In this document: positions 1 through 64,000 of the stretch, one piece after another
Position numbering within the stretch: position 1 is the first letter of the stretch
Layout: every line of letters starts with the position of its first letter
From: Chloroflexota bacterium
GTDB taxonomy: Bacteria; Chloroflexota; Dormibacteria; Aeolococcales; Aeolococcaceae
Reading direction: 5' to 3'
Assembly (NCBI GenBank): GCA_005880985.1
Contig: VBIQ01000006.1
Span: 5,088 to 69,087 of the forward strand
DNA length: 64,000 nucleotides
Translations under genes and position numbers: made by a program
The notes under the pieces: generated by a model
The model's input: the letters and a program-made list of their open reading frames with translations, nothing else
The model's database searches: none
What the model was told of the DNA's origin: nothing

Positions 1-186
1 GAACGTGGAACGCGAGGGGTGCTGCGAACGGCTCGGGCACGGCCGTCTACCAGCTGACAGTCGTATGTGCGCGCACCCCATGAGGTGCTGGTAGGAAGCG
101 CCATCAGGCGGACAAGGCTGGCGCGTGGCCCAGCGCGCAGCCCGCACCGCGCTGCGGCGGGGCGGGGGGGTTGGGTTCTGACAACT

Positions 187-262
187 TGGTACGCCTGGAG
201 GGACTCGAACCCCCGCACCCGGCTCCGGAGGCCGGTGCTCTATCCAACTGAGCTACAGGCGC
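187..262 (-). tRNA. tRNA-Arg (anticodon CCG)
   Basis: Reverse complement folds as a cloverleaf: GCGCCTGTAGCTCAGTTGGATAGAGCA D-arm, anticodon stem CCGGC/GCCGG with loop CTCCGGA, GTTCGAGTCC T-loop, 3' CCA. Confidence 0.9.
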
Positions 263-311
263 ACGGCAGCAGTCGAGTATACCCGCGCTCCCCGCCACCG
301 CCTGACGGCTG

Positions 312-1025
312 CTACCACCACTCGAATGGACGTCCGTCCCAGGGGTCGAGCTGAGGGAAGAGGGGGTCGGCCGCCAGCTCGGCGAGGCGTCCGGCGAAGG
401 CGCTGACCTCCTCGGCGGAGAGCAACAGCCGCAGGTGTTGCAGCAACCGCTCTCGCTCCGCGTCATCTCCCTGCAGTGACTGAACGGCGCGGGCGACCTG
501 GTCGGGCAGTCGCGCGCCACCGAGTTCGATCAGCACGGTGCGCTGACGCGGATAGGGGAGGAAGGTGAGCGCATTGTCGATGCCGCGCAGGCGCGGGCCC
601 GGGCTGATCAGCAGGTGGGCGCTCTTGCGGTCGGCGTTGTTGATGAGGACGTCGAGTGCGGCCATTGCTCGCAGCTCCGGTTGCAGGCAGTCCTCCTCGG
701 CGGTGGAGAGCTCGCGGCCGACGGCGTCGACGAACAGCTGCATCGATCCAGCTCCGAACGGGCCGTCGCGCAGCACGGTCGGCGGCACGATCCCCAGCCC
801 GAGCGCGGCGTCGACCAGGTAGCTGGCCACCTCCCGATAGTGCAGGGTCCGGTGCGGGAAGTCCCACAGCGGTCGCTCCCCCCGTGCCGGCTTGTAGATG
901 CCGCGCAGCGGGTGGGCGGGATCGACGGGGTCGGTCGCCTCGAACTCCACCAGGAAGCACGCGTTCGAGGAGTACACCACCCGGCCGACACCGGCGATGG
1001 GGGCGGTGGCGAGGAGCCGGAGCAC
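312..1025 (-). CDS. SCO1664-family protein with a PI3/PI4-kinase-like fold
   Basis: 237-aa ORF with a catalytic-loop-like NADRKSAHLL and a DFG-like GIDNALTF motif. GC3-rich codon usage. It ends just upstream of the tRNA-Arg. Confidence 0.6.
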   Translation of the reverse strand: MLRLLATAPIAGVGRVVYSSNACFLVEFEATDPVDPAHPLRGIYKPARGERPLWDFPHRTLHYREVASYLVDAALGLGIVPPTVLRDGPFGAGSMQLFVDAVGRELSTAEEDCLQPELRAMAALDVLINNADRKSAHLLISPGPRLRGIDNALTFLPYPRQRTVLIELGGARLPDQVARAVQSLQGDDAERERLLQHLRLLLSAEEVSAFAGRLAELAADPLFPQLDPWDGRPFEWW

Positions 1026-1251
1026 CTCGGTGTCGGCCGGCAGGCCTCCGGCCTCGGGTGGCGAGGCCGCGGCCGCGGCAAAGCGGCGATCGACGGTCGT
1101 CAGTTCCCCGGGCTCGATGAAGCGATGGTCGACCCGGATCGTGCGGTGAGTGGCGGCCGGGTCGAGATGAGGGCGCCGCGGCTTCGGTGGCCGGCGCGGG
1201 CGCCCTTCCTCGCTGCCCGGCGGCGTCGCCGCCCCCGTCCCCCGCCTCCGC

Positions 1252-1641
1252 TCAGCGGCCCAGCCGGGCGATCGCGACGACGACCAGCGCGGCCAGGAGG
1301 GAGGGGACGCCGAAGATCAGCAGCCCCGCGACAGCTCCCCGCATCGACGTTGCCCCGACCCCGACCGCGGACACCAAGCCCGCCAGGACCACCACCAGGG
1401 CCACCGTCAGCAGCGAGCGCCACCGCCCTCGGAGTCGCTGGAAACGTCCGACCGGGGCGGCGTCGATCGCGCCCCGGCGCGGGTCGCGTCCCCGCTGCCG
1501 GCTCCCGGCTGCCCCCGGCTCCTCGATGCGGTCGTGGGGCAGATCGGTGCGCGTCAGCGCTGCCCACCACGCGGGCGCGCCGCGGCTGTGACGCTGGTCG
1601 GGCGGGTGGCCTGGGGCCGGACGGGGAGCTTCTTCGGACAT
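1252..1641 (-). CDS. Small hypothetical membrane protein with two predicted TM helices
   Basis: In-frame ATG giving MSEEAPRP..., then two hydrophobic segments (LLTVALVVVLAGLVSAVGV and GLLIFGVPSLLAALVVVAIA). The start is uncertain. Confidence 0.35.
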   Translation of the reverse strand: MSEEAPRPAPGHPPDQRHSRGAPAWWAALTRTDLPHDRIEEPGAAGSRQRGRDPRRGAIDAAPVGRFQRLRGRWRSLLTVALVVVLAGLVSAVGVGATSMRGAVAGLLIFGVPSLLAALVVVAIARLGR

Positions 1642-1816
1642 CGGTGCTCGGGCGGGGCGGGCGACGCGAGAGACGAAGGCAGCAATCTCCGCCGGCGAGC
1701 AGCACGTGATCGGGTGCGGCGGCACCGCCGATCATACCCCCGGCGGGTTGCCGGGGGAGCCATAGACTCGCCGCCATGCGCGGTGCCTGCGTGCTCGGCG
1801 CGCCCGGTGGGCGGCG

Positions 1817-2488
1817 TTGACAGCGGCCGATGCTCGCGGCGAGTCGCTGCAGCGACTGCAGGCGGCGCACCGCGCGTGCACGCGCTGTGTGGACGCCGGT
1901 TGCATTCCCAGCGCGCGTCCCGTCTTCAGCGGTCACGCCGGGCAGCGAATCCTGCTCGTCGGGCAGGCGCCCGGGCCGGTCGAGCGCGACGTCGCACGTC
2001 CCTTCGCCGGCCGGGCAGGACGCCAGCTGATGCGCTGGATGGTGCGCGCCGGCTTTCGCGACGAGGAGGACTTCCGCGCTCGCGTCTACATGACCTCGGT
2101 CACCACCTGTTTTCCCGGGCGCCGTGCCGACGGCTCCGGCGACCGCCGTCCCTCGGCCAGAGAGGTGGCGCTCTGCGCTCCCTGGCTCGACGGCGTGCTC
2201 GAGCTTCTCGAGCCGCGGCTGGTGATCACCGCCGGCTCGCTCGCGCTCTCGCGACTGATGCCGTCGCGACGAAGGCTCGAGGACCTGGTGGGCGGTGCTC
2301 TGCTCGCCGACGGTGGCGACGCGCCCGATGACCCGGCCGGCGTCGCCCGGGTGCTGTTGCCTCTGCCGCATCCGTCGGGACAGAGCCGCTGGCTCAACGA
2401 ACCCACTCGCGTCGCGCTGCTCGACGGCGCCCTGCGGCGGCTGCGAAGGCTGACGGCATGGGCCGAGGGAGCTCGCGCGACGGTGTGA
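1817..2488 (+). CDS. Uracil-DNA glycosylase superfamily protein (family 4-like)
   Basis: CxxC cluster (CTRCVDAGC), GQAPG motif matching GEAPG, PFAGRAGRQL matching PFVGxAG, and a C-terminal HPSGQS matching the HPS motif. Apparent TTG start. Confidence 0.75.
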   Translation: MTAADARGESLQRLQAAHRACTRCVDAGCIPSARPVFSGHAGQRILLVGQAPGPVERDVARPFAGRAGRQLMRWMVRAGFRDEEDFRARVYMTSVTTCFPGRRADGSGDRRPSAREVALCAPWLDGVLELLEPRLVITAGSLALSRLMPSRRRLEDLVGGALLADGGDAPDDPAGVARVLLPLPHPSGQSRWLNEPTRVALLDGALRRLRRLTAWAEGARATV

Positions 2489-2527
2489 GGAGGCCGCGGG
2501 AACGGATGGTATGATCCCGCAGACTTT

Positions 2528-3046
2528 ATGCAGGCGCAAAAGCCCCAGAGTGAGGTTGAGGTGCCCGAGGTCGAGCAGCAGCAGGGTTCGACGCCGCTCG
2601 CCGTCGCTCCCAAGAACGCCGAGGAGATCCTCGAGCGCATCTTCACTCCCACCCCCAAGGCGAGTCCCGCCGAGCAGGCGGAGCGGGCGCTGCGGCGCCC
2701 TCGTCGTCTCGTCTATGTCGCCCTGAGCAATCGCAATTTCTACTGGCGACAGCACGTCACCAAGTTCGTTCTCGACGAGGGCCACGTCCCCATCTGCCCG
2801 TTCATGCTCTTCGACTATTACCTGCTCCACACCGTCGCCAAGGAAACGGTGCGCGAGGCCTTCAACAACCTCATCGTGCGCTCTGACGAGATGTGGGTCT
2901 TCGGCAATCTCTCGCTGGGCGTCAAGGTGCAGATCGGGATCGCCAAGCGACTCAAGAAGCCGGTGAAGTACTGGGACATCACCGATCTGCCGTATCGGGT
3001 GGTGAACGTCCCCGAGGCGCTGGTGCGGGAGGAGAAACGGGACTGA
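2528..3046 (+). CDS. Conserved hypothetical protein, tentatively a nucleoside 2-deoxyribosyltransferase-like (YtoQ/DUF4406-like) fold
   Basis: 172 aa with a strong GC3 bias in this frame. Acidic low-complexity N-terminus, then LVYVALS...SDEMWVFG...GIAKRLKKPV strand/helix pattern. The family assignment is tentative. Confidence 0.5.
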   Translation: MQAQKPQSEVEVPEVEQQQGSTPLAVAPKNAEEILERIFTPTPKASPAEQAERALRRPRRLVYVALSNRNFYWRQHVTKFVLDEGHVPICPFMLFDYYLLHTVAKETVREAFNNLIVRSDEMWVFGNLSLGVKVQIGIAKRLKKPVKYWDITDLPYRVVNVPEALVREEKRD

Positions 3047-3055
3047 CGCCGCCGG

Positions 3056-5488
3056 TCAGACGCGGCGGATCAGCTCGCGTTCCATCCGCTCGCGGGTGGC
3101 GACCACCAGCGAGTGCAGGGGGAGGTCCCGCACCGCCAGCTCCATCTGGCGCAGCATCGAGTAGAGGTTCTTGACCGCCTTGATGACATCGCCGAGGTCG
3201 GCGCCGGCCGGAGCCTCGATCTCGGCGAGCGGCGTCCCCAGCACCCACTGGTAGGCGGCATCGACGAAGTCGAGCGAGAGCGGCCGCAGCGTCTCCAGGC
3301 CCTGGTCGCGTTCCAGCGAGGCGAGCCGGAAGAGGGCGACGCGCAGGGTGCGATAGGCCTGTTCGATCCTCCCGGTGGGGAAACGATGGCGTCCGGCGGG
3401 GCGCTCTCGACCGCGATCCTCGGCGACCAGCATCACCAGGCTGGCGGCCAGCTCCTCGGGGCGCAGATCATCGAGCCATCCCTCGCGGATGGCACGCGCG
3501 ACCAGCAGTGCGTTCTCGCCGTAGAGCGACGCCGCCAGGGCGCCGAGCGCGGTGGGGCGATCGTGCTCGAGATACCCCCCCTCGTGGAGCACGGCGCGGA
3601 AGGCGCGAAACTCCTCCCGGTAGCGGTGGCGCGCCGACTCCAGCTCCTGCTCCCCGCCCGCCAGCGCCTCTTCCATCTCGTCGATGGCGAGATGGTTGGC
3701 CCGGTGCTCGCCGAAGTAGGGGCAGCGGCGGCAGGGACTGTCCGCCTGCCGCGCCTGCAGGCCCTTCATCTGCCGGCGCATCGCCTCGTAGCGCTGGCCG
3801 GGGTCGGCGCTGCGTCCCCCGTAGCGGCCACGACGGCTGTCGCGCCAGTGGTCGCGACGGGCGCGACGGAGCCGGGTCTGGATGGTGATCAGCTCCTCGC
3901 CGCCGTTCAGGTAGGACTCCAGGGTTCGCTCGGTGCAGGGGACCACCGGATGACGGAAGACCCGGGCGCGCAGGTCGGCAAGCCGCGAGCGAAGATTCTC
4001 CTCGCGGTGCACCCAGTTCTCGCCGCGTCGTAGCAGCTGATACTGGCCGAAGGAGCGCTCGAGCAGCAGCTCCGCCCGCTCGACGCTGCCGGTGCGCAGC
4101 AGGTTGAGGGTCATGGTGTAGGTCGGCGCGAACTTGCTCTCCACCGACATCTCTCCACCCATGGCGGCCTCATAGATGTCGCGGATGTCAACGTCGTGCT
4201 CCTTGAGGATGATCCCGTGCCCCAGGGTGTCGATGCCGCGGCGGCCGGCGCGGCCCATCAGCTGGGTGAGCTCGGCGCTGGTGAGCGCGTGGAAGCCGGT
4301 GCCGTCGAATTTGGTGAACGATGACACCACGCAGGCTCGGGCAGGCATGTTGAGGCCGAGAGAGAGCGTCTCGGTGGCGAAGACAACCTTGATCAGCCCG
4401 GTGAGGAAGAGTCGCTCGACCGTTTCCTTCGCATAGGGCAGCATGCCGGCGTGGTGCATCGCCACCCCGTTGCGCAGCAGGTCCCGGGGTAGCGCCTCGC
4501 GGTACACTGTTCGCTCGTCGTCATCGGCAACCGCCACCAGCCGCTCCTCGTAGAACTCTTCGATCCGCTTCTTCTCCGGCGCGGTGGTGAGGTCGATGCC
4601 GTGGACGGCGCATCGCGAGAGCGCCTCGCGGCATCCCCGCCTCGAGAAGATGAAGTAGATGGCGGGGACCATGTCCTGGCTCGACAGCTCCTCGACCACG
4701 TGGAGGAGGTCGTTGTCGGGAGCGCGCCGGGCGTATCGCATCCGCTCGTCGACGGCGTCCTGCCGGCGGGCCAGGTCGAGGGTGCGGCGGGAGGCGTGCC
4801 CCTCGCGGTCGAAGAGGGGATGAAAGCGGTTGTCGATCGCCAGCCAGAGACGCAGCTCCACCGGGCGCTCGGTGCGCATCACGATGCCCATCGGACCCCG
4901 AAGGCCGGTCATCCAGTCGGCCACCTCCTCGACGTTGCCGATGGTGGCGCTCAGTCCGATGAAGCGGATGTGGGGAGGCGCTTGGACGATCACCTCTTCC
5001 CAGACGGCCCCGCGGGGGTAGTCGTCGATGTAATGGATCTCGTCGAGGACCACGTCACCCACCAGGTCGAGGCGGCCGGGCTCGTCGTAGATGACGTTGC
5101 GCAGGATCTCGGTGGTCATCACCACCACCGGGGCACGGTCGTTGATGGTGTGCTCACCGGTCACCAGACCCACGTTGGCTTCGCCGTAGCGGTCGCGCAG
5201 GTCGTGGAACTTCTGATTGCTGAGCGCCTTCAGAGGAGTGGTGTAGACCACGTGGGTCGGTTCGGTGACCGCGCGACGCAGCTCGTGCGGGGCGGCGAGG
5301 CAGCGCCACACCGCGTATTCCGCGACCACCGTCTTTCCGCTGCTGGTGGGGGCGCTGACCAGGACGCCTCGGCGCTGCTCGAGCAGCCGCAGCGCCTCCA
5401 CCTGGAAGCCGTCGAGCGGCCATGGGAGAGTCGCCTGAAAGGCGGCGATCAGCTCGTCGACGCGCTCCCCGGTCGGGACCGCGGTCAC
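3056..5488 (-). CDS. helY: Ski2-like DEAD/DEAH-box ATP-dependent RNA helicase HelY
   Basis: Walker A APTSSGKT, DEIH box, SAT motif, helicase C domain and a Ski2/Mtr4-type C-terminal region. Start is a GTG preceded by GAGAGG, trimmed from the longer ORF. Confidence 0.85.
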   Translation of the reverse strand: MTAVPTGERVDELIAAFQATLPWPLDGFQVEALRLLEQRRGVLVSAPTSSGKTVVAEYAVWRCLAAPHELRRAVTEPTHVVYTTPLKALSNQKFHDLRDRYGEANVGLVTGEHTINDRAPVVVMTTEILRNVIYDEPGRLDLVGDVVLDEIHYIDDYPRGAVWEEVIVQAPPHIRFIGLSATIGNVEEVADWMTGLRGPMGIVMRTERPVELRLWLAIDNRFHPLFDREGHASRRTLDLARRQDAVDERMRYARRAPDNDLLHVVEELSSQDMVPAIYFIFSRRGCREALSRCAVHGIDLTTAPEKKRIEEFYEERLVAVADDDERTVYREALPRDLLRNGVAMHHAGMLPYAKETVERLFLTGLIKVVFATETLSLGLNMPARACVVSSFTKFDGTGFHALTSAELTQLMGRAGRRGIDTLGHGIILKEHDVDIRDIYEAAMGGEMSVESKFAPTYTMTLNLLRTGSVERAELLLERSFGQYQLLRRGENWVHREENLRSRLADLRARVFRHPVVPCTERTLESYLNGGEELITIQTRLRRARRDHWRDSRRGRYGGRSADPGQRYEAMRRQMKGLQARQADSPCRRCPYFGEHRANHLAIDEMEEALAGGEQELESARHRYREEFRAFRAVLHEGGYLEHDRPTALGALAASLYGENALLVARAIREGWLDDLRPEELAASLVMLVAEDRGRERPAGRHRFPTGRIEQAYRTLRVALFRLASLERDQGLETLRPLSLDFVDAAYQWVLGTPLAEIEAPAGADLGDVIKAVKNLYSMLRQMELAVRDLPLHSLVVATRERMERELIRRV

Positions 5489-5498
5489 CGGCGGCCTC

Positions 5499-5798
5499 TC
5501 ACAGGTGCACCAGTTCGAAGCGTGAACCGGTGACCATCGCCTCGGCTTCACCCTCGACGAAGCGCAACACCTTCTGGCACATCTCGTCGGCGTGGCGGCC
5601 GTCTCCACTCACGCAGGCGATGCCGAGCTCAGCCGACTGCCAGAGGTCATGGTCGCCCACTTCGGCGACGGCGACGTTGAACCCCTGACGCAACCGCGCC
5701 GACAGTGAGCGAACCACCTGTCGCTTCTCCTTGAGCGAGTGGCTCTCGGGGACGTGCAGGGTGATGACGAGGCTGCCGATGACCACGGACTCCCTCAC
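5499..5798 (-). CDS. DUF503 family protein
   Basis: 99 aa with MRESVVIGSLVITLHVPESHSLKEKRQVVRSL, characteristic of the DUF503/YlxP-like family. Confidence 0.8.
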   Translation of the reverse strand: MRESVVIGSLVITLHVPESHSLKEKRQVVRSLSARLRQGFNVAVAEVGDHDLWQSAELGIACVSGDGRHADEMCQKVLRFVEGEAEAMVTGSRFELVHL

Positions 5799-5831
5799 GC
5801 TAGCAGAGCGGGGCCGTTATGCTGGCGCGCC

Positions 5832-7649
5832 GTGTCGACGACTGCGGCTGCGCCTCCCTCGATCTCCCTGGTGGAGCACTTCCGCCACCAGGTCGGCAGC
5901 CGGGCAGACCGGCCCGCGATGTACTTCCGGGCCGGCGGTCGCTGGGCCCCGATCACCTGGGGTCAGTTCGGCCAGGCCGCTCGCCGGATCACCGCCTACC
6001 TCGTCGACGAGGGCGTGGCGGAGCACGACCACGTCGCCGTCTGGTCGGGAAACCGCCCCGAATGGCACATCGCCGACGTTGCCATCCTCGCGGGGCGGAT
6101 GCGACCGGTGCCGCTGTACCTCACCGTCAGCGCCGAACAGGCGGGATACATCCTCGGTCACTCCGGGGCACGGGTTGCCGTGGTCGAGGCATGCGAGCAG
6201 CTCGACCGCCTCCTGCGGGAGCGCGACCGTCTACCGTCGCTGCAACGCGTGGTCGTCATCGAGGGGCTGGACGGCTCCTCGGACGACGGCTTCGTCATTC
6301 CCTGGGCGCTGGCGATGCAGCGAGGTGAGGCGGCGCTGGGCCCGCGTGCCGCGGAGGTCGACCGGCGAGCCAGAGCGGTGGGGCTCGATGACGTCGCCAC
6401 CCTCGTGTACACCAGCGGCACCACCGGACCACCCAAGGCGGTGGTGCTCACCCATCGCAACATCACCTCGGCGATCTCCAGCCTGTCGCAGATCGCCGCC
6501 GCCGAGGCCGACGATCGCATCCTCAGCTATCTGCCTCTGGCCCACATCGCCGAGCGGATGGCGAGCGAGTTCCGTCAGTACGTCTTCGGCAACGCCACCT
6601 GGTTCTCCAGCGGTCCGCAGAACCTCGCGTCCGAGCTCGGCGAGGTGCGGCCGACGATGTTCTTCGGCGTCCCCCGGGTGTGGGAGAAGATGGCGGCGCG
6701 GATCCGTGCCGGGCTGGATGAGGCCGGCGGTCTGCGCGGCCACCTGGGGCGCTGGGCGGTGCGCACCGGGGAGACGGTGGCGGGCGCCCGTGGGAGCGGA
6801 CGCGAGCCGGGTCCACTGCTTCGCGCCCGGTATCGCCTCGCCGATCGCCTGGTGCTGCGGCGGGTGCGCAGCGCCCTGGGACTCGACCAGGCACGCTACG
6901 TCGCCAGCGGGGCAGCACCCATCGCCGCCGATGTTCTCCGCCTCTTCGCCGCCCTGGGACTCGAGGTCCTCGAGATCTACGGGCAGACCGAGAACTGCGG
7001 CCTGACCAGTGTCAACCGGCCGGGACACAGTCGCATCGGGACGGTGGGTCCGCCCGCGCCCGACGTCGACGTCCGCCTCGACGGCGACGGCGAGATCCTG
7101 GTGCGCAGCGGCGCCGTCTTCGCCGGATACCACGGGGACGAGCAGGCGACCGCCGCGACCCTCGAGGACGGGTGGTTGCGCACCGGCGACATCGGTAGCC
7201 TCGACGCCGACGGCTACCTGCGCGTCATCGACCGCAAGAAGGATCTGATCATCACCTCGGGCGGGAAGAACATCGCACCGGGTGGGATCGAGAACGCGCT
7301 GCGGGAGCATCGTCTGGTCGAGCAGGCAGTGGTGATCGGCGACCGCCGCCCCTTCGTGACCGCACTGCTCACCCTCGATGCCGATGAGCTGATGGCAGTC
7401 GCGGCCGAGAACAATCTGCCGGCAGACCCCGCCACCCTGCGGGACAGCGCGGTGGTGCAGGCGGCCCTTCAGGCCCACGTCGACGCGGTGAACCGCCGTC
7501 TCTCCCAGGTCGAATCGGTCAAGCGTTGGACGGTGCTGCCTCGCGGATTTGCCATCGGCGAAGAGCTCACTCCGACGCTCAAGGTACGCCGCCGCATCGT
7601 CGAGGAACGCTACGCCGCCGAGATCGACGCCCTGTACGCCAGCGGCTGA
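5832..7649 (+). CDS. AMP-dependent synthetase/ligase (long-chain fatty-acid-CoA ligase, FadD-like)
   Basis: AMP-binding motif YTSGTTGPPKAVVLTHRN, then YGQTE, and a C-terminal ITSGGKNIAP...KVRRR. GTG start chosen to avoid overlap with the divergent DUF503 gene. Confidence 0.85.
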   Translation: MSTTAAAPPSISLVEHFRHQVGSRADRPAMYFRAGGRWAPITWGQFGQAARRITAYLVDEGVAEHDHVAVWSGNRPEWHIADVAILAGRMRPVPLYLTVSAEQAGYILGHSGARVAVVEACEQLDRLLRERDRLPSLQRVVVIEGLDGSSDDGFVIPWALAMQRGEAALGPRAAEVDRRARAVGLDDVATLVYTSGTTGPPKAVVLTHRNITSAISSLSQIAAAEADDRILSYLPLAHIAERMASEFRQYVFGNATWFSSGPQNLASELGEVRPTMFFGVPRVWEKMAARIRAGLDEAGGLRGHLGRWAVRTGETVAGARGSGREPGPLLRARYRLADRLVLRRVRSALGLDQARYVASGAAPIAADVLRLFAALGLEVLEIYGQTENCGLTSVNRPGHSRIGTVGPPAPDVDVRLDGDGEILVRSGAVFAGYHGDEQATAATLEDGWLRTGDIGSLDADGYLRVIDRKKDLIITSGGKNIAPGGIENALREHRLVEQAVVIGDRRPFVTALLTLDADELMAVAAENNLPADPATLRDSAVVQAALQAHVDAVNRRLSQVESVKRWTVLPRGFAIGEELTPTLKVRRRIVEERYAAEIDALYASG

Positions 7650-7671
7650 CAGTGCCGCTTGCGGCGGCTCG

Positions 7672-7980
7672 TCAGAGAACCGAGAGCAGCTTCTGCCGCA
7701 GCTCCTCGAGGCGTTCGAACTCCTCGACGGCGGGCTTGGGCGGAGTCTTCTGCTGACCGGGGAACTTCAGCCGCTGCAGGGCGTCGGCGATGGTCTGGAT
7801 CTCCTCGTCGCTGAGGCGGAGGAGCCGTCCCCCGGCGCTCGGCGGCGGCATGCGCGAGATCGGCGGGCTCCCCGTCGGATTGACCTGGCTGACCGGCTCG
7901 CGGTTGCGCTCTGCTTCCGCCTGGGTCGGGCGGAAGAGCTCATCCGAGCCACGCAGCTGGGCGCGGCGGAAGCCGGCCAT
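7672..7980 (-). CDS. Small ParA-coupled protein with an Arg-rich flexible N-terminus and a C-terminal ribbon-helix-helix-like segment (ParG-like adaptor candidate)
   Basis: 102-aa ORF whose ATG overlaps the parA stop (ATGA). GGAGG sits 7 nt upstream. N-terminus MAGFRRAQLRG; C-terminus RLLRLSDEEIQTIADALQRL, a beta-strand-plus-helix pattern like RHH proteins. Confidence 0.6.
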   Translation of the reverse strand: MAGFRRAQLRGSDELFRPTQAEAERNREPVSQVNPTGSPPISRMPPPSAGGRLLRLSDEEIQTIADALQRLKFPGQQKTPPKPAVEEFERLEELRQKLLSVL

Positions 7981-8768
7981 CAACCCGCCTCCGCGGCCAC
8001 CGCGTCGGTGGCCATCACCGCGGCCGCCAGTTCGCGATATGCCTTGGCCCCGGGTGATGCAGCGGCGTACTGGAGGATCGACTGGCCCTCGATGGGACAC
8101 TCGGCGAAGCGAATGCTGGCGTCGACCCGGACGGCGAAGACCTGCTCGCCATAGTGCTCGCGCACCAGCTCCAGCACGTCCTGGCTGTGCAGGGTGCGCG
8201 CCTTGTAGATGGTCGGCAGGATGCCGGCGATGCGCAGGCGCGGATTCAGCTTGGCACGGACCCGGTCGATGGTGCGCTGCAACTGCTGCATCCCCTTCAT
8301 CCCGAAGTACTCGCACTGCAGCGGAATGATCACCTCGGTCGCCGCCACCAGCGCGTTGATGCTCAGCAGGCCCAGTGAGGGCGGGCAGTCGATGACCATA
8401 AAGTCGTAGTCGTCGAGAACGGGTTCGAGCTTGTCGGTGAGCACGCTCTCGCGACCGATCTCGCTGGCCAACTGCATCTCTGCACCGCTCAGCTCGATGT
8501 TGGCAGGGAGGAAGTCGACCCCGATCTTGTCGGCGTGGAGTCGCACATCCTCGACCGCCACCTGCGAATTGGTGAGCAGGTCGTACACGGTCAGCTCGAG
8601 GTCGTCGGGCCGGCGCACCCCCATGTTGATGGTGAGGTGACCCTGGGGGTCGAGGTCGATGCAGAGCAGGCGCTGGCCTGCTTCCGCCAGCGCGCCCGCG
8701 AGGCTCACCGCCGTGGTGGTCTTTCCCACACCGCCTTTCTGGTTGGCGATGGCGAGGACGCGAGTCAT
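7980..8768 (-). CDS. parA: ParA/Soj-family partition ATPase (small, with no N-terminal HTH extension)
   Basis: Deviant Walker A NQKGGVGKTTTAV, Walker A' CIDLDPQ, Walker B VIDCPPSLG. 262 aa. Confidence 0.9.
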   Translation of the reverse strand: MTRVLAIANQKGGVGKTTTAVSLAGALAEAGQRLLCIDLDPQGHLTINMGVRRPDDLELTVYDLLTNSQVAVEDVRLHADKIGVDFLPANIELSGAEMQLASEIGRESVLTDKLEPVLDDYDFMVIDCPPSLGLLSINALVAATEVIIPLQCEYFGMKGMQQLQRTIDRVRAKLNPRLRIAGILPTIYKARTLHSQDVLELVREHYGEQVFAVRVDASIRFAECPIEGQSILQYAAASPGAKAYRELAAAVMATDAVAAEAG

Positions 8769-8934
8769 CGGGCCGCCGAACAGATGCGCTCCACCGAGCC
8801 GGTATCATACCGCTCCCGTCGCGGCGCAACCGTGATGGGACGAAGTTGCCGGGCCGTCCTGGGGCAGCTGCCTGCGCCATCCTTATGTGGCGGTGATGTG
8901 TCGACCGGCAGACGCTGCCGGAAGCGGGTCCAAC

Positions 8935-9828
8935 ATGGAGTTCGAGGTGGCTGAAGCCGAGCGGGTCAAGCCGCGCGCGATGTACGTCGAGGAGGCCATC
9001 CAGCTGGCGCTCGACAGCCGCTGGAGCGAGGCGGCGGCGATCAATCGCACCATCCTCGACCACTACGGCCCCGACGAGGACGCGTACAACCGCCTCGGCA
9101 AGGCGCTCTACGAACTCGGCCAGCTTCAGGAGGCGCTCGACGCCTACTCGGAGACGCTCAAGCTCAATCCGCTCAACCTCATCGCCCAGAAGAACACCCG
9201 CAAGCTCACCGCCCAGCTCGAGGCGCCGAGCCGCGTCGAGGGTCAGGCGAGCGCGATCGACGTCGATCTCTTCACCGAGGAGCCGGGAAAGAGCGGGCTC
9301 AGCGTGCTCGCGCCGCCCAGCGGTGGCGTCACCATCACCGTCGCTCCCGGCGACGCCGTCGAGCTGGAACCGCGGGGCACCGCGCTCGCAGCGCGCACCG
9401 TGCGCGGGGTCGAACTCGGCGAGGTCGAGGCCAAGCTGAAGCGCCGCCTGCTTCCCCTGATGGCCGCCGGCAACCGCTACGCCGCCGCGGTGGCCCGGGT
9501 CGAGGACCAGCGCATTGAGATCATGATCCGGGAGACCTACCAGTCCCCCGAGAACGCCCGGAAGTCCTCCTTCCCGATCGCCCGCGGCTCCCGCCGCGAA
9601 GAGTTCCGCCCCTACGCGAAGGAATCGCTCCTCGGCGAGCGCGGCAGCGATCTCGACCTCGAGCTCGCCGGCGAGGAGGACTCCTTCAATGTCCCCGGCG
9701 GCGGCGACGAGCCCGAGGAGGAGCTCGACGGCATGCAGACCGTCGGCGAAGACCTCGACGAGGCGGGCGGCTTCGAGGTGGAGGAGGAGCCCGAGGACGA
9801 GGACGAACGCCCCGAGGACAACTACTAG
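8935..9828 (+). CDS. TPR-repeat protein with a highly acidic C-terminal tail
   Basis: N-terminal TPR-like helices (EEAIQLALDSRWSEAAAINRTILDHYGPDEDAYNRLGKALYELGQLQEALDAYSETLKLNP). The last roughly 70 aa are D/E-rich. Divergent from parA. Confidence 0.6.
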   Translation: MEFEVAEAERVKPRAMYVEEAIQLALDSRWSEAAAINRTILDHYGPDEDAYNRLGKALYELGQLQEALDAYSETLKLNPLNLIAQKNTRKLTAQLEAPSRVEGQASAIDVDLFTEEPGKSGLSVLAPPSGGVTITVAPGDAVELEPRGTALAARTVRGVELGEVEAKLKRRLLPLMAAGNRYAAAVARVEDQRIEIMIRETYQSPENARKSSFPIARGSRREEFRPYAKESLLGERGSDLDLELAGEEDSFNVPGGGDEPEEELDGMQTVGEDLDEAGGFEVEEEPEDEDERPEDNY

Positions 9829-9978
9829 AGGGCGCCCTTGTCGGCCTCGGGGGCGGGTGCACGGCGCCTTGGCCGATTCGCCTCGGGTCTCCCAGAGGCG
9901 AGAGCTGCTTGGCCGCTGGTCGGAGGCAATTTAAATACATTCTTGACTGCATGTATCATTGAGTGGTACAACCCGGCG

Positions 9979-10611
9979 ATGGTCACCGCAGCCCCCCGCC
10001 GAACCCAGGCGGAGCGCAGCGCCTCGACCCAGGCCCGCCTCCTGGACGCCACCGTGGAGTGCGTCGCGGAGCTGGGCTACCAGCGCACCACCACCACCGA
10101 GGTTGCCCGTCGGGCCGGCTTGACCCGTGGTGCTCAGCTCCACCACTTCGGCAGCAAGGCGGAACTGGTGACCAGCGCGCTCGCCCATCTCCATCAGCGG
10201 TACGACGCGGAGTTCCGGGCGGCCATGGCTGAGGTCAAGGCTGCCGGTGGCAATCCGCTGGAGGCCGCGGTCGACGTCATGTGGGGGCTGTACTCCACCC
10301 CCAGGCGGACGGCTTGGATGGAGCTCAGCGTTGCTGCCCGAACCGATCCCGAGCTGCGCAGCCGTATGGCCGAACTCCAGCGACAGTTCATGGCGAGCGC
10401 GCGCGAGACCTTCGCGGAGCTGTTCCCCGAAGCGGCGGCGGATCCGGAGTTCTCAATCGCTCCGTTGTTCACCTTCACGGTCCTCGACGGCCTCGCGCTG
10501 TGCCAGGCCGTGTCCCATGACGAGACCGAGGTACGCGCCGTTCTCGAGGCACTCAAGGCTGTCTCACGTCTCTTTGCGCCAGTCGACGCTGCCACCGGAG
10601 GAAGGAAGTGA
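9979..10611 (+). CDS. TetR family transcriptional regulator
   Basis: N-terminal HTH (RTTTTEVARRAGLTRGAQLHHFGSKAELV). ATG sits downstream of an AT-rich palindrome. The stop overlaps the next gene's start. Confidence 0.85.
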   Translation: MVTAAPRRTQAERSASTQARLLDATVECVAELGYQRTTTTEVARRAGLTRGAQLHHFGSKAELVTSALAHLHQRYDAEFRAAMAEVKAAGGNPLEAAVDVMWGLYSTPRRTAWMELSVAARTDPELRSRMAELQRQFMASARETFAELFPEAAADPEFSIAPLFTFTVLDGLALCQAVSHDETEVRAVLEALKAVSRLFAPVDAATGGRK

Positions 10612-11573
10612 GCACGATGGTGACCCCTCTCGCAGAGGAGCAGTCCGGCACCTGGGACAACTTGCTGGAGCGGTTGAACCGCCAATCGGTGCTCAAGCAC
10701 TTCGACGCCTACGTGGATGTGCCCTGGGATGAGCCCGGGTTCAGCATCGATCCGGCCGACTCGCGATGGCAGTTAGAGCCAGACCATCCCCTGGGTGCCA
10801 CCGACTGGTATCGGTCTCAACCCGCTGAAGTGCGGTCGCGAATCGGATTGCACATGATTGCCACTCAGATGAAGCTGGGTCTGCAGTTCGAGAGCGTTCT
10901 CAAGCGCGGACTGCTCGAATGGGCAGCGGATCTGCCCAATGGATCGGCGGCGTTCCGCTACGCGTACCACGAGGTGATCGAGGAAGCGCAGCATTCGCTG
11001 ATGTTCCAGGAGTTCGTCAATCGTGCCGGGTTCGACACTCCCGGCCTCTCGCGATTCTTGCGCTTCCAGGCACGTCAGGTCATCCGCCTGGGACGCAAGT
11101 TCCCCGAATTGTTCTTCGTGTTCGTGCTCGGCGGTGAGGATCCCATCGACCACGTCCAGCGAGTCGCGCTCCGGAACGGCGACTCACATCCATTACTGCT
11201 CCGCATCATGCGTATCCACGTCACCGAGGAGGCACGGCACCTGTCCTTCGCACGCCAGTACCTCAGGGATCGAGTGCCTCAGCTGAGCTGGCTGCGCCGG
11301 CAGCGGCTGGCGATCAACGCACCATTGATCCTTGGCGTGATGGCGCAGACGATGATGCAGCCGTCGCCGCAGATGGTGAAGGAGTACGGAATCCCGCGCT
11401 CAGTGATCCGTGCCGCCTACAAGGACAACCCGCGATATCGCCAGCAGGTGCTCGATTCGCTGCGTAAGGTCCGAGAGTTGCTGATCGAGCTGCGGCTGAT
11501 GACACCGATGACCCGGCCGATCTGGCGCCGGCTGCGAATCTGGGAGGCTGGCGCCACGGAGACCGCTGCCTAG
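10608..11573 (+). CDS. Diiron oxygenase of the AurF-like (p-aminobenzoate N-oxygenase-like) family
   Basis: Two ExxH motifs (EEAQHSLMFQE and TEEARHLSF) spaced as in AurF-type diiron carboxylate proteins. Translationally coupled to the TetR gene. Confidence 0.65.
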   Translation: MSTMVTPLAEEQSGTWDNLLERLNRQSVLKHFDAYVDVPWDEPGFSIDPADSRWQLEPDHPLGATDWYRSQPAEVRSRIGLHMIATQMKLGLQFESVLKRGLLEWAADLPNGSAAFRYAYHEVIEEAQHSLMFQEFVNRAGFDTPGLSRFLRFQARQVIRLGRKFPELFFVFVLGGEDPIDHVQRVALRNGDSHPLLLRIMRIHVTEEARHLSFARQYLRDRVPQLSWLRRQRLAINAPLILGVMAQTMMQPSPQMVKEYGIPRSVIRAAYKDNPRYRQQVLDSLRKVRELLIELRLMTPMTRPIWRRLRIWEAGATETAA

Positions 11574-11944
11574 ACGCCCACGATCTCGGCGCGTTCACCC
11601 CAGGCCATCGCCGCCATGGCGAGGGTTGTATGGTCGCGGCTTCAGCGGCCGCGGGTGAGCGATCTATTTGGCGCGGTTTGGACGCGCTCCTCCGGCCGAA
11701 TGGCGCACAGACTGCCCGCCCCCCGAGGAGCCTGTAGATCCGGAGCGGCCCGTCGCGGAGGGCGACCGGTGGGGGAAGCACCGTCGCGGAGAGAACCCTC
11801 TGAGACGCGCCGTGCAGGCGCGCTCGAAGAGCCGAGTCGACGCCGATAGGCGCCGGCCGGCGAGGGTGAACGCAGCGATGGTGCCTCCCCCACCCCGAGC
11901 CAACAGGGAACTAGCCGAAAGCGGAGCGACGCTACACTCCGAGC

Positions 11945-13252
11945 ATGCAGGACGCCTCCACCGTTGCCGGCGCCGGAGCGCCGCGGGGGCGGGCCGGCGG
12001 ATTCACCGACTGGCTGCCGGGGGCGGCGGAACGGCGGCGCGCGGTGGGTGACGCCTTTCTCGACACCTTCGGCGCGTGGGGGTACGGGCTGGTCTCGACT
12101 CCCCTGATCGAGCCGGTCGACACCGTCGCCGCCGGGGTGGGAGGGGCGAGCCAGACCCGTCTCTTCCGCTTCATGGATGCCGACGGGAGCCTGCTGGCAC
12201 TGGTCGGCGAGCGCACCGTCAGCGTCGCCCGGGTGGTCGCCACCCAGCTGCGGGACGGTCCCTTCCCGCTGCGCCTCTGCTACCTGGGACCGGTGCTGCG
12301 CAATGCGGCGCTGCTGGGAGGCCGCCGCCGCGAGCTGCTGCAGGCGGGGTGCGAGCTGATCGGGACCCCCGAGCTGGCCGCCGACGCCGAGTGCGTGGCC
12401 CTGGCGGCGGAGGCGCTGGGCCGGGCCGGGCTCGACGGGGTGCAGATCGACGTCGGCCACGCCGACTTCCTTCCCGGGTTGCTGGAGTCGGCCGAGGTGG
12501 ACGACGCCACCCGGGAGCGCGTCCTCGCAGCCCTCTCCGGACGTGACCTGGTCGCGGTCGAGGCGGCGCTCGCGGCCACCCCCGTCGGCAACGCGGAGCG
12601 TTCGCTGCTGCTGCGCTTTCCCGCCCTGCGCGGTGGTCGCGAGATCCTCGAGGCGGCCGCGCAGGACCTGCGCGCCCCGCGGGCGCTTCGCGCCCTCGAG
12701 CAGCTCGGCGACCTCTGGGACCTGCTCGGCGCCCACGGCTTCGCCGGCGCCGTCCACCTCGACCTCGGGGCGGTGCGCGACTGGGAGTACTACACCGGTC
12801 CCACCTTCGAGCTCTTCAGCGGCGACCTGGGCTTCCCGCTGGGGACGGGAGGCCGCTACGACACTCTGCTCGGTCGTTTCGGGCTGGCCACGCCCGCGAC
12901 GGGCTTCGTCCTCCATCTCGACCGCTGCTGCGACGCCCTCGCCCGCCGCGGTCTCGCCAGCGGCGGCTTCTCGGTGCTGGTCGTGGGTCACGTCGCCGGG
13001 GAGGCGGCCGCGGCCATCGCCCTGGCGACCCGACTGCGTCGCGCCGGGCTGCCGGCGCGCCGCGAGCTGCGGGCGTGCGCCGAGGACGCCGATGTCGACG
13101 TGCTGGTGCGCGGCGCGGGCCGGGTGGTCTGGAAGGGGGCGGGTGGCCGTCGCGAGGTCAGCATCGACGACCTGTTGAGCCAGCTGACCGTGGGCGGCTA
13201 CGGCAACGGGGTGTTCGGCACCCGCGACGCCGCCGACGTGGGAGCCCAGTGA
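11945..13252 (+). CDS. hisZ: ATP phosphoribosyltransferase regulatory subunit HisZ (HisRS-like)
   Basis: Class II aaRS-like core without an anticodon-binding domain. Sits immediately upstream of, and overlaps, a short-form hisG. Confidence 0.8.
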   Translation: MQDASTVAGAGAPRGRAGGFTDWLPGAAERRRAVGDAFLDTFGAWGYGLVSTPLIEPVDTVAAGVGGASQTRLFRFMDADGSLLALVGERTVSVARVVATQLRDGPFPLRLCYLGPVLRNAALLGGRRRELLQAGCELIGTPELAADAECVALAAEALGRAGLDGVQIDVGHADFLPGLLESAEVDDATRERVLAALSGRDLVAVEAALAATPVGNAERSLLLRFPALRGGREILEAAAQDLRAPRALRALEQLGDLWDLLGAHGFAGAVHLDLGAVRDWEYYTGPTFELFSGDLGFPLGTGGRYDTLLGRFGLATPATGFVLHLDRCCDALARRGLASGGFSVLVVGHVAGEAAAAIALATRLRRAGLPARRELRACAEDADVDVLVRGAGRVVWKGAGGRREVSIDDLLSQLTVGGYGNGVFGTRDAADVGAQ

Positions 13253-13896
13253 GCCGCGGTCTGTGCATCGCCGTTCCCAACGGCGTCCTGCTCGAAGGGA
13301 CCTGCGCGTTGCTGCGCCGCGCGGGGATCGCCGGCCTGACTCCCCAGAGCTTCGACGCGGCGCTGCTGGTCGAGGACGGTGCCAACCGGCTCGTCAAGGT
13401 GCGACCCACCGATGTGCCGGTCTACGTCGAGATGGGCGCGGCGGACTGCGGCATCGTCGGCAAGGACATGCTCTGGGAGAGCCACCGCGACACCTACGAG
13501 CTGGCCGACCTGCGCTTCGGTGAGTGCCGGCTGGTGCTGGCCGCGCCGGAGCGGTCGCCGATGGGAATGGGGGACTGGCCGCCGGCGCTGCGCGTGGCCA
13601 CCAAGTACCCGCGGGCGGCACGCGCCTTCTTCGACCGCATCGGAGTCGCCGCCGAGCTGATCAAGCTGCACGGCTCGGTCGAGCTCGCTCCGGCAACCGG
13701 TCTGGCCGACGCCATCCTCGACATCACCGCCACCGGCGGCACGCTTCGCGCCAACCGGCTGGTGGAGGTGGCCGAGGCCGACCGCTCCACCGCCAGGCTG
13801 ATCGTCAACCAGGCGTCGCTGAAGACGCGGTTCGAGGCGGTCAACGAGGTCGCGACCGCGCTCCGGCGTGCGGTGGAGGAGCGGGCACCGGTATGA
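13249..13896 (+). CDS. hisG: ATP phosphoribosyltransferase, short form
   Basis: 216 aa. GTG start overlaps the hisZ stop. Conserved LRFGECRLVLAAP and ATGGTLRANRL motifs. Confidence 0.9.
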   Translation: MSRGLCIAVPNGVLLEGTCALLRRAGIAGLTPQSFDAALLVEDGANRLVKVRPTDVPVYVEMGAADCGIVGKDMLWESHRDTYELADLRFGECRLVLAAPERSPMGMGDWPPALRVATKYPRAARAFFDRIGVAAELIKLHGSVELAPATGLADAILDITATGGTLRANRLVEVAEADRSTARLIVNQASLKTRFEAVNEVATALRRAVEERAPV

Positions 13897-15263
13897 CCGC
13901 GCTCACCCGGTACGAGGTGGCTCGTTGGCGGGCGATGACGCGCGGAGCGCGCCGCTTTGCCGAACCGCAGCTCGACCGCGAAAGCCAGCGGCGGCTGGGC
14001 GAGCTCTTCGGCCGGGAGCTGAGCGCCGACGAGGCGGTGCGCCGCATCGTCACCGACGTTCGCGAGCGGGGCGACGCTGCGGTGCGCGAGTGGACCCGGC
14101 GCCTCGACGGCGTCGATGTCGCCGAGACGCGCCAGCCGGCTGATGCGCCGCCGGCAGCCTGGCAGGCCCTGGATCCGAGCATCGCCTCCGCCCTGACTGT
14201 CGCGCGCGATCGCATTCGCGCCTTCCATGAGCAGCAGCGCGATCAGCGGTTGCGCGGCACCCCCGACCTGGGACTGCGGGGGATGCCGCTCCGCCGCGCC
14301 GGCTGCTACGTGCCCGGCGGGCGCGCCGCCTATCCCAGCACGGTGCTGATGAACGTCATCCCCGCCCAGGTGGCGGGGGTGGACTCCGTGGTCGTGGCCA
14401 GCCCGCCCGGATCCGACTCCCGGGTGCATCCCGCGGTCCTCGCCGCCGCCCACCTTCTCGGTGTCGGTGAGGTGCACGCGATCGGCGGGGCCCAGGCGGT
14501 GGCGGCGCTCGCCTACGGCACCGAGAGCATCCGGCCGGTCGACAAGATCGTCGGCCCCGGCAACCTCTTCGTCACCCTGGCCAAGCGGGCGGTGCTCGGC
14601 GCCGCGGGGATCGACGGCCTCGCCGGACCCAGCGAGATCGTGGTGGTCGCTTCGGATGGCGCTGAGCCGCACCACGTCGCCGCCGATCTCGTCTCGCAGC
14701 TGGAGCACGACCCGCTCGCCTGGGCGGTGTGCGTCACCGACTCCCCGCCGCTGGCCCGCCGCATCGAGGAGGCGTTCGCGGTCGCGGCTGCTGCCGCGCA
14801 GCGCGCCGGCATCATCGCCGAGGCGGCGGGACGGCACGGCGCGCTGATCGTCAGCCGCGACATGGAGGAGGCGCTCGAGCTGGTCGACGACTTCGCCCCC
14901 GAGCACCTCGAGCTGCAGGGAGCGGCGGCGGAGTCGCTGGCCGACCGGGTGCGCTGCGCCGGTGCCGTCTTCGTCGGCGCCAGCAGCCCGGTGGCCATCG
15001 GCGACTACGTGGCGGGGCCCAATCACACCCTTCCCACCGGCGGCGCGGCCCGGTACGCGGGGCCGCTCTCGGTGATGGACTTCGTGCGCTGGTCGAGTGT
15101 CACCCGGCTCTCGCCCGCGGAGCTCGCGCGCCTGGCTCCGGCAGCCTGCCGCCTCGCCGAGGCGGAGGGGCTGCATGGCCACACCGCCTCGATTCGCGCC
15201 CGCACCGGCGATGCCGGCGCCGCCACCGTCGAGATCGCGGGTGGGGAGGGAGCGGCGTCGTGA
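13893..15263 (+). CDS. hisD: Histidinol dehydrogenase
   Basis: ATG overlaps the hisG stop (ATGA). Motifs DKIVGPGN, GPSE and NHTLPTGGAARY. Confidence 0.9.
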   Translation: MTALTRYEVARWRAMTRGARRFAEPQLDRESQRRLGELFGRELSADEAVRRIVTDVRERGDAAVREWTRRLDGVDVAETRQPADAPPAAWQALDPSIASALTVARDRIRAFHEQQRDQRLRGTPDLGLRGMPLRRAGCYVPGGRAAYPSTVLMNVIPAQVAGVDSVVVASPPGSDSRVHPAVLAAAHLLGVGEVHAIGGAQAVAALAYGTESIRPVDKIVGPGNLFVTLAKRAVLGAAGIDGLAGPSEIVVVASDGAEPHHVAADLVSQLEHDPLAWAVCVTDSPPLARRIEEAFAVAAAAAQRAGIIAEAAGRHGALIVSRDMEEALELVDDFAPEHLELQGAAAESLADRVRCAGAVFVGASSPVAIGDYVAGPNHTLPTGGAARYAGPLSVMDFVRWSSVTRLSPAELARLAPAACRLAEAEGLHGHTASIRARTGDAGAATVEIAGGEGAAS

Positions 15264-15862
15264 GCGGTGACGGCAGCACCACCCGGAGGGTGGCCGAGCT
15301 CGATCGCAACACGCGCGAGACGCGCATCAGCGTCAGCGTCGATATCGACGGTAGCGGCACCGCCGACATCGTCGTGCCGCTGCCCTTCCTCCGCCACATG
15401 CTGGAGTCCTTCACCAAGTACAGCGGGATGGACGTGCGCCTGCACGGCGACGGCGACGTCGACGTCGATGCCCACCACCTGGTCGAGGACTGCGGTCTGG
15501 CGCTGGGTAGCGCCATGTCGCGCGCTCTGGGCGAGCGCGTCGGGATCCGTCGCTTCGGCACCGCCCATGCCCCGCTCGACGAGGCGCTGGTGCGCTGCGT
15601 CCTCGACTACGGCAACCGGCCGTTCACCGTCTACGAGATGGCAGCCCTGCGCGGTCGCATCAACGACTTCGATGTCGACCTGCTCGGCGAATTCGTGCGT
15701 GCCCTGGCGCAGACAGCCGGCATCTCGCTCCACCTCGACTACCTGCGGGGCGAGAATCCCCACCACATCGCCGAGGCGGCCTTCAAGGCGATGGGGCTGG
15801 CCACCCGGGAGGCGCTGACTCACGTCGGTGGGGGGGTGCCCTCCACCAAGGGGGTGCTGTGA
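15260..15862 (+). CDS. hisB: Imidazoleglycerol-phosphate dehydratase
   Basis: GTG overlaps the hisD stop. Motifs RNTRETRISVSVDIDGSG, DAHHLVEDCGLALG and GENPHHIAEAAFKA. Confidence 0.9.
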   Translation: MSGDGSTTRRVAELDRNTRETRISVSVDIDGSGTADIVVPLPFLRHMLESFTKYSGMDVRLHGDGDVDVDAHHLVEDCGLALGSAMSRALGERVGIRRFGTAHAPLDEALVRCVLDYGNRPFTVYEMAALRGRINDFDVDLLGEFVRALAQTAGISLHLDYLRGENPHHIAEAAFKAMGLATREALTHVGGGVPSTKGVL

Positions 15863-16494
15863 GCCCGCGCATCGCAATCTGCGACTACGGTGTCGGCAAC
15901 CTGCGCAGCGTCGAGCGCGCCGTGCTCGCCAGCGGCGGCGATGCCGCCATCACCCGCGACGCCGGGGTCATCGCCACCGCCGACGGAGTCGTGCTCCCGG
16001 GCGTCGGTGCCTTCGCGCCCGCCGTGGACGCCCTCACCACCACCGGGTTGGGTGAGGTGGTGTGCCAGGTGGCCGCCTCCGGACGGCCGCTGCTCGGCGT
16101 CTGCCTGGGACACCAGCTGCTCTTCGAGTGGAGCGAGGAGAACGGCGGCCGTGCCGGCCTGGGACTGCTGGCGGGAACCGTGACCCGCCTCGGCCCGGAG
16201 CGCGGCAAGGTGCCGCATATGGGGTGGAACCGTCTCCGGCTGCTCCGGGACTCGGTGCTCACCGATGGCATCGAGGACGGCACCTACATGTACTTCGTCC
16301 ACTCCTACGCGTCGCCCGCCGCCGGGCCCGACGTGGTCGCCACCTGCGACTTCGCTGGCCCGATCGCCGCCGTCTGCGTCCGCGACAACGTCTGGGGCAC
16401 CCAGTTCCACCCCGAGAAGAGCGGGCCGGGCGGTCTGCGTCTCTACGCGAACTTCGTGCGCGCCTGCGCCGCGACACCCTCGACCCGTCGATGA
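15859..16494 (+). CDS. hisH: Imidazole glycerol phosphate synthase, glutamine amidotransferase subunit
   Basis: GATase-1 catalytic triad region GVCLGHQLLF ... FHPEKS. Overlapping start and stop. Confidence 0.9.
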   Translation: MSPRIAICDYGVGNLRSVERAVLASGGDAAITRDAGVIATADGVVLPGVGAFAPAVDALTTTGLGEVVCQVAASGRPLLGVCLGHQLLFEWSEENGGRAGLGLLAGTVTRLGPERGKVPHMGWNRLRLLRDSVLTDGIEDGTYMYFVHSYASPAAGPDVVATCDFAGPIAAVCVRDNVWGTQFHPEKSGPGGLRLYANFVRACAATPSTRR

Positions 16495-17225
16495 TGGTGA
16501 TCCCAGCCGTCGACGTCCGCGGCGGCCGCTGCGTGCGCCTCTATCAGGGCGACTTCGGTCGCGAGACCGTCTACGCCGAGGATCCGTCGGTACGCGCGAT
16601 CGCATTCGCCCGGGGAGGGGCGGCGCGAGTGCACATCGTCGACCTGGACGCCGCTCGTGGGACTCCCGACGTTCTCTCCCGTGACGCGGTCCGGGCGGCG
16701 GTGCGAGCGGTGTCCTCCACCGGGACCACGGTGCAGGTCGGTGGCGGAGTCCGGAGCGCGGCGGCCGCCGCCGCCTGGCTCGAGGCCGGCGCTGATCACA
16801 TCGTGCTCGGCAGTCTCGCGGTGCGCGAGCCGCTGCTCGCCGAGGCGATCTGCCGCGCACACCCGGGACGGGTGCTGCTCGGTCTCGACGTCCGCGACGG
16901 CGTGGCCCAGGCCCAGGGTTGGACCGAGGGAGCCGGCGCCGCCGCCGATCACCTGGCGCGCTGGCGCCGGTGGCGGGCGGCGGGGGTGATCCGCACCGAC
17001 GTCGGGCGCGACGGCTCGCTTCAGGGTCCCGACCTCGAGGGCCTGCGACGGTGCGTCGACGCCTATGACGGCGAGGTGATCGCCTCCGGGGGGGTCGCCT
17101 CGGTCGACGACATCGCCGACTGCGCCGGCGCCGGAGCCAGCGGGGTCATCGTGGGCAGGGCGCTCTATGAAGGCCGGCTCTCGCTCGAGGAGGCGTTGCG
17201 CCGCTTTCCGGCGGTCTCGTCGTGA
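16491..17225 (+). CDS. hisA: ProFAR isomerase
   Basis: ATG overlaps the hisH stop. Motifs [17 protein letters not shown] and VGGGVRS. Confidence 0.85.
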
Positions 17226-17980
17226 GTCTGGCCCGGCGCATTATTCCCTGCCTCGACGTCGATGCCGGTCGCGTCGTCAAGGGAACCCGCTTCGTGGACC
17301 TCCGCGACGCGGGCGATCCCGCCGAGCTGGCGGCGCGCTACGACGCCGACCTCGCCGACGAGTTGGTCTTCCTGGACATCACCGCCTCGCACGAGAGCCG
17401 CGCCATCCTCCTCGATGCGGTTCGCCGCACCGCCGACTCCGTCTTCATCCCGCTGACGGTGGGCGGCGGGATCCGCTCACTCGACGACATCGAGGCGCTG
17501 CTGCGCGCCGGCGCCGACAAGGTGTCGCTGAACACCGCGGCGCTGGCGGAGCCCGCCCTCATCGACTCCGCGTCGGAGCGCTTCGGCGCCCAGTGTGTCG
17601 TCATCGCCGTCGACGCCCGTCGCGACAACGGCAGGTTCGGGGTGCACACCCACGGAGGACGCCGGCCGGCCGGCCGCGACGCGGTGGAGTGGGCCCGCGA
17701 GGCGGCCGAGCGCGGCGCCGGGGAGATCCTGCTCACCAGCATGGACCGTGACGGCACCGGCGACGGCTACGACCTGGAGCTGACCCGAGCGGTCGCCGAG
17801 GCGGTGCCGGTGCCGGTGATCGCCAGCGGCGGCGCCGGCGAGCCACGCCACCTGCGCGAGGTGCTGACCGACGGCGGCGCCGACGCGGCGCTGGCGGCGT
17901 CCATCTTCCACTTCGACGCGCATCCTGTCTCTGTGACCAAGCGCTATCTCGCCGACTCCGGCGTGCCGGTACGGCTGTGA
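17222..17980 (+). CDS. hisF: Imidazole glycerol phosphate synthase, cyclase subunit
   Basis: Motifs [25 protein letters not shown] and [10 protein letters not shown]. Confidence 0.9.
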
Positions 17981-18504
17981 CGGTTCACCGCCCTCCGGTG
18001 CGCATCCCCCGGGCGGCGAGACCGCTGGGGGCTCCGCTCTGGCTGCGCACCCAGGGTCGCATCCGCGAGCGCTACGGATTCGACCTCAACGCTCGGGACG
18101 CGGTGGAGCGCGCCGCCGCCCTGCTGTCCGAGTCCCCCGACGACGCCGACCGGCTGCTGCTGCACGCCGCGGCCCTGGCGACGCGCGGCGACGATGCCGC
18201 CGCGGAGCGTGACGTGCGCCGGGCGCTCGACCACAATCCCTCGCTGGCGCGGGCGCACACGACTCTCGCCACCCTGCTGGTGCGCGCGGGTGACGTGGAG
18301 GCGGGACTGGCGGAGGCACGCGCCGCAGCCGGGCTCGACGCCGCCGACCCGACGGTGCAGTACAACCTCGGCCTCGCCGAGCACGCCGCCGGTCACCGGC
18401 ACGAGGCCGCCGCGGCCTTCGCCGCGGCGCGGAATGCCCTGCAGGGCGAGGGGGCGGCGCCGCCGCGATCCCGCTGGTGGCAACGGATGCGTCGCCATGG
18501 CTGA
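17977..18504 (+). CDS. Hypothetical TPR-like protein inserted between hisF and hisI
   Basis: 175 aa. Ala/Arg-rich helical repeats ([40 protein letters not shown]). Start overlaps the hisF stop. No PRA-PH (HisE) motifs. Confidence 0.45.
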
Positions 18505-18853
18505 TGCGCCGGTTCCCGATTTCGGCGCTGATGGGCTGGTCGCCGCCGTGGTGCAGGACGCCGAGACCGGCGCGGTGCTGACGGTGGCGTGGATGAACCG
18601 CGAGGCGTGGGAGGCGACGCTGCGCACCCGCCGTGCCACCTTCTGGAGCCGCTCGCGTCGAGAGCTGTGGGAGAAGGGCGCCAGCAGCGGCAACACCATG
18701 CTGGTCCGCGACATTCGCCTCGACTGCGACCGGGACGCCGTGCTCCTGCAGGTCGATCCGCGTGGACCCGCGTGCCACACCGGTGCCACCTCGTGCTTCT
18801 TCGAGCAGGTGGAACTGCCCGCGGCACCCGAGGACGCCTCGCCGGCGCCGTAG
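18497..18853 (+). CDS. hisI: Phosphoribosyl-AMP cyclohydrolase (monofunctional)
   Basis: 119 aa with [36 protein letters not shown] and [12 protein letters not shown]...CHTG. No C-terminal HisE domain. Confidence 0.85.
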
Positions 18854-18885
18854 CCGGCGCCGCCCGGGGGAGGCACAGCGCCACG

Positions 18886-20730
18886 ATGAGGCCGGTCGAG
18901 CGCGTCGACGGATATCTGCCGATCGCCGCCTACGGCGTCATCGGTGACTGCCGTAGCAGCGCCCTGGTCGGGCAGGACGGCAGCATCGACTGGCTCTGTC
19001 TGCCGCGTTTCGACGACCCTTCGATCTTCGCACGGATCCTCGACCCGGAGAGGGGCGGACACTGGCAGCTGTCGCCGCGTGGAGCCTACGAGGTCGTGCA
19101 GCGATACAACGATCGGACCAACGTGCTGCAGACGGTCTTCACCACCGCCACTGGGCGGGTGATCGTGGTCGATTTCATGCCCATCGACGAAGCGGCGATG
19201 GCGCGCCACGCGTCCCCGCACGGCCGTCCGCGGGTGATCCGGGTGGTGGAGTGTCTGGCGGGGTCGATGGTCATGCACCAGCAGCTCGCTCCCCGCCCAA
19301 ACTACGCTCGTCTCGACCGCTCCGGCTTCCGCTGCAGCGGACACCGGTTACATGCTGATGCCGGCCCGATTCACATCTGTGTGCGCGGCACGCGGGCGCT
19401 CACCGGTCCACGTCAGGATCTCTCCCTGCGCCTCGGAGACAGCGTCGCCTTCAGCCTGACCACCAGCGTCGCCGGCCGCTGTCCAGGCGGTGAGTGGTCG
19501 GTGGAGCATGCCCGCCGGGCCCTGGGTGAGACCCGGACCTACTGGCGGGACTGGGTCGACGCGGTCCGGTACCACGGTCCCTTCCAGGAACCGGTGCGGC
19601 GCAGTGCGCTGGTGTTGAAGTTGATGACCTACTCGCCGAGCGGCGCCATCGTCGCCGCCCCGACCACCAGCCTGCCCGAGGCCGTCGGCGGGCAGCGCAA
19701 CTGGGATTACCGCTTCACCTGGCTGCGGGACGCGTCGTTCACGCTGTACGCGTTCTTTCAGCTCGGCCTGGTCGACGAAGCCAACGACTTCTTCGGCTGG
19801 GTGTCGGGGAGCGGCATCGGCACCCGCCGCCACGCGCTCGACAACCTCTACACCCTCGACGGCGGGAGGGTCGGAGAGGAGGTCGTGCTCGACCGGCTCG
19901 AGGGCTACCGGAGGTCGCGGCCGGTGCGGGTGGGCAACGGCGCCGCCCACCAGCTGCAGCTCGACGTCTATGGCGAGGTCCTCGACAGCGCCTACCTCTA
20001 CGCGCGCCATGGCGGTCGCATCAGCCGGCGCCTGTGGTCCGACCTCCACGCCATCGTCGAGCTCGCCATCGATCGCTGGCAGCAACCGGACGCCTCGATC
20101 TGGGAGGTGCGCGGCGGCGACCGCCACTTCACCTACAGCAAGGTGATGTGCTGGGTCGCCATCGATCGCGGCCTGCGGCTCGCCGAACGCTATGGGTTTC
20201 CCCACAACTCTGCTCGCTGGCGATCAGCCCGGCGCGCCGTCCACCGCCGCGTCGTCGTCGAAGGCTTCTCGGCGCGGCTCGGCGCCTTCACCCAGACCCT
20301 GGGCAGCGAGGTGCTCGACGCAGCCGCGCTGCGACTGCCCCAGCTCCGCTTCCTGGCACGCCGGCATGACCGGCTGGCCAGCACCGTCGACGCGGTGGCG
20401 CGCCGGCTCTGCGTGGGCGACCTGGTCCGCCGCTACGACATCGACGAGAGCGACGATGGGATCGGCGGCTCCGAGGGGGCGTTCCTCGCGTGCTCCTTCT
20501 GGCTGGTCGACGCCCACGCTCATCTGGGACGGGTGGAGGACGCGCAGCGGATGTTCGAGCGGCTGCTCCCATTCGCGTCCCCGCTCGGCCTCTTCGCCGA
20601 GGAGGCCGACACGCGCACCGGGGAGCTGCTCGGCAACTTCCCCCAGGCATTCACCCACCTGGCCCTGGTCGGCGCGGCGGTTAACATCGAGCGCGCCCGC
20701 CACCGGGAGCTCGGCGTCCACCGCCTCTAG
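18886..20730 (+). CDS. Glycoside hydrolase family 15 protein (glucoamylase/trehalase-like)
   Basis: About 614 aa with NWDYRFTWLRDASFTLYAF and an (alpha/alpha)6-barrel-type C-terminal region. GGGGGAGG RBS before the ATG. Confidence 0.75.
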   Translation: MRPVERVDGYLPIAAYGVIGDCRSSALVGQDGSIDWLCLPRFDDPSIFARILDPERGGHWQLSPRGAYEVVQRYNDRTNVLQTVFTTATGRVIVVDFMPIDEAAMARHASPHGRPRVIRVVECLAGSMVMHQQLAPRPNYARLDRSGFRCSGHRLHADAGPIHICVRGTRALTGPRQDLSLRLGDSVAFSLTTSVAGRCPGGEWSVEHARRALGETRTYWRDWVDAVRYHGPFQEPVRRSALVLKLMTYSPSGAIVAAPTTSLPEAVGGQRNWDYRFTWLRDASFTLYAFFQLGLVDEANDFFGWVSGSGIGTRRHALDNLYTLDGGRVGEEVVLDRLEGYRRSRPVRVGNGAAHQLQLDVYGEVLDSAYLYARHGGRISRRLWSDLHAIVELAIDRWQQPDASIWEVRGGDRHFTYSKVMCWVAIDRGLRLAERYGFPHNSARWRSARRAVHRRVVVEGFSARLGAFTQTLGSEVLDAAALRLPQLRFLARRHDRLASTVDAVARRLCVGDLVRRYDIDESDDGIGGSEGAFLACSFWLVDAHAHLGRVEDAQRMFERLLPFASPLGLFAEEADTRTGELLGNFPQAFTHLALVGAAVNIERARHRELGVHRL

Positions 20731-20843
20731 CAGCTGCGGGCAGACCCCATGGTTCCCTGGCATCGGCGTGACGACTCGGTCACACGCGTCTGTGAGGCGG
20801 TCCCGGCGGTCCAGCATCGAGGCACCCCAGCCCACCCACACGG

Positions 20844-21350
20844 TTGCGCAGCATGCCGACGTCCCCGCGAATCCTGGTTGTCGACGACGATCCGGTGATC
20901 TGTCTGATGCTCGAGCTCGCCCTCAAGCGCGTCGGATTCGAGGTCGAGCTCGTGCACGACGGCATCGAAGCACTCGACGCTGTGAGCGAGTCGCCACCGG
21001 ACGTGGTGATCGCCGACATCATGATGCCGCGACTCGACGGGATCGCTCTCTGTCGCGAGATCCGGCGCAATCCGGAATGGCGGTCGATCCCGATCGTCCT
21101 CTACAGCGCGGTCGAGCGTCGCGCCAGTGAGCTCGGCGGCGAGGTGCCGGGGGTGGTGACCGTGAGCAAGGCGGAGGGCCTGGGGACACTGCTCGCCACC
21201 GTTCGCGGCCTGATCCCCGCCGGTGACGAGCTGGCGCGGATGCTCCACGAGCAGGCGGCGTCGCCGGGGCTGCCTCACACCGGGCTCCCCGGCCGGGTGG
21301 AGCGGGTGGGCGAGGGCCGGCGGGTGGAGGCGCAGTCCCGCCGCCGGTGA
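20844..21350 (+). CDS. Single-domain response regulator (CheY-like receiver)
   Basis: ILVVDDDPVICLMLELAL...VVIADIMMPRLDG...LYSA. Receiver-domain acidic pocket and conserved Lys region. No output domain. Confidence 0.75.
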   Translation: MRSMPTSPRILVVDDDPVICLMLELALKRVGFEVELVHDGIEALDAVSESPPDVVIADIMMPRLDGIALCREIRRNPEWRSIPIVLYSAVERRASELGGEVPGVVTVSKAEGLGTLLATVRGLIPAGDELARMLHEQAASPGLPHTGLPGRVERVGEGRRVEAQSRRR

Positions 21351-21410
21351 GGCCCGTCGATCCCCGCGGCGGGGTTGCATAAATATGCACTAGTCCCGTA
21401 TAAAGCGCGG

Positions 21411-22436
21411 ATGGCCGCCCCGCCCCGGCTCCGCGCCGCCGTCGCCGGCGCCACCGGCTATATCGGCATCCAGTGTGTCGAGATGCTGGCCCGGCATCCC
21501 CACGTCGAGCTGGTGCGCCTGCTGGCGCGCACCCACGCGGGAAGGCGGTTCTCGGAGGTCGTCCCCGGCAGCCGCGTCGACCTGCAACTCGATCCCGGCC
21601 TCGACGTCGACGGAGTCGATCTGGTTCTCGCCGCGCTTCCCCACACGGTCGCCGCCAGCCATGCTCGGGGCTGGATGGCGTCAGGGGCGGTGGTGGTCGA
21701 CATGAGTGCCGACTTCCGGCTCCGCGACGCCCGGACGTGGTCGCAGTGGTACCGTCTCGACCACCCCGATCCCGAGCTGTGCGCCAGCGCGGTGTACGCC
21801 CTGCCCGAGCTTCCCGGCAGCAGCCTGACGGACGCGAGCCTGCTGGCCATCCCCGGCTGCTATCCGACCGCCGCCCTGCTGGCCTGCGTCCCGGCGCTGT
21901 CCGCCGGCCTGGTCGAGCCCGACCTGGTGGTCGATGCCAAGAGCGGGGTGAGTGGCTCCGGCCGTTCGCCGACCATGGGGGTGCACTTCGCCGAGGTCAA
22001 CGAGTCCGTGCACGCCTACGGAGTCGACGGCCACCGCCACAAGGCGGAGATGCTCCAGGAACTGCGCCTGGTCGCCGGTGGGGAGGTTCAGCTCACCTTC
22101 GTGCCCCACCTGGTGCCGATGACCCGCGGCATCCTGGCGACCGCCTACCTGCGCCCCCGCCCCGGGGTGACGGCATCCGACATCGAGGCGGCGTATGCGG
22201 AGTTCTGCGACGGCCATCCCTGCCTGCGCCTCGACCCGCAGCCGCCGGCCACCAAGAGCGTGACCGCCACCAACGTCGCCGCCCTCCACGCCGGCTGGCA
22301 GGACGGCAGGGCGGTGATCACCTGTGCCATCGACAACCTGGTGAAGGGCGCCGGTGGCCAGGGGCTGCAGGCGCTCAACCTCCGCTTTGGATATCCCGAG
22401 ACCGCGGGGCTGCAGCTGGAGGCGTCGTGGCCGTGA
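21411..22436 (+). CDS. argC: N-acetyl-gamma-glutamyl-phosphate reductase
   Basis: AVAGATGYIG Rossmann N-terminus and catalytic AIPGCYPTA. The ATG lies 5 nt after a TATAAA -10 element. Confidence 0.9.
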   Translation: MAAPPRLRAAVAGATGYIGIQCVEMLARHPHVELVRLLARTHAGRRFSEVVPGSRVDLQLDPGLDVDGVDLVLAALPHTVAASHARGWMASGAVVVDMSADFRLRDARTWSQWYRLDHPDPELCASAVYALPELPGSSLTDASLLAIPGCYPTAALLACVPALSAGLVEPDLVVDAKSGVSGSGRSPTMGVHFAEVNESVHAYGVDGHRHKAEMLQELRLVAGGEVQLTFVPHLVPMTRGILATAYLRPRPGVTASDIEAAYAEFCDGHPCLRLDPQPPATKSVTATNVAALHAGWQDGRAVITCAIDNLVKGAGGQGLQALNLRFGYPETAGLQLEASWP

Positions 22437-23656
22437 ACGCCTCGGTGGTGGAGGCCATCCCGGCGGGGGTCTGCGTCCCCCGCGGCTTCGTCGCCGGAGT
22501 GGCCGCGGCGCACATCCGTGACGACGGCGATGAGCGGCGCCTCGACGTCGCGGTGCTGCGCAGCGAGCGGCCCTGCGAGGTGGCCGGGGTCTTCACCCGC
22601 AACCTGGTCAAGGCGGCACCGGTGGTGATCTCCCAGCTCACCCTGCGACAGGGACGGGTGCAGGCGGTGGTGATCAACTCCGGCAACGCCAATGCCTGCA
22701 CCGGAGCCCAGGGCTTCCGCGACGCGCTGCAGATGTGCAAGGCGGCGGCCGACGGCTGCGACCTCGACCCCGGACAGGTCCTGGTCTGCAGCACCGGGGT
22801 CATCGGCCGCCCGCTGCCGGTGGACCGGGTGGTGCGCGGCATCCGCGACGCCTGCGCCGCCCTGTCTCCCGCCGCCGGTGAGCCGGCGGCACGAGCGATG
22901 ATGACCACCGACACCGTCATCAAGATCGCCAACACCACGTTCGAGGCATCGGGGCGGCGGTACGCCGTCGGCGGCATGGCCAAGGGGGCGGGGATGATCC
23001 ATCCCGACATGGCCACCCTGCTGGCGCTGGTGACCACCGATGCCCCGGTGGCTCGAGATGTCCTGCAACCGGTGCTCGCGCGCGTCGCCGACCAGACCCT
23101 CAACTGCGTGACCGTTGACGGCGACACCTCGACCAATGACACCCTGCTGCTCCTCGCCAACGGTGTGGCGGAGGGTGAGCCCTTCACCGAGGGATCGGCA
23201 GAGCTTGCCGCGCTGGAGCGGGCGGTGTTCGAGGTCTGCGACTCGCTGGCCGAGCAGGTGGTCGCCGACGCCGAGGGCGCGACCAAGCATTTCCGGGTCT
23301 GGGTGCGCGGCGGCGCCGACCTGGCCCAGGCCCGCGCCGCCGCGCGCACCGTCGCCGCCAGCCCGCTGGTGAAGACCGCCATCCACGGCGCCGATCCCAA
23401 CTGGGGGCGCGTCGTCGCGGCGCTGGGGCGGAGCGGCGCTCAGTTCTCGCTCGATCGCTGCCGGGTCGAGGTCGGCGCCATCACCGTCTTCGACGGGGCT
23501 CCTCGCGCGGTCGATCCCGACGCGGTACGTGCCGCGTTCAGCTCGGCCCGCATCGAGATCGACTGCGACCTCGGCGCCGGCGAGCACGAGGCGCACGCGT
23601 GGGGCTGCGACCTGTCTGCCGAGTACGTCCATATCAACGCCGACTACACGACATGA
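22427..23656 (+). CDS. argJ: Bifunctional glutamate N-acetyltransferase / amino-acid acetyltransferase
   Basis: Autoproteolytic ATLLAL-type site (HPDMATLLALVTTDA). GTG start overlaps the argC 3' end. Confidence 0.9.
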   Translation: MAVNASVVEAIPAGVCVPRGFVAGVAAAHIRDDGDERRLDVAVLRSERPCEVAGVFTRNLVKAAPVVISQLTLRQGRVQAVVINSGNANACTGAQGFRDALQMCKAAADGCDLDPGQVLVCSTGVIGRPLPVDRVVRGIRDACAALSPAAGEPAARAMMTTDTVIKIANTTFEASGRRYAVGGMAKGAGMIHPDMATLLALVTTDAPVARDVLQPVLARVADQTLNCVTVDGDTSTNDTLLLLANGVAEGEPFTEGSAELAALERAVFEVCDSLAEQVVADAEGATKHFRVWVRGGADLAQARAAARTVAASPLVKTAIHGADPNWGRVVAALGRSGAQFSLDRCRVEVGAITVFDGAPRAVDPDAVRAAFSSARIEIDCDLGAGEHEAHAWGCDLSAEYVHINADYTT

Positions 23657-23681
23657 TCCTCAGAGAAGCGGCGACTTCCCC

Positions 23682-24572
23682 ATGAGCAGCTTCACCATCG
23701 AGGAGCGCATCCGCCGTGCCGAGGTGCTGGTGGAGGCGCTTCCCTACATCCGGCGCTTCGCCGGGCACACTGTGGTCATCAAGCTCGGCGGGGCGGCGAT
23801 CGAGGGCGGCGACCCCGAGCCGGTGCTCCAGGACGTCGTCCTGTTGCGCTTCGTCGGCATGCGCCCGGTGCTGGTGCATGGAGGCGGTCCGGCGATCTCC
23901 GCCTGGCAGCGCCGCATGGGACTGGAGACGCGCTTCGTCAACGGGTTGCGGGTCACCGATGCGCAGACCATGGAGCTGGCCAAGATGGTGCTCACTGGCA
24001 AGGTGGGCCCCGAGCTGGTCGCCGCCATTCATCATCTGGGCGGCAACGCCATCGGGCTGTCCGGGGAGGACGGACCGACCCTGCTGGTGCAGCCGCGCGA
24101 ACCCGAGGGCGGCGAGGACCTGGGATTTGTCGGCGACATCGTCCAGGTCAATCCCGAGCCCATCGAAGCCATTCTCGACCAGGGCCGGATCCCGGTGATG
24201 GCCTCGATCGGACTCGGCTACGACGGTCAGGCGTACAACGTCAACGCCGACTCCGTCGCCGCCGAGCTGGCGGTGGCGCTGCGTGCCAGCAAGCTGATGC
24301 TGCTCACCGATGTCGAGGGGGTGCGCGACACGGACGGCAGCCTGATCAGCGAGCTCGACGCGGTGCGGGCTCGCCGTCTGATCGCCGCCGGCACCATCGG
24401 TGGCGGCATGATCCCCAAGGTGATGGCGGCGCTCCGCGCCCTCGATGGCGTCGGCGCGGTCCACATCGTCGATGGCCGGGTGCCGCACTCGCTGCTGCTC
24501 GAGCTGCTCACCGAGTCCGGGGTCGGGACGATGATCCGGGTCGAACCCGACGACGGGCCGGAGGCGGCATGA
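23682..24572 (+). CDS. argB: Acetylglutamate kinase
   Basis: Motifs VIKLGGAAI, LVHGGGP and a YNVNADSVAAELA-type segment. Confidence 0.9.
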   Translation: MSSFTIEERIRRAEVLVEALPYIRRFAGHTVVIKLGGAAIEGGDPEPVLQDVVLLRFVGMRPVLVHGGGPAISAWQRRMGLETRFVNGLRVTDAQTMELAKMVLTGKVGPELVAAIHHLGGNAIGLSGEDGPTLLVQPREPEGGEDLGFVGDIVQVNPEPIEAILDQGRIPVMASIGLGYDGQAYNVNADSVAAELAVALRASKLMLLTDVEGVRDTDGSLISELDAVRARRLIAAGTIGGGMIPKVMAALRALDGVGAVHIVDGRVPHSLLLELLTESGVGTMIRVEPDDGPEAA

Positions 24573-25786
24573 GCGCCGAGACCGCGCTCGCCTCGCTGCA
24601 GGAGCGTGCCGCGCGGGTGTTGATGAACACCTACCGCCGGCTCCCGGTCACCTTCGTGCGGGGGCAGGGGTGCTGGCTCGTCGACGACGGGGGTCGCCAG
24701 TATCTCGACCTGGTGGGCGGCATCGCCGTCAACGTGCTCGGGCACTCCGCTCCGGCGGTGCGGGCCGCGCTCGAGCAGCAGTCGGCGCAGCTGGTGCACG
24801 TCAGCAACCTTTACTACTCGGAGCCGCAGGTCGAGCTCGCCGAGCGGCTGGTGCGCTCCGCCTTTCCGGCGCGCGTCTTCTTCTGCAACAGCGGTGCCGA
24901 GGCCAACGAGGCGGCCATCAAGATCGCTCGCAAGTGGGGTCAGCGCCATCGCGGCGGTGCCTATCGCATCGTCTGCGCCGTCGGCGCCTTCCACGGTCGT
25001 ACCCTGGCCACCCTCGCGGCGACCGGCCGTTACCTCGACACCTTCGCCCCGGCGGTCGACGGCTTCGCCCACGTGCCCTTCGACGATGCCGACGCGGTGG
25101 CCGCCGCGATCGACGACTCGGTGGTCGCGGTGATGCTGGAGCCGGCGCTCGGAGAGGGGGGCATCGTCCCCATGGGCGACGACACCCTGCGCCGCATCCG
25201 CGCCCTCTGCGACCAGCGCGACGTGCTCCTCGTCCTCGACGAGGTGCAGAGCGGGATGGGGCGCACCGGCCGCTGGTGGGCGCATCAGCACGCCGGCGTC
25301 ACCCCCGACGTGATGACCGTCGCCAAGGGGCTCGGCGGGGGCATCCCCATCGGCGCGGCGCTGGCCGCTCCCCGCGCCGACGTGCTCGAGCCGGGCGATC
25401 ACGGATCGACCTTCGGGGGCACGCCGCTGGCGGCGACGGTCGCGGTGGCCGTCCTCCGCACCATCGAGGAGCGCGGTCTGCTGGACAACGCCGAGCGCGT
25501 CGGTGCCCGGCTGCGTGACGGGCTTCTCGGTCTGCGCGAGTGCGGGTTGCCGGTCGAGACGGTGCGCGGTCGCGGTCTGATGCTGGCGGCGGTGCTCGGC
25601 GACGACATCGCACCCGTGGTGGTCGACGCCGGGCTGGAGCAGGGCGTGGTGCTCAACGCCACCGGTCCGCGGGTGATCCGCCTGGTGCCGCCGCTCACCC
25701 TCAGCGCCGACGAGGCCGACGAGGGGGTGCGCCGCCTCGCCACGGCGATGGAGCTCGCGCTGCAGCGCCGAGGCGATGCGGCATGA
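24569..25786 (+). CDS. argD: Acetylornithine aminotransferase
   Basis: Class III PLP aminotransferase with CNSGAEANEAAIKIAR, DEVQSGMGRTG and lysine site TVAKGLGGG. Confidence 0.9.
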   Translation: MSAETALASLQERAARVLMNTYRRLPVTFVRGQGCWLVDDGGRQYLDLVGGIAVNVLGHSAPAVRAALEQQSAQLVHVSNLYYSEPQVELAERLVRSAFPARVFFCNSGAEANEAAIKIARKWGQRHRGGAYRIVCAVGAFHGRTLATLAATGRYLDTFAPAVDGFAHVPFDDADAVAAAIDDSVVAVMLEPALGEGGIVPMGDDTLRRIRALCDQRDVLLVLDEVQSGMGRTGRWWAHQHAGVTPDVMTVAKGLGGGIPIGAALAAPRADVLEPGDHGSTFGGTPLAATVAVAVLRTIEERGLLDNAERVGARLRDGLLGLRECGLPVETVRGRGLMLAAVLGDDIAPVVVDAGLEQGVVLNATGPRVIRLVPPLTLSADEADEGVRRLATAMELALQRRGDAA

Positions 25787-26282
25787 CCGCGGCCACCACC
25801 GCGCCCGCCGCGCCGCGACCGGTCTCCAAGGCGGAGCGGCAGCGGGCCATCCTCGACCTGGTGAGGATGCGCCCCATCCGCACCCAGGAGGAGCTCGTCG
25901 ACGCGCTCCACGGCCTGCGCCTCGACGTGACCCAGGCGACCGTCAGCCGCGACGTCCGCGAGCTGGGCCTGGTGCGCATCCCCGACGGCGACGGACTCCG
26001 GTATGTCGGTGCCGTGGCCGACGCCGATCCTGGTGGCACGGCGGCGCGGCTGCGCAGCGCGCTGCGTGATCACGTCCGCGGCATCGAGTTCGTCGACAAC
26101 CTCGGCGTGGTGCGGACGCGGCCGAGCACCGCGCCGCTGGTCGCCGCCGCCGTTGACGCCGCCCGCTTCGACGAGGTGGCCGGCACCGTGGCCGGCGACG
26201 ACACGGTGCTGGTGGTGGTGCGCGGCCGGGTGGCGGCGCGCCGCCTGCAGGCTCGCCTGGAGGCTCTGGCCGGAGGGCGTGG

Positions 26283-26286
<4 letters not shown>
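25783..26286 (+). CDS. argR: Arginine repressor
   Basis: N-terminal wHTH (RQRAILDLVRMRPIRTQEELVDALHGLRLDVTQATVSRDVRELGL) and a C-terminal oligomerisation/Arg-binding domain (DDTVLVV). ATGA overlap with argD. Confidence 0.9.
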
Positions 26287-27540
<1,254 letters not shown>

Positions 27541-27548
<8 letters not shown>

Positions 27549-29016
27549 CGACGCCCGAGTGCGTCGGGGCGGCAAGGTCTGGGGGGCGCGGCTGGGCGGC
27601 CGGACCAGCCGCCGGGTCGAGGAGTACACCAGCAGCGTCGCCGTCGATCGCCGCCTCTTCGCCGAAGACATCCAGGGTTCACTGGCCCACGTCCGCATGC
27701 TTCGCGCCGTCGGTCTTCTCACCGCCGCCGAGGCCAGCAGGCTCGAGCGCGGGCTGGGCTCCGTGCAGACCGAGCTCGAGCGCGACACCTTTGTCTTCCA
27801 GCCCGCCGACGAGGACATCCACACCGCGGTGGAGCGGCGGCTGGGTGAGATCGCGGGCGACGTCGCCGGCAAGCTGCAGACCGCCCGCAGCCGCAACGAC
27901 CAGGTGGCCACCGATCTGCGGCTCTACGGCAGGCGCGTCTGCGGCGAGCTGATGCTGGCGGCGGCGGGGCTGCAGGAGGCGCTGCTCGATCGCGCCCGCG
28001 AGCATCGCACCACCGTGTTGCCCGGGTACACCCACATGCAGCGGGCCCAGGTGGTGTCACTGGCCCACCACCTGCTCGCCTACGTGGAGATGCTGCAGCG
28101 CGACGTCGAACGGCTCGAGAACGCGCAGCGGCGCTCTGACGTCCTCCCGCTGGGAAGCGGCGCCCTGGCGGCGACGACCCTCCCCATCGACCGCGACGTG
28201 ACTGCGGCTGAGCTCGGCTTCTCCAGCCTCACCGCCAACAGCCTCGACGCCGTCTCCGACCGCGACTTCGCGGTGGAGATCGTGTTTGCCTGCGCCCTGC
28301 TGATGGTCCACCTCTCTCGCCTTGGCGAGGAGCTGGTGTTGTGGACCTCGAGCGAGTTCGGCTTCGCCGAGCTGCCCGACGCCTACGCGACCGGCTCGAG
28401 CCTGATGCCGCAGAAGAAGAACCCCGACGTGCTGGAGCTGGCGCGGGGGAGGAGCGGCCGGACGGTGGGCGCGCTGGTGTCACTGCTGACGATGCTCAAG
28501 GGGCAGCCGCTCGCCTACAACCGTGACCTGCAGGAGGACAAGCAGCCGCTCTTCGACGCCGTCGACATCGCCGCGTCGTCGCTGGCCATGCTCACCGAGG
28601 TGGTGCGGGTGCTGCGCTTCGACACCACCGCGATGCGGCGCGCCGCCGGCGACCCCGGCCTGCTGGCCACCGACGTGGCCGAGTGGCTGGTCGGTCAGGG
28701 TGTCCCCTTCCGTGAGGCGCACGGCCTGGTGGCTCGCGCCGCCCGCCGGGCGGCGGACGGCCGCCGCTCGCTGGACCGGTTGTCGCCCGCCGACTGGAGT
28801 GCGATCGACCCGCGGGTGGGGCCGGAGGTGACCAAGCTCTTCGATCCACAGCGCGGCCTGCGCCGCCGCGAGGTCCCCGGCGGACCGGGACCGCGGGCGG
28901 TGTCGCGCCAGCTCGCCCGCGGCGCGGCGATGGTGACGGCCACCCGACGACGGGTCGCGCTTCTGGCTGAACCTGCCGATCGCGGTGGCGCCGTCCGCGC
29001 CCGACGCCGGCGGTGA
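27541..29016 (+). CDS. argH: Argininosuccinate lyase
   Basis: Fumarate-lyase signature GSSLMPQKKNPD. GTG start overlaps the argG stop. About 30-aa Arg-rich C-terminal extension. Confidence 0.9.
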
Positions 29017-29041
29017 GCAGGGGCTCGGCTATCCTGCGGAG

Positions 29042-29806
29042 GTGAAGCTGCCTCTGCTCATCGTCGGTGACGTCCAGGGCGACGACGAACGGTTGCGCGA
29101 GGCGCTGGCGCGCTATCCCGACGATGCCGTCGACACCATCTTCCTCGGTGACTTCTTCCAGGGTGGTCCGCCGGGTCTCGCCGGAGGCGCCGCGTGCGCT
29201 CGCATCGCCCGGGAACGCGGCAACTCGCGGAGCATCCTCGGCAACCACGACCTGATGCTGCTCTGCGTGCTCGAGGAGGTGCGCACCGGCCACACCCCCG
29301 ACGAGGTGCGCGAGCGGCTGCGGGGAACCCTGGCGATGGTTTGGCTGTGGCGGCGTGGCGACTGGGCGGACCTGCGCGAGGTCGCCGACGACCCCGAGCT
29401 CGAGGCCTGGCTGCGCGGGCTGCCGGTGATGATCCGTCTCGACGACGGCACTCTCATCCAGCACTGTGACGACGATGCCTACGCCCGTCTCGGAGACGAT
29501 GTCGAGAGCGTCAACGCCAGCGCGCATGGGTTGCTGGACCAACCCGGCGGCGCCTGGCGCCTCTTCTGGCACACGGTAGGCCGGCGTGCCTTCGACGACG
29601 GCGCGCGGCTCGAGCAGCACCTGCGTCGTTTCGGTGCTCGGCGGGTCGTTCACGGCCACACTCCGCACCACGGTCCCCGGCCGCAGGTCACCCACGACGG
29701 ACGCCTGTGGTGCTTCGACGGCTGCTTCTCGCGCTACTGGACCGAGGGCGGGGAGGGGACCGGTCCCATCGAGGCGACCGTCGCCCTTCTCCCCACTCTG
29801 GAGTGA
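29042..29806 (+). CDS. Metallophosphoesterase (calcineurin-like)
   Basis: GDVQGD, GDFFQGG, GNHD and HGHTP phosphoesterase motifs. Confidence 0.7.
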   Translation: MKLPLLIVGDVQGDDERLREALARYPDDAVDTIFLGDFFQGGPPGLAGGAACARIARERGNSRSILGNHDLMLLCVLEEVRTGHTPDEVRERLRGTLAMVWLWRRGDWADLREVADDPELEAWLRGLPVMIRLDDGTLIQHCDDDAYARLGDDVESVNASAHGLLDQPGGAWRLFWHTVGRRAFDDGARLEQHLRRFGARRVVHGHTPHHGPRPQVTHDGRLWCFDGCFSRYWTEGGEGTGPIEATVALLPTLE

Positions 29807-29822
29807 GCTGAGCCGATCGAGC

Positions 29823-30188
29823 TCATTCGACCTCCGTCTCCGGGCCGCCGCCGTGCAGAAAGCGCATGCCCTCCTCGACGGCGAAGCGCTCGCCACAGGT
29901 GGGACATTCCACCTGTGGCGCCTGGGGATCGTCCTCCGGGAGCAGCAGCCGGGCTCCACAGCCCGGACACTCCAGCACCGACGACGCGGAGCGGTTGTCC
30001 ATCAGCATCTCCCGGGCGGCGGCGGCCACATCGATGACCACGCTGCGGCAGCGGACGCAGACGTAGGTGGCCGCGCTGCCGTCGTGCTCCAGGTACCGCC
30101 CGGAGCCATCGACGATCAGCGGCGCGTTGAGGGCTTCGAAGTGCCCCTCGGGGCAGCCGTTGGGACAGCGCAGATCGCGGCGGGTCAC
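29823..30188 (-). CDS. Small zinc-ribbon protein (two CxxC pairs twice)
   Basis: About 121 aa. GTG start downstream of the ptrB stop. CPNGC...CVRC and CPGC...CPTC motifs. Confidence 0.4.
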   Translation of the reverse strand: MTRRDLRCPNGCPEGHFEALNAPLIVDGSGRYLEHDGSAATYVCVRCRSVVIDVAAAAREMLMDNRSASSVLECPGCGARLLLPEDDPQAPQVECPTCGERFAVEEGMRFLHGGGPETEVE

Positions 30189-30226
30189 CGGCCCATGGTG
30201 CCAGGCCGGACCGCCCCGCCCGGCCG

Positions 30227-32281
30227 TCAGCCGGCGATGCCGACGGAGTCGAGGATGAAGGCGAAGACCATCGCCTCCTCGCGCCAGGACGAGTAGCGTC
30301 CCGACGGGCCGGCATGCCCCGCACCCATCTCCGTCTTCAGCAGGATGGGCGCATCGCCCTCGCTGACGTCCCGCAACCGTGCCACCCATTTCGCCGGCTC
30401 CCAGAAGCCGACCCGGGGGTCGTTGAGCCCCGCGGTCACCAGCAGCGCCGGATGACGCATCGCCGCCAGGTTGTCGTAGGGCGAGTAGCCCCGCATGTAG
30501 CGGTAGTGCTGCTCCTCGTTGGGGTTGCCCCACTCCTCCCACTCGGTGACGGTGAGCGGCAGCGTCTCGTCGAGCATGGTGGTGAGGACGTCGACGAAGG
30601 GCACATGGGCGACCACCGCGGTGAAGAGGTCGGGCCGCAGGTTGAGGGCGGCCCCCATCAGCAGTCCGCCGGCGCTGCCGCCGCGGATCACCAGCCGGTC
30701 CGCAGACGTGTACCCGGCCGCCACCAGGTGCTCGGCGGCGGCGATGAAGTCGGTGAAGGTGTTGCGCTTGTGCAGCAGCCGCCCGCTCTCGTACCAGCTG
30801 CGACCCATCTCGCCACCGCCACGGACGTGGGCGATGGCGTAGACGACGCCGCGCTCGAGCAGGGAGAGCCGGAGCGACGAGAAGGCGGGGTCGACGCTGA
30901 TCTCGTAGGCGCCGTAGCCGTAGAGGACCGCCGGGGCGCTGCCGTCGAGCGGCAGATCGCGCCGATGCACCAGCGAGATCGCCACCGAGGTCCCGTCCGG
31001 GGCGGTGGCCCAGAGCCGCGAGGTGGTGAAGCGCTCGGGGTCGTAGCCACCGAGCACCGGCATCACCTTGCGAACCTGGCGGACGCGGGTCTGCATGTCG
31101 TAGTCGATGGTCGAGCGCGGGGTGGTCAGCGACGAGTACTCGAAGCGCAGCTCGGTGGTGTCGAACTCCGGGTTGTCACCGGGCAGTGCCGCGTACACGG
31201 GCTCGGGTTGCTCGATGGTGTGGATCGACATGTCGGCCAGGTCCATCACCCGGATGCGCCGCAGGCCTTCGGCGCGTTCGTGGAGCACCAGGTGATGGCG
31301 GAAGGCCTCCACTCCATCGAGGGTGACGCCGTCGCGGTTGCCGATCAGCTCGTGCCAGCTCTCCGGTCCCGCAGCATCGACCGGCGCTTCCATGAGGCGG
31401 AAGTTGGGAGCGCTGTCGTTGGTGGTGATGAAAAAGCGGTGCTGGTGATGGTCGACCGCGTACTCGACCCCCTGGCGACGCGCGGCGATGACCCGGAAGG
31501 GACCCCGCGGGGTGGTGGCGTCGAGGACGCGCACCTCGGTGGTCATCTTGCTCTGCGCGGTGAGCATCACGAAGGCCCGGCTGCGGGTCTCGCCGACGCC
31601 GAGGAAGAAGCGCTCGTCGTCCTCCTGGTGGACGAGAGCGTCACCGGCCGACTCCTCGCCCAGCACGTGCCGCCAGAGCTGCCAGGGACGCATCGCCGCG
31701 TCCGGACGCAGGTAGAACAGGGTGCGGTTGTCGGCCGCCCAGGCCAGCCCGTAGTAGGTGTCGAGGATCTCGTCGGGGAGATCGTGGCCGCTCCCGAGGT
31801 CGCGCACGCGAAGCGTCATCCGCTCCCCGCCGCTCACGTCGGTGGCATAGGCGAGCAGCCGCTGGTCGGGACTCAGGGCGAGATTGCCGAGTGAGAAGAA
31901 GTCATGACCCTCGGCGAGCGCGTTCTCGTCGAGCATCACCTCGTCGGCGCCGTCACGGGCCGGACGGCGGGCGTGCATCGCGTACTGGCGTCCCTCGACG
32001 GTGCGGGTCACGTACCACATCGCACCGCGGCGAACCGGCGCCGACTCGTCGGTCTCCTGGATGCGGGCGACGATCTCGGTGTAGAGGCGCTCCTGCAGGC
32101 CGGAGGTGTGCGCCAGCGATGCCGACGTGTGGGCGTTCTCCGCCTCGAGATGGGCGGTGACCGCCGGGTCGTCGCGGTCGCGCAGCCAGTGGTAGTCGTC
32201 GACGCGGCGGTCGCCGAAGCGCTCGAGCACGACCGGCCGCCGCTCTGCCCGAGGCGCGGCGACGGTGGGAAGCTCCGCCAT
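30227..32281 (-). CDS. ptrB: Oligopeptidase B (S9A prolyl-oligopeptidase family)
   Basis: N-terminal beta-propeller plus a C-terminal alpha/beta hydrolase with GGSAGGLL nucleophile elbow and catalytic His region. Confidence 0.85.
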   Translation of the reverse strand: MAELPTVAAPRAERRPVVLERFGDRRVDDYHWLRDRDDPAVTAHLEAENAHTSASLAHTSGLQERLYTEIVARIQETDESAPVRRGAMWYVTRTVEGRQYAMHARRPARDGADEVMLDENALAEGHDFFSLGNLALSPDQRLLAYATDVSGGERMTLRVRDLGSGHDLPDEILDTYYGLAWAADNRTLFYLRPDAAMRPWQLWRHVLGEESAGDALVHQEDDERFFLGVGETRSRAFVMLTAQSKMTTEVRVLDATTPRGPFRVIAARRQGVEYAVDHHQHRFFITTNDSAPNFRLMEAPVDAAGPESWHELIGNRDGVTLDGVEAFRHHLVLHERAEGLRRIRVMDLADMSIHTIEQPEPVYAALPGDNPEFDTTELRFEYSSLTTPRSTIDYDMQTRVRQVRKVMPVLGGYDPERFTTSRLWATAPDGTSVAISLVHRRDLPLDGSAPAVLYGYGAYEISVDPAFSSLRLSLLERGVVYAIAHVRGGGEMGRSWYESGRLLHKRNTFTDFIAAAEHLVAAGYTSADRLVIRGGSAGGLLMGAALNLRPDLFTAVVAHVPFVDVLTTMLDETLPLTVTEWEEWGNPNEEQHYRYMRGYSPYDNLAAMRHPALLVTAGLNDPRVGFWEPAKWVARLRDVSEGDAPILLKTEMGAGHAGPSGRYSSWREEAMVFAFILDSVGIAG

Positions 32282-32311
32282 CTCGCCGGGATTGTGAGGC
32301 CAGCGCGGCGG

Positions 32312-33160
32312 CTACAGCGAGATGTGGAAGGCGAGCCCCAGGGTTCCCGGGCCGGCGTGGCAGCCGACGATGGGACCGATGGGGGTGATCTCCGGATCGC
32401 CGTCGCAGTGGGGCGCCACCTTCTCGGCGAGCAGACGGGCATCCTCCGGACAGTCGGCGTGCCCGACCGCCACCACCGCCCCGCGTCCGGTCTCTCCCAC
32501 CGCGGCCGCCACCGTTCCCGCGATTCGTTCCAGCGCCCGCTGGTAGGTGCGGACCCGGTCGAAGGGCTCGATGCGGCCGTCGAGCACCTGCAGCACCGGC
32601 TTGATGTTGAGCACCGATCCGAGCAGGGCCCGGGCGCCGCCGATGCGGCCGCCGCGCCGCAGGTACTCGAGGGTGGCGACGGTGAAGATGGAGCGCTGGC
32701 GGCGCATCACCTCCTCCATCAGGCCGAGCACGTCGTGGACGTCCCCCCCGGCCTCCGCCCGCTCCACGGCGGCGCGCACCAGCGCGTGATGGCCCATCGA
32801 CACCGTCCGCGTGTCGACCACGTGGATGTCGAGGTCCGGAAGCGCGTCGCGGGCGGTGACCGCGGCATTGTAGGTCCCACTCATCTCCGAGGAGAGGGTG
32901 GTGCAGATCACGCTGCTGCCGTCGCGGGCGGCCTCCGCGAAGGCGGCCTCGAACTCCGCGGGCGTCGGCTGGGAGGTGGTGGGGTTGCGGCTGCTGGCCC
33001 GCATCCGCGCGTAGAAGCTGCCGGCGTCGACGTCGACCCCGTCGACCAGCACCTCGTCGCCGAACAGGACCCGCAGGGGAACACAGATCACCCCGTGCTC
33101 GTCGCCGTAGCGGGGGTCCATCTCGGCGGTGCTGTCGCAGACGATGCGGACGCTCGGCAT
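32312..33160 (-). CDS. DegV family (fatty-acid-binding) protein
   Basis: RIVCDSTAEMD N-terminus and an SGTYNAA motif typical of DegV. Confidence 0.85.
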   Translation of the reverse strand: MPSVRIVCDSTAEMDPRYGDEHGVICVPLRVLFGDEVLVDGVDVDAGSFYARMRASSRNPTTSQPTPAEFEAAFAEAARDGSSVICTTLSSEMSGTYNAAVTARDALPDLDIHVVDTRTVSMGHHALVRAAVERAEAGGDVHDVLGLMEEVMRRQRSIFTVATLEYLRRGGRIGGARALLGSVLNIKPVLQVLDGRIEPFDRVRTYQRALERIAGTVAAAVGETGRGAVVAVGHADCPEDARLLAEKVAPHCDGDPEITPIGPIVGCHAGPGTLGLAFHISL

Positions 33161-33196
33161 CTCAGACTCCCAAGAATGCTGTGAAGCTGTGGCGGC

Positions 33197-33898
33197 TCAC
33201 GCCCGGTCGCTGACCGGTGCGTCGGGGACGGGTGACAGCGACTCGAGGGCGCCGGTGAGAGAGCGGAGCAGCCGCTGGCGGCGGGCCGCGGTGGTCCGCG
33301 CCAGCCGGGCCTGGAAGGCGCTCACCTCGGCGGTCAGCGCTTCGGCGAGCTCGCCGTCGCGGCCGGCGCCGACCGCTCCGTAGACGGTGGCCACGAACAT
33401 CGACAGGGCGGTGGCCGCCTCGGGAGCGTTGCGCAGCAGCTGCTGCAACCGCTCGCGGGTGCGACCGCTCAGCCCGTCGGCCTGGTGGAGCCAGAAGCCC
33501 AGGTGCCCGGCGAGATCGAGACCGCGCGGCCGCCACTCGAGAACGGCGCGGGCGGCGGCGACCGGTCCCAGTCGGGCGAAACCGGCGCGAGCCCGCTGCA
33601 GGGCCCGGTCCTCGGCGCCGGCCACGGTCTCGCCGAGAACGCGGCGGCCGGCCTCGGTGGGCAGGAAGCCGACCTGGGCCCGCCCGACCGCCACCCCGGG
33701 ACGGTGGCTGTAGACGGCCGCCGCCAGGCCATCGCGTTCGAGTTCGCGGAGCAGGTCATAGGCGGTCCACGAGCTGATGCCCAGCGGCTCGGCCACGGCG
33801 CTGTAATGCGCCGCTCCCCCGCCCGCGGCCACCGCGTCGCGCAGCGCCAGCAGGCACTGCCGGCGCCGCGCGGTGAGCCGGAATCTCCCAAGAATCAC
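33197..33898 (-). CDS. Hypothetical protein with a predicted winged-helix DNA-binding N-terminus
   Basis: 233 aa in a same-strand operon with degV. The HTH-like segment is CLLALRDAVAAGGGAAHYSAVAEPLGISSWTAYDLLRELERDGL. No family recognised. Confidence 0.4.
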   Translation of the reverse strand: MILGRFRLTARRRQCLLALRDAVAAGGGAAHYSAVAEPLGISSWTAYDLLRELERDGLAAAVYSHRPGVAVGRAQVGFLPTEAGRRVLGETVAGAEDRALQRARAGFARLGPVAAARAVLEWRPRGLDLAGHLGFWLHQADGLSGRTRERLQQLLRNAPEAATALSMFVATVYGAVGAGRDGELAEALTAEVSAFQARLARTTAARRQRLLRSLTGALESLSPVPDAPVSDRA

Positions 33899-33942
33899 GT
33901 CGCGCGGAGGCTAGGGGCCGGGGCGGCCGGACGTCAAGGACA

Positions 33943-34968
33943 ATGGCCGCCATGACCACCGCGCCGGGCCGGCGGGGGCGCCTGGTCGACGACGTGGTCG
34001 AGAGCCAGGCCCTCCGCGACAATCCGCTGGGTGATCCGTGGCGGCGCCGCCTGTACGTGTGGCTGCCGCCCGGGTACGAGGGCGGCGACGCGCGCCTTCC
34101 CGCCGTCTATGTGCTTCCCGGATACGGCTCGGCGGTGGAGGAGTGGAGCAACCGCCATCTCTTCGATCCGACCGTCTTCGAGCGCCTCGACGCGCTCTAC
34201 TCCGCGCCCGACGCACCGCCGCCGTGCATCTTCGTGTTCGTGGACGGTGCCACCCGGTACGGCGGCAGCCAGTTCGTCAACTCCTCGGCGACCGGGCGGC
34301 ACGAGGACTACGTGGCCGATGACGTCGTCGCCCATGTCGACGCGCGCTACCGGACCCTGGCGTCACCTCGTCACCGGGGGCTGGCGGGCCACAGCAGCGG
34401 GGGGATCGGCGCGCTGGTCCTCTCGATGCGCCGGCCCGACGTCTTCGGCGCCTGCGTGTCCCATGCCGGCGACGCTCTCTTCGAGCACTGCTACGGTCGC
34501 GAGCTGGGTGACTTCGCCCGTGCCCTCCGCGAGCACGACGGCGACGTGGCGCGCCTGTGCGAGCGGCTGCTCGCGGACGAGGTGTACCGCCGCGCCCACT
34601 TCGGCCCGCTGATGGTGATCGGCTGCGCCGCCGCCTACTCGCCCGACCCCGGCGCACCGCTGGGCATCGGTCTTCCCGTCGATCCGACGGGAGCGCTGGT
34701 GCCCCGCCACTGGGAACAGTGGCTGGCGAACGATCCGGTGCGCCTCGCCCCGCGGCGTGCCGAGGCGCTGCGCGGGCTGCGTGGTGTCTTCCTCGATGCC
34801 GGCGAGAGCGACGAGTACTACCTGGATCTCGGCGCCGCCGCGATGCACGCCGTGTTGCGCGACCTCGGGGTCGAGCACCGCTACGAGACCTTCCCCGGGC
34901 GTCACAGCGGCATCGCCCACCGCTACCCGATCGGGTATGCGTTTGCGGCGCGGGCGCTGGCGAACTGA
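33943..34968 (+). CDS. Alpha/beta-hydrolase esterase (putative esterase / esterase D-like)
   Basis: YVWLPPGY...LPAVYVLPGYG near the N-terminus, nucleophile elbow GHSSGG, C-terminal His. Confidence 0.7.
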   Translation: MAAMTTAPGRRGRLVDDVVESQALRDNPLGDPWRRRLYVWLPPGYEGGDARLPAVYVLPGYGSAVEEWSNRHLFDPTVFERLDALYSAPDAPPPCIFVFVDGATRYGGSQFVNSSATGRHEDYVADDVVAHVDARYRTLASPRHRGLAGHSSGGIGALVLSMRRPDVFGACVSHAGDALFEHCYGRELGDFARALREHDGDVARLCERLLADEVYRRAHFGPLMVIGCAAAYSPDPGAPLGIGLPVDPTGALVPRHWEQWLANDPVRLAPRRAEALRGLRGVFLDAGESDEYYLDLGAAAMHAVLRDLGVEHRYETFPGRHSGIAHRYPIGYAFAARALAN

Positions 34969-35948
34969 TGACCACGTACCGAGGCGCGGCGGCGACTCGG
35001 TACTGCTCGGCCCTAGTGGTGGTCGCGGCGCTGCTGGCGGCCGCCAGCTGCGGCGGCGGGACCTCGCCGGTGACCAGGGCGACGTCGGCCGCCTCGTCGG
35101 CGGCGTCGACGGCCACCGCGCCGGCGTCAGCGACGGTCTCCGCCGTCTCGACGCCACCGCCCTCGGGCGACCCGCTGGCCGGCTGCCCGGCGGCCACCTC
35201 GGAGAGCGCGCTGCCGGTGTTGGCGCGTCTTCCCGGTCAACCCGACGACGTCACCGCCGCGTCCAACGGCACGCTCTGGATCGGCGACGAGACCGGCCGG
35301 ATCAGCGAGCTCGGCACCGGCGGCACGGTGCTGTCGACGCTCACCGACGCCCACGGTCCCGAGGGCATCATCGTCGACGGCAGCACCCTCCTGGTCGCCG
35401 AGCAGCGCGCCAATCGCGTGGTCAGGATCCCGCCCCAGGGGAGCACCACGACCGTCGTGACCCTGACCAACCGCACCGGGCAGCCGGGGGTCGACGGACT
35501 GGGCGTGGACACCGAGCGCGGCCTGCTGCTCATCCCCGACGGCCTGCTGGGTGCGCTGCGGGCGGTGCCGCTCGGCGGCGGCGCCCTGCGCACCCTGGCG
35601 ACGGGGATGTCGCGGCCGGTGGCCGCAAGCGTTGCAACCGATGGCGCGCTCTACGTCGCCGACGAGGGCGCCACCGGGCTGTGGCGCATCCCGCGCGATG
35701 GCGGCAAGCCGGTGGCGGTGGGACACGAGCGCGATCTCGATGAGGTGATCAGCGAGGGCCGGCTGCTCTACGTCACCGACCTGAGAGCGGGGACGGTGCG
35801 CGCCATCGACCCCGCGAGCGGCGCGGCGCGTGTCCTGGTCAGCGGTGACGCCAGCCCGCAGGGACTGGCGCTCGCCGCCGGTGGCCATCGGCTGGTGCTC
35901 ACCGACTCCAACCGTGGGCTGGTCATGACCCTGCCCACCTGCAGCTGA
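34968..35948 (+). CDS. Secreted lipoprotein with an NHL/SMP-30-like beta-propeller
   Basis: Signal peptide plus lipobox (LLAAASCGGG) and a Thr/Ser/Ala-rich linker. Repeated GTLWIGDE / LYVADEG / LYVTD blades. ATG overlaps the upstream stop. Confidence 0.65.
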   Translation: MTTYRGAAATRYCSALVVVAALLAAASCGGGTSPVTRATSAASSAASTATAPASATVSAVSTPPPSGDPLAGCPAATSESALPVLARLPGQPDDVTAASNGTLWIGDETGRISELGTGGTVLSTLTDAHGPEGIIVDGSTLLVAEQRANRVVRIPPQGSTTTVVTLTNRTGQPGVDGLGVDTERGLLLIPDGLLGALRAVPLGGGALRTLATGMSRPVAASVATDGALYVADEGATGLWRIPRDGGKPVAVGHERDLDEVISEGRLLYVTDLRAGTVRAIDPASGAARVLVSGDASPQGLALAAGGHRLVLTDSNRGLVMTLPTCS

Positions 35949-35960
35949 CCCGGCGCCGAA

Positions 35961-36785
35961 TCAGAGAAGGGCCAGCGCCCCGTAGAGGTTGCGGTCGTCG
36001 CCCAGGGCGGCCTGCCGGATCGGCGGCCTGGCCTGCAGCCGCAGCGCCCGGTCCACGGTTTTCGACAGTGACGGCCAGAACTTGTCCCAGGAGTTGCAGA
36101 CGCCGCCGCCGAGGATGACCACGTCGGGGTCGTGCAGGGCCACCGCGTTGGTGACCGCCAGTCCCAACCAGCGGCCGACATCCTCCCAGGCAGCCGCATC
36201 GTCGAGGGCTTCGGCGGGGACCCCGAACCGGCGCGCGATCGACGGCCCCGAGACCAGCGCCTCGAGGCACCCCGCCCCGCCGCAGCGGCAGGCCGGTCCG
36301 CCGAGCCAGGCGGGCCAGAGCACCTGGTGGCCACCCTCGGTGTCGTGCCGGCCGGTCAGCAGCCGGCCTCGATTCACGATGCCGGCACCCACCCCGGTCG
36401 ACACCGTGTAGTAGACGACCGTGTCCAGGCCGCTGCCCGCCCCGTGCAGCGCCTCCCCGAGGGCCGCGCAGTTCGCGTCGTTCTCGACCACAACCCGGCA
36501 GCGGTAGCGGCCGCCGAGCTCCTCGGCGAGGGCCACCCGCTTCCAGGCCGGGGGAACGTTGGGGGGATCGGTGAGCGCTCCCCGCTCGCGGTCGAAGGGA
36601 CCGGGAACGGCGATGGCGATGCCGTCGAGCGAGCGGCCGCCGCGCACCGCGTCGAGCATGTCGCAGAGCACGCCCAGCGGGTCCTCGGGTGGAGTCGTCC
36701 GGCGCTCCGCCGAGGTGGGCCGCCGGTCGGCGCCGGCCACCGCCGCCAGCAGCTTGCTCCCCCCGATGTCGATGGCGCCGAACAC
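35961..36785 (-). CDS. ROK family sugar kinase (glucokinase-like)
   Basis: AIDIGGSKL N-terminal motif, ENDANCAALGE, and the ROK zinc motif CRCGGAGCLE. Start is taken at an internal GTG because the longer ORF would leave only 16 nt to divergent coaX. Confidence 0.75.
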   Translation of the reverse strand: MFGAIDIGGSKLLAAVAGADRRPTSAERRTTPPEDPLGVLCDMLDAVRGGRSLDGIAIAVPGPFDRERGALTDPPNVPPAWKRVALAEELGGRYRCRVVVENDANCAALGEALHGAGSGLDTVVYYTVSTGVGAGIVNRGRLLTGRHDTEGGHQVLWPAWLGGPACRCGGAGCLEALVSGPSIARRFGVPAEALDDAAAWEDVGRWLGLAVTNAVALHDPDVVILGGGVCNSWDKFWPSLSKTVDRALRLQARPPIRQAALGDDRNLYGALALL

Positions 36786-36849
36786 GGCAGCAGGGTAGCC
36801 GCGCCACCAGGTCCGGCGCTGCCCGCACGGCACCTACAATCCCGGCACC

Positions 36850-37614
36850 ATGCTGCTGGCCATCGACGTCGGCAACTCCAACATCGTCGGCGGGGTGTTC
36901 GACGGCGAACGCCTGGTGGCCGACTTCCGTCTCCACACCGAGGCGCTGGCCACCGGAGACGAGCTGGGCCTGGTGGTGGCAGGGCTGCTCGGCCTGCGCA
37001 ACATCGAGCGTGGAACGGTCGATGCGGTGGTGGTCAGCAACGTGGTGCCGACCCTGTCGCGCAGCATCGATGACCTCTGCCACCAGTACTTCGCGGTGGC
37101 TCCGATGCACGTCGGCCCCGGGATGCGCACCGGCATGCGCATCGTGGTGGAGGATCCCCGCCAGGTCGGGGCCGACCGCATCGTCAACGCCATCGCCGCC
37201 TTCAACGCCTACGGCGGACCGGCGGTGATCGTCGACCTGGGAACCGCCACCACCTTCGACGCCATCTCCGACCGCGGCGACTACCTCGGCGGGGCGATCG
37301 CCCCCGGCATGATCATCAGCCTCAACGCCCTGGTCGCCCGCGCCGCCAAGCTCAACCGTGTGGACCTGGTCGCACCGCCGTCGGTGATCGGCCGGACCAC
37401 CAACCTCGGCGTCCAGTCGGGCATGGTCTACGGGTACGTCGGCCTGGTCGAGGGCATCGTCGGCCGCATGAAGGCCGAGCTCGGCGGCCGCGCCACGGTG
37501 ATCGCCACCGGCGGGCTGGCGGAGCTGATCGCCGCCAACACCACCTGCATCGACACCGTCGACCAGCGGCTGACGCTCGATGGGCTGCGCCTCTTCTACG
37601 GCTTGAATCAGTAA
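36850..37614 (+). CDS. coaX: Type III pantothenate kinase
   Basis: MLLAIDVGNSN start with DxGTAT-like VDLGTATTFD and GGLA motifs. Confidence 0.9.
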   Translation: MLLAIDVGNSNIVGGVFDGERLVADFRLHTEALATGDELGLVVAGLLGLRNIERGTVDAVVVSNVVPTLSRSIDDLCHQYFAVAPMHVGPGMRTGMRIVVEDPRQVGADRIVNAIAAFNAYGGPAVIVDLGTATTFDAISDRGDYLGGAIAPGMIISLNALVARAAKLNRVDLVAPPSVIGRTTNLGVQSGMVYGYVGLVEGIVGRMKAELGGRATVIATGGLAELIAANTTCIDTVDQRLTLDGLRLFYGLNQ

Positions 37615-37737
37615 CTGCATGGCACAGGCGGGGGAGGGGTCTCCGCAGCGACGGCCCCTCCCCCGCCCAGCGCCAAGCGGCGGGTACTGCTGAGCAACCG
37701 CTTGCAACGCGCGGCCTTGGCGCAGCGAGGCCGGGGG

Positions 37738-38220
37738 TCAACCCTCTCGCCAGACCTCATGACGGGGATGAGGATCCCCATGGCCAGTGGTCTTGGTAAG
37801 GAGACAGCGTGAGATGTCGAACTCGAAGAGGAGGTCGATGTTGGGCGGGACTGGGACTTGAAGATGGGCCCGTTCGGCGGCGAACTGCTCACCGAGTCGC
37901 GCCCGAACTCCCGCCTCGGTGGTGAGCCGGGCCGTGCCAGTGAGATAGAAGGCGTCCTCGTTGTCCGGACAGGGAAACGAGTGCAGCGCATAGCGGCCGT
38001 CGCGCCGGAGATCGGTCTGCTTCGGGGAGGGGATGATGAATGCAAAGATGCCCTGGTTGGTGACCACCGGGCAGATTGGGTGAGTCCGCGGTCCTCCATC
38101 TCGTCGGACCGTGGCCAGAAAAGCCAGGCCGACACCGAATTGGTAGAGCAGCGCTCTTCCAGCGTCCACTAGATCTGGTCGGGCACGGGCCAGCCCCTCC
38201 CAGGTCGCCATGGGTGACAT
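37738..38220 (-). CDS. Pyridoxamine 5'-phosphate oxidase-like FMN/F420-binding split-barrel protein
   Basis: About 160 aa from ATG MSPMATWEG. ALLYQFGVGLAFLATVRRDGGPRTHPI...IFAFI matches the PNPOx split-barrel N-terminus. Codon usage is visibly atypical (cga, aga, gga, cta, cca). Confidence 0.55.
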   Translation of the reverse strand: MSPMATWEGLARARPDLVDAGRALLYQFGVGLAFLATVRRDGGPRTHPICPVVTNQGIFAFIIPSPKQTDLRRDGRYALHSFPCPDNEDAFYLTGTARLTTEAGVRARLGEQFAAERAHLQVPVPPNIDLLFEFDISRCLLTKTTGHGDPHPRHEVWREG

Positions 38221-38259
38221 GTTGCCTGGAGCGGCGCGCCGATGCCGTAGCATCGGTGC

Positions 38260-39306
38260 ATGGCACTCGCGCTTGCTGATGCCCCTGCGCCGGCTCTGCG
38301 GATCGGCGATCTCGAGCTGAGCTCCCCGATCCTCGTCGCCCCGATGGCGGGGATCACCGACGTGCCGTTTCGGCGGATCGCCATGGAGATGGGGGCGGGC
38401 CTGGTGTGCACCGAGATGGTGGCCGCCGAGGCGGTGGTGCGCAGCGTCGAGGCGAGCCTGCGGCTGCTGCAGTTCCCCGACGACACGCGCCCGGTGGCGG
38501 CGCAGCTGGTCGGCTCGGATCCCGCGGTGATGGCGGCAGCGGCGCAGGTGTGCGCCGAGCGCGGCGCCATGGCGGTCGACGTCAACCTGGGATGCCCGGT
38601 GCGCAAGGTGGTGGGCCTGGGATGCGGTGCCGCGCTGGCGCGCGACGTCGCGGCGACGGCGCGCGTGCTGGCCGCGATCGTCGACGCCGTCGACGTGCCG
38701 GTGACCGCCAAGATGCGTCTCGGCTGGGACCAGGGCAGCATCAACGCGCCCCTGTTGGCGCGGTCTCTGGCGGACGTCGGCGTTGGCGCGGTCACCGTCC
38801 ACGGCCGCACCCGCTGCCAGGGCTACGCGGGCTGGGCGGACTGGAGAGAGATCGCCGGGGTTCGCGCCGCGGTCGACATCCCCGTCTTCGGCAGCGGTGA
38901 CCTGCGCGATCCCGAGCAGATCGCCCACCACATCGAGAGCGGACACGTCGATGGCGTGGTCATCGCCCGCGGCATGCTGGGCAACTTCTGGCTGGTGCGC
39001 CAGGCGGCGCACCGGCTCGCCACCGGCGAGAACCTGCCCGACCTTCCCTTCGTCGAGCGCATCGAGCTCGGCCGCCGTCACCTCGAGGAGCTGATCGCTC
39101 ACTACGGTGAAGCGCGCGCCTTGCGGATAGGCCGCAAGTACGTTGCCTGGACGATCAAGGGTTGCGACGGCGCCTCGCGGCTGCGGGCGATGGTGCAGGA
39201 CCTCGACAGCCGCGAGCGCCTTGACGCGATCTACGCGGAGGCGCTCGCCGCGGGAGAGCGACCCGAGGGCCCGTACCAGCCGATCTTCACCAGCGGGGAG
39301 GGCTGA
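38260..39306 (+). CDS. dus: tRNA-dihydrouridine synthase
   Basis: Motifs VAPMAGITD, VDVNLGCP and a TVHGRTR catalytic region. Confidence 0.9.
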   Translation: MALALADAPAPALRIGDLELSSPILVAPMAGITDVPFRRIAMEMGAGLVCTEMVAAEAVVRSVEASLRLLQFPDDTRPVAAQLVGSDPAVMAAAAQVCAERGAMAVDVNLGCPVRKVVGLGCGAALARDVAATARVLAAIVDAVDVPVTAKMRLGWDQGSINAPLLARSLADVGVGAVTVHGRTRCQGYAGWADWREIAGVRAAVDIPVFGSGDLRDPEQIAHHIESGHVDGVVIARGMLGNFWLVRQAAHRLATGENLPDLPFVERIELGRRHLEELIAHYGEARALRIGRKYVAWTIKGCDGASRLRAMVQDLDSRERLDAIYAEALAAGERPEGPYQPIFTSGEG

Positions 39307-39709
39307 CAGCCGGCGGGCTGGTCAGCGCGGCCGCGCCCCCGATGCGACGGAGGGGGGTCGAGACCAGCGAGGTTCGCGGGCAAATAAAAAGGGCGCCCCC
39401 AGCAAGCCAGGGACGCCCCGAGAGGGGGGGCAATAGAGGTGTCGCTGTAGGCTGAGAGGATACCGGCTGTATCAACAGGGCGTCAAGCAGCCCACCGGGG
39501 GCGAGCATACCCCGCCGGCACCCGCCGTCGGAGGCGGCCAGATCGGGGCGGTGGCCACCCCAGCAGGCGTCCCCTCCCCGGTGGAGACCAGATCCTCGAC
39601 CGGGGTCCATGTCGCTCGGGGCTCCCGTATACTCCGCTGCTCTCATGATTTGACGGGCACCGGCCGCTCCCTGGCAGCAGTCCGGCGGAGGCGCGGGGGC
39701 CCTGACGCG

Positions 39710-40186
39710 ATGTTGGTGACCCTCATGCTCGACAAACCGGTCCTCATCACCCCGGAGGGCCTGGACAAGCTCCAGCAGGAACTCGACCATCTCCGGACCG
39801 AGGTCCGGGCCGAGGTCGCAGAACGGATCAAGTACGCCAAGGAGTTCGGCGACCTGTCGGAGAACGCCGAGTACGAGCAGGCCAAGAACGAGCAAGGGAT
39901 GATCGAGGGGCGGATCCTCACCCTCGAGCGCATGGTGCGCAACGCCGTGATCATCGAGGAGCATCACGACGGCGTCGTCCAGGTCGGCTCGGTGGTCACC
40001 GTCCGCGACGAGTTCGGCGAGGAGGCCTTCACCATCGTCGGACCGGCCGAGGTCGACGTCGCCAACGGCCGCATCTCCATGGAGTCGCCGGTGGGCAAGG
40101 CGCTGATGGGCCACCGCGCCGGCGAAGCCGTCGAGGTTCAGAGCCCCGCGGGTACGCGCTCGCTGTCCATCGTCTCCGTGTCCTGA
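39710..40186 (+). CDS. greA: Transcription elongation factor GreA
   Basis: Coiled-coil N-terminus ([44 protein letters not shown]) and an FKBP-like C-terminus. Start is the ATG at 39710 or 39725. Confidence 0.85.
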
Positions 40187-40213
40187 GCCCGGCTCGGGCT
40201 ACCCTGTCGAGCC

Positions 40214-41806
40214 GTGCCCGAGGACGCGCTGATCGCCGAGCGCCGTCGCAAGGTCGACGAGCTGGCGGCGCTTGGCGTCGCCGCGTACAACGTCGACTTC
40301 CGTCCGGACACGACCCTGTCCGAAGCGCTGGCGCGGCTGGCGGCGTTCGAGGAGTCGTCACCCCCGCAACCCGATGGCGGCCCATCCGCCGGGCCCGTGG
40401 TCGCCGTCGCTGGGCGCATCGTCCAGCTCCGCGTCATGGGGCGGATGGTGTTCGCCCACATCGAGGACGAGGAGCAGCGGCTCCAGGTCTGGCTGCGCTA
40501 CGAGCGGCTGGGCGAGGACGCCTGGCGGATGGTGGAGCTGCTCGATCTGGGCGACATCATCGGGGTGCGCGGGCCGATGGCCCGCACCCGGCGGGGAGAG
40601 CCGAGCGTGCTCGCCGACAGCGTGACCCTGCTGGTCAAGGCGCTGCGCCCACCGCCGGAGAAGTACCACGGCCTGCAGGAGCAGGAGACCCGATTGCGCA
40701 AGCGCTACCTCGACCTGCTCGGCAATGCCGACCAGCGCCTGCACTTCTCCCGGCGCACCCACATCGTCGCCGCGGTGCGCCGCACCCTCGACAGCCACCG
40801 CTTCCTCGAGGTGGAGACCCCCATCCTCCAGGCGATTCCCGGCGGCGCCAACGCCCGGCCGTTCATCACCCACTGGAACGCGCTCCACATCGACGTCTAC
40901 CTCCGCATCGCCATCGAGCTGCACCTGAAACGGCTGCTGGTGGGCGGCTACCGTCGCGTCTACGAGATCGGCCGGGTCTTCCGCAACGAAGGTCTGTCAC
41001 CGCGGCACAACCCCGAGTTCACCATGCTCGAGGCCTACGAGGCCTACGGCGACTACCGCATCATGGGCTTGCTCACCGAGGAGATCATCGTCGCCGCCGC
41101 CAACGCCGTCGGTCCGCAAGCGGTTGCCGACGAGGCCGGCGGCTCGCCCGGCAGCAACCCGCTGGCGCGCCGCTACGGAGGCCGCGAGCTCGACCTAAGC
41201 CCGCCGTTCCGCAGCGCCCGCATGGTCGACCTGGTGCGCGAGACGTGCGGCCTCGATGCGATGGCCGCCTGGGACGACGGCCGCCTCGAGGAGGAGGCGC
41301 GGCGGCTCCAGGTCGAGGTGCCGGCCGGGGCCGGCCCCGGTGTCATCCTGATGGCGATCTACGAGCAGCTGGTGGAGCACACCCTCTGGGATCCCACCTT
41401 CGTGCTCGACTACCCCGCCGAGGTCTCCCCCCTGGCGCGACGCCGCAGCGACGATCCCCGGTTCGTCGAGCGCTTCGAGCTGATCGTCGCCGGGCGCGAG
41501 CTGGCCAACGCCTTCTCCGAGCTCAACGACCCCATCGACCAGCGGCGCCGCTTCGAGCAGCAGGCCGGGCTCCGCGCCGCCGGGGACGTCGAGGCGCATC
41601 CCCTCGACGAGGATTTCCTCGAGGCGATCGAGACCGGGATGCCCCCCGCCGGTGGCCTGGGCATCGGCATCGACCGGCTGGTGATGCTGCTCACCGACCG
41701 GGCCAGCATCCGCGAGGTGCTGCTCTTTCCCACCATGCGGCCGCGGCACGCCGCGGGCACAAGTGGACAGCTGCCCGATGTCGGCGGCGAGGAGCTGGAA
41801 GGCTGA
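40214..41806 (+). CDS. lysS: Lysine-tRNA ligase, class II
   Basis: OB-fold N-terminus and class II motifs ([20 protein letters not shown]). Confidence 0.9.
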
Positions 41807-43062
41807 TGCTCTCCGTCCAGCAGGTGCGCGACAATCCGGAGCGCATCCGCGAGGCGGGCCGGCTCAAGGGGGAGCCCGCGCCCGTCGACGAGATTCTCGA
41901 ACTCGACGAGCAGGCACGGGCGCTGCGCACCCAGGCGGAGACCCTCCGCGCCGAGCAGAACCGGGTGAGCCGCTCGTTCCGCGGGACTCCCGGTGGGCCG
42001 GAGCGTCAGCGGCTGGCCGAGCTGAAAGAGCGGATCCAGGCGCTGCTCGACGACGTCGGCGAGCTGGAGCACCGTCGGGACGAGCTCCTCCTCGAGCTTC
42101 CCAATCCCCCGCACGAGTCGGTCCCGGTGGGCACCAGTGAGGCCGACAACCTGGTGGTGCGCAGCTGGGGTGAGCCGCGACGCTTCGACTTCACTCCGCT
42201 ACCCCACTACGAGCTGGGTGAGCGCCTCGGCATCTTCGACTTCGAGCGCGCCGCCCGGATCTCCGGCAGCCGCTTCGCCGTGGTCCGTGGCGCCGGGGCG
42301 CGTCTCCAGCGCGCCCTCGCCACGTTCATGCTCGATCTGGCCACAACCCGGCACGGCTATACCGAGGTCGCCCCGCCATACCTGGTCCGGCGGGAGGTGA
42401 TGGTGGGAACGGCCCAGCTGCCCAAGTTCGAGGACGACGCCTTCCACACCGAGGGCGACATGTTCCTCATCCCCACCGGAGAGGTCCCGGTGACCAACCT
42501 CTATCGGGAGGAGATCCTCGACGGCCAGCTGCTGCCCATCCGCCACGTCGCCTTCACCCCCTGCTGGCGCCGCGAGGCAGGCGCCGCCGGGAAGGACACC
42601 CGCGGCTATCTCCGTCTCCACCAGTTCGACAAGGTCGAGCTGGTCAAGTTCGTCACTCCCGAGAGCTCGCTCGACGAGCTCGAGAGCCTGGTGAGCGACG
42701 CGGAGACGGTTCTGCAGGAGCTCGGTCTCCACTACCGGGTGGTCCTGATGTGCACCGCCGACATGGGCTTCGCCCAGTGGAAGAAGTACGACCTCGAGGC
42801 CTGGGCGCCGGGTCTGGAGCGCCACCTCGAAGTGTCGTCGTGCAGCGTCTTCGCCGACTTCCAGGCGCGGCGAGCCAACATCCGCTTCCGCGCCGCCGCC
42901 GGGGAGCGGCCGCGCTTCGTCCACACCCTCAACGGCAGCGCCCTGGCGCTGCCACGCACGGTCGCCGCGCTGCTGGAGTCCTACCAGGAGAGCGACGGGA
43001 CGGTCACCATCCCCGCCGCCCTCCGGCCCTACCTCGACGGTCTGGAACGGCTGACCCCGTGA
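41806..43062 (+). CDS. serS: Serine-tRNA ligase
   Basis: Coiled-coil N-arm plus class II motifs ([14 protein letters not shown]-type motif 3). Start overlaps the lysS stop. Confidence 0.9.
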
Positions 43063-43559
43063 CCGACGCGGACCAGGCGCGGGAGCTCGACGAGCTCGAT
43101 GGGCTCTGGCTGAACGACCGCAGCGAGTTCCAGCAGAACTTCGTCCACGGACTGCGCAATCCCATCGGACTGCACATCCAGTACCGCCTCGAGGAGCGGC
43201 TGGTGGTCGGTGACTGGACCGCGGACGAGCGCCACGTCGGCTTCCCCGGCGTCGTCCACGGCGGCCTGCTCGCGGCGATCCTCGACGACGTGATGGGGCG
43301 CTGGTCGGCGATGCGTCATCGCTGGGTGGTGACGGCGCGGATGGAGACCCGGTTCCGGGTCCCGGCGCCGGTGGGGGTGGCGCTGCGGATCGAGGCGTGG
43401 GTGACCCGCGAGCGGACCCGCACCCTGCAGGCCGAGTCGCGCATCCTTCTGCCCGACGGCGCCGTCGTGGTCGAGGCGACGGCGACCTACCTCGCGATCA
43501 CCGGCGCGCTTCGGGAACGCATGGTCGCCGCCTGGCCGGGGTTCGCCGGCTTCGCGTAG
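43059..43559 (+). CDS. PaaI-family hotdog thioesterase
   Basis: [17 protein letters not shown] hotdog active-site segment. GTG overlaps the serS stop. Confidence 0.7.
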
Positions 43560-43619
43560 GACGAGCCGGCTCTCCGAAGTCCTACAGTCGTTCTCGTACC
43601 CCCCGCCCCGAGGAGATCG

Positions 43620-44057
43620 ATGATGACGGTTGCCACGCCGACCAAGGTGCTGTACACGGCCGAGGCTGTCGCCACCGGGGATGGCCGCGGCGGGCATGTC
43701 CGCAGCTCCGACGGCCTTCTCGACATCGACCTTGCGCTGCCGCTCGAGCTGGCCGGGCCGGGAGGCCACACCAACCCCGAGCAGCTCTTCGCAGCCGGCT
43801 ACGCGGCCTGCTTCCACAGCGCGCTGAAGCTCGTCGCCCGCCGGCTCGAGGTCGACGTCACCGACAGCACCGTGACCGCACGAGTCGGCCTCGGCGCCGG
43901 CGGCGACGGCGGCTTCGTGCTCACCGTTGCGCTCGGAGTCCACCTCCCCAACGCTGACGCGGGCCAGGCGCAGCGGGCCGCCGACGCCGCCCACAAGGTG
44001 TGCCCCTACTCGAACGCGACCCGCGGCAACATCGACGTCACCGTGTCCGTCGTGTGA
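43620..44057 (+). CDS. ohr: OsmC/Ohr family peroxiredoxin (organic hydroperoxide resistance)
   Basis: Two conserved Cys regions (AAGYAACF and KVCPYSNAT) typical of Ohr. Confidence 0.85.
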   Translation: MMTVATPTKVLYTAEAVATGDGRGGHVRSSDGLLDIDLALPLELAGPGGHTNPEQLFAAGYAACFHSALKLVARRLEVDVTDSTVTARVGLGAGGDGGFVLTVALGVHLPNADAGQAQRAADAAHKVCPYSNATRGNIDVTVSVV

Positions 44058-44079
44058 GCCGTCCGGTGCCGCCATCGCG

Positions 44080-44757
44080 TTGAGCGCACCCGGCGTCTCC
44101 GCTCTCCTCTTCGACGTCGATGGCACCCTCCTCGACAGTGTCTATCAGCACGTTCTCGCCTGGCACGAGGCGCTGCAGGAGGAGCACATCGAGCTGTCGG
44201 TGTGGCGCATCCACCGCCGCGTCGGCATGAGCGGCGGGTTGTTCGTGGACGCGCTGGCGCGAGAGACCGGGGCCTCGATCGACGCGGCGCGGGCGGAGCG
44301 GCTGCGCCGGCGGCACGCTCAGGGTCTGCTGGCGCGGCTGGCGGAGATCCGGCCCCTGCCCGGCGCGATCGCCCTGCTGACGCATCTGCACAATCTCGGC
44401 ATGCCCTTCGCCCTGGCGACCAGTGGCCGGCGCGAGACCGCCGACCAGACCATCTCCCTCCTCCATCTGCCGGGGGGCGTTCCCGTCGTCACCCGCGACG
44501 ACGTGGTGCGGGCCAAGCCCGACCCCGACCTCTTCCTCGCCGCCGCCGACCGCCTCGGCGTCCCCGCCACCGGCTGCTTCGTCGTCGGCGACAGCGTCTG
44601 GGACCTGCTCGCAGCCCAGCGGGCGCGAGCGCTCGGCGTCGGCCTGCTCTCGGGCGGATACGGACGCGACGAGCTGGAGCGCGCCGGAGCCTATCGCGTC
44701 TACAGCGATCCCGCCGACCTGCTGGCGCACCTCGACGAGATCGGAGTGCGAGGGTAG
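44080..44757 (+). CDS. HAD-superfamily hydrolase (phosphatase, subfamily IA)
   Basis: Motif I LFDVDGTL, motif II ATSG and motif III VVGDSVWD. Probable TTG start. Confidence 0.7.
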   Translation: MSAPGVSALLFDVDGTLLDSVYQHVLAWHEALQEEHIELSVWRIHRRVGMSGGLFVDALARETGASIDAARAERLRRRHAQGLLARLAEIRPLPGAIALLTHLHNLGMPFALATSGRRETADQTISLLHLPGGVPVVTRDDVVRAKPDPDLFLAAADRLGVPATGCFVVGDSVWDLLAAQRARALGVGLLSGGYGRDELERAGAYRVYSDPADLLAHLDEIGVRG

Positions 44758-44779
44758 TCGGGTGCCACAGAATCACCCC

Positions 44780-45610
44780 ATGCGATTCGGTCTCGACATC
44801 GCCCAGCAGCGGCTGGAGTGGTCGGAGATCGTCGACCGCGCCCGCCTTGCCGAGGAGCTGGGCTTCGACGGCGTCTGGGGCTTCGACCATTTCAAGCCGA
44901 TGTACGGCGAGGGCCCGGGCAACTGCTTCGAGGGGATGTCGACTCTCGCCGCGCTTGCGACCGCGACAAGCCGCGTGCGGTTGGGACTGCTGGTCACCGG
45001 GGTGACCTATCGCCATCCCTCGGTGCTCGCCGCCGAGGCGGTCACCATCGACCATGCGTCCAAGGGCCGGCTCGAGCTCTCCTTGGGAGCGGCGTGGTTC
45101 GCCGAGGAACATGAGCAGCTGGGTATCCCCTTGCCGCCCCTGCGCGAGCGCATCGACCGGCTCGAGGACGCGCTCGAGGTCATCCGCCGTCTGTTCACCG
45201 GTGAGGAGGTCTCCTACACCGGGCGCACCCTGTCGCTCGACCACGCCCGCCTGCTGCCACGCCCGGTGCAGCAACCGCATCCCCCCGTCTGGATCGGTGC
45301 CTCCGGTGAGCAGCGGATGCTTCCCCTCGCCGGCCGGCTGGCCGACGCCTGGCATTGCTTTGGTGGTCCCGAGACCCTGCGGCGTAAATGGGCGGTGGTG
45401 GCCCGGGCGGCGGAGGCGGCCGGACGCGATCCAGGGGCGATCCTCCGGGCCGGCTCGCTCTCAATCAGCGGAGACCTCAATGCGGTGCGACGCTTCATCG
45501 ACGCGCAGGTCGCGGAAGGAACGGGATATCTGGTGTGTGGCTGGCCGACCGAGGGCCGTGCTCGCGTCGAGGAGTTCGCTCAGCGGGTGATGTCAGACGC
45601 CGCTGGCTGA
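44780..45610 (+). CDS. Luciferase-like monooxygenase family oxidoreductase (probably F420-dependent)
   Basis: MRFGLDIAQQ...GFDGVWGFDHF...LGLLVTGVTYRHP, the LLM TIM-barrel pattern. Confidence 0.75.
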   Translation: MRFGLDIAQQRLEWSEIVDRARLAEELGFDGVWGFDHFKPMYGEGPGNCFEGMSTLAALATATSRVRLGLLVTGVTYRHPSVLAAEAVTIDHASKGRLELSLGAAWFAEEHEQLGIPLPPLRERIDRLEDALEVIRRLFTGEEVSYTGRTLSLDHARLLPRPVQQPHPPVWIGASGEQRMLPLAGRLADAWHCFGGPETLRRKWAVVARAAEAAGRDPGAILRAGSLSISGDLNAVRRFIDAQVAEGTGYLVCGWPTEGRARVEEFAQRVMSDAAG

Positions 45611-45649
45611 CCGATCGAGCGGAGCAACCGCGGCGGGCGGCGGTCGAGG

Positions 45650-46324
45650 GTGATCGTGCCGGCGGAGCGACTCGACCTCTGGCTCGCCGGCTTCGCGGAG
45701 CGACACGGCTCTCTGCAGTGGACGGCCACGCCGGAGCAGGTGGTGGTGACCGGTGCCGACGGATGCACCGCCGAGTGCGAGGTGCCGTTCCCACCGCTTG
45801 CGCCGGATGAGGGCGCTCCGTTCGCTGGTCTGGTCGCGCACGCGTGCGCGGAGCGCAGCGTCGGGGTGGTGCTGGTCCGCCTGGGGGGCTACGCGGTCGG
45901 GGTGTTCCGTCGGTCGCAGCTGGTCGCCTCCAAGGTGGGATCGCGCCCGGTCCACGGCCGCGCCGCCGCCGGCGGCTGGTCGCAGAAGCGATTCGCCCGC
46001 CGGCGCGAGGGACAGGCGCGCGTCGCCCTCGAGGCCGCGGCGGACGCGGCCGCGCGTGTCGTGGCTCCGGTTGCCGGCAGCCTCGATGCCGTCGTCACCG
46101 GCGGAGACCGCCACGCGGTGGAGGCGGTGCTCGGCGACGCGCGTCTCGGGGTCCTGCTTCCGCTGCGGGCCGGCCGCCTGCTCGACGTGCCGGAGCCGAG
46201 GCAGAGGACGCTTGCGGAGGTGTTTCGGCGGAGCAGCGCGGTGCGCATTCGCATCGTCGAATCGCCGCTTCACCGGCACGGCAAGGAGAAGGAGGAGGAG
46301 CAGCCGCCGCAACACGAAATGTGA
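45650..46324 (+). CDS. eRF1/Vms1-like release-factor-fold protein (acVLRF1-like, putative peptidyl-tRNA hydrolase)
   Basis: 224 aa with GGWSQKRFARRREGQ. This has a GxxQ catalytic-loop pattern followed by an RFAR motif, as in eRF1 (GGQSALRFARL) and Vms1/ANKZF1. Basic C-terminal tail. Confidence 0.5.
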   Translation: MIVPAERLDLWLAGFAERHGSLQWTATPEQVVVTGADGCTAECEVPFPPLAPDEGAPFAGLVAHACAERSVGVVLVRLGGYAVGVFRRSQLVASKVGSRPVHGRAAAGGWSQKRFARRREGQARVALEAAADAAARVVAPVAGSLDAVVTGGDRHAVEAVLGDARLGVLLPLRAGRLLDVPEPRQRTLAEVFRRSSAVRIRIVESPLHRHGKEKEEEQPPQHEM

Positions 46325-46368
46325 CCGTTTCGGCGCGAGCGCTGCGGTGAGCGCCGTGCGCCGGCGGC

Positions 46369-47007
46369 TCAGCTGTGTCGCGCCGAACCGGAGAAGGCTG
46401 CGACGGCGCCGAGGGTGACGTAGACGCCGCCGGTGACATACCGCTGCCGCCGTGCCCGCAGCAGCCGCCGGCGCAGCCAGCCACCGGCGGCGGAGCCGAC
46501 CAGAGCGTAGGTCCCGTCGCTGCAGAGCCCCAGCGCCATGAAGATGCCCCCGAGCATGAGGACCTGCAGCGCGACGCGTCCCTTCGCGGGGTCGACGAAC
46601 TGGGGAAGGAAGGCGAGAAAGAAGAGCGCGGTCTTCGGATTGAGCACGTTGACCACCGCTCCCTGGGCGACGATCCGCGGCAGTGGCGCCCGGGCTCGGG
46701 GAGCGGCGTCGACGGGGGCTTCGTGTGTGAGGATGCGCCGCAGTCCAATGACGATGAGATAGGCGGCGCCCGCCAGCTTGACGGCGGTGAATGCCCCACT
46801 CGAGGCGACGAGCAATGCCGACAGGCCCAGCGCCGCGGCGGTGACGTGCACCGAGGTGCCGATATGGACGCCGAGCACCGAGGCGAGGCCGGCGGTGCGC
46901 CCCTCGTCGACGCTGCGGGTCACGATGTACAGGACTGAGGGGCCGGGGATCACCAGCAGGGTGAGGGCGGCGACCCCGAAGAGGGTGACCATCGACGCTC
47001 CGGGCAT
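46369..47007 (-). CDS. LysE/RhtB-family amino-acid exporter
   Basis: About 212 aa, six predicted TM helices, N-terminal LLVIPGPSVLYIV motif. Confidence 0.8.
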   Translation of the reverse strand: MPGASMVTLFGVAALTLLVIPGPSVLYIVTRSVDEGRTAGLASVLGVHIGTSVHVTAAALGLSALLVASSGAFTAVKLAGAAYLIVIGLRRILTHEAPVDAAPRARAPLPRIVAQGAVVNVLNPKTALFFLAFLPQFVDPAKGRVALQVLMLGGIFMALGLCSDGTYALVGSAAGGWLRRRLLRARRQRYVTGGVYVTLGAVAAFSGSARHS

Positions 47008-47057
47008 AAGGGCACAGCCTACCGCGCCCTCGGCCGGCCGTTCGCTGCGGTGGTGGC

Positions 47058-47825
47058 TCAGTCGACCTGCTCGGTGGGGCGGACGAGCAGCTCGTTGAGG
47101 GCGACGCGGCGCGGTCGCGTCACCATGAAGGTGACGATCTCGGCGATGTCGCCGGCGCTCATGCGCTCGATGGCGCCGAAGCGGCGCTGCATGGTGGCGA
47201 CCACCTCGGGGTCGGTGTTGTGCGAGGCGAGCTCGGTGTCGACCGCTCCCGGCTCGACCAGACCGACTCGCACGTGCCGGCCGGTCACCTCCTGCCGCAG
47301 GGCGTCGCTGAAGGCGTTGACCGCCCACTTGCTGGCGTTGTAGGCGCCGCTGCCGACCCGGGCGACCCGTCCCGCGACGCTGCTGACGTTGACGATGTCG
47401 GCGACGCCGCGCGGCTCGCCCGCGGCTGCCTCGAGCAGATGGGGGAGGGCGGCGTGAGTCAGCGTCATCAGGGCGGTGACGTTGAGGTCGAGCATGCGCC
47501 GCCACTGCGAGGTGTCGGCACCCTCGATGCGGCCCAGCAGCATGACCCCGGCGTTGTTGAGGAGGATGTCCAGCCTCCCGAGCTCGCTCACCGTCCGCCG
47601 CACCGCCTCCCGGGCGTCGTTCTCCTTGGTGACGTCGGTCTCGATGACCAGCGCGGTGCCGCCGGCACCACCGATGCGCGCGGCGAGGTCGTCGAGCCGG
47701 TCGCGACGGCGGGCGACCAGGGCCACGGCCGCGCCCTCGGCGGCGAAGGCGGCCGCGCTTGCCTCTCCGATGCCGCTCGAGGCGCCGGTGACGAGGGCGA
47801 CCGTTCCGGTCAGTGACGCGGACAT
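47058..47825 (-). CDS. Short-chain dehydrogenase/reductase (classical SDR)
   Basis: TGASSGIG cofactor motif, NNAG, and catalytic S...YNASK. Confidence 0.85.
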   Translation of the reverse strand: MSASLTGTVALVTGASSGIGEASAAAFAAEGAAVALVARRRDRLDDLAARIGGAGGTALVIETDVTKENDAREAVRRTVSELGRLDILLNNAGVMLLGRIEGADTSQWRRMLDLNVTALMTLTHAALPHLLEAAAGEPRGVADIVNVSSVAGRVARVGSGAYNASKWAVNAFSDALRQEVTGRHVRVGLVEPGAVDTELASHNTDPEVVATMQRRFGAIERMSAGDIAEIVTFMVTRPRRVALNELLVRPTEQVD

Positions 47826-47852
47826 CGCTGCAGCTGCACGACCTCGGTCCGC

Positions 47853-49274
47853 CTAGTCCTCGAGGGCGTGCCAGAGCCGCGGCGCGATCAGCTCGTTCGC
47901 CTCGGCGGGTCCCAGGCTGCCGGCCGTATAGGGAACGATCGGCGGCGGCGCTTCGAGCACCGGGGTGACGACCTCCCAGCCGCGCACCACCTCCGGCTCG
48001 CTGATGAACAGGGTGTGGTCGCCGACCATCGCGTCGTGGAGCAGCCGTTCGTAGGACTCGGGTGGGGTCAGCTTGAAGGATTCGCCGTAGCTGAAGTCCA
48101 TCTCCACCTTCTGGGTTGTGACGACGGGGCCCGGTTCCTTGAGCACGAAGGTCAGCGAGATGCCCTCGTTGGGCTGGATGCGGATGTGCAGCTTCTGGGA
48201 GACGAGCCGCTTGACCTCGGTCGTCTCGAAGAAGTTGAGGGGTGCGTCGCGGAAGACGATGACGATGCGGGTCTCCCGCCGGGCGAGCCGCTTCCCGGTG
48301 CGGAGATAGAAATGGGTCCCGCCCCAGCGCCAGGAGTCGATGTTCATCCGCAGCGCCGTGTAGGTCTCGGTGGCGGAATCGGGATTGACGCCCTCCTCCT
48401 CGCGGTAGCCGGCAACCGTGCTGCCGTCGATCGAACCCGCGGTGTACTGCCCGCGGATCACGTCGGCGGGGTCGATCGGCCGGGCGGCGGCGAGCAGTTT
48501 CGCCTTCTCGGCCCGGATCGCCTCCGGCGTCATCCGCACCGGCGCCTCCATCGCGATCAGGGCGAGCAGCTGGAAGAGATGGTTCTGGACGATGTCGCGA
48601 AGCGCGCCCGTCTCCTCGTAGAAGCGGCCGCGCCGCCCCACCCCCTCGGTTTCGGCGACGGTGATCTCGATGCGGTGGATCCCGTCGTTGTTCCACTCGC
48701 GCTCGAAGAGCGGGTTGGCGAAACGGAAGACGAGGAGGTTCTGGACCGTCTCCTTGCCGAGGTAGTGGTCGATGCGGAAGACCCGCTCCTCGGGGAAGAC
48801 CTCGTGGATGGTGTGGTTGAGCTGCTGCGCCGAGGGCAGGTCGTGCCCGAACGGCTTCTCCACCACCAGCGAGGTGCCGTCGGCGAGGTCGACCCCTCCC
48901 AGTCCCTGGACGATGGTCGGCACCGACGAGGGCGGCACCGACAGGTAGACGAGGCGGCGGTCCAGATCGAGGACGCGGCGCAGGTCGGCCAATCCGTCGC
49001 CGTTGCCGGCGACGAAACGCAGCCGTGCCGACAGCCGGTCCCAGATGCGCTCGTCGAGGCCGGTGCGGCTGTGGAACGACACCGCCTTGAGGGCGTGGAC
49101 CCGGAAGTCCTGGTCGGTCCAGTCGTTGAGGGCGAAGCCGACGATGTTGCCCCGCTGCGGGAGCAGGTTCTCGCGTTCGAGGTTATAGAAGGCGGGGAGC
49201 AGCCGCCGCGTCGCCAGGTCGCCGGTGGCGCCGATGACGACGATGTCCTGGTCGGGCGGAGTGCTCAGGGCCAT
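47853..49274 (-). CDS. zwf: Glucose-6-phosphate dehydrogenase
   Basis: GATGDLA NADP-binding motif, RIDHYLGKE active-site motif, and EKPFG. ATG preceded by GGTGGGGA. Confidence 0.9.
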   Translation of the reverse strand: MALSTPPDQDIVVIGATGDLATRRLLPAFYNLERENLLPQRGNIVGFALNDWTDQDFRVHALKAVSFHSRTGLDERIWDRLSARLRFVAGNGDGLADLRRVLDLDRRLVYLSVPPSSVPTIVQGLGGVDLADGTSLVVEKPFGHDLPSAQQLNHTIHEVFPEERVFRIDHYLGKETVQNLLVFRFANPLFEREWNNDGIHRIEITVAETEGVGRRGRFYEETGALRDIVQNHLFQLLALIAMEAPVRMTPEAIRAEKAKLLAAARPIDPADVIRGQYTAGSIDGSTVAGYREEEGVNPDSATETYTALRMNIDSWRWGGTHFYLRTGKRLARRETRIVIVFRDAPLNFFETTEVKRLVSQKLHIRIQPNEGISLTFVLKEPGPVVTTQKVEMDFSYGESFKLTPPESYERLLHDAMVGDHTLFISEPEVVRGWEVVTPVLEAPPPIVPYTAGSLGPAEANELIAPRLWHALED

Positions 49275-49319
49275 GCGCGTCCCCACCATACCCGGCCCGG
49301 CGGGCGCGAGCCTAGGGGA

Positions 49320-50123
49320 TCAGACGGGCTCGCTCCCCGCCCTCCGCCGCCAGGCCGTCACCCCGGCTCCGATCCCGCCGGCGGCCAGCAGCACCAACGC
49401 GATGATCAGTCCGACCGGGGCACCGCCGCCCGTGGAGCCGGGCGTGGCGGCGATCCCCGGCGCCGGAGACGAGCCCGACGGCGAGGCCTGTGCCAGCGGC
49501 TGGTTGGCGCTGCTGGAGGCCGCTGACCCGGTGGATGTCGCGGCAGCGCTGGTCGACGTCCTGGCGACCTGAGCCGGTGACGGACTCGACGGTGCGTGCA
49601 CCGTCGCAGTCGAGGGAGCCGCGCTCGCCGGCGGTCGGGCGGTCGGCGGCGGCGCGGTCGGCGGCGACGGTGGGGGTCCGGTGACGGTGACCGTGCCGTG
49701 CATCGCCGCGTAGCCGTGGATGGTGCAGTAGTAGACGTAGCTTCCCGCCCCGCTGAAGCTGATCGATGCCTGACCACCGGGGTTGACGGTGCCGCTGTCG
49801 AAGCTCGGCGGAGCGGTGCCGGAGCCGCCCCCGGTGCCGCATGCGGAGGTGGTGCAGCGGGTGACGGTGTGAGACACCGCCGAGCGGTTGCTCCAGGTGA
49901 CCGCGCTGCCCGAGCTCACGGCCACGGAGTTGGGGGTGTAGCAGTACATGTTGCCCTGCCCGCCGGCGTTGGGTACACAGCCGTTGCTGCCGGGGCCGTC
50001 GATCGCGACCGACGCCCCGGCGGCCGCCGCGGGGTGCACCGACGGCGGCGCGAGGACCAATCCGACCGTCAGCGCGAGCAGCCCGCCGCTCGCCCGCATG
50101 CGAATGACCAGCACGCGTCGCAT
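49320..50123 (-). CDS. Membrane-anchored cupredoxin (blue-copper) domain protein
   Basis: Signal peptide; cupredoxin ligand pattern H(SHTV)...YYCTIHGYAAMHG (Cys-x2-His-x4-Met). Long P/S/T/A-rich linker and a C-terminal TM helix (GLIIALVLLAAGGIGAGV). Confidence 0.7.
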   Translation of the reverse strand: MRRVLVIRMRASGGLLALTVGLVLAPPSVHPAAAAGASVAIDGPGSNGCVPNAGGQGNMYCYTPNSVAVSSGSAVTWSNRSAVSHTVTRCTTSACGTGGGSGTAPPSFDSGTVNPGGQASISFSGAGSYVYYCTIHGYAAMHGTVTVTGPPPSPPTAPPPTARPPASAAPSTATVHAPSSPSPAQVARTSTSAAATSTGSAASSSANQPLAQASPSGSSPAPGIAATPGSTGGGAPVGLIIALVLLAAGGIGAGVTAWRRRAGSEPV

Positions 50124-50224
50124 CCGGCAGCCACCTCCGTCGATGCGCGGGCACAGAAGAGCGTCCGCCGCCGCCTCTTGGGGATACCCGGCCGCGTTAC
50201 GCCGCGGGAGGCTGGTCCGCCGGC

Positions 50225-50740
50225 TCAGGGCCCGACCGGACCCGGGCCGGCCTCGCCCTCGCCGCCGGCGCGGGTCCAGCTCTCGATCGATTCCCGAGCC
50301 GCCGCCGAGGCGCGCACCCAGTGCGCGGGATCGACCCGCACGAAGAGGCCCCTCGCCTGGGCGTGCACCGTGCCCTCACGCTCCAGCTCGGCTTCCGCCC
50401 ACACCTTGCGGCCCTCCTGGCTGAGGATGCGGGCCGCGGCTCCGAAGTCGAGCTCCAGGGGTACCGGCCGGCGGTAGTCGACCTCCAGCCGCGCGGTCAC
50501 CATCGGCACCCCCAGCCGATAGAGCAGGTAGCCGAGCACGTCGTCGAGGACGGCGGCGACGATGCCCCCGTGGGCCACCCCCGGCCCGCCCTCGTGGCGG
50601 CGCTCAAGACGAACGCTCCCCGCCACGCCCTCCTCGGTCATGTGGCACCGCAGGTGCAGCCCCGACTCGTTGCGCGGTCCGCAGCCGAAGCAGTTGGGAT
50701 GGTGTGGCGGCAGCCGTTCACCGACCTCGAAGAGGCGCAT
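50225..50740 (-). CDS. Hotdog-fold thioesterase (PaaI/4HBT-like)
   Basis: NCFGCGPRN matches the (H/N)CFVCG motif. Central GVAHGGIVAAVLDDVLG hotdog helix. Confidence 0.65.
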   Translation of the reverse strand: MRLFEVGERLPPHHPNCFGCGPRNESGLHLRCHMTEEGVAGSVRLERRHEGGPGVAHGGIVAAVLDDVLGYLLYRLGVPMVTARLEVDYRRPVPLELDFGAAARILSQEGRKVWAEAELEREGTVHAQARGLFVRVDPAHWVRASAAARESIESWTRAGGEGEAGPGPVGP

Positions 50741-50827
50741 CGGCGGCCGATGGTAGGCGCTGGGCCGGCGGCCCCGTCCCCGGCCGAGGCGGCCCCGCGG
50801 CCTGGCTCGCCACAATGGAGTCAGCCC

Positions 50828-51601
50828 ATGTCCAATCCCGACAAGTACGCCACCGCGGTCGTCATCGACCGGCGCGACCTCTGCGACGACCTCTGGGTGG
50901 TTCGGCTGCGCACCGACTGCGAGCTCCCCTTCCGCCCCGGCCAGTACGCGACCCTCGGCCTGGAGCTGAACGGGAAGGTGGTCGAGCGCCCCTACTCGAT
51001 CGTCTCCGCCCCGGAGGAGACGGACGTCGAGATCTTCATCGAGCTGGTGCCCGAGGGCGCGCTGACCTCCCACCTCTACCGTCTCGGCACCGGCGACGAG
51101 ATCCTGGTGCGCCGCAAGACCAAGGGCCTCTTCCTGCGCAACACGCCGGTCGACGGGCAGGCCCATCTCTTCGTCGCCACCGTGACCGGGATCGCTCCCT
51201 TCGTCAGTTTCCTGCGGCGGCTCGCCGCCCGCTGGCGGGCGGGAGAGTGGTCGACCGAGCAACGCATCACCCTGCTACAGGGGGCGAGCCGCTCCTACGA
51301 GTTCGGCTACCTCGACGAGATGCGGGCGATGGCCGCCGAGGTGCCGTGGTTCGAGTACGTGCCCACCGTCAGCCGGCCCTGGGAGGACCCGGAGTGGCGT
51401 GGTGAGACCGGTCGGGTGGAGGACGTGCTGCGCAAGTACGCGGATGCCGCCGGGATCGCTCCGGGATCAGGTGCCGTCTACCTCTGCGGCCACCCGGGGA
51501 TGATCGCGACCGGTCGCGCCATCATGCGCCGCCGCGGTCTCAACGACGACAGCGAGATCTTCGAAGAGCAGTACTGGCCGGACACCAAGGCAGCCTCCTG
51601 A
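50828..51601 (+). CDS. fpr: Ferredoxin-NADP+ reductase (plant-type FNR fold)
   Basis: RPYSIVS FAD-binding motif; NAD(P) binding GTGIAPFVSFL; CGHPGM near the C-terminus. Confidence 0.8.
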   Translation: MSNPDKYATAVVIDRRDLCDDLWVVRLRTDCELPFRPGQYATLGLELNGKVVERPYSIVSAPEETDVEIFIELVPEGALTSHLYRLGTGDEILVRRKTKGLFLRNTPVDGQAHLFVATVTGIAPFVSFLRRLAARWRAGEWSTEQRITLLQGASRSYEFGYLDEMRAMAAEVPWFEYVPTVSRPWEDPEWRGETGRVEDVLRKYADAAGIAPGSGAVYLCGHPGMIATGRAIMRRRGLNDDSEIFEEQYWPDTKAAS

Positions 51602-52592
51602 CCCGGCCCGGCGGCGCGATGAGGGCGAGGACGGCGGCGGCGCCGCCGACGGGAACGGCGGGAAGCGCCAGCGTGGCGAGCTCCGTCCCGGCGCGGGCAT
51701 GCAGCGCGGCGGCGAGGAAGGCGGTGGTGTTCTCCCAGACGTCGTCGGCGTAGGCGACGGCGTGTCGCGACCCCGCCAGCAGCTGCACCTCGACGGGGAC
51801 GCCGTGGTCGCTGAGCCGTCGCGCCATGGCGCGGGCCTGCGATGCCGGGACGATCTCCTCCAGGCTGCCGGCGAGCAGCACCGGCGGCGATCCGTCGACC
51901 ATCTGCTCCAACGGTGACGCGGCCGCATACCGCGGGGAGCAATCGGCGACGTCGCATCCGATGAAGTGGTGAGCTGCGGCGCGCAGCCACGCGGGCGTGG
52001 CGTCGCCGCCGGCGACCATGGTGCGCAGGTCCATCGGACCGGACCAGGAGACGACGCCGGCGACCGGCCCGGCGGTGCGCTCGGGGTGGTGGGTCGCGTC
52101 GAGACCGGTGAGCACGGCGAGGTTGGCCCCCGCCGACTCGCCCAGCAGGGCGACCCGCCGCGGATCGACGTCATAGGACCTCGCATGGTCGCGCAGCCAG
52201 CGCACTCCCGCCTCCACGTCGTCGAGCTCGGCGGGAAACGGTGCCGCAGCGTCGGTGCGATAGTCGATGGTGGCCGCCACCCAGCCGCGCTCCGCCAACC
52301 GCTGCGCCGCAAGATCGAGATAGCCGCGGTCGCCGCCCCGCCAGGCGCCGCCGTGGACGAGGACCACGGCCGGTCTCGGTCCCTCGGCCGCGGCGGGCAC
52401 GAACACGTCGGCGCGCAGGACCACGCCATCGGGGTGAGCGATCATCACCCCCAGCAGGGCTGCGTAGCTCGGTCGCGCCGTCCAGGCGCCGAGGGCCAGC
52501 AGAAGGGCAAGCGAAGCACCGGCCAGGATGGCCCGGCCGCAGCTGACGGCACCGCCGGCGCTGCCGCGACAGCGTCCCCCTCTCTGTGACAC
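51540..52592 (-). CDS. Secreted alpha/beta hydrolase (esterase/lipase, HGG-type)
   Basis: Oxyanion HGGAW, nucleophile GESAGAN, signal-peptide-like N-terminus. The 3' end overlaps convergent fpr by about 60 nt. Start approximate. Confidence 0.7.
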   Translation of the reverse strand: MSQRGGRCRGSAGGAVSCGRAILAGASLALLLALGAWTARPSYAALLGVMIAHPDGVVLRADVFVPAAAEGPRPAVVLVHGGAWRGGDRGYLDLAAQRLAERGWVAATIDYRTDAAAPFPAELDDVEAGVRWLRDHARSYDVDPRRVALLGESAGANLAVLTGLDATHHPERTAGPVAGVVSWSGPMDLRTMVAGGDATPAWLRAAAHHFIGCDVADCSPRYAAASPLEQMVDGSPPVLLAGSLEEIVPASQARAMARRLSDHGVPVEVQLLAGSRHAVAYADDVWENTTAFLAAALHARAGTELATLALPAVPVGGAAAVLALIAPPGRVRRLPWCPASTALRRSRCRR

Positions 52593-52669
52593 GACGACTG
52601 CGACTCTACGGGCCCCCAGCCGAACGTGGCGTATCGCGTCACGGCGTCGCGGCACCGTAGAGTCGGGCA

Positions 52670-54190
52670 ATGCCCGGCGGCCGGCTGACCCCACTGGACA
52701 CCACCTTCCTCAGCCTCGAGGACGGCACCACCGCACACATGCACATCGCCGGCGTCTGCCTCTTCGAGGGGCCCGCACCCGCCTACAGCGAGCTCATCGC
52801 GGCGGTGGAACGGCGTCTGCACCTGGTGCCGCGCTACCGGCAGCGACTCAGCTTCGCCCCCTTCGGGCTCAACCACCCGGAGTGGGTCGACGATCCCTTC
52901 TTCACCCTCGACTACCATGTGCGACTCACCGCCCTGCCTCGTCCGGGGAGCGAGGACCAGCTCAGGAAGCTGGCCGGGCGGATCCTGTCGCAGCGGCTGG
53001 ATCGCGAGCGTCCGCTGTGGGAGATGTGGCTGGTCGAGAGGATCGAGGGCGATCGCTGGGCGCTGATCAGCAAGACCCATCACGCCCTGGTCGACGGCAT
53101 CTCCGGAGTCGACATCGCCACCGTCCTCTTCGATCTCGAGCGCACTCCTGCCGACCAGGGCACGCGTCCTCGCCCCTGGCATGCGGAGCCGTGGCCGAGC
53201 GCCGCGGGAAGCGCGGTGCGGGCGGTGGCCGACCGCGTCAGCTCGCAGGCCCAGGCCGGCCGCGCCGCGGTCGAGCTGATCCGCCGGCCTGACGACCTCC
53301 GCGCCGCGATCGCCAACGCGGCGGGCGCGGTGCTGAGCTCGGTGCGTCCCGGGCCGCCGTCGATCTACAACGTGCACATCGGGCCGCATCGCCGCTTCAC
53401 CTGGGTGCGCAGCTCGCTGGCGGAGGTGAAGGCGATCAAGAACGCGCTCGGCGGCACCGTCAACGACGTCGTGCTCGCCGCGGTCACCGGTGCGTTGGGA
53501 CGTCACATGCGCCGTCGCGGGGAGCGGGTCAGCGGGGTCGAGCTGGTGGCGATGGTCCCGGTCAGCGTGCGCGCCGAGATCGAGCGCGGTGCCCTCGGCA
53601 ACCGGGTCTCGTCGTACTTCGCGCCGCTTCCGGTCGGGGTCACCGATCCGGTCAAGCGGCTTCGCCGGGTGTCGGGCGCGATGCGCGGCCTCAAGGAGAG
53701 CGGCAACGCGGTGGGAGCGGAGATCCTCACCCAGCTCGGAGGCCTCGCCCCGGCGACGATCATCGCCCAGGCGTCGCGGCTGGTGGCCGGCTCGCGCGTC
53801 TTCAACCTGACCATCACCAACGTCCCCGGCCCGCAGTTGCCGCTCTACATGGCCGGACGCCAGCTCCTCGATGTCTTCCCGATGGTGCCGCTCGCTCCCG
53901 ACCATGCTCTGGGCATCGCCATCATCAGCTACCACGGCACCCTCGACTTCGGGCTCGTCGGCGACTACGACGCCATGGCCGACGTCGAGGATCTCGCCGG
54001 CGACCTCGCCGAGTCCCTCGAGGAGCTGGCGGTGGCGGCGGGGGTGCATGGCGGGGACGCAGCCACCTCGCGGCGCGGCCGTGGCCGCGCGGCGCCGACG
54101 GCGAACGGCTCCGGCGATGGGTCCCGTGGCAACGGTCGCACCCGTGCGGCCGGAGGAGCACGCCGCGGCGCGGGCCGCGGCGCCGGCTGA
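52670..54190 (+). CDS. Wax ester synthase / diacylglycerol O-acyltransferase (WS/DGAT)
   Basis: HHALVDG active-site motif in the N-terminal domain. 506 aa with a Gly/Arg-rich tail. Confidence 0.85.
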   Translation: MPGGRLTPLDTTFLSLEDGTTAHMHIAGVCLFEGPAPAYSELIAAVERRLHLVPRYRQRLSFAPFGLNHPEWVDDPFFTLDYHVRLTALPRPGSEDQLRKLAGRILSQRLDRERPLWEMWLVERIEGDRWALISKTHHALVDGISGVDIATVLFDLERTPADQGTRPRPWHAEPWPSAAGSAVRAVADRVSSQAQAGRAAVELIRRPDDLRAAIANAAGAVLSSVRPGPPSIYNVHIGPHRRFTWVRSSLAEVKAIKNALGGTVNDVVLAAVTGALGRHMRRRGERVSGVELVAMVPVSVRAEIERGALGNRVSSYFAPLPVGVTDPVKRLRRVSGAMRGLKESGNAVGAEILTQLGGLAPATIIAQASRLVAGSRVFNLTITNVPGPQLPLYMAGRQLLDVFPMVPLAPDHALGIAIISYHGTLDFGLVGDYDAMADVEDLAGDLAESLEELAVAAGVHGGDAATSRRGRGRAAPTANGSGDGSRGNGRTRAAGGARRGAGRGAG

Positions 54191-54201
54191 GGCCGATCGA
54201 G

Positions 54202-54927
<726 letters not shown>

Positions 54928-54997
54928 GAGGGAGCGCAGCGGTGCGCCCCGCTGAGGCGCAGGGGCGGCCTCCGTCCGGGGAGACCGCCCCTGCTGC

Positions 54998-55501
54998 TCA
55001 TGGGGTGAGGGTGTTGATCGCCGACTGGACCGGAGCCGGCGGGGTGATGCCCATCACCGTCGTGGTCTTCCGGCGCGGAGCGCGGCTGGTCTTCCGGGCA
55101 GCCGCCGGCTTCTTCGCCCGCTTCGGCGCGGTCTTGCGCGGCGCCGCGACCCTGGAGACGGCACGCTTGGCGGTGGTCCGCTTGGCCGTGGTGCGCTTCG
55201 CGCTCCGCTTCGCCGAGCGCTTGGTCGCGCGCTTCGCCGTCGTCTTCTTCCGACCACCGCGGGCCGCGGTGGTCCGCTGCCCGGCCAGCTGCCGGCGGAG
55301 CCGCTCGTTCTCGCTGGCGAGCCTGCGGAGCTCGGCCCCGAGGATCCGCAGCGCCTGATCGGCTGCTCCTCCCAGCGCGCGGCCCGCGGGCGTCTTGGCA
55401 GCTCTGCGGCCCACCGCCCTCGCCGCACGCCTGACCGTCCCAGTCGCGCGCGCCGCCGCCTTGCGTGCGGTCGACTTGCGCCGCCGTGTCACTCGTGCCA
55501 C
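54998..55501 (-). CDS. Lys/Arg/Ala-rich basic protein with a central coiled-coil and histone-H1-like (AKRTTAKR) repeats
   Basis: GTG start preceded by GGGAGG. 168 aa and strongly basic. LRILGAELRRLASENERLRRQL coiled coil. Function unknown. Confidence 0.5.
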   Translation of the reverse strand: MARVTRRRKSTARKAAARATGTVRRAARAVGRRAAKTPAGRALGGAADQALRILGAELRRLASENERLRRQLAGQRTTAARGGRKKTTAKRATKRSAKRSAKRTTAKRTTAKRAVSRVAAPRKTAPKRAKKPAAARKTSRAPRRKTTTVMGITPPAPVQSAINTLTP

Positions 55502-55726
55502 TGCACTACCTCCCTGGGGTGCGGAGCACTCCGCACCAAAACGCGCATTACAGCACACGTGTGACAGAAACACACGCGCGCGAATGGCTCAGCGCGCGGC
55601 TGAGCTGGTGGTCGGGGCGATGCGGCGCGAGGCGTTGTGCGTCGTGCTGCCGCAGACCAACATCTGGGGCTCGGGCGTTCCGGTGCGCACCGTCGTCGCT
55701 GCGCGGCCCGGAAGCGAGGGCTGACG

Positions 55727-55820
55727 GTGGCGGGAAGGGAGGGATTCGAACCCTCGGAGGAGCTTGACACCCCTCACCCGCTTAGCAGGCGGGCGCTTTC
55801 GGCCACTCAGCCACCTCCCC
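55727..55820 (-). tRNA. tRNA-Ser (anticodon GCT)
   Basis: Reverse complement GGGGAGGTGGCTGAGTGG...anticodon stem CCCGC/GCGGG with loop CTGCTAA, long variable arm, GGTTCGAATCC T-loop, CCA end. Confidence 0.9.
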
Positions 55821-55913
55821 ACCAGGGTCGATCGAGTATACCGGCGCGCGCTCCGCGTTCTACCCATGCCGTGCTCGCTCGGCACCGTCGTGCGACACTC
55901 TCGCCGCCGGCGC

Positions 55914-56003
55914 GGAGGCATGCCGGAGCGGTTGATCGGAGCGGTCTTGAAAACCGCAAGGGCCGTCAAGCCCTCGGGGGTTCGAATCCCTCTGCCTCCG
56001 CCA
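55914..56003 (+). tRNA. tRNA-Ser (anticodon TGA)
   Basis: GGAGGCATGCCGGAGCGG...anticodon stem GCGGT/ACCGC with loop CTTGAAA, long variable arm, GGTTCGAATCC, CCA end. Confidence 0.9.
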
Positions 56004-56092
56004 GCGCCCCTTGATCGGCTCGCTGTTACCGAGGCGCTGCGGGCTCGGCGCCGCACCGGCCCTCTCCGATGTCGAGAAACCAACCAGTGTCC

Positions 56093-56123
56093 TTGACATC
56101 TCGCGGCGTCCCGTCCGTATACT
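56093..56123 (+). promoter_or_regulatory. Near-consensus sigma-70/SigA-type promoter (TTGACA ... TATACT)
   Basis: TTGACA at 56093-56098 and TATACT at 56118-56123, with a 19-nt spacer (or GTATAC at an 18-nt spacer). It drives a short transcript carrying a 5' hairpin and a mini-ORF. Confidence 0.5.
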
Positions 56124-56201
56124 GCGGCGGTCCTCGAAGGGAGGACCTCGGGAGGGACACATTTGCTCGCACATCGACCGCGTCGCACCGTCCGCTCGTG
56201 G

Positions 56202-56282
56202 ATGGCCGGACGAGTCGGCACGGCCTCTCTCACCCTGACGGCCGTCCTCTTCGTCGTCGGCGCCGCCATCGCCGCCCACTGA
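56202..56282 (+). CDS. Candidate 26-aa hydrophobic micro-protein (MAGRVGTASLTLTAVLFVVGAAIAAH)
   Basis: ATG about 80 nt downstream of the promoter above. Single TM-like helix. No convincing SD sequence. Speculative. Confidence 0.25.
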   Translation: MAGRVGTASLTLTAVLFVVGAAIAAH

Positions 56283-56683
56283 GACCGCTCAGCTCGCCGC
56301 CGGTCTGCTAGCGCCGGGTGGGGGAGGCGTCGTCGCTGCGGAGACCCGCGGTTCCGACGCCTTTGGCGTCGGCCCGCTGCGCTCGGCTCGCTCAGCTCGC
56401 CTGCGCGACGGTCTCCTCCGCGACGACGCCTCCCCCACCTCAGCCACAAGCGACAACGTGCTCAGCACCCCTCGCCCACGCGAAGCGCCGGTTCCGAAGC
56501 GCCGCTCCGCGATGAGTCGCGCGCCTCGCATCATGAGGGCGGAGGGGGCACGTCGCGGAGGAGGCCGTCGCGGCGTGGCGTGCAGCCGCGTCCGCGCCGA
56601 GCGAGTCGACGCCGGTAGGCGTCGGCCGCGTGCCGCCGCAGCGACGTGCCCCCTCCGCCCCCGGAACCGGCGCAGCCCCCGCT

Positions 56684-57868
56684 TCAGCCGAGAGCCGACC
56701 GCGGCGCGGAGGACACCAAGCCGGAGACGATCTCCATGGCCTCCTCGAGCCGCTCGCGCGGTGCCGTGAAGCAGATGCGGAGATGGCTCGGCATCCCGAA
56801 ACCGACGCCCGGCGCCACCAGTACCCGGCGGCGAGCGAGCGTCTGCACGAAGTCGAGGGTGTCGTCCCAGGGCGAGCGGGCCCAGAGGTAGAGCGCTCCG
56901 TCGGGGACGCCGAGGTCGAGGCCCGCCTCGCGGGCGCAGGCGACGGCGTGGTCGCGGCGCTCGACGTAGGGGAGGGTGTCGACCTGCCACACCGGCAGGT
57001 GCAGCAGCATCCGCTGCATGGTGGCGGGAGCGTTGACGAACCCGATCGCCCGCATGCACACCTCGAGAGCGCGGCCGATCTCCGGGGTCGCCAGCGCGGG
57101 ATGCAGCGCCAGGTAGCCGATGCGCTCGCCGGCGAGACCGAGATCCTTGGAGAACGATCGCGCCAGCACCGTGCGCGGGTGGAGTGCGAACGGGTCGACG
57201 CGACGCGCCGGAGGGTAGACCAGCCGGTGGTACACCTCGTCGACGATCAGCAGCACCGGGCCGCCGGCAACCGGCGCATGCTCCTCCAGCACCTCCGCCA
57301 GCGCCGCCATCTCCGATTCGTCGACCACATGACCACTGGGGTTGCAGGGGGTGTTGAGCACCAGGGCGCGGGTGCGCGGGGTGAGGGCGGCGGCAATGGC
57401 CTCGAGATCGAGCCCGCCGTCGTCACTCGGTGCCGCCGGGACGAAGGTCGCTCCGATGGTGTTGCAGTACGCCGGGTACTCACCGAAGTAGGGCGTGATG
57501 CCGACCACCTCGTCACCCACATCGACGAAGGCACGCAGCGCCAGGACCACCGCGGCACCGGCGCCGCCGGTCAGGATGATGGATTCGCGCTCCAGCCCCT
57601 CGACCCCCATGTGCGCGGCGACCCGCTCGCGCACCTCGGGAAAGCCGAGGTTGGGCATGTAGCCGAATCGCGCCCGACCGCGTTCGCTGGCCGCCGCCAG
57701 CAGCGCATCCCTGACCTCGGGGAGTGGCTCATCGAGGGGCTGTCCGAGAGCGAGGTCGACGACGGCGTCGTCGCCGAACTCGGCGCGCAACCGCTGTCCC
57801 TGGGCGAACATGCGACGCACCCAGCCTCCGGCCGCGACCTGGGCGCTGGCCCAGCGGGAGAGCGTCAA
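56684..57868 (-). CDS. PLP-dependent aminotransferase class I (aspartate/aromatic aminotransferase-like)
   Basis: Motifs NTPCNPSGHV and SFSKDLGLAGERIGY (PLP lysine). Its start overlaps the hmgA stop (ATGA). Confidence 0.85.
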   Translation of the reverse strand: MTLSRWASAQVAAGGWVRRMFAQGQRLRAEFGDDAVVDLALGQPLDEPLPEVRDALLAAASERGRARFGYMPNLGFPEVRERVAAHMGVEGLERESIILTGGAGAAVVLALRAFVDVGDEVVGITPYFGEYPAYCNTIGATFVPAAPSDDGGLDLEAIAAALTPRTRALVLNTPCNPSGHVVDESEMAALAEVLEEHAPVAGGPVLLIVDEVYHRLVYPPARRVDPFALHPRTVLARSFSKDLGLAGERIGYLALHPALATPEIGRALEVCMRAIGFVNAPATMQRMLLHLPVWQVDTLPYVERRDHAVACAREAGLDLGVPDGALYLWARSPWDDTLDFVQTLARRRVLVAPGVGFGMPSHLRICFTAPRERLEEAMEIVSGLVSSAPRSALG

Positions 57869-59022
57869 CTGCTCGCGGACCAGGAGTAGGGGTAGCAGGT
57901 GTCGAGAACCTGTCGTGCCGCCTGGGTGCGGTGGAGCGGGCGGAAGGTGTCGATCATCACCGCCAGCTCGCTGGTCTCGCGGGCGCCGGTGAGGGCTGCT
58001 TCGAGGGCGCCCGGTTGCGGTCCGTGGGGGACACCGCCGACGTGGTGGGTCAGCGATCCCTCGCGCACCCCGCGCCGGGCGGAGTAGTCACCCCCGCAGT
58101 AGTACATCACCTCGTCGGAGTCGAGGTTGCTGTGATGATAGGGGAGGGCCACCGCCTCGGGATCCCAGTCGATCTTTCGCGGCACGAAGTTGCAGATCAC
58201 CAGCCCGGGCGCCTGGAACACCTGGTGCGTCGGCGGGGGAACATGGAAGCGTCCCGCCCGCGGCTCGAAGTCGTGGATCGAGAAGGCGCAGGGGTACACC
58301 GTCCCGTCCCAGCCGATGACGTCGAAGGGGTGGTGGTCGAGGCAGTAGCGGGTGATCCGGCCGCCGCGCTTCAGCATCACCTCCGCCGGACCGTCGGCCT
58401 GCTCGAGCTCCTCGGGAGCGCGGATGTCCCGCTCCGAGTACGGGGCGGCCTCGAGCAGCTGCCCGTTGCGGGAGCGATATCGCTCCGGCGAATCGACCAG
58501 CCCGGTGCACTCCAGCACCAGGACCCGGGTCGCCTGCGGCGCGGCGAGCTCGATGCGGTGCACCGTGCCCCTGGGGATGACCAGGTAGTCACCCTCCGCG
58601 ATCGGCAGGCGGCCGAACTGAGAGTGGAGGGTGGCCGCGCCGCGGTGGAAGAAGAGCACCTCGTCGGCGGACCCGTTGACGAACAGGGTCTCCTGCTGCC
58701 GCTCCGGGACAGCGACGCCGACGCGCACGTCGTCGTTGACCAGCAGCCAGCCACGCCCGCTGACGATGTCGCCCTCCGGCTGCATCCGCCAGGCCTCGAG
58801 GTGGGCATGGGTGTGGACCTGCTCCAACTCCATCGCCGCCCGGTCGTCGGCGCCGGGGACGACGTCGTGCGCCGCCTCCGGCATGCCCAGGTGATAGAGC
58901 AGCGAGGACGGACCGGTGAATCCCTCGCGACCAAAGAGCTCCTCGAAGACCGGCCTGCCGCCACGCTCGATCCGCATGTGCCGCTTGCGGGGAAGCTCAC
59001 CCAGGCGTCGGTACGACCGCAT
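57865..59022 (-). CDS. hmgA: Homogentisate 1,2-dioxygenase
   Basis: Cupin-type HGD with conserved Fe-binding His/Glu region (HHSNLDSDEVMYY...HVGGVPHGPQPG). Confidence 0.85.
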   Translation of the reverse strand: MRSYRRLGELPRKRHMRIERGGRPVFEELFGREGFTGPSSLLYHLGMPEAAHDVVPGADDRAAMELEQVHTHAHLEAWRMQPEGDIVSGRGWLLVNDDVRVGVAVPERQQETLFVNGSADEVLFFHRGAATLHSQFGRLPIAEGDYLVIPRGTVHRIELAAPQATRVLVLECTGLVDSPERYRSRNGQLLEAAPYSERDIRAPEELEQADGPAEVMLKRGGRITRYCLDHHPFDVIGWDGTVYPCAFSIHDFEPRAGRFHVPPPTHQVFQAPGLVICNFVPRKIDWDPEAVALPYHHSNLDSDEVMYYCGGDYSARRGVREGSLTHHVGGVPHGPQPGALEAALTGARETSELAVMIDTFRPLHRTQAARQVLDTCYPYSWSASS

Positions 59023-59024
59023 GG

Positions 59025-60143
59025 CTAGAGGTTTCCGCGCGCGGCCTGCTCGCGTTCGATGGCCTCGAAGAGCGCCTTGAAGTTGCCCTTGCCGAAGCCC
59101 TTCGCCCCCTTGCGCTGGATCACCTCGAAGAACAGCGTGGGACGGTCCGCGACGGGGCGGGTGAAGATCTGCAGCAGGTAGCCACCGTCCTCGAAGTCGA
59201 CCAGGACCGACAGCTCGCGAAGCCGGTCGAGATCCTCGCTGACGCCGTGCTCGCGCACCCTGGTGGCGATCTCCTCGTAGTACGCCGACGGAGCGGTCAG
59301 GAACTCGACCCCGCGCTCGCGCATGGCGAAGACGGACTCGACGATGTCGTCGGTGTGCAGGGCGATGTGCTGCACCCCGGCGCCGCCGTAGTAGTCGAGG
59401 TACTCCTGGATCTGCGACGCCCGCAGACCCTCGGCGGGTTCGTTGATGGGGAAGGTGATCCGGGTGCGCTGATCGCGGGTCACCTTGGAGCGGAGCGCGC
59501 TGTATCGGGTGGCGATGTCCTGCTCGTCGAACTCCTGGAAGACGTGAAAGCCGAAGACCTCGCGGTAGAAGTCCACCCAGGAGTCCATGGCACCGAGCTC
59601 GACGTTGCCGACGGTGTGGTCGATGTGGCGCAGTCCCACGCCCCCGCCGGGGCGGCGCTCGGCGCGGTACCCGGGCCAGTGCGGGCCGGAGTACTCGTCG
59701 CGCTCGACGAAGCGATGGACGGTGTCGCCGAAGGTGGCGATGCCCGCGTAGCGGAGGGCACCGTGCGAGTCCTCAACCGTGCGCGGCTCCTCGACCGCAC
59801 GGGCGCCGCGGGCGAGCGCCCCCTCGAAGGCGGCGGTGGCGTCCTCGACCCGGAGCGCGATGGTGCGGACGCCGTCTCCGTGGCGGTGGACGTGGGCCGC
59901 CAGCTCGCCTTCGGGGTGCAGCGGCGCGGTCAGTACCAGCCGCACCCGTCCCTGCTCGAGAACGTACGAGGCCCGGTCGCGCAGCCCGGTCTCCGGTCCC
60001 GCGTAGGCGATCACGTCGAAGCCGAAGGTGCTGCCGTAGTAGTGGGCCGCCTGGCGGGCGTTGCCCACCCACAGCTCGACGTGGTCGGTCCCGGTGAGCA
60101 CCGGCGGCGCCGCCGCCACCGCCCGTTCGATCACCTCAGCCAC
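59025..60143 (-). CDS. hppD: 4-hydroxyphenylpyruvate dioxygenase
   Basis: Two VOC modules with Fe ligands (HIALRV...HIDHTVGNV...QHIALHTDDI, then a C-terminal FFEVIQR Glu). GTG start overlaps the upstream gene by 8 nt. Confidence 0.85.
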   Translation of the reverse strand: MAEVIERAVAAAPPVLTGTDHVELWVGNARQAAHYYGSTFGFDVIAYAGPETGLRDRASYVLEQGRVRLVLTAPLHPEGELAAHVHRHGDGVRTIALRVEDATAAFEGALARGARAVEEPRTVEDSHGALRYAGIATFGDTVHRFVERDEYSGPHWPGYRAERRPGGGVGLRHIDHTVGNVELGAMDSWVDFYREVFGFHVFQEFDEQDIATRYSALRSKVTRDQRTRITFPINEPAEGLRASQIQEYLDYYGGAGVQHIALHTDDIVESVFAMRERGVEFLTAPSAYYEEIATRVREHGVSEDLDRLRELSVLVDFEDGGYLLQIFTRPVADRPTLFFEVIQRKGAKGFGKGNFKALFEAIEREQAARGNL

Positions 60144-61011
60144 CGCTGGGCTGCAGCCTCCGCTGGTTGAGCCCGTCCCAGAACACCTTGACCCCATCGA
60201 GCATCGCCGCCGCGCCCTCGAGGAACTTGGTCTCGTTGAAGCCGGGACGCTCGAACGCCTCGTGCAGCTCGTCCAGGGTGTGCGCCGCGTGCTGGTCCTC
60301 GACCCGATCGTGCCAGGTGAAGAAGGCCAATCTCAGCTCCGGGCACTCGCGGTCGCGGAACCGGTCCAGCCCGCTGATCAGCTGCTTCCAGAATCCGGCG
60401 GCGGCCCAGTTCTCGACCGCGAAGCTCGCGCCCTCGGCGATGTCGGGCTCCTCGCTGCCGTAGATGCGGGCCAGCTCGTCGCAGAAGTGCAGCGTGCTCG
60501 GCCAGCCGAAGCGCCGCTTGCCGATGTCCTGGAAGGAGAGCCCCAGCGGTTCGGCGACCTTGGTCAGCCACTCGAAGTGAGCGGCATTGAATCGATAGAC
60601 ACCGCCGTCGACGGTGCCCTCGGTGCTCACCAGATCGGGGTCACCCATGCGGTCCTTGGCGTCGTCGTCGACGGGAACGTCGTGCACCGGCGAGGTGCGA
60701 CCGGAGCGGAAGACGACGCCCAGCTCGTTGACCAGGATCTCCTTGCTCTCGCGCGCCTGCTCGATGCTCGGCGCGTTGATGGTCTTGAGGAGCTGAGCGA
60801 CGATGAAGAGGTTGCTGAACACCGAGAACTGCTGGATGAGGTCACGCACCTGGGCCCGCGTCGCCTCGCCCTTCTCGAACCAGACGCAGTAGCGGTTGTC
60901 GGTGACGACCGGGTGCTGCATCACGGTGCGCCGGACCTGCTCGAAGAAGCGGTCCCACCGCTCCGGCACCGAGGGAGCGGCGGCTTCGCTGATCAGTGTG
61001 GCCATGGACAC
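60136..61011 (-). CDS. Heme-oxygenase-like fold, iron-containing redox enzyme family protein (TenA/PqqC/CADD-like)
   Basis: 291 aa, all-helical composition. First gene of the hppD-hmgA-aminotransferase operon. Family-level call only. Confidence 0.45.
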   Translation of the reverse strand: MSMATLISEAAAPSVPERWDRFFEQVRRTVMQHPVVTDNRYCVWFEKGEATRAQVRDLIQQFSVFSNLFIVAQLLKTINAPSIEQARESKEILVNELGVVFRSGRTSPVHDVPVDDDAKDRMGDPDLVSTEGTVDGGVYRFNAAHFEWLTKVAEPLGLSFQDIGKRRFGWPSTLHFCDELARIYGSEEPDIAEGASFAVENWAAAGFWKQLISGLDRFRDRECPELRLAFFTWHDRVEDQHAAHTLDELHEAFERPGFNETKFLEGAAAMLDGVKVFWDGLNQRRLQPSGG

Positions 61012-61233
61012 GACACCTCCGACTGCCCGAGCTCCGCGGGGTTGGAAGAAGCCTCGACCATTCTCCCAGGCGTGCGCACATTCGTCCAGGCAGTGGCAGG
61101 ATCGCTAGACGAATACTCCGATTCTGGCTATCCTTGCTGGACAAATGGACCGGACGACGGGGCTTGACGCCCTCCCGGCTGGACGCCCTCAGCGGCAGGC
61201 CGCGCCGCGGCCGCCCCGGGGCTGACGCCCGCC

Positions 61234-61773
61234 GTGGCTCGCCGCCCCGACCTCGACGACGTTGACCGTCCGGACAGGGCGCCGCCGGCAGCGGCTGCCG
61301 CGGCCGCTGGCGCCCGCGCCGCCGTCGGCATCGACGCCGTCGACCGGCGCCTGCTCGAGGTCCTGCGCGACGACGGCCGGCTGTCGGTGGCGACGCTCGC
61401 CGAGCGCGCCGGCATCTCCCGGGCCGGCGCCTACAGCCGCCTCGAACGCCTCCGTGCGGATGGCGTCATCAGCGGCTTCAGCGCCCGCGTCGACAGCGCC
61501 CGCATCGGTCTGTCGATCGTCGCCGTCATCCTCATCTCCGGCCGCCAGCCGGCCTGGCGCTCGCTGCGCGCGCAGCTCGCCGCCATGCCCGAGGTCGAGT
61601 ACTGCGCCTTCACCAGCGGCGAGTACGACGCGCTGATCGTGGTCCGGGTCGCCGACGTCGAGACGCTGCGCGATGTCATCCTCGAACGGCTGCAGTCGAT
61701 GGCCGCGGTTCGCGCCACCCAGACGATCTTCGTGCTCGACGAGGTGGTGCGCCGTCCCTACGTACTGCCATAG
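61234..61773 (+). CDS. Lrp/AsnC family transcriptional regulator
   Basis: HTH (LDAVDRRLLEVLRDDGRLSVATLAERAGISRAGAYSRLERL) plus a C-terminal RAM domain. Divergent from the tyrosine-catabolism operon. The true start is probably internal to the listed ORF. Confidence 0.8.
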   Translation: MARRPDLDDVDRPDRAPPAAAAAAAGARAAVGIDAVDRRLLEVLRDDGRLSVATLAERAGISRAGAYSRLERLRADGVISGFSARVDSARIGLSIVAVILISGRQPAWRSLRAQLAAMPEVEYCAFTSGEYDALIVVRVADVETLRDVILERLQSMAAVRATQTIFVLDEVVRRPYVLP

Positions 61774-61802
61774 CGGCGTGCCGCGCCGCGGCGCCCCGCC
61801 GC

Positions 61803-62687
61803 TCAGTACTCCTGCAGGTACGAGCAGTTGTCGGCGAAGGAGAGCGGTTCGAAGCCGAACTGGCGCGGGACCGCGTCGATGCGGGTGATGTTGTTCTTCT
61901 TCAGCAGGCGCAGCTGCCCGGGTGTCACCGGCGGATTGGCAAGCAACCGGTCGAAGAGGACGGCGATCGGCAGCATCGCCGCGACCGGCACGTGCACCTT
62001 GCGCCGGCGCAGACCGAGCTCCGCCCTGATGATGTCGATGATCTCCTCGTAGGTGAGGTGATCGGGACCGCCGACCTCGTGGATGTCGTTGGACGACCCC
62101 CGGGCGATGCAGTCGACGACGATCCGTGAGAGGTCGGCCACGGCGAGCGGCTGGAAGAGGGCGCGACCGTTGCCGACGATGGGGATCACCGGGTTGAGCC
62201 GGATCAGCCTGGTCAGGGTGGTGAAGAAGCCGTCGCCGGGCCCGAAGAGCAGGCTGGGACGGAGCACGGTGTGGGGCACCGACGACCCGCGCACCGCCAT
62301 CTCCCCAGCCCACTTGCTGGCCAGGTACCCGTAGTAGGGATCGGGATCGACGCCGATGGCGCTGAGGTGGACGATGTGCCCGATCCCCGCCTGCCGCGCG
62401 GCCTGGGCGACGTTCTCGGCGCCGGCACGGTTGACCCGGTCGAAGGTCTGCGCACCGCGCTCGCGGATGACGGCGACGAGGTGCAGCACGGCGTCGCAAC
62501 CGCGCAGCGCGTCGAGCAGGCCGTCACCGGTGGTGACGTCGACGCGGAGGAAGTCGACGCCCTGAGGTCGTGGCCCGCGGCGCCGGCCCCGGCCGAGAAG
62601 CCGCAGCTGATGACCGGCCTGGCGCAGGGCGCGGCCGGTGTGCAGGCCGACGAATCCGGTGCCCCCGGTGACGGCGATCCGGGCCAC
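61803..62687 (-). CDS. NAD(P)H-binding atypical SDR (NmrA / NDUFA9-like)
   Basis: GTG start preceded by GGGAGGA. IAVTGGTGFVG Rossmann motif and a YxxxK-type YGYLASK. Confidence 0.75.
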   Translation of the reverse strand: MARIAVTGGTGFVGLHTGRALRQAGHQLRLLGRGRRRGPRPQGVDFLRVDVTTGDGLLDALRGCDAVLHLVAVIRERGAQTFDRVNRAGAENVAQAARQAGIGHIVHLSAIGVDPDPYYGYLASKWAGEMAVRGSSVPHTVLRPSLLFGPGDGFFTTLTRLIRLNPVIPIVGNGRALFQPLAVADLSRIVVDCIARGSSNDIHEVGGPDHLTYEEIIDIIRAELGLRRRKVHVPVAAMLPIAVLFDRLLANPPVTPGQLRLLKKNNITRIDAVPRQFGFEPLSFADNCSYLQEY

Positions 62688-62745
62688 GTGCGTCCTCCCT
62701 CGCGGCGGGCCCCTTGTGGGGCGCCGGCGCAAGGGTACGCAACCC

Positions 62746-62775
62746 TTGCGGCTTCGAACGCATGTTCGTTATACT
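62746..62775 (+). promoter_or_regulatory. SOS-regulated promoter with a Cheo-type LexA box in the spacer
   Basis: -35 TTGCGG (62746-62751) and -10 TATACT (62770-62775). The spacer holds TCGAACGCATGTTCG (62754-62768), which matches CGAAC-N4-GTTCG. Confidence 0.7.
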
Positions 62776-62873
62776 GATCCTCCCGCTCCACGCTCCCTCG
62801 ACGTCCTCATCGGGGCAGGGAGGTCGATACCAGGTGAGCTCCGCACGGCGGCGTGCCGCGCGGAAGGAGCGAA

Positions 62874-63740
62874 GTGTCCGGGCCCATCCTCATGGACGAT
62901 CCGTCCTCGCTGATCGAGGCCGTCACCCTGGTGCGGCGGCGGTTTGGGGCAGCGGCACTGCGGCGCGGCGGTGATCCGCTTCCCGAGCCCGCCTGGGTCA
63001 CCGGAGTGCCCGCGCTCGATCAGGGACTCGGCCAGGGCGGCCTCGTCCGCGGGCGGCTGACGGTGCTCGCCGGCGCCCGGTCACCGGTGACGGGGCGGCT
63101 GACGCTGCTGCAGGCGCTGGCGGCGGTGGCCAGCCGCACCATGCCGGTGGTCTACGTCGACCTGGTGGGGACGCTCGACCCCGGCTTCCTCGCCGACCTG
63201 GGGGCCGACCTCGACGCCTGCCTGGTGGTCCGTCCTCCCGGCGGCGATCTGGCGCCGGGATTGGTGATGGGATATTCCCTGGTCGCCGCCGGTGTGCCCT
63301 GGCTGGCGGTCGCCCTGCCCGTCCATCCCCAGCCGGCGTGGAGGCGGGCGGAACCGGCGCTGGCCGCGCTGGTGGCCACTGTCGAGGGGAGGCGGGCGGT
63401 GGCCTGTGTCGCCGCCCCGGCGCCGCTCGCCGCCCCTCTCGCCTATGCCTCGTCGCTGACGGTGACCTGCCGGTCACTGGGATGGCAGGAGGAGCACGAC
63501 GACGTGGTCGGGCTGCGCGTGGGTCTGGAGGTGGTGAAGAGCCGGGTGGGGACGCCGGGAAGTCAGGCCGGGGTGCTGCTGCGCTACCCGCGTCCGCACG
63601 GGACCGGCGAGGTGGTCGGCTTCCCGACGGTGGTCGGTCTGCCCGCCTCCCCCGACGGTGCGGGGGTCGCGGCCACCCTCGGACCGGAGGTCACCCCTGC
63701 CGTCGCGCCCGGTGGCGGTCCCGCCGTCGCCGCCGGGTAG
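62874..63740 (+). CDS. imuA': ImuA'-like inactive RecA-fold protein (SOS mutasome component)
   Basis: RecA-core-like GVPALDQGLGQGGLVRGRLTVLAG, but a degenerate P-loop (ARSPVTGRLTL instead of GxxxxGKT). VVYVDLVGTLDP strand follows. GTG start preceded by GGAAGGAG. Confidence 0.7.
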   Translation: MSGPILMDDPSSLIEAVTLVRRRFGAAALRRGGDPLPEPAWVTGVPALDQGLGQGGLVRGRLTVLAGARSPVTGRLTLLQALAAVASRTMPVVYVDLVGTLDPGFLADLGADLDACLVVRPPGGDLAPGLVMGYSLVAAGVPWLAVALPVHPQPAWRRAEPALAALVATVEGRRAVACVAAPAPLAAPLAYASSLTVTCRSLGWQEEHDDVVGLRVGLEVVKSRVGTPGSQAGVLLRYPRPHGTGEVVGFPTVVGLPASPDGAGVAATLGPEVTPAVAPGGGPAVAAG

Positions 63741-63767
63741 CCGTCGGTTGCCCGAGCCTCGCTGCCG

Positions 63768-64000
63768 CCATGCCCCGCATCCTCTGCGCCCGCTTCCCCC
63801 ACCTCGGCCTGGTGGTGGCCTGGCGGCGGTATCCCGAGCTGCGCGGCGAACCCGTCGCCATCGCCTCCGACACCACGGCGGGCGCCGTCGCCCTGGCCGC
63901 CTCGGAGGCCGCCCGGGCAGCCGGAGTCCACCCGGGGCAGCCGCTCCGCCAGGTCCGGCACCTCTGTCCCGGGGCTGCCGTGCTTCCCTTCGACGCCACC
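63768..64000 (+). CDS. imuB: ImuB-like Y-family polymerase homologue (5' part only, truncated by window end)
   Basis: N-terminus MPRILCARFPHLGLVVAWRRYPELRGEPVAI matches the UmuC/DinB-like start of ImuB proteins. Confidence 0.6.

Follow-up and report, generated by a model that had tools for sequence, protein, structure and literature searches.

A probable LexA-repressed mutasome operon for translesion synthesis in a Dormibacterota bacterium

What kind of operon begins at the very end of this DNA, and is it under SOS control? The end of the window (the whole stretch of DNA analysed, 64 kb in length) carries a promoter and the first genes of an operon, as read from the sequence (Table 1). An earlier note had taken the locus for a LexA-controlled imuA'-imuB cassette. 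We suggest that it is probably the start of a translesion ('mutasome') operon that LexA represses and DNA damage induces, in a bacterium of the Dormibacterota, and that the window holds its promoter and one and a quarter of its genes. The remaining three quarters are reconstructed from relatives, the closest of which is 92% identical.

Table 1. Features at the end of the window, with coordinates in the window.
Feature	Coordinates	Strand	Remarks
Hairpin CGCAAGGGT-ACGCA-ACCCTTGCG	62728..62750	.	Perfect 9-bp stem; overlaps the -35
-35-like hexamer TTGCGG	62746..62751	+	Read directly; TTGC kept in relatives
LexA-type (Cheo / Gram-positive) operator TCGAACGCATGTTCG	62754..62768	.	Motif match and conservation
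Palindromic core CGAAC-N4-GTTCG, CGAACGCATGTTCG	62755-62768		Perfect; within the operator
-10 hexamer TATACT	62770..62775	+	Read directly; 1 base 3' of the box
Putative 5' leader	62776..62873	+	Pyrimidine-rich (C-rich); about 92 nt if the predicted start is near 62782
Predicted ATPase-dead RecA paralogue, ImuA-like, 288 aa	62874..63740	+	Pfam RecA; GTG start; first gene of the operon
Predicted inactive Y-family polymerase gene (iPolY), 5' part	63770..64000	+	ATG start; 77 codons; runs off the window

The first gene has AAGGAG 4 nt 5' of its GTG, and the gene call (P0001) is identical. Its product matches Pfam RecA (PF00154) with 46.4 bits against a cut-off of 27, which places it in the RecA superfamily fold, and a profile of 25 homologues matches solved RecA chains with an E-value of about 5e-18 over profile positions 4-230. 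The P-loop reads G-ARSPVT-GRL where RecA has GPESSGKT, so that the Walker A GKT has become GRL. The position of the catalytic Glu96 is lost as well, and the C-terminal domain of RecA is absent, with a low-confidence Pro/Ala/Gly tail in its place. The structural model has a mean pLDDT of 62, falling below 50 over residues 38-78, a segment that includes the P-loop region, and its top Foldseek matches are all RecA (E 2e-6). Together, the Pfam match, the two losses, the profile and Foldseek confirm the earlier description of a RecA core with a destroyed P-loop. The imuA' label did not hold up. The ImuA'/Rv3395c model NF058630 (cut-off 65 bits) gave no match to the window protein at E <= 1; the model was present in the searched library, where it matches some distant relatives at 20-28 bits. 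The proteobacterial-type ImuA model NF033429 reached 22.4 bits (E 9e-5, residues 46-129) against a cut-off of 150, and the RecA recombinase model TIGR02012 reached 42.6 bits over the N-terminal 115 residues against a cut-off of 325. In hhalign, the paralogue and Burkholderia ImuA gave a Prob of 5.9% with an E-value of 0.006. The plasmid search found no direct homologues of the paralogue. We suggest that the first gene encodes a predicted ATPase-dead RecA paralogue that is clearly closer to RecA than to the curated ImuA and ImuA' families.

The second gene follows after 29 nt that contain no terminator-like site. Pfam IMS matches the window fragment with 44.7 bits and a 293-aa extension with 73.5 bits. 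This extension comes from a contig of 2549 nt (L001), which is identical to the window over 1899 nt and adds 650 nt; IMS_C is found in full-length relatives. The catalytic residues D8, D10 and D103 of E. coli DinB correspond to R, P and E in the window gene, and the D8 position is never Asp in 30 relatives. [quoted passage not shown] In the closest relative, locus L089, whose iPolY is 94-95% identical to the window gene, these are QTDLW and then ERDAVARVAARLCDRFGRTAVL. A plasmid search with the Y-family protein matched only genes of the DinB/Pol IV type, none of them ImuB. The second gene is thus predicted to encode a catalytically dead DinB-like Y-family polymerase. The earlier description of it as ImuB-like is right as regards the Y-family fold, here with the catalytic acids lost, but in the relatives the ImuB-C domain is not fused to it.

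The rest of the operon can be read from the relatives, in which the gene order is recA-like, iPolY, small ORF and DnaE2. Locus L089 is 92% identical in DNA to window positions 58001-64000 and fully syntenic. Past the point that corresponds to the window end, it continues through iPolY (477 aa) into an 80-aa ImuB-C gene, whose start overlaps the iPolY stop as ATGA, and then into DnaE2. In the source genome, dnaE2 would therefore lie some 1.9 kb beyond the end of the window. The earlier note had expected it just outside the window, and DnaE2 is found downstream in L089 and in 69 related loci. The relatives' DnaE2 proteins score 977-1005 bits against the error-prone polymerase model NF004225 (cut-off 939). 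The small ORF has 80-84 aa and overlaps the iPolY stop codon as a separate gene in every relative examined. No Pfam or NCBIfam model matches it. It matches the extreme C-terminus of a PolY-like protein of Thermus brockianus (hhalign, Prob 82%, E 1e-5), the gene of which sits in an S24/LexA-PolY-DnaE2 operon, and it has a conserved C-terminal Trp and basic residues, as published for ImuB-C (PMC3765255). The small ORF is, from these likenesses, a predicted free-standing ImuB-C domain. A Sinorhizobium plasmid match to the small ORF was spurious and falls in an SDR gene.

The homologues come almost entirely from metagenome-assembled genomes of Dormibacterota, and the organism is a Candidatus Dormibacterota, an uncultured soil bacterium, and not an actinobacterium. 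The cassette is general in Dormibacterota. It also occurs in at least one more distant lineage (L087), where the RecA paralogue is 29% identical and the four genes stand in the identical order.

The control region can be judged from its conservation. The entire box lies in the 18-bp spacer between the -35 and -10 hexamers. A perfect CGAAC-N4-GTTCG occurs at one site in the 64-kb window, where dinucleotide shuffles lead to an expectation of 0.07, and boxes with one mismatch are at chance level (3 against 2.66 expected). Taken alone, the window's single perfect box is only suggestive. The operator reading is convincing because the promoter is conserved across related loci, and not on account of the lone site. 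Among the 79 related Dormibacterota loci with sufficient upstream sequence, the box upstream of the orthologous gene is perfect in 71 and has one mismatch in 8, and TAnnnT stands exactly 1 nt 3' of it in all 79 (TACACT in 35, TATACT in 15, TATCAT in 15 and other variants in 14). TTGC is found at the equivalent place in 63 of the 79, with a spacer of 17 bp in 57 and of 18 bp in 6. The window's spacer is thus the minority form, 17 bp being usual. Since it lies between a conserved TTGC and a conserved TAnnnT, the box would overlap the predicted core promoter. A Cheo-type box had been placed between TTGCGG and TATACT by the earlier note, and it is there, in an architecture kept in all 79 loci. The same note's phrase 'textbook SOS promoter' fits the box in the spacer, but only TTGC is conserved of the -35 and the 18-bp spacer is uncommon. 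A sigma-70 consensus scan of the window made no call at this promoter, because TTGCGG shares just 3 of 6 positions with TTGACA; the -35 reference was the E. coli consensus, by which TTGCGG is weak. A scan for further perfect boxes returned none elsewhere in the window and 83 across 1.3 Mb of related loci, where about one is expected as estimated from base composition, and nearly all of the 83 sit at the same promoter or its duplicate. One related locus (L075) has two additional boxes, 5' of an unrelated divergent gene.

The leader ends in the Shine-Dalgarno AAGGAG (62864-62869), and its sequence is conserved within subgroups of the relatives. It has no Rfam match, RNAalifold found no consensus among relatives, and folding z-scores are near 0. 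In the minimum free energy folds of most leaders a CGCTCC or CCTCTC stretch pairs with the Shine-Dalgarno, with duplex energies no better than those of composition-matched shuffles (mean z -0.5). Thus, a structured or Shine-Dalgarno-sequestering leader RNA is unsupported.

We propose the following mechanism. A LexA dimer would bind the palindrome CGAAC-N4-GTTCG. Because the palindrome fills the spacer between TTGC and TAnnnT, bound LexA would block RNA polymerase. Upon DNA damage, RecA filaments would trigger the self-cleavage of LexA, and the operon would be transcribed. According to the close relatives, it would comprise four genes, for the RecA paralogue, iPolY, ImuB-C and DnaE2. By analogy with the mycobacterial ImuA'-ImuB-DnaE2 mutasome and with published models, the inactive iPolY would sit on the beta clamp and hold the RecA paralogue via its RecA-NT motif, while ImuB-C would bridge to DnaE2, which would carry out the error-prone synthesis. 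In the mycobacterial system, ImuB contacts ImuA' through its RecA-NT motif, which is needed for mutagenesis (PMC11791113).

Could the operon escape LexA? The palindrome might be the operator of another repressor or have no regulatory role at all. A tblastn search of the window and of 1.3 Mb of related loci with E. coli LexA gave no match, and LexA-independent damage responses do exist, such as PafBC in mycobacteria (PMC8682763) and DdiA in Myxococcus (PMC12288472). Moreover, 7 of 100 dinucleotide shuffles of the window contain at least one perfect core. However, the motif is identical to one defined by experiment in neighbouring phyla: Firmicutes and Actinobacteria have GAAC-N4-GTTC as their LexA motif (PMC4951493), and the Streptomyces LexA motif likewise equals that of the window box (PMC9380542). 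In addition, the distance from box to -10 is fixed to the base in the 79 loci, and the analogous cassette of Thermomicrobium roseum is preceded by the same motif. We therefore regard escape from LexA as quite improbable. [quoted passage not shown] The hairpin next to the operator could also be thought functional, whether as another operator, as the terminator of the divergent SDR gene or as a shared regulatory site. It was described earlier as having an 8-bp stem at 62729-62749; it is real, one base pair longer, and its frequency is at chance level. Its perfect stem overlaps the -35, and two contigs that match the window with about 92% identity have kept it. Against a function, such hairpins are equally frequent in random sequence of the same composition (24 distinct perfect hairpins with a stem of at least 8 bp in the G+C-rich window, 20.8 +/- 5.9 in first-order random sequence), and the inverted repeats found at the equivalent place in relatives do not exceed those of control positions in length (means 4.47 and 4.26). 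It is not conserved beyond close relatives, it lacks a T-tract, no stem-preserving compensatory changes were seen in moderately diverged relatives, and the upstream gene varies, being an aldehyde dehydrogenase in L039 and an epimerase in L007. A function for it is thus highly improbable, and we judge the hairpin incidental.

As to the proteins, one could still see a canonical actinobacterial-type pair, with an ImuA' of the Rv3395c family, an ImuB with fused ImuB-C, and dnaE2 adjacent or unlinked. The order of a RecA-like gene and a dead Y-family gene behind a Cheo-type box is as in mycobacteria (PMC10421592, PMC8682763), and one of the Y-family gene's homologues is listed by JGI as 'protein ImuB'. 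This is outweighed by the failure of NF058630, the low score of NF033429, the Dormibacterota origin of almost all homologues, the separate ImuB-C gene and the plasmid matches to DinB/Pol IV-type genes, and we hold a canonical pair to be very unlikely. Somewhat less remote, though still unlikely, is that the RecA paralogue mainly modulates RecA or the SOS signal, for example by capping or competing with RecA filaments, rather than serving as a structural subunit. Such a role would use the retained N-terminal helix of RecA, as reported for Myxococcus ImuA. In our model, a RecA-like N-terminal helix and strand are confidently predicted (residues 10-31, pLDDT about 90) and the paralogue aligns to RecA from residue 4, whereas the N-terminus of mycobacterial ImuA' is unstructured in models (PMC11791113). 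The ImuA of M. xanthus is also reported to interact with RecA (PMC11791113; bioRxiv 10.1101/2020.12.14.422803). On the other hand, the paralogue is encoded, as the first gene, together with an iPolY that in relatives carries a RecA-NT-like docking motif, which argues for direct complex formation, and the two roles are not mutually exclusive. A purely structural role for ImuA-like proteins is itself unsettled, because according to a 2026 preprint the mycobacterial ImuA works as an ATP-dependent helicase-nuclease (10.64898/2026.08.14.744951).

That DnaE2 carries out error-prone synthesis under LexA control is well known, and the gain here is comparative, not conceptual. Tentatively, we suggest that a dead RecA paralogue, iPolY, a free-standing ImuB-C and DnaE2 may form a type of mutasome for which we found no description in the literature, intermediate between the module of DnaE2X, iPolY and ImuB-C with housekeeping RecA and the canonical ImuA-ImuB-DnaE2. 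Its RecA paralogue would be dedicated and still carry the oligomerisation helix of RecA itself. If this is true, a RecA copy was recruited and inactivated before iPolY and ImuB-C were fused, and the cassette could help to show the origin of ImuA from RecA. For Dormibacterota, a phylum widespread in soil and known here solely from metagenome-assembled genomes, the locus also offers a first view of SOS control that can be put to the test, with a likely LexA operator sequence and a target operon. In addition, this would be a naturally 'disassembled' mutasome, with one protein each for the RecA-like subunit, the clamp-binding dead polymerase and the ImuB-C adaptor. A system divided in this way could make it easier to assign roles to the individual parts of ImuB and ImuA, which are still debated for the mycobacterial mutasome, a complex implicated in the evolution of drug resistance.

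Several known systems resemble this operon in part. The E. coli Pol V mutasome (UmuD'2C-RecA-ATP) is, as proposed here, a LexA-repressed Y-family translesion complex, with a RecA-type subunit bound via a RecA-NT-like motif (PMC6511836). However, the active polymerase there is UmuC itself, DnaE2 is absent, the RecA subunit is the housekeeping protein and UmuD cleavage takes part in regulation. The LexA-regulated dinB2(iPolY)-dnaE2 operon of Streptomyces, with boxes of the form tCGAAC-N4-GNNCGa, combines an inactive PolY-core-like polymerase with DnaE2 (PMC9380542, PMC12926913), but has neither a RecA paralogue nor ImuB-C. A Burkholderia imuA operon carries a CTGT-N8-ACAG palindrome instead of a Cheo-type box, which is the motif of the Gammaproteobacteria type (PMC4951493). 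The ImuA3 group, with the ImuA of Myxococcus xanthus, is an ImuA type near RecA (PMC11002988, PMC12926913); going by its published description, ImuA3 differs in keeping Walker A and B and hydrolysing ATP, whereas the Dormibacterota protein has GRL and lacks Glu96.

Another such system lies on a megaplasmid of Thermomicrobium roseum, a cultured bacterium; this plasmid encodes a RecA paralogue (WP_012643219, annotated 'recombinase A'), a protein of about 416 aa (WP_041437318, annotated as hypothetical) and DnaE2 (WP_012642612, annotated as an error-prone polymerase). Among plasmid sequences, it is this DnaE2 that best matches the one of Dormibacterota (44% identity), and a CGAAC-N4-GTTCG box lies between TTGACT and TATGAT, together with a second box. 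The T. roseum RecA paralogue is distantly similar to the Dormibacterota one (hhalign E 3e-6, about 100 residues) but keeps a GK Walker A (GPTYSGKRT), and the C-terminus of the middle protein, unlike that of iPolY, is apparently a fused ImuB-C-like tail (weak match, E 0.16).

Like the operon proposed here, the mycobacterial ImuA'-ImuB-DnaE2 mutasome is a damage-inducible, LexA-regulated operon with a Cheo-type operator, in which a dead RecA homologue comes first and a dead Y-family polymerase second, and DnaE2 is the catalytic subunit. In M. smegmatis a clamp motif (352-QLPLW-356) is directly followed by RecA-NT (PMC11791113), and in L089 QTDLW is followed by ERDAVARVAARLCDRFG. In contrast to the mycobacterial proteins, the Dormibacterota RecA homologue fails the ImuA' model and keeps the RecA N-terminal helix; in the relatives ImuB-C is separate and dnaE2 lies within the same operon, and the host belongs to another phylum. 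The DnaE2X-iPolY-[ImuB-C]-RecA module ('split ImuB', Kyrpidia tusciae type; PMC6511836, PMC12926913) resembles the Dormibacterota relatives in that a single operon encodes an inactive DinB-like polymerase, its RecA-NT motif included, a stand-alone ImuB-C and DnaE2. Neither the operon nor the genome of the published module contains imuA, and the proposal is that it makes use of the housekeeping RecA (PMC6511836), whereas here the first gene encodes a dead RecA paralogue dedicated to the operon, which sets the Dormibacterota operon apart from that module as defined (PMC12926913).

Comparison with related genomes is the decisive evidence that the promoter proposed in the earlier note, with a LexA box between the -35 and -10 elements, is a real phylogenetic footprint. 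On direct reading of 61800-64000, the promoter, box and hairpin elements it named are all present, and the whole palindrome lies inside the 18-bp spacer separating TTGCGG and TATACT. Judged from the window alone, the box is only moderately above chance. The 64 kb hold a single copy of its perfect core, CGAAC-N4-GTTCG, against 0.07 expected from shuffles, and 7 of 100 shuffles contain at least one. Boxes with one mismatch show no excess over chance in the window, and a consensus promoter scan did not call the site, because TTGCGG agrees with TTGACA at 3 positions only.

A profile of the first protein, searched against species-representative genomes, gave 80 loci. Nearly all belong to Candidatus Dormibacterota MAGs; the host is not an actinobacterium. 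For promoter counts we used the 79 loci with at least 150 nt upstream. The box is perfect in 71 of these and has one mismatch in 8, and TAnnnT starts exactly 1 base past it in all 79 (TACACT in 35, TATACT in 15, TATCAT in 15). TTGC is found in 63 loci, with a spacer of 17 bp in 57 and 18 bp in 6; a second box lies just upstream in 10 of the 79. The distance from box to -10 is thus invariant. Across all fetched loci (1.3 Mb in total) there are 83 perfect boxes, against an estimated ~1 predicted from base composition, and nearly all are this promoter or its duplicate. It is this geometry, conserved across 79 related loci, that makes the promoter model a real footprint. The promoter was called "textbook", which holds for its layout, whereas the -35 is conserved as TTGC only.

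Features of the promoter region and adjoining genes (window positions)
Feature	Position	Strand	Remarks
HPPD-like glyoxalase-fold dioxygenase	59025-60197	-	
291-aa ORF	60136-61011	-	no Pfam match
AsnC/Lrp regulator	61234-61773	+	
NAD-dependent epimerase/NmrA-type SDR	61803-62690	-	Pfam; start read as GTG 62690, preceded by GGGAGG
Hairpin CGCAAGGGT-ACGCA-ACCCTTGCG	62728-62750		one pair longer than first described
-35-like hexamer TTGCGG	62746-62751		read directly
LexA-type box TCGAACGCATGTTCG	62754-62768		read directly
-10 hexamer TATACT	62770-62775		read directly
Leader, inferred, ~92 nt	within 62776-62873		pyrimidine-rich
Shine-Dalgarno AAGGAG	62864-62869	+	precedes GTG 62874
RecA paralogue gene	62874 (GTG) to 63740	+	288 codons; public call P0001 identical
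iPolY (inactive Y-family polymerase) gene, 5' 77 codons	63770 (ATG) to window end	+	Y-family IMS domain match

The first protein is a RecA derivative. It matches Pfam RecA at 46.4 bits (cut-off 27), a profile from 25 homologues matches solved RecA chains over profile positions 4-230 (E ~5e-18), and the top Foldseek matches of a moderate AlphaFold model (mean pLDDT 62) are RecA only. Its ATPase appears to be gone: family-wide, GPESSGKT of RecA has become G...(A/V)(T/S)GRL, and the Glu96 position is unconserved. The RecA C-terminal domain is absent, with a low-confidence Pro/Ala/Gly tail in its place. The N-terminal helix and strand, used by RecA for oligomerisation, are confidently predicted to be kept; with this retained helix, the protein may dock on RecA filaments as well. 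The label imuA' had to be withdrawn. Against the curated ImuA model the protein reaches 22 bits where 150 are required, and the curated ImuA'/Rv3395c model NF058630 gives no match even at E <= 1, though it was present in the searched library and weakly matched some distant relatives. Because of the RecA matches, the lost ATPase motifs and the failure of both curated models, the most fitting name is ATPase-dead RecA paralogue, for a protein that is ImuA-like in function and lies outside ImuA and ImuA' as curated. An exhaustive HMM search gave 26 cluster representatives at E <= 1e-30. Past these, the best 150 matches (E to ~1e-15) are mostly proteins of 225-270 aa, and in 12 that we aligned the Walker A lysine is mostly substituted. 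At E <= 1e-10 there are 687 representatives, true RecA included.

Many divergent Dormibacterota RecA paralogues end in (L/V/A)-A-G-stop after an unconserved tail (window 63732-63740; C-termini of alignment A1, of RecA paralogues). Overlap with a ribosome-binding site is ruled out as the cause, since the next start lies 2 to 35 nt away. The ending may be a C-terminal recognition motif.

The second gene could be followed past the window in a contig identical to it over 1899 nt (L001), which extends iPolY to 293 aa. In an alignment to E. coli DinB, R, P and E replace the catalytic D8, D10 and D103, and the D8 position is never Asp in 30 relatives. Full-length relatives are 400-477 aa long and contain both an IMS and an IMS_C domain. 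Their C-terminus carries, in order, Q(T/L)D(L/M)(W/L), a stretch resembling the RecA N-terminus (for example ERDAVARVAARLCDRFGRTAVL) and DPGDLPERRFxWE; the first two elements follow the order of clamp motif and RecA-NT motif in mycobacterial ImuB (PMC11791113). A plasmid search with iPolY returned DinB-type genes only and no ImuB, in agreement with the remark that non-ImuB inactive Y-family groups remain near the PolY core (PMC6511836).

We read the rest of the operon in relatives. The partial iPolY query found homologues 94-95% identical, on contigs L089 and L090. L089, with 92% DNA identity to window 58001-64000, has the same order (HPPD-like, 289-aa gene, AsnC, SDR, RecA-like, iPolY). It continues with an 80-aa ORF, its ATG overlapping the stop of iPolY (ATGA), a spacer of ~480 nt and a DnaE2 gene 66% identical to those in L039 and L004, two other related loci. 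The Y-family gene comes after the RecA-like gene in every locus of sufficient length, 72 loci have the small ORF, and 69 have DnaE2, which scores 977-1005 bits against an error-prone polymerase cut-off of 939. The four-gene order holds across the phylum. The small protein matches no Pfam or NCBIfam model. Its profile aligns to the last 53 residues of the Thermus brockianus pTB1 PolY-like protein (Prob 82%, E 1e-5), whose gene sits between an S24/LexA-like gene and dnaE; the profile's alignments with the C-termini of ImuB-like proteins from T. roseum and Burkholderia are weaker. It also has an invariant C-terminal Trp and Arg-Arg, fitting the published description of ImuB-C (PMC3765255). On these alignments and residues, we read it as a putative free-standing ImuB-C, the C-terminal ImuB domain. 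The prediction of dnaE2 just beyond the window is supported by these relatives, which would place it ~1.9 kb past the window end on the L089 scale, with one gene more than expected intervening. The imuB label needs amending, as ImuB is split in relatives, with ImuB-C a separate gene.

In about nine Dormibacterota loci (L029, L017, L025, L027, L028, L034, L035, L038, L056) an unrelated gene is inserted past the Y-family gene. In L029, the one read in detail, the insert is a 1181-aa STAND/TPR AfsR-like gene, and a full promoter copy (TTGC, box, -10, leader and first recA-like codons) precedes imuB-C-dnaE2 at L029:15600-16053. The others have an extra box in the equivalent position. It seems that the promoter was duplicated, restoring SOS control to the separated imuB-C-dnaE2. 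Another related locus has two more perfect CGAAC-N4-GTTCG boxes, ~100 nt apart and 3.8 kb from the cassette (L075:6134-6251), ahead of a divergent, uncharacterised 302-aa gene, which may be another SOS target.

The hairpin singled out in the earlier note is incidental. Counting distinct perfect hairpins whose stem is 8 bp or longer, the window has 24, against 20.8 +/- 5.9 in first-order random sequence; in relatives, the best inverted repeat adjoining the box does not exceed in length those at control positions (4.47 vs 4.26). A functional hairpin is rejected on this chance-level frequency and its retention only in contigs ~92% identical to the window. The longest perfect hairpin in the window (loop 3-8 nt) is a 12-bp stem elsewhere, CGCCACAGGTGG-GACATT-CCACCTGTGGCG at 29891-29920. 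The leader is conserved sequence without supported structure. Its sequence is conserved inside subgroups of relatives, and in most minimum-energy folds the Shine-Dalgarno is paired to a stretch reading CGCTCC or CCTCTC. Leaders gave no Rfam match, no RNAalifold consensus structure and folding z-scores of ~0, and the anti-Shine-Dalgarno pairing does not surpass that of composition-matched shuffles (mean z -0.5). Relatives and duplicated promoters have related C-rich blocks, for example CCCGCCTCGGCGCTCC, at the matching leader position. In an Rfam scan of the window, three tRNA genes alone reach the gathering threshold: 190-262 (-), 55731-55820 (-) and 55914-56000 (+). With the SDR start read at GTG 62690, the intergenic region is 183 bp. 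L089 shares the upstream gene order; more distant relatives do not.

In Firmicutes and Actinobacteria the LexA motif is GAAC-N4-GTTC, and the imuA-imuB-dnaE2 cassette is a core SOS regulon member (PMC4951493). By ChIP-seq, the Streptomyces motif is tCGAAC-N4-GNNCGa (PMC9380542). A Gram-positive LexA binding sequence is reported in Dehalococcoides ethenogenes, by a title in the references of PMC4951493. We suggest that LexA across the spacer would occlude RNA polymerase, and that RecA-stimulated self-cleavage of LexA would lift repression. If mycobacterial work and published models (PMC11791113, PMC12926913) are a guide, iPolY would bind the clamp, its RecA-NT motif would bind the RecA paralogue, ImuB-C would contact DnaE2, and DnaE2 would synthesise across lesions. 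Enzymatic activities have been claimed for mycobacterial ImuA in a 2026 preprint (10.64898/2026.08.14.744951). A tblastn search with E. coli LexA saw no LexA gene in the window and 1.3 Mb of related loci. The operator/-35/-10 geometry and its conservation, dead active sites, gene order and translational-coupling overlap of genes 2 and 3 are as observed here. In substance the earlier interpretation, an inducible mutagenesis operon of SOS type that has dnaE2 farther on, is probably right; the details that need correction are ImuA', the split of ImuB and the hairpin.

Two outgroup promoters fit the LexA-operator reading. In the cultured Thermomicrobium roseum, the promoter of a recA-paralogue/PolY-like/dnaE2 cassette reads TTGACT-G-CGAACAGGTGTTCG-AC-TATGAT and is accompanied by a second box; the paralogue there still has the Walker A lysine (GPTYSGKRT). 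A Burkholderia imuA operon has a CTGT-N8-ACAG palindrome in place of the Cheo-type box. On the T. roseum megaplasmid NC_011961 (L085:3240-3290), an annotated "recombinase A" heads the recA-paralogue/hypothetical/error-prone-polymerase cassette, with two Cheo-type boxes, one within the TTGACT/TATGAT promoter.

The arrangement is not confined to Dormibacterota, since L087, from a more AT-rich organism, has the same four genes; its RecA paralogue shares 29% identity with that of the window, and its 84-aa ORF matches the small-protein profile (Prob 97%, E 1e-11). In other organisms with AT-richer DNA, the cassette starts with a distant relative of the RecA paralogue, of 225-240 aa and ~29% identity, in which the Walker A lysine is replaced (L087:7001-12244, Logan SRR33283523; L088:7001-8855). 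In L087, recA-like is followed by IMS, then the ImuB-C-like gene, then DnaE2, and an SRAP gene adjoins the cassette; GAAAC-N4-GTTTC-like or GAAC-like palindromes lie upstream.

Solo ImuB-C with inactive DinB and DnaE2 has already been described (PMC3765255), as have ImuA1, ImuA2 and ImuA3 groups (PMC12926913). In the "split ImuB" DnaE2X-iPolY-ImuB-C module, imuA is said to be absent from operon and genome, and RecA borrowed (PMC6511836, PMC12926913). The combination of dead RecA paralogue, split ImuB and DnaE2 was not found in these three papers, and the 12 top-ranked results of a literature search did not mention Dormibacterota together with these genes. Large surveys may have binned such cassettes as "ImuA-ImuB-DnaE2 with reduced ImuB". 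That the cassette is an undescribed evolutionary intermediate is a tentative idea, which we hold to be somewhat doubtful. The modules are each known; what seems new is their combination, in which the first gene encodes a dedicated, ATPase-dead RecA paralogue and split ImuB and DnaE2 accompany it.
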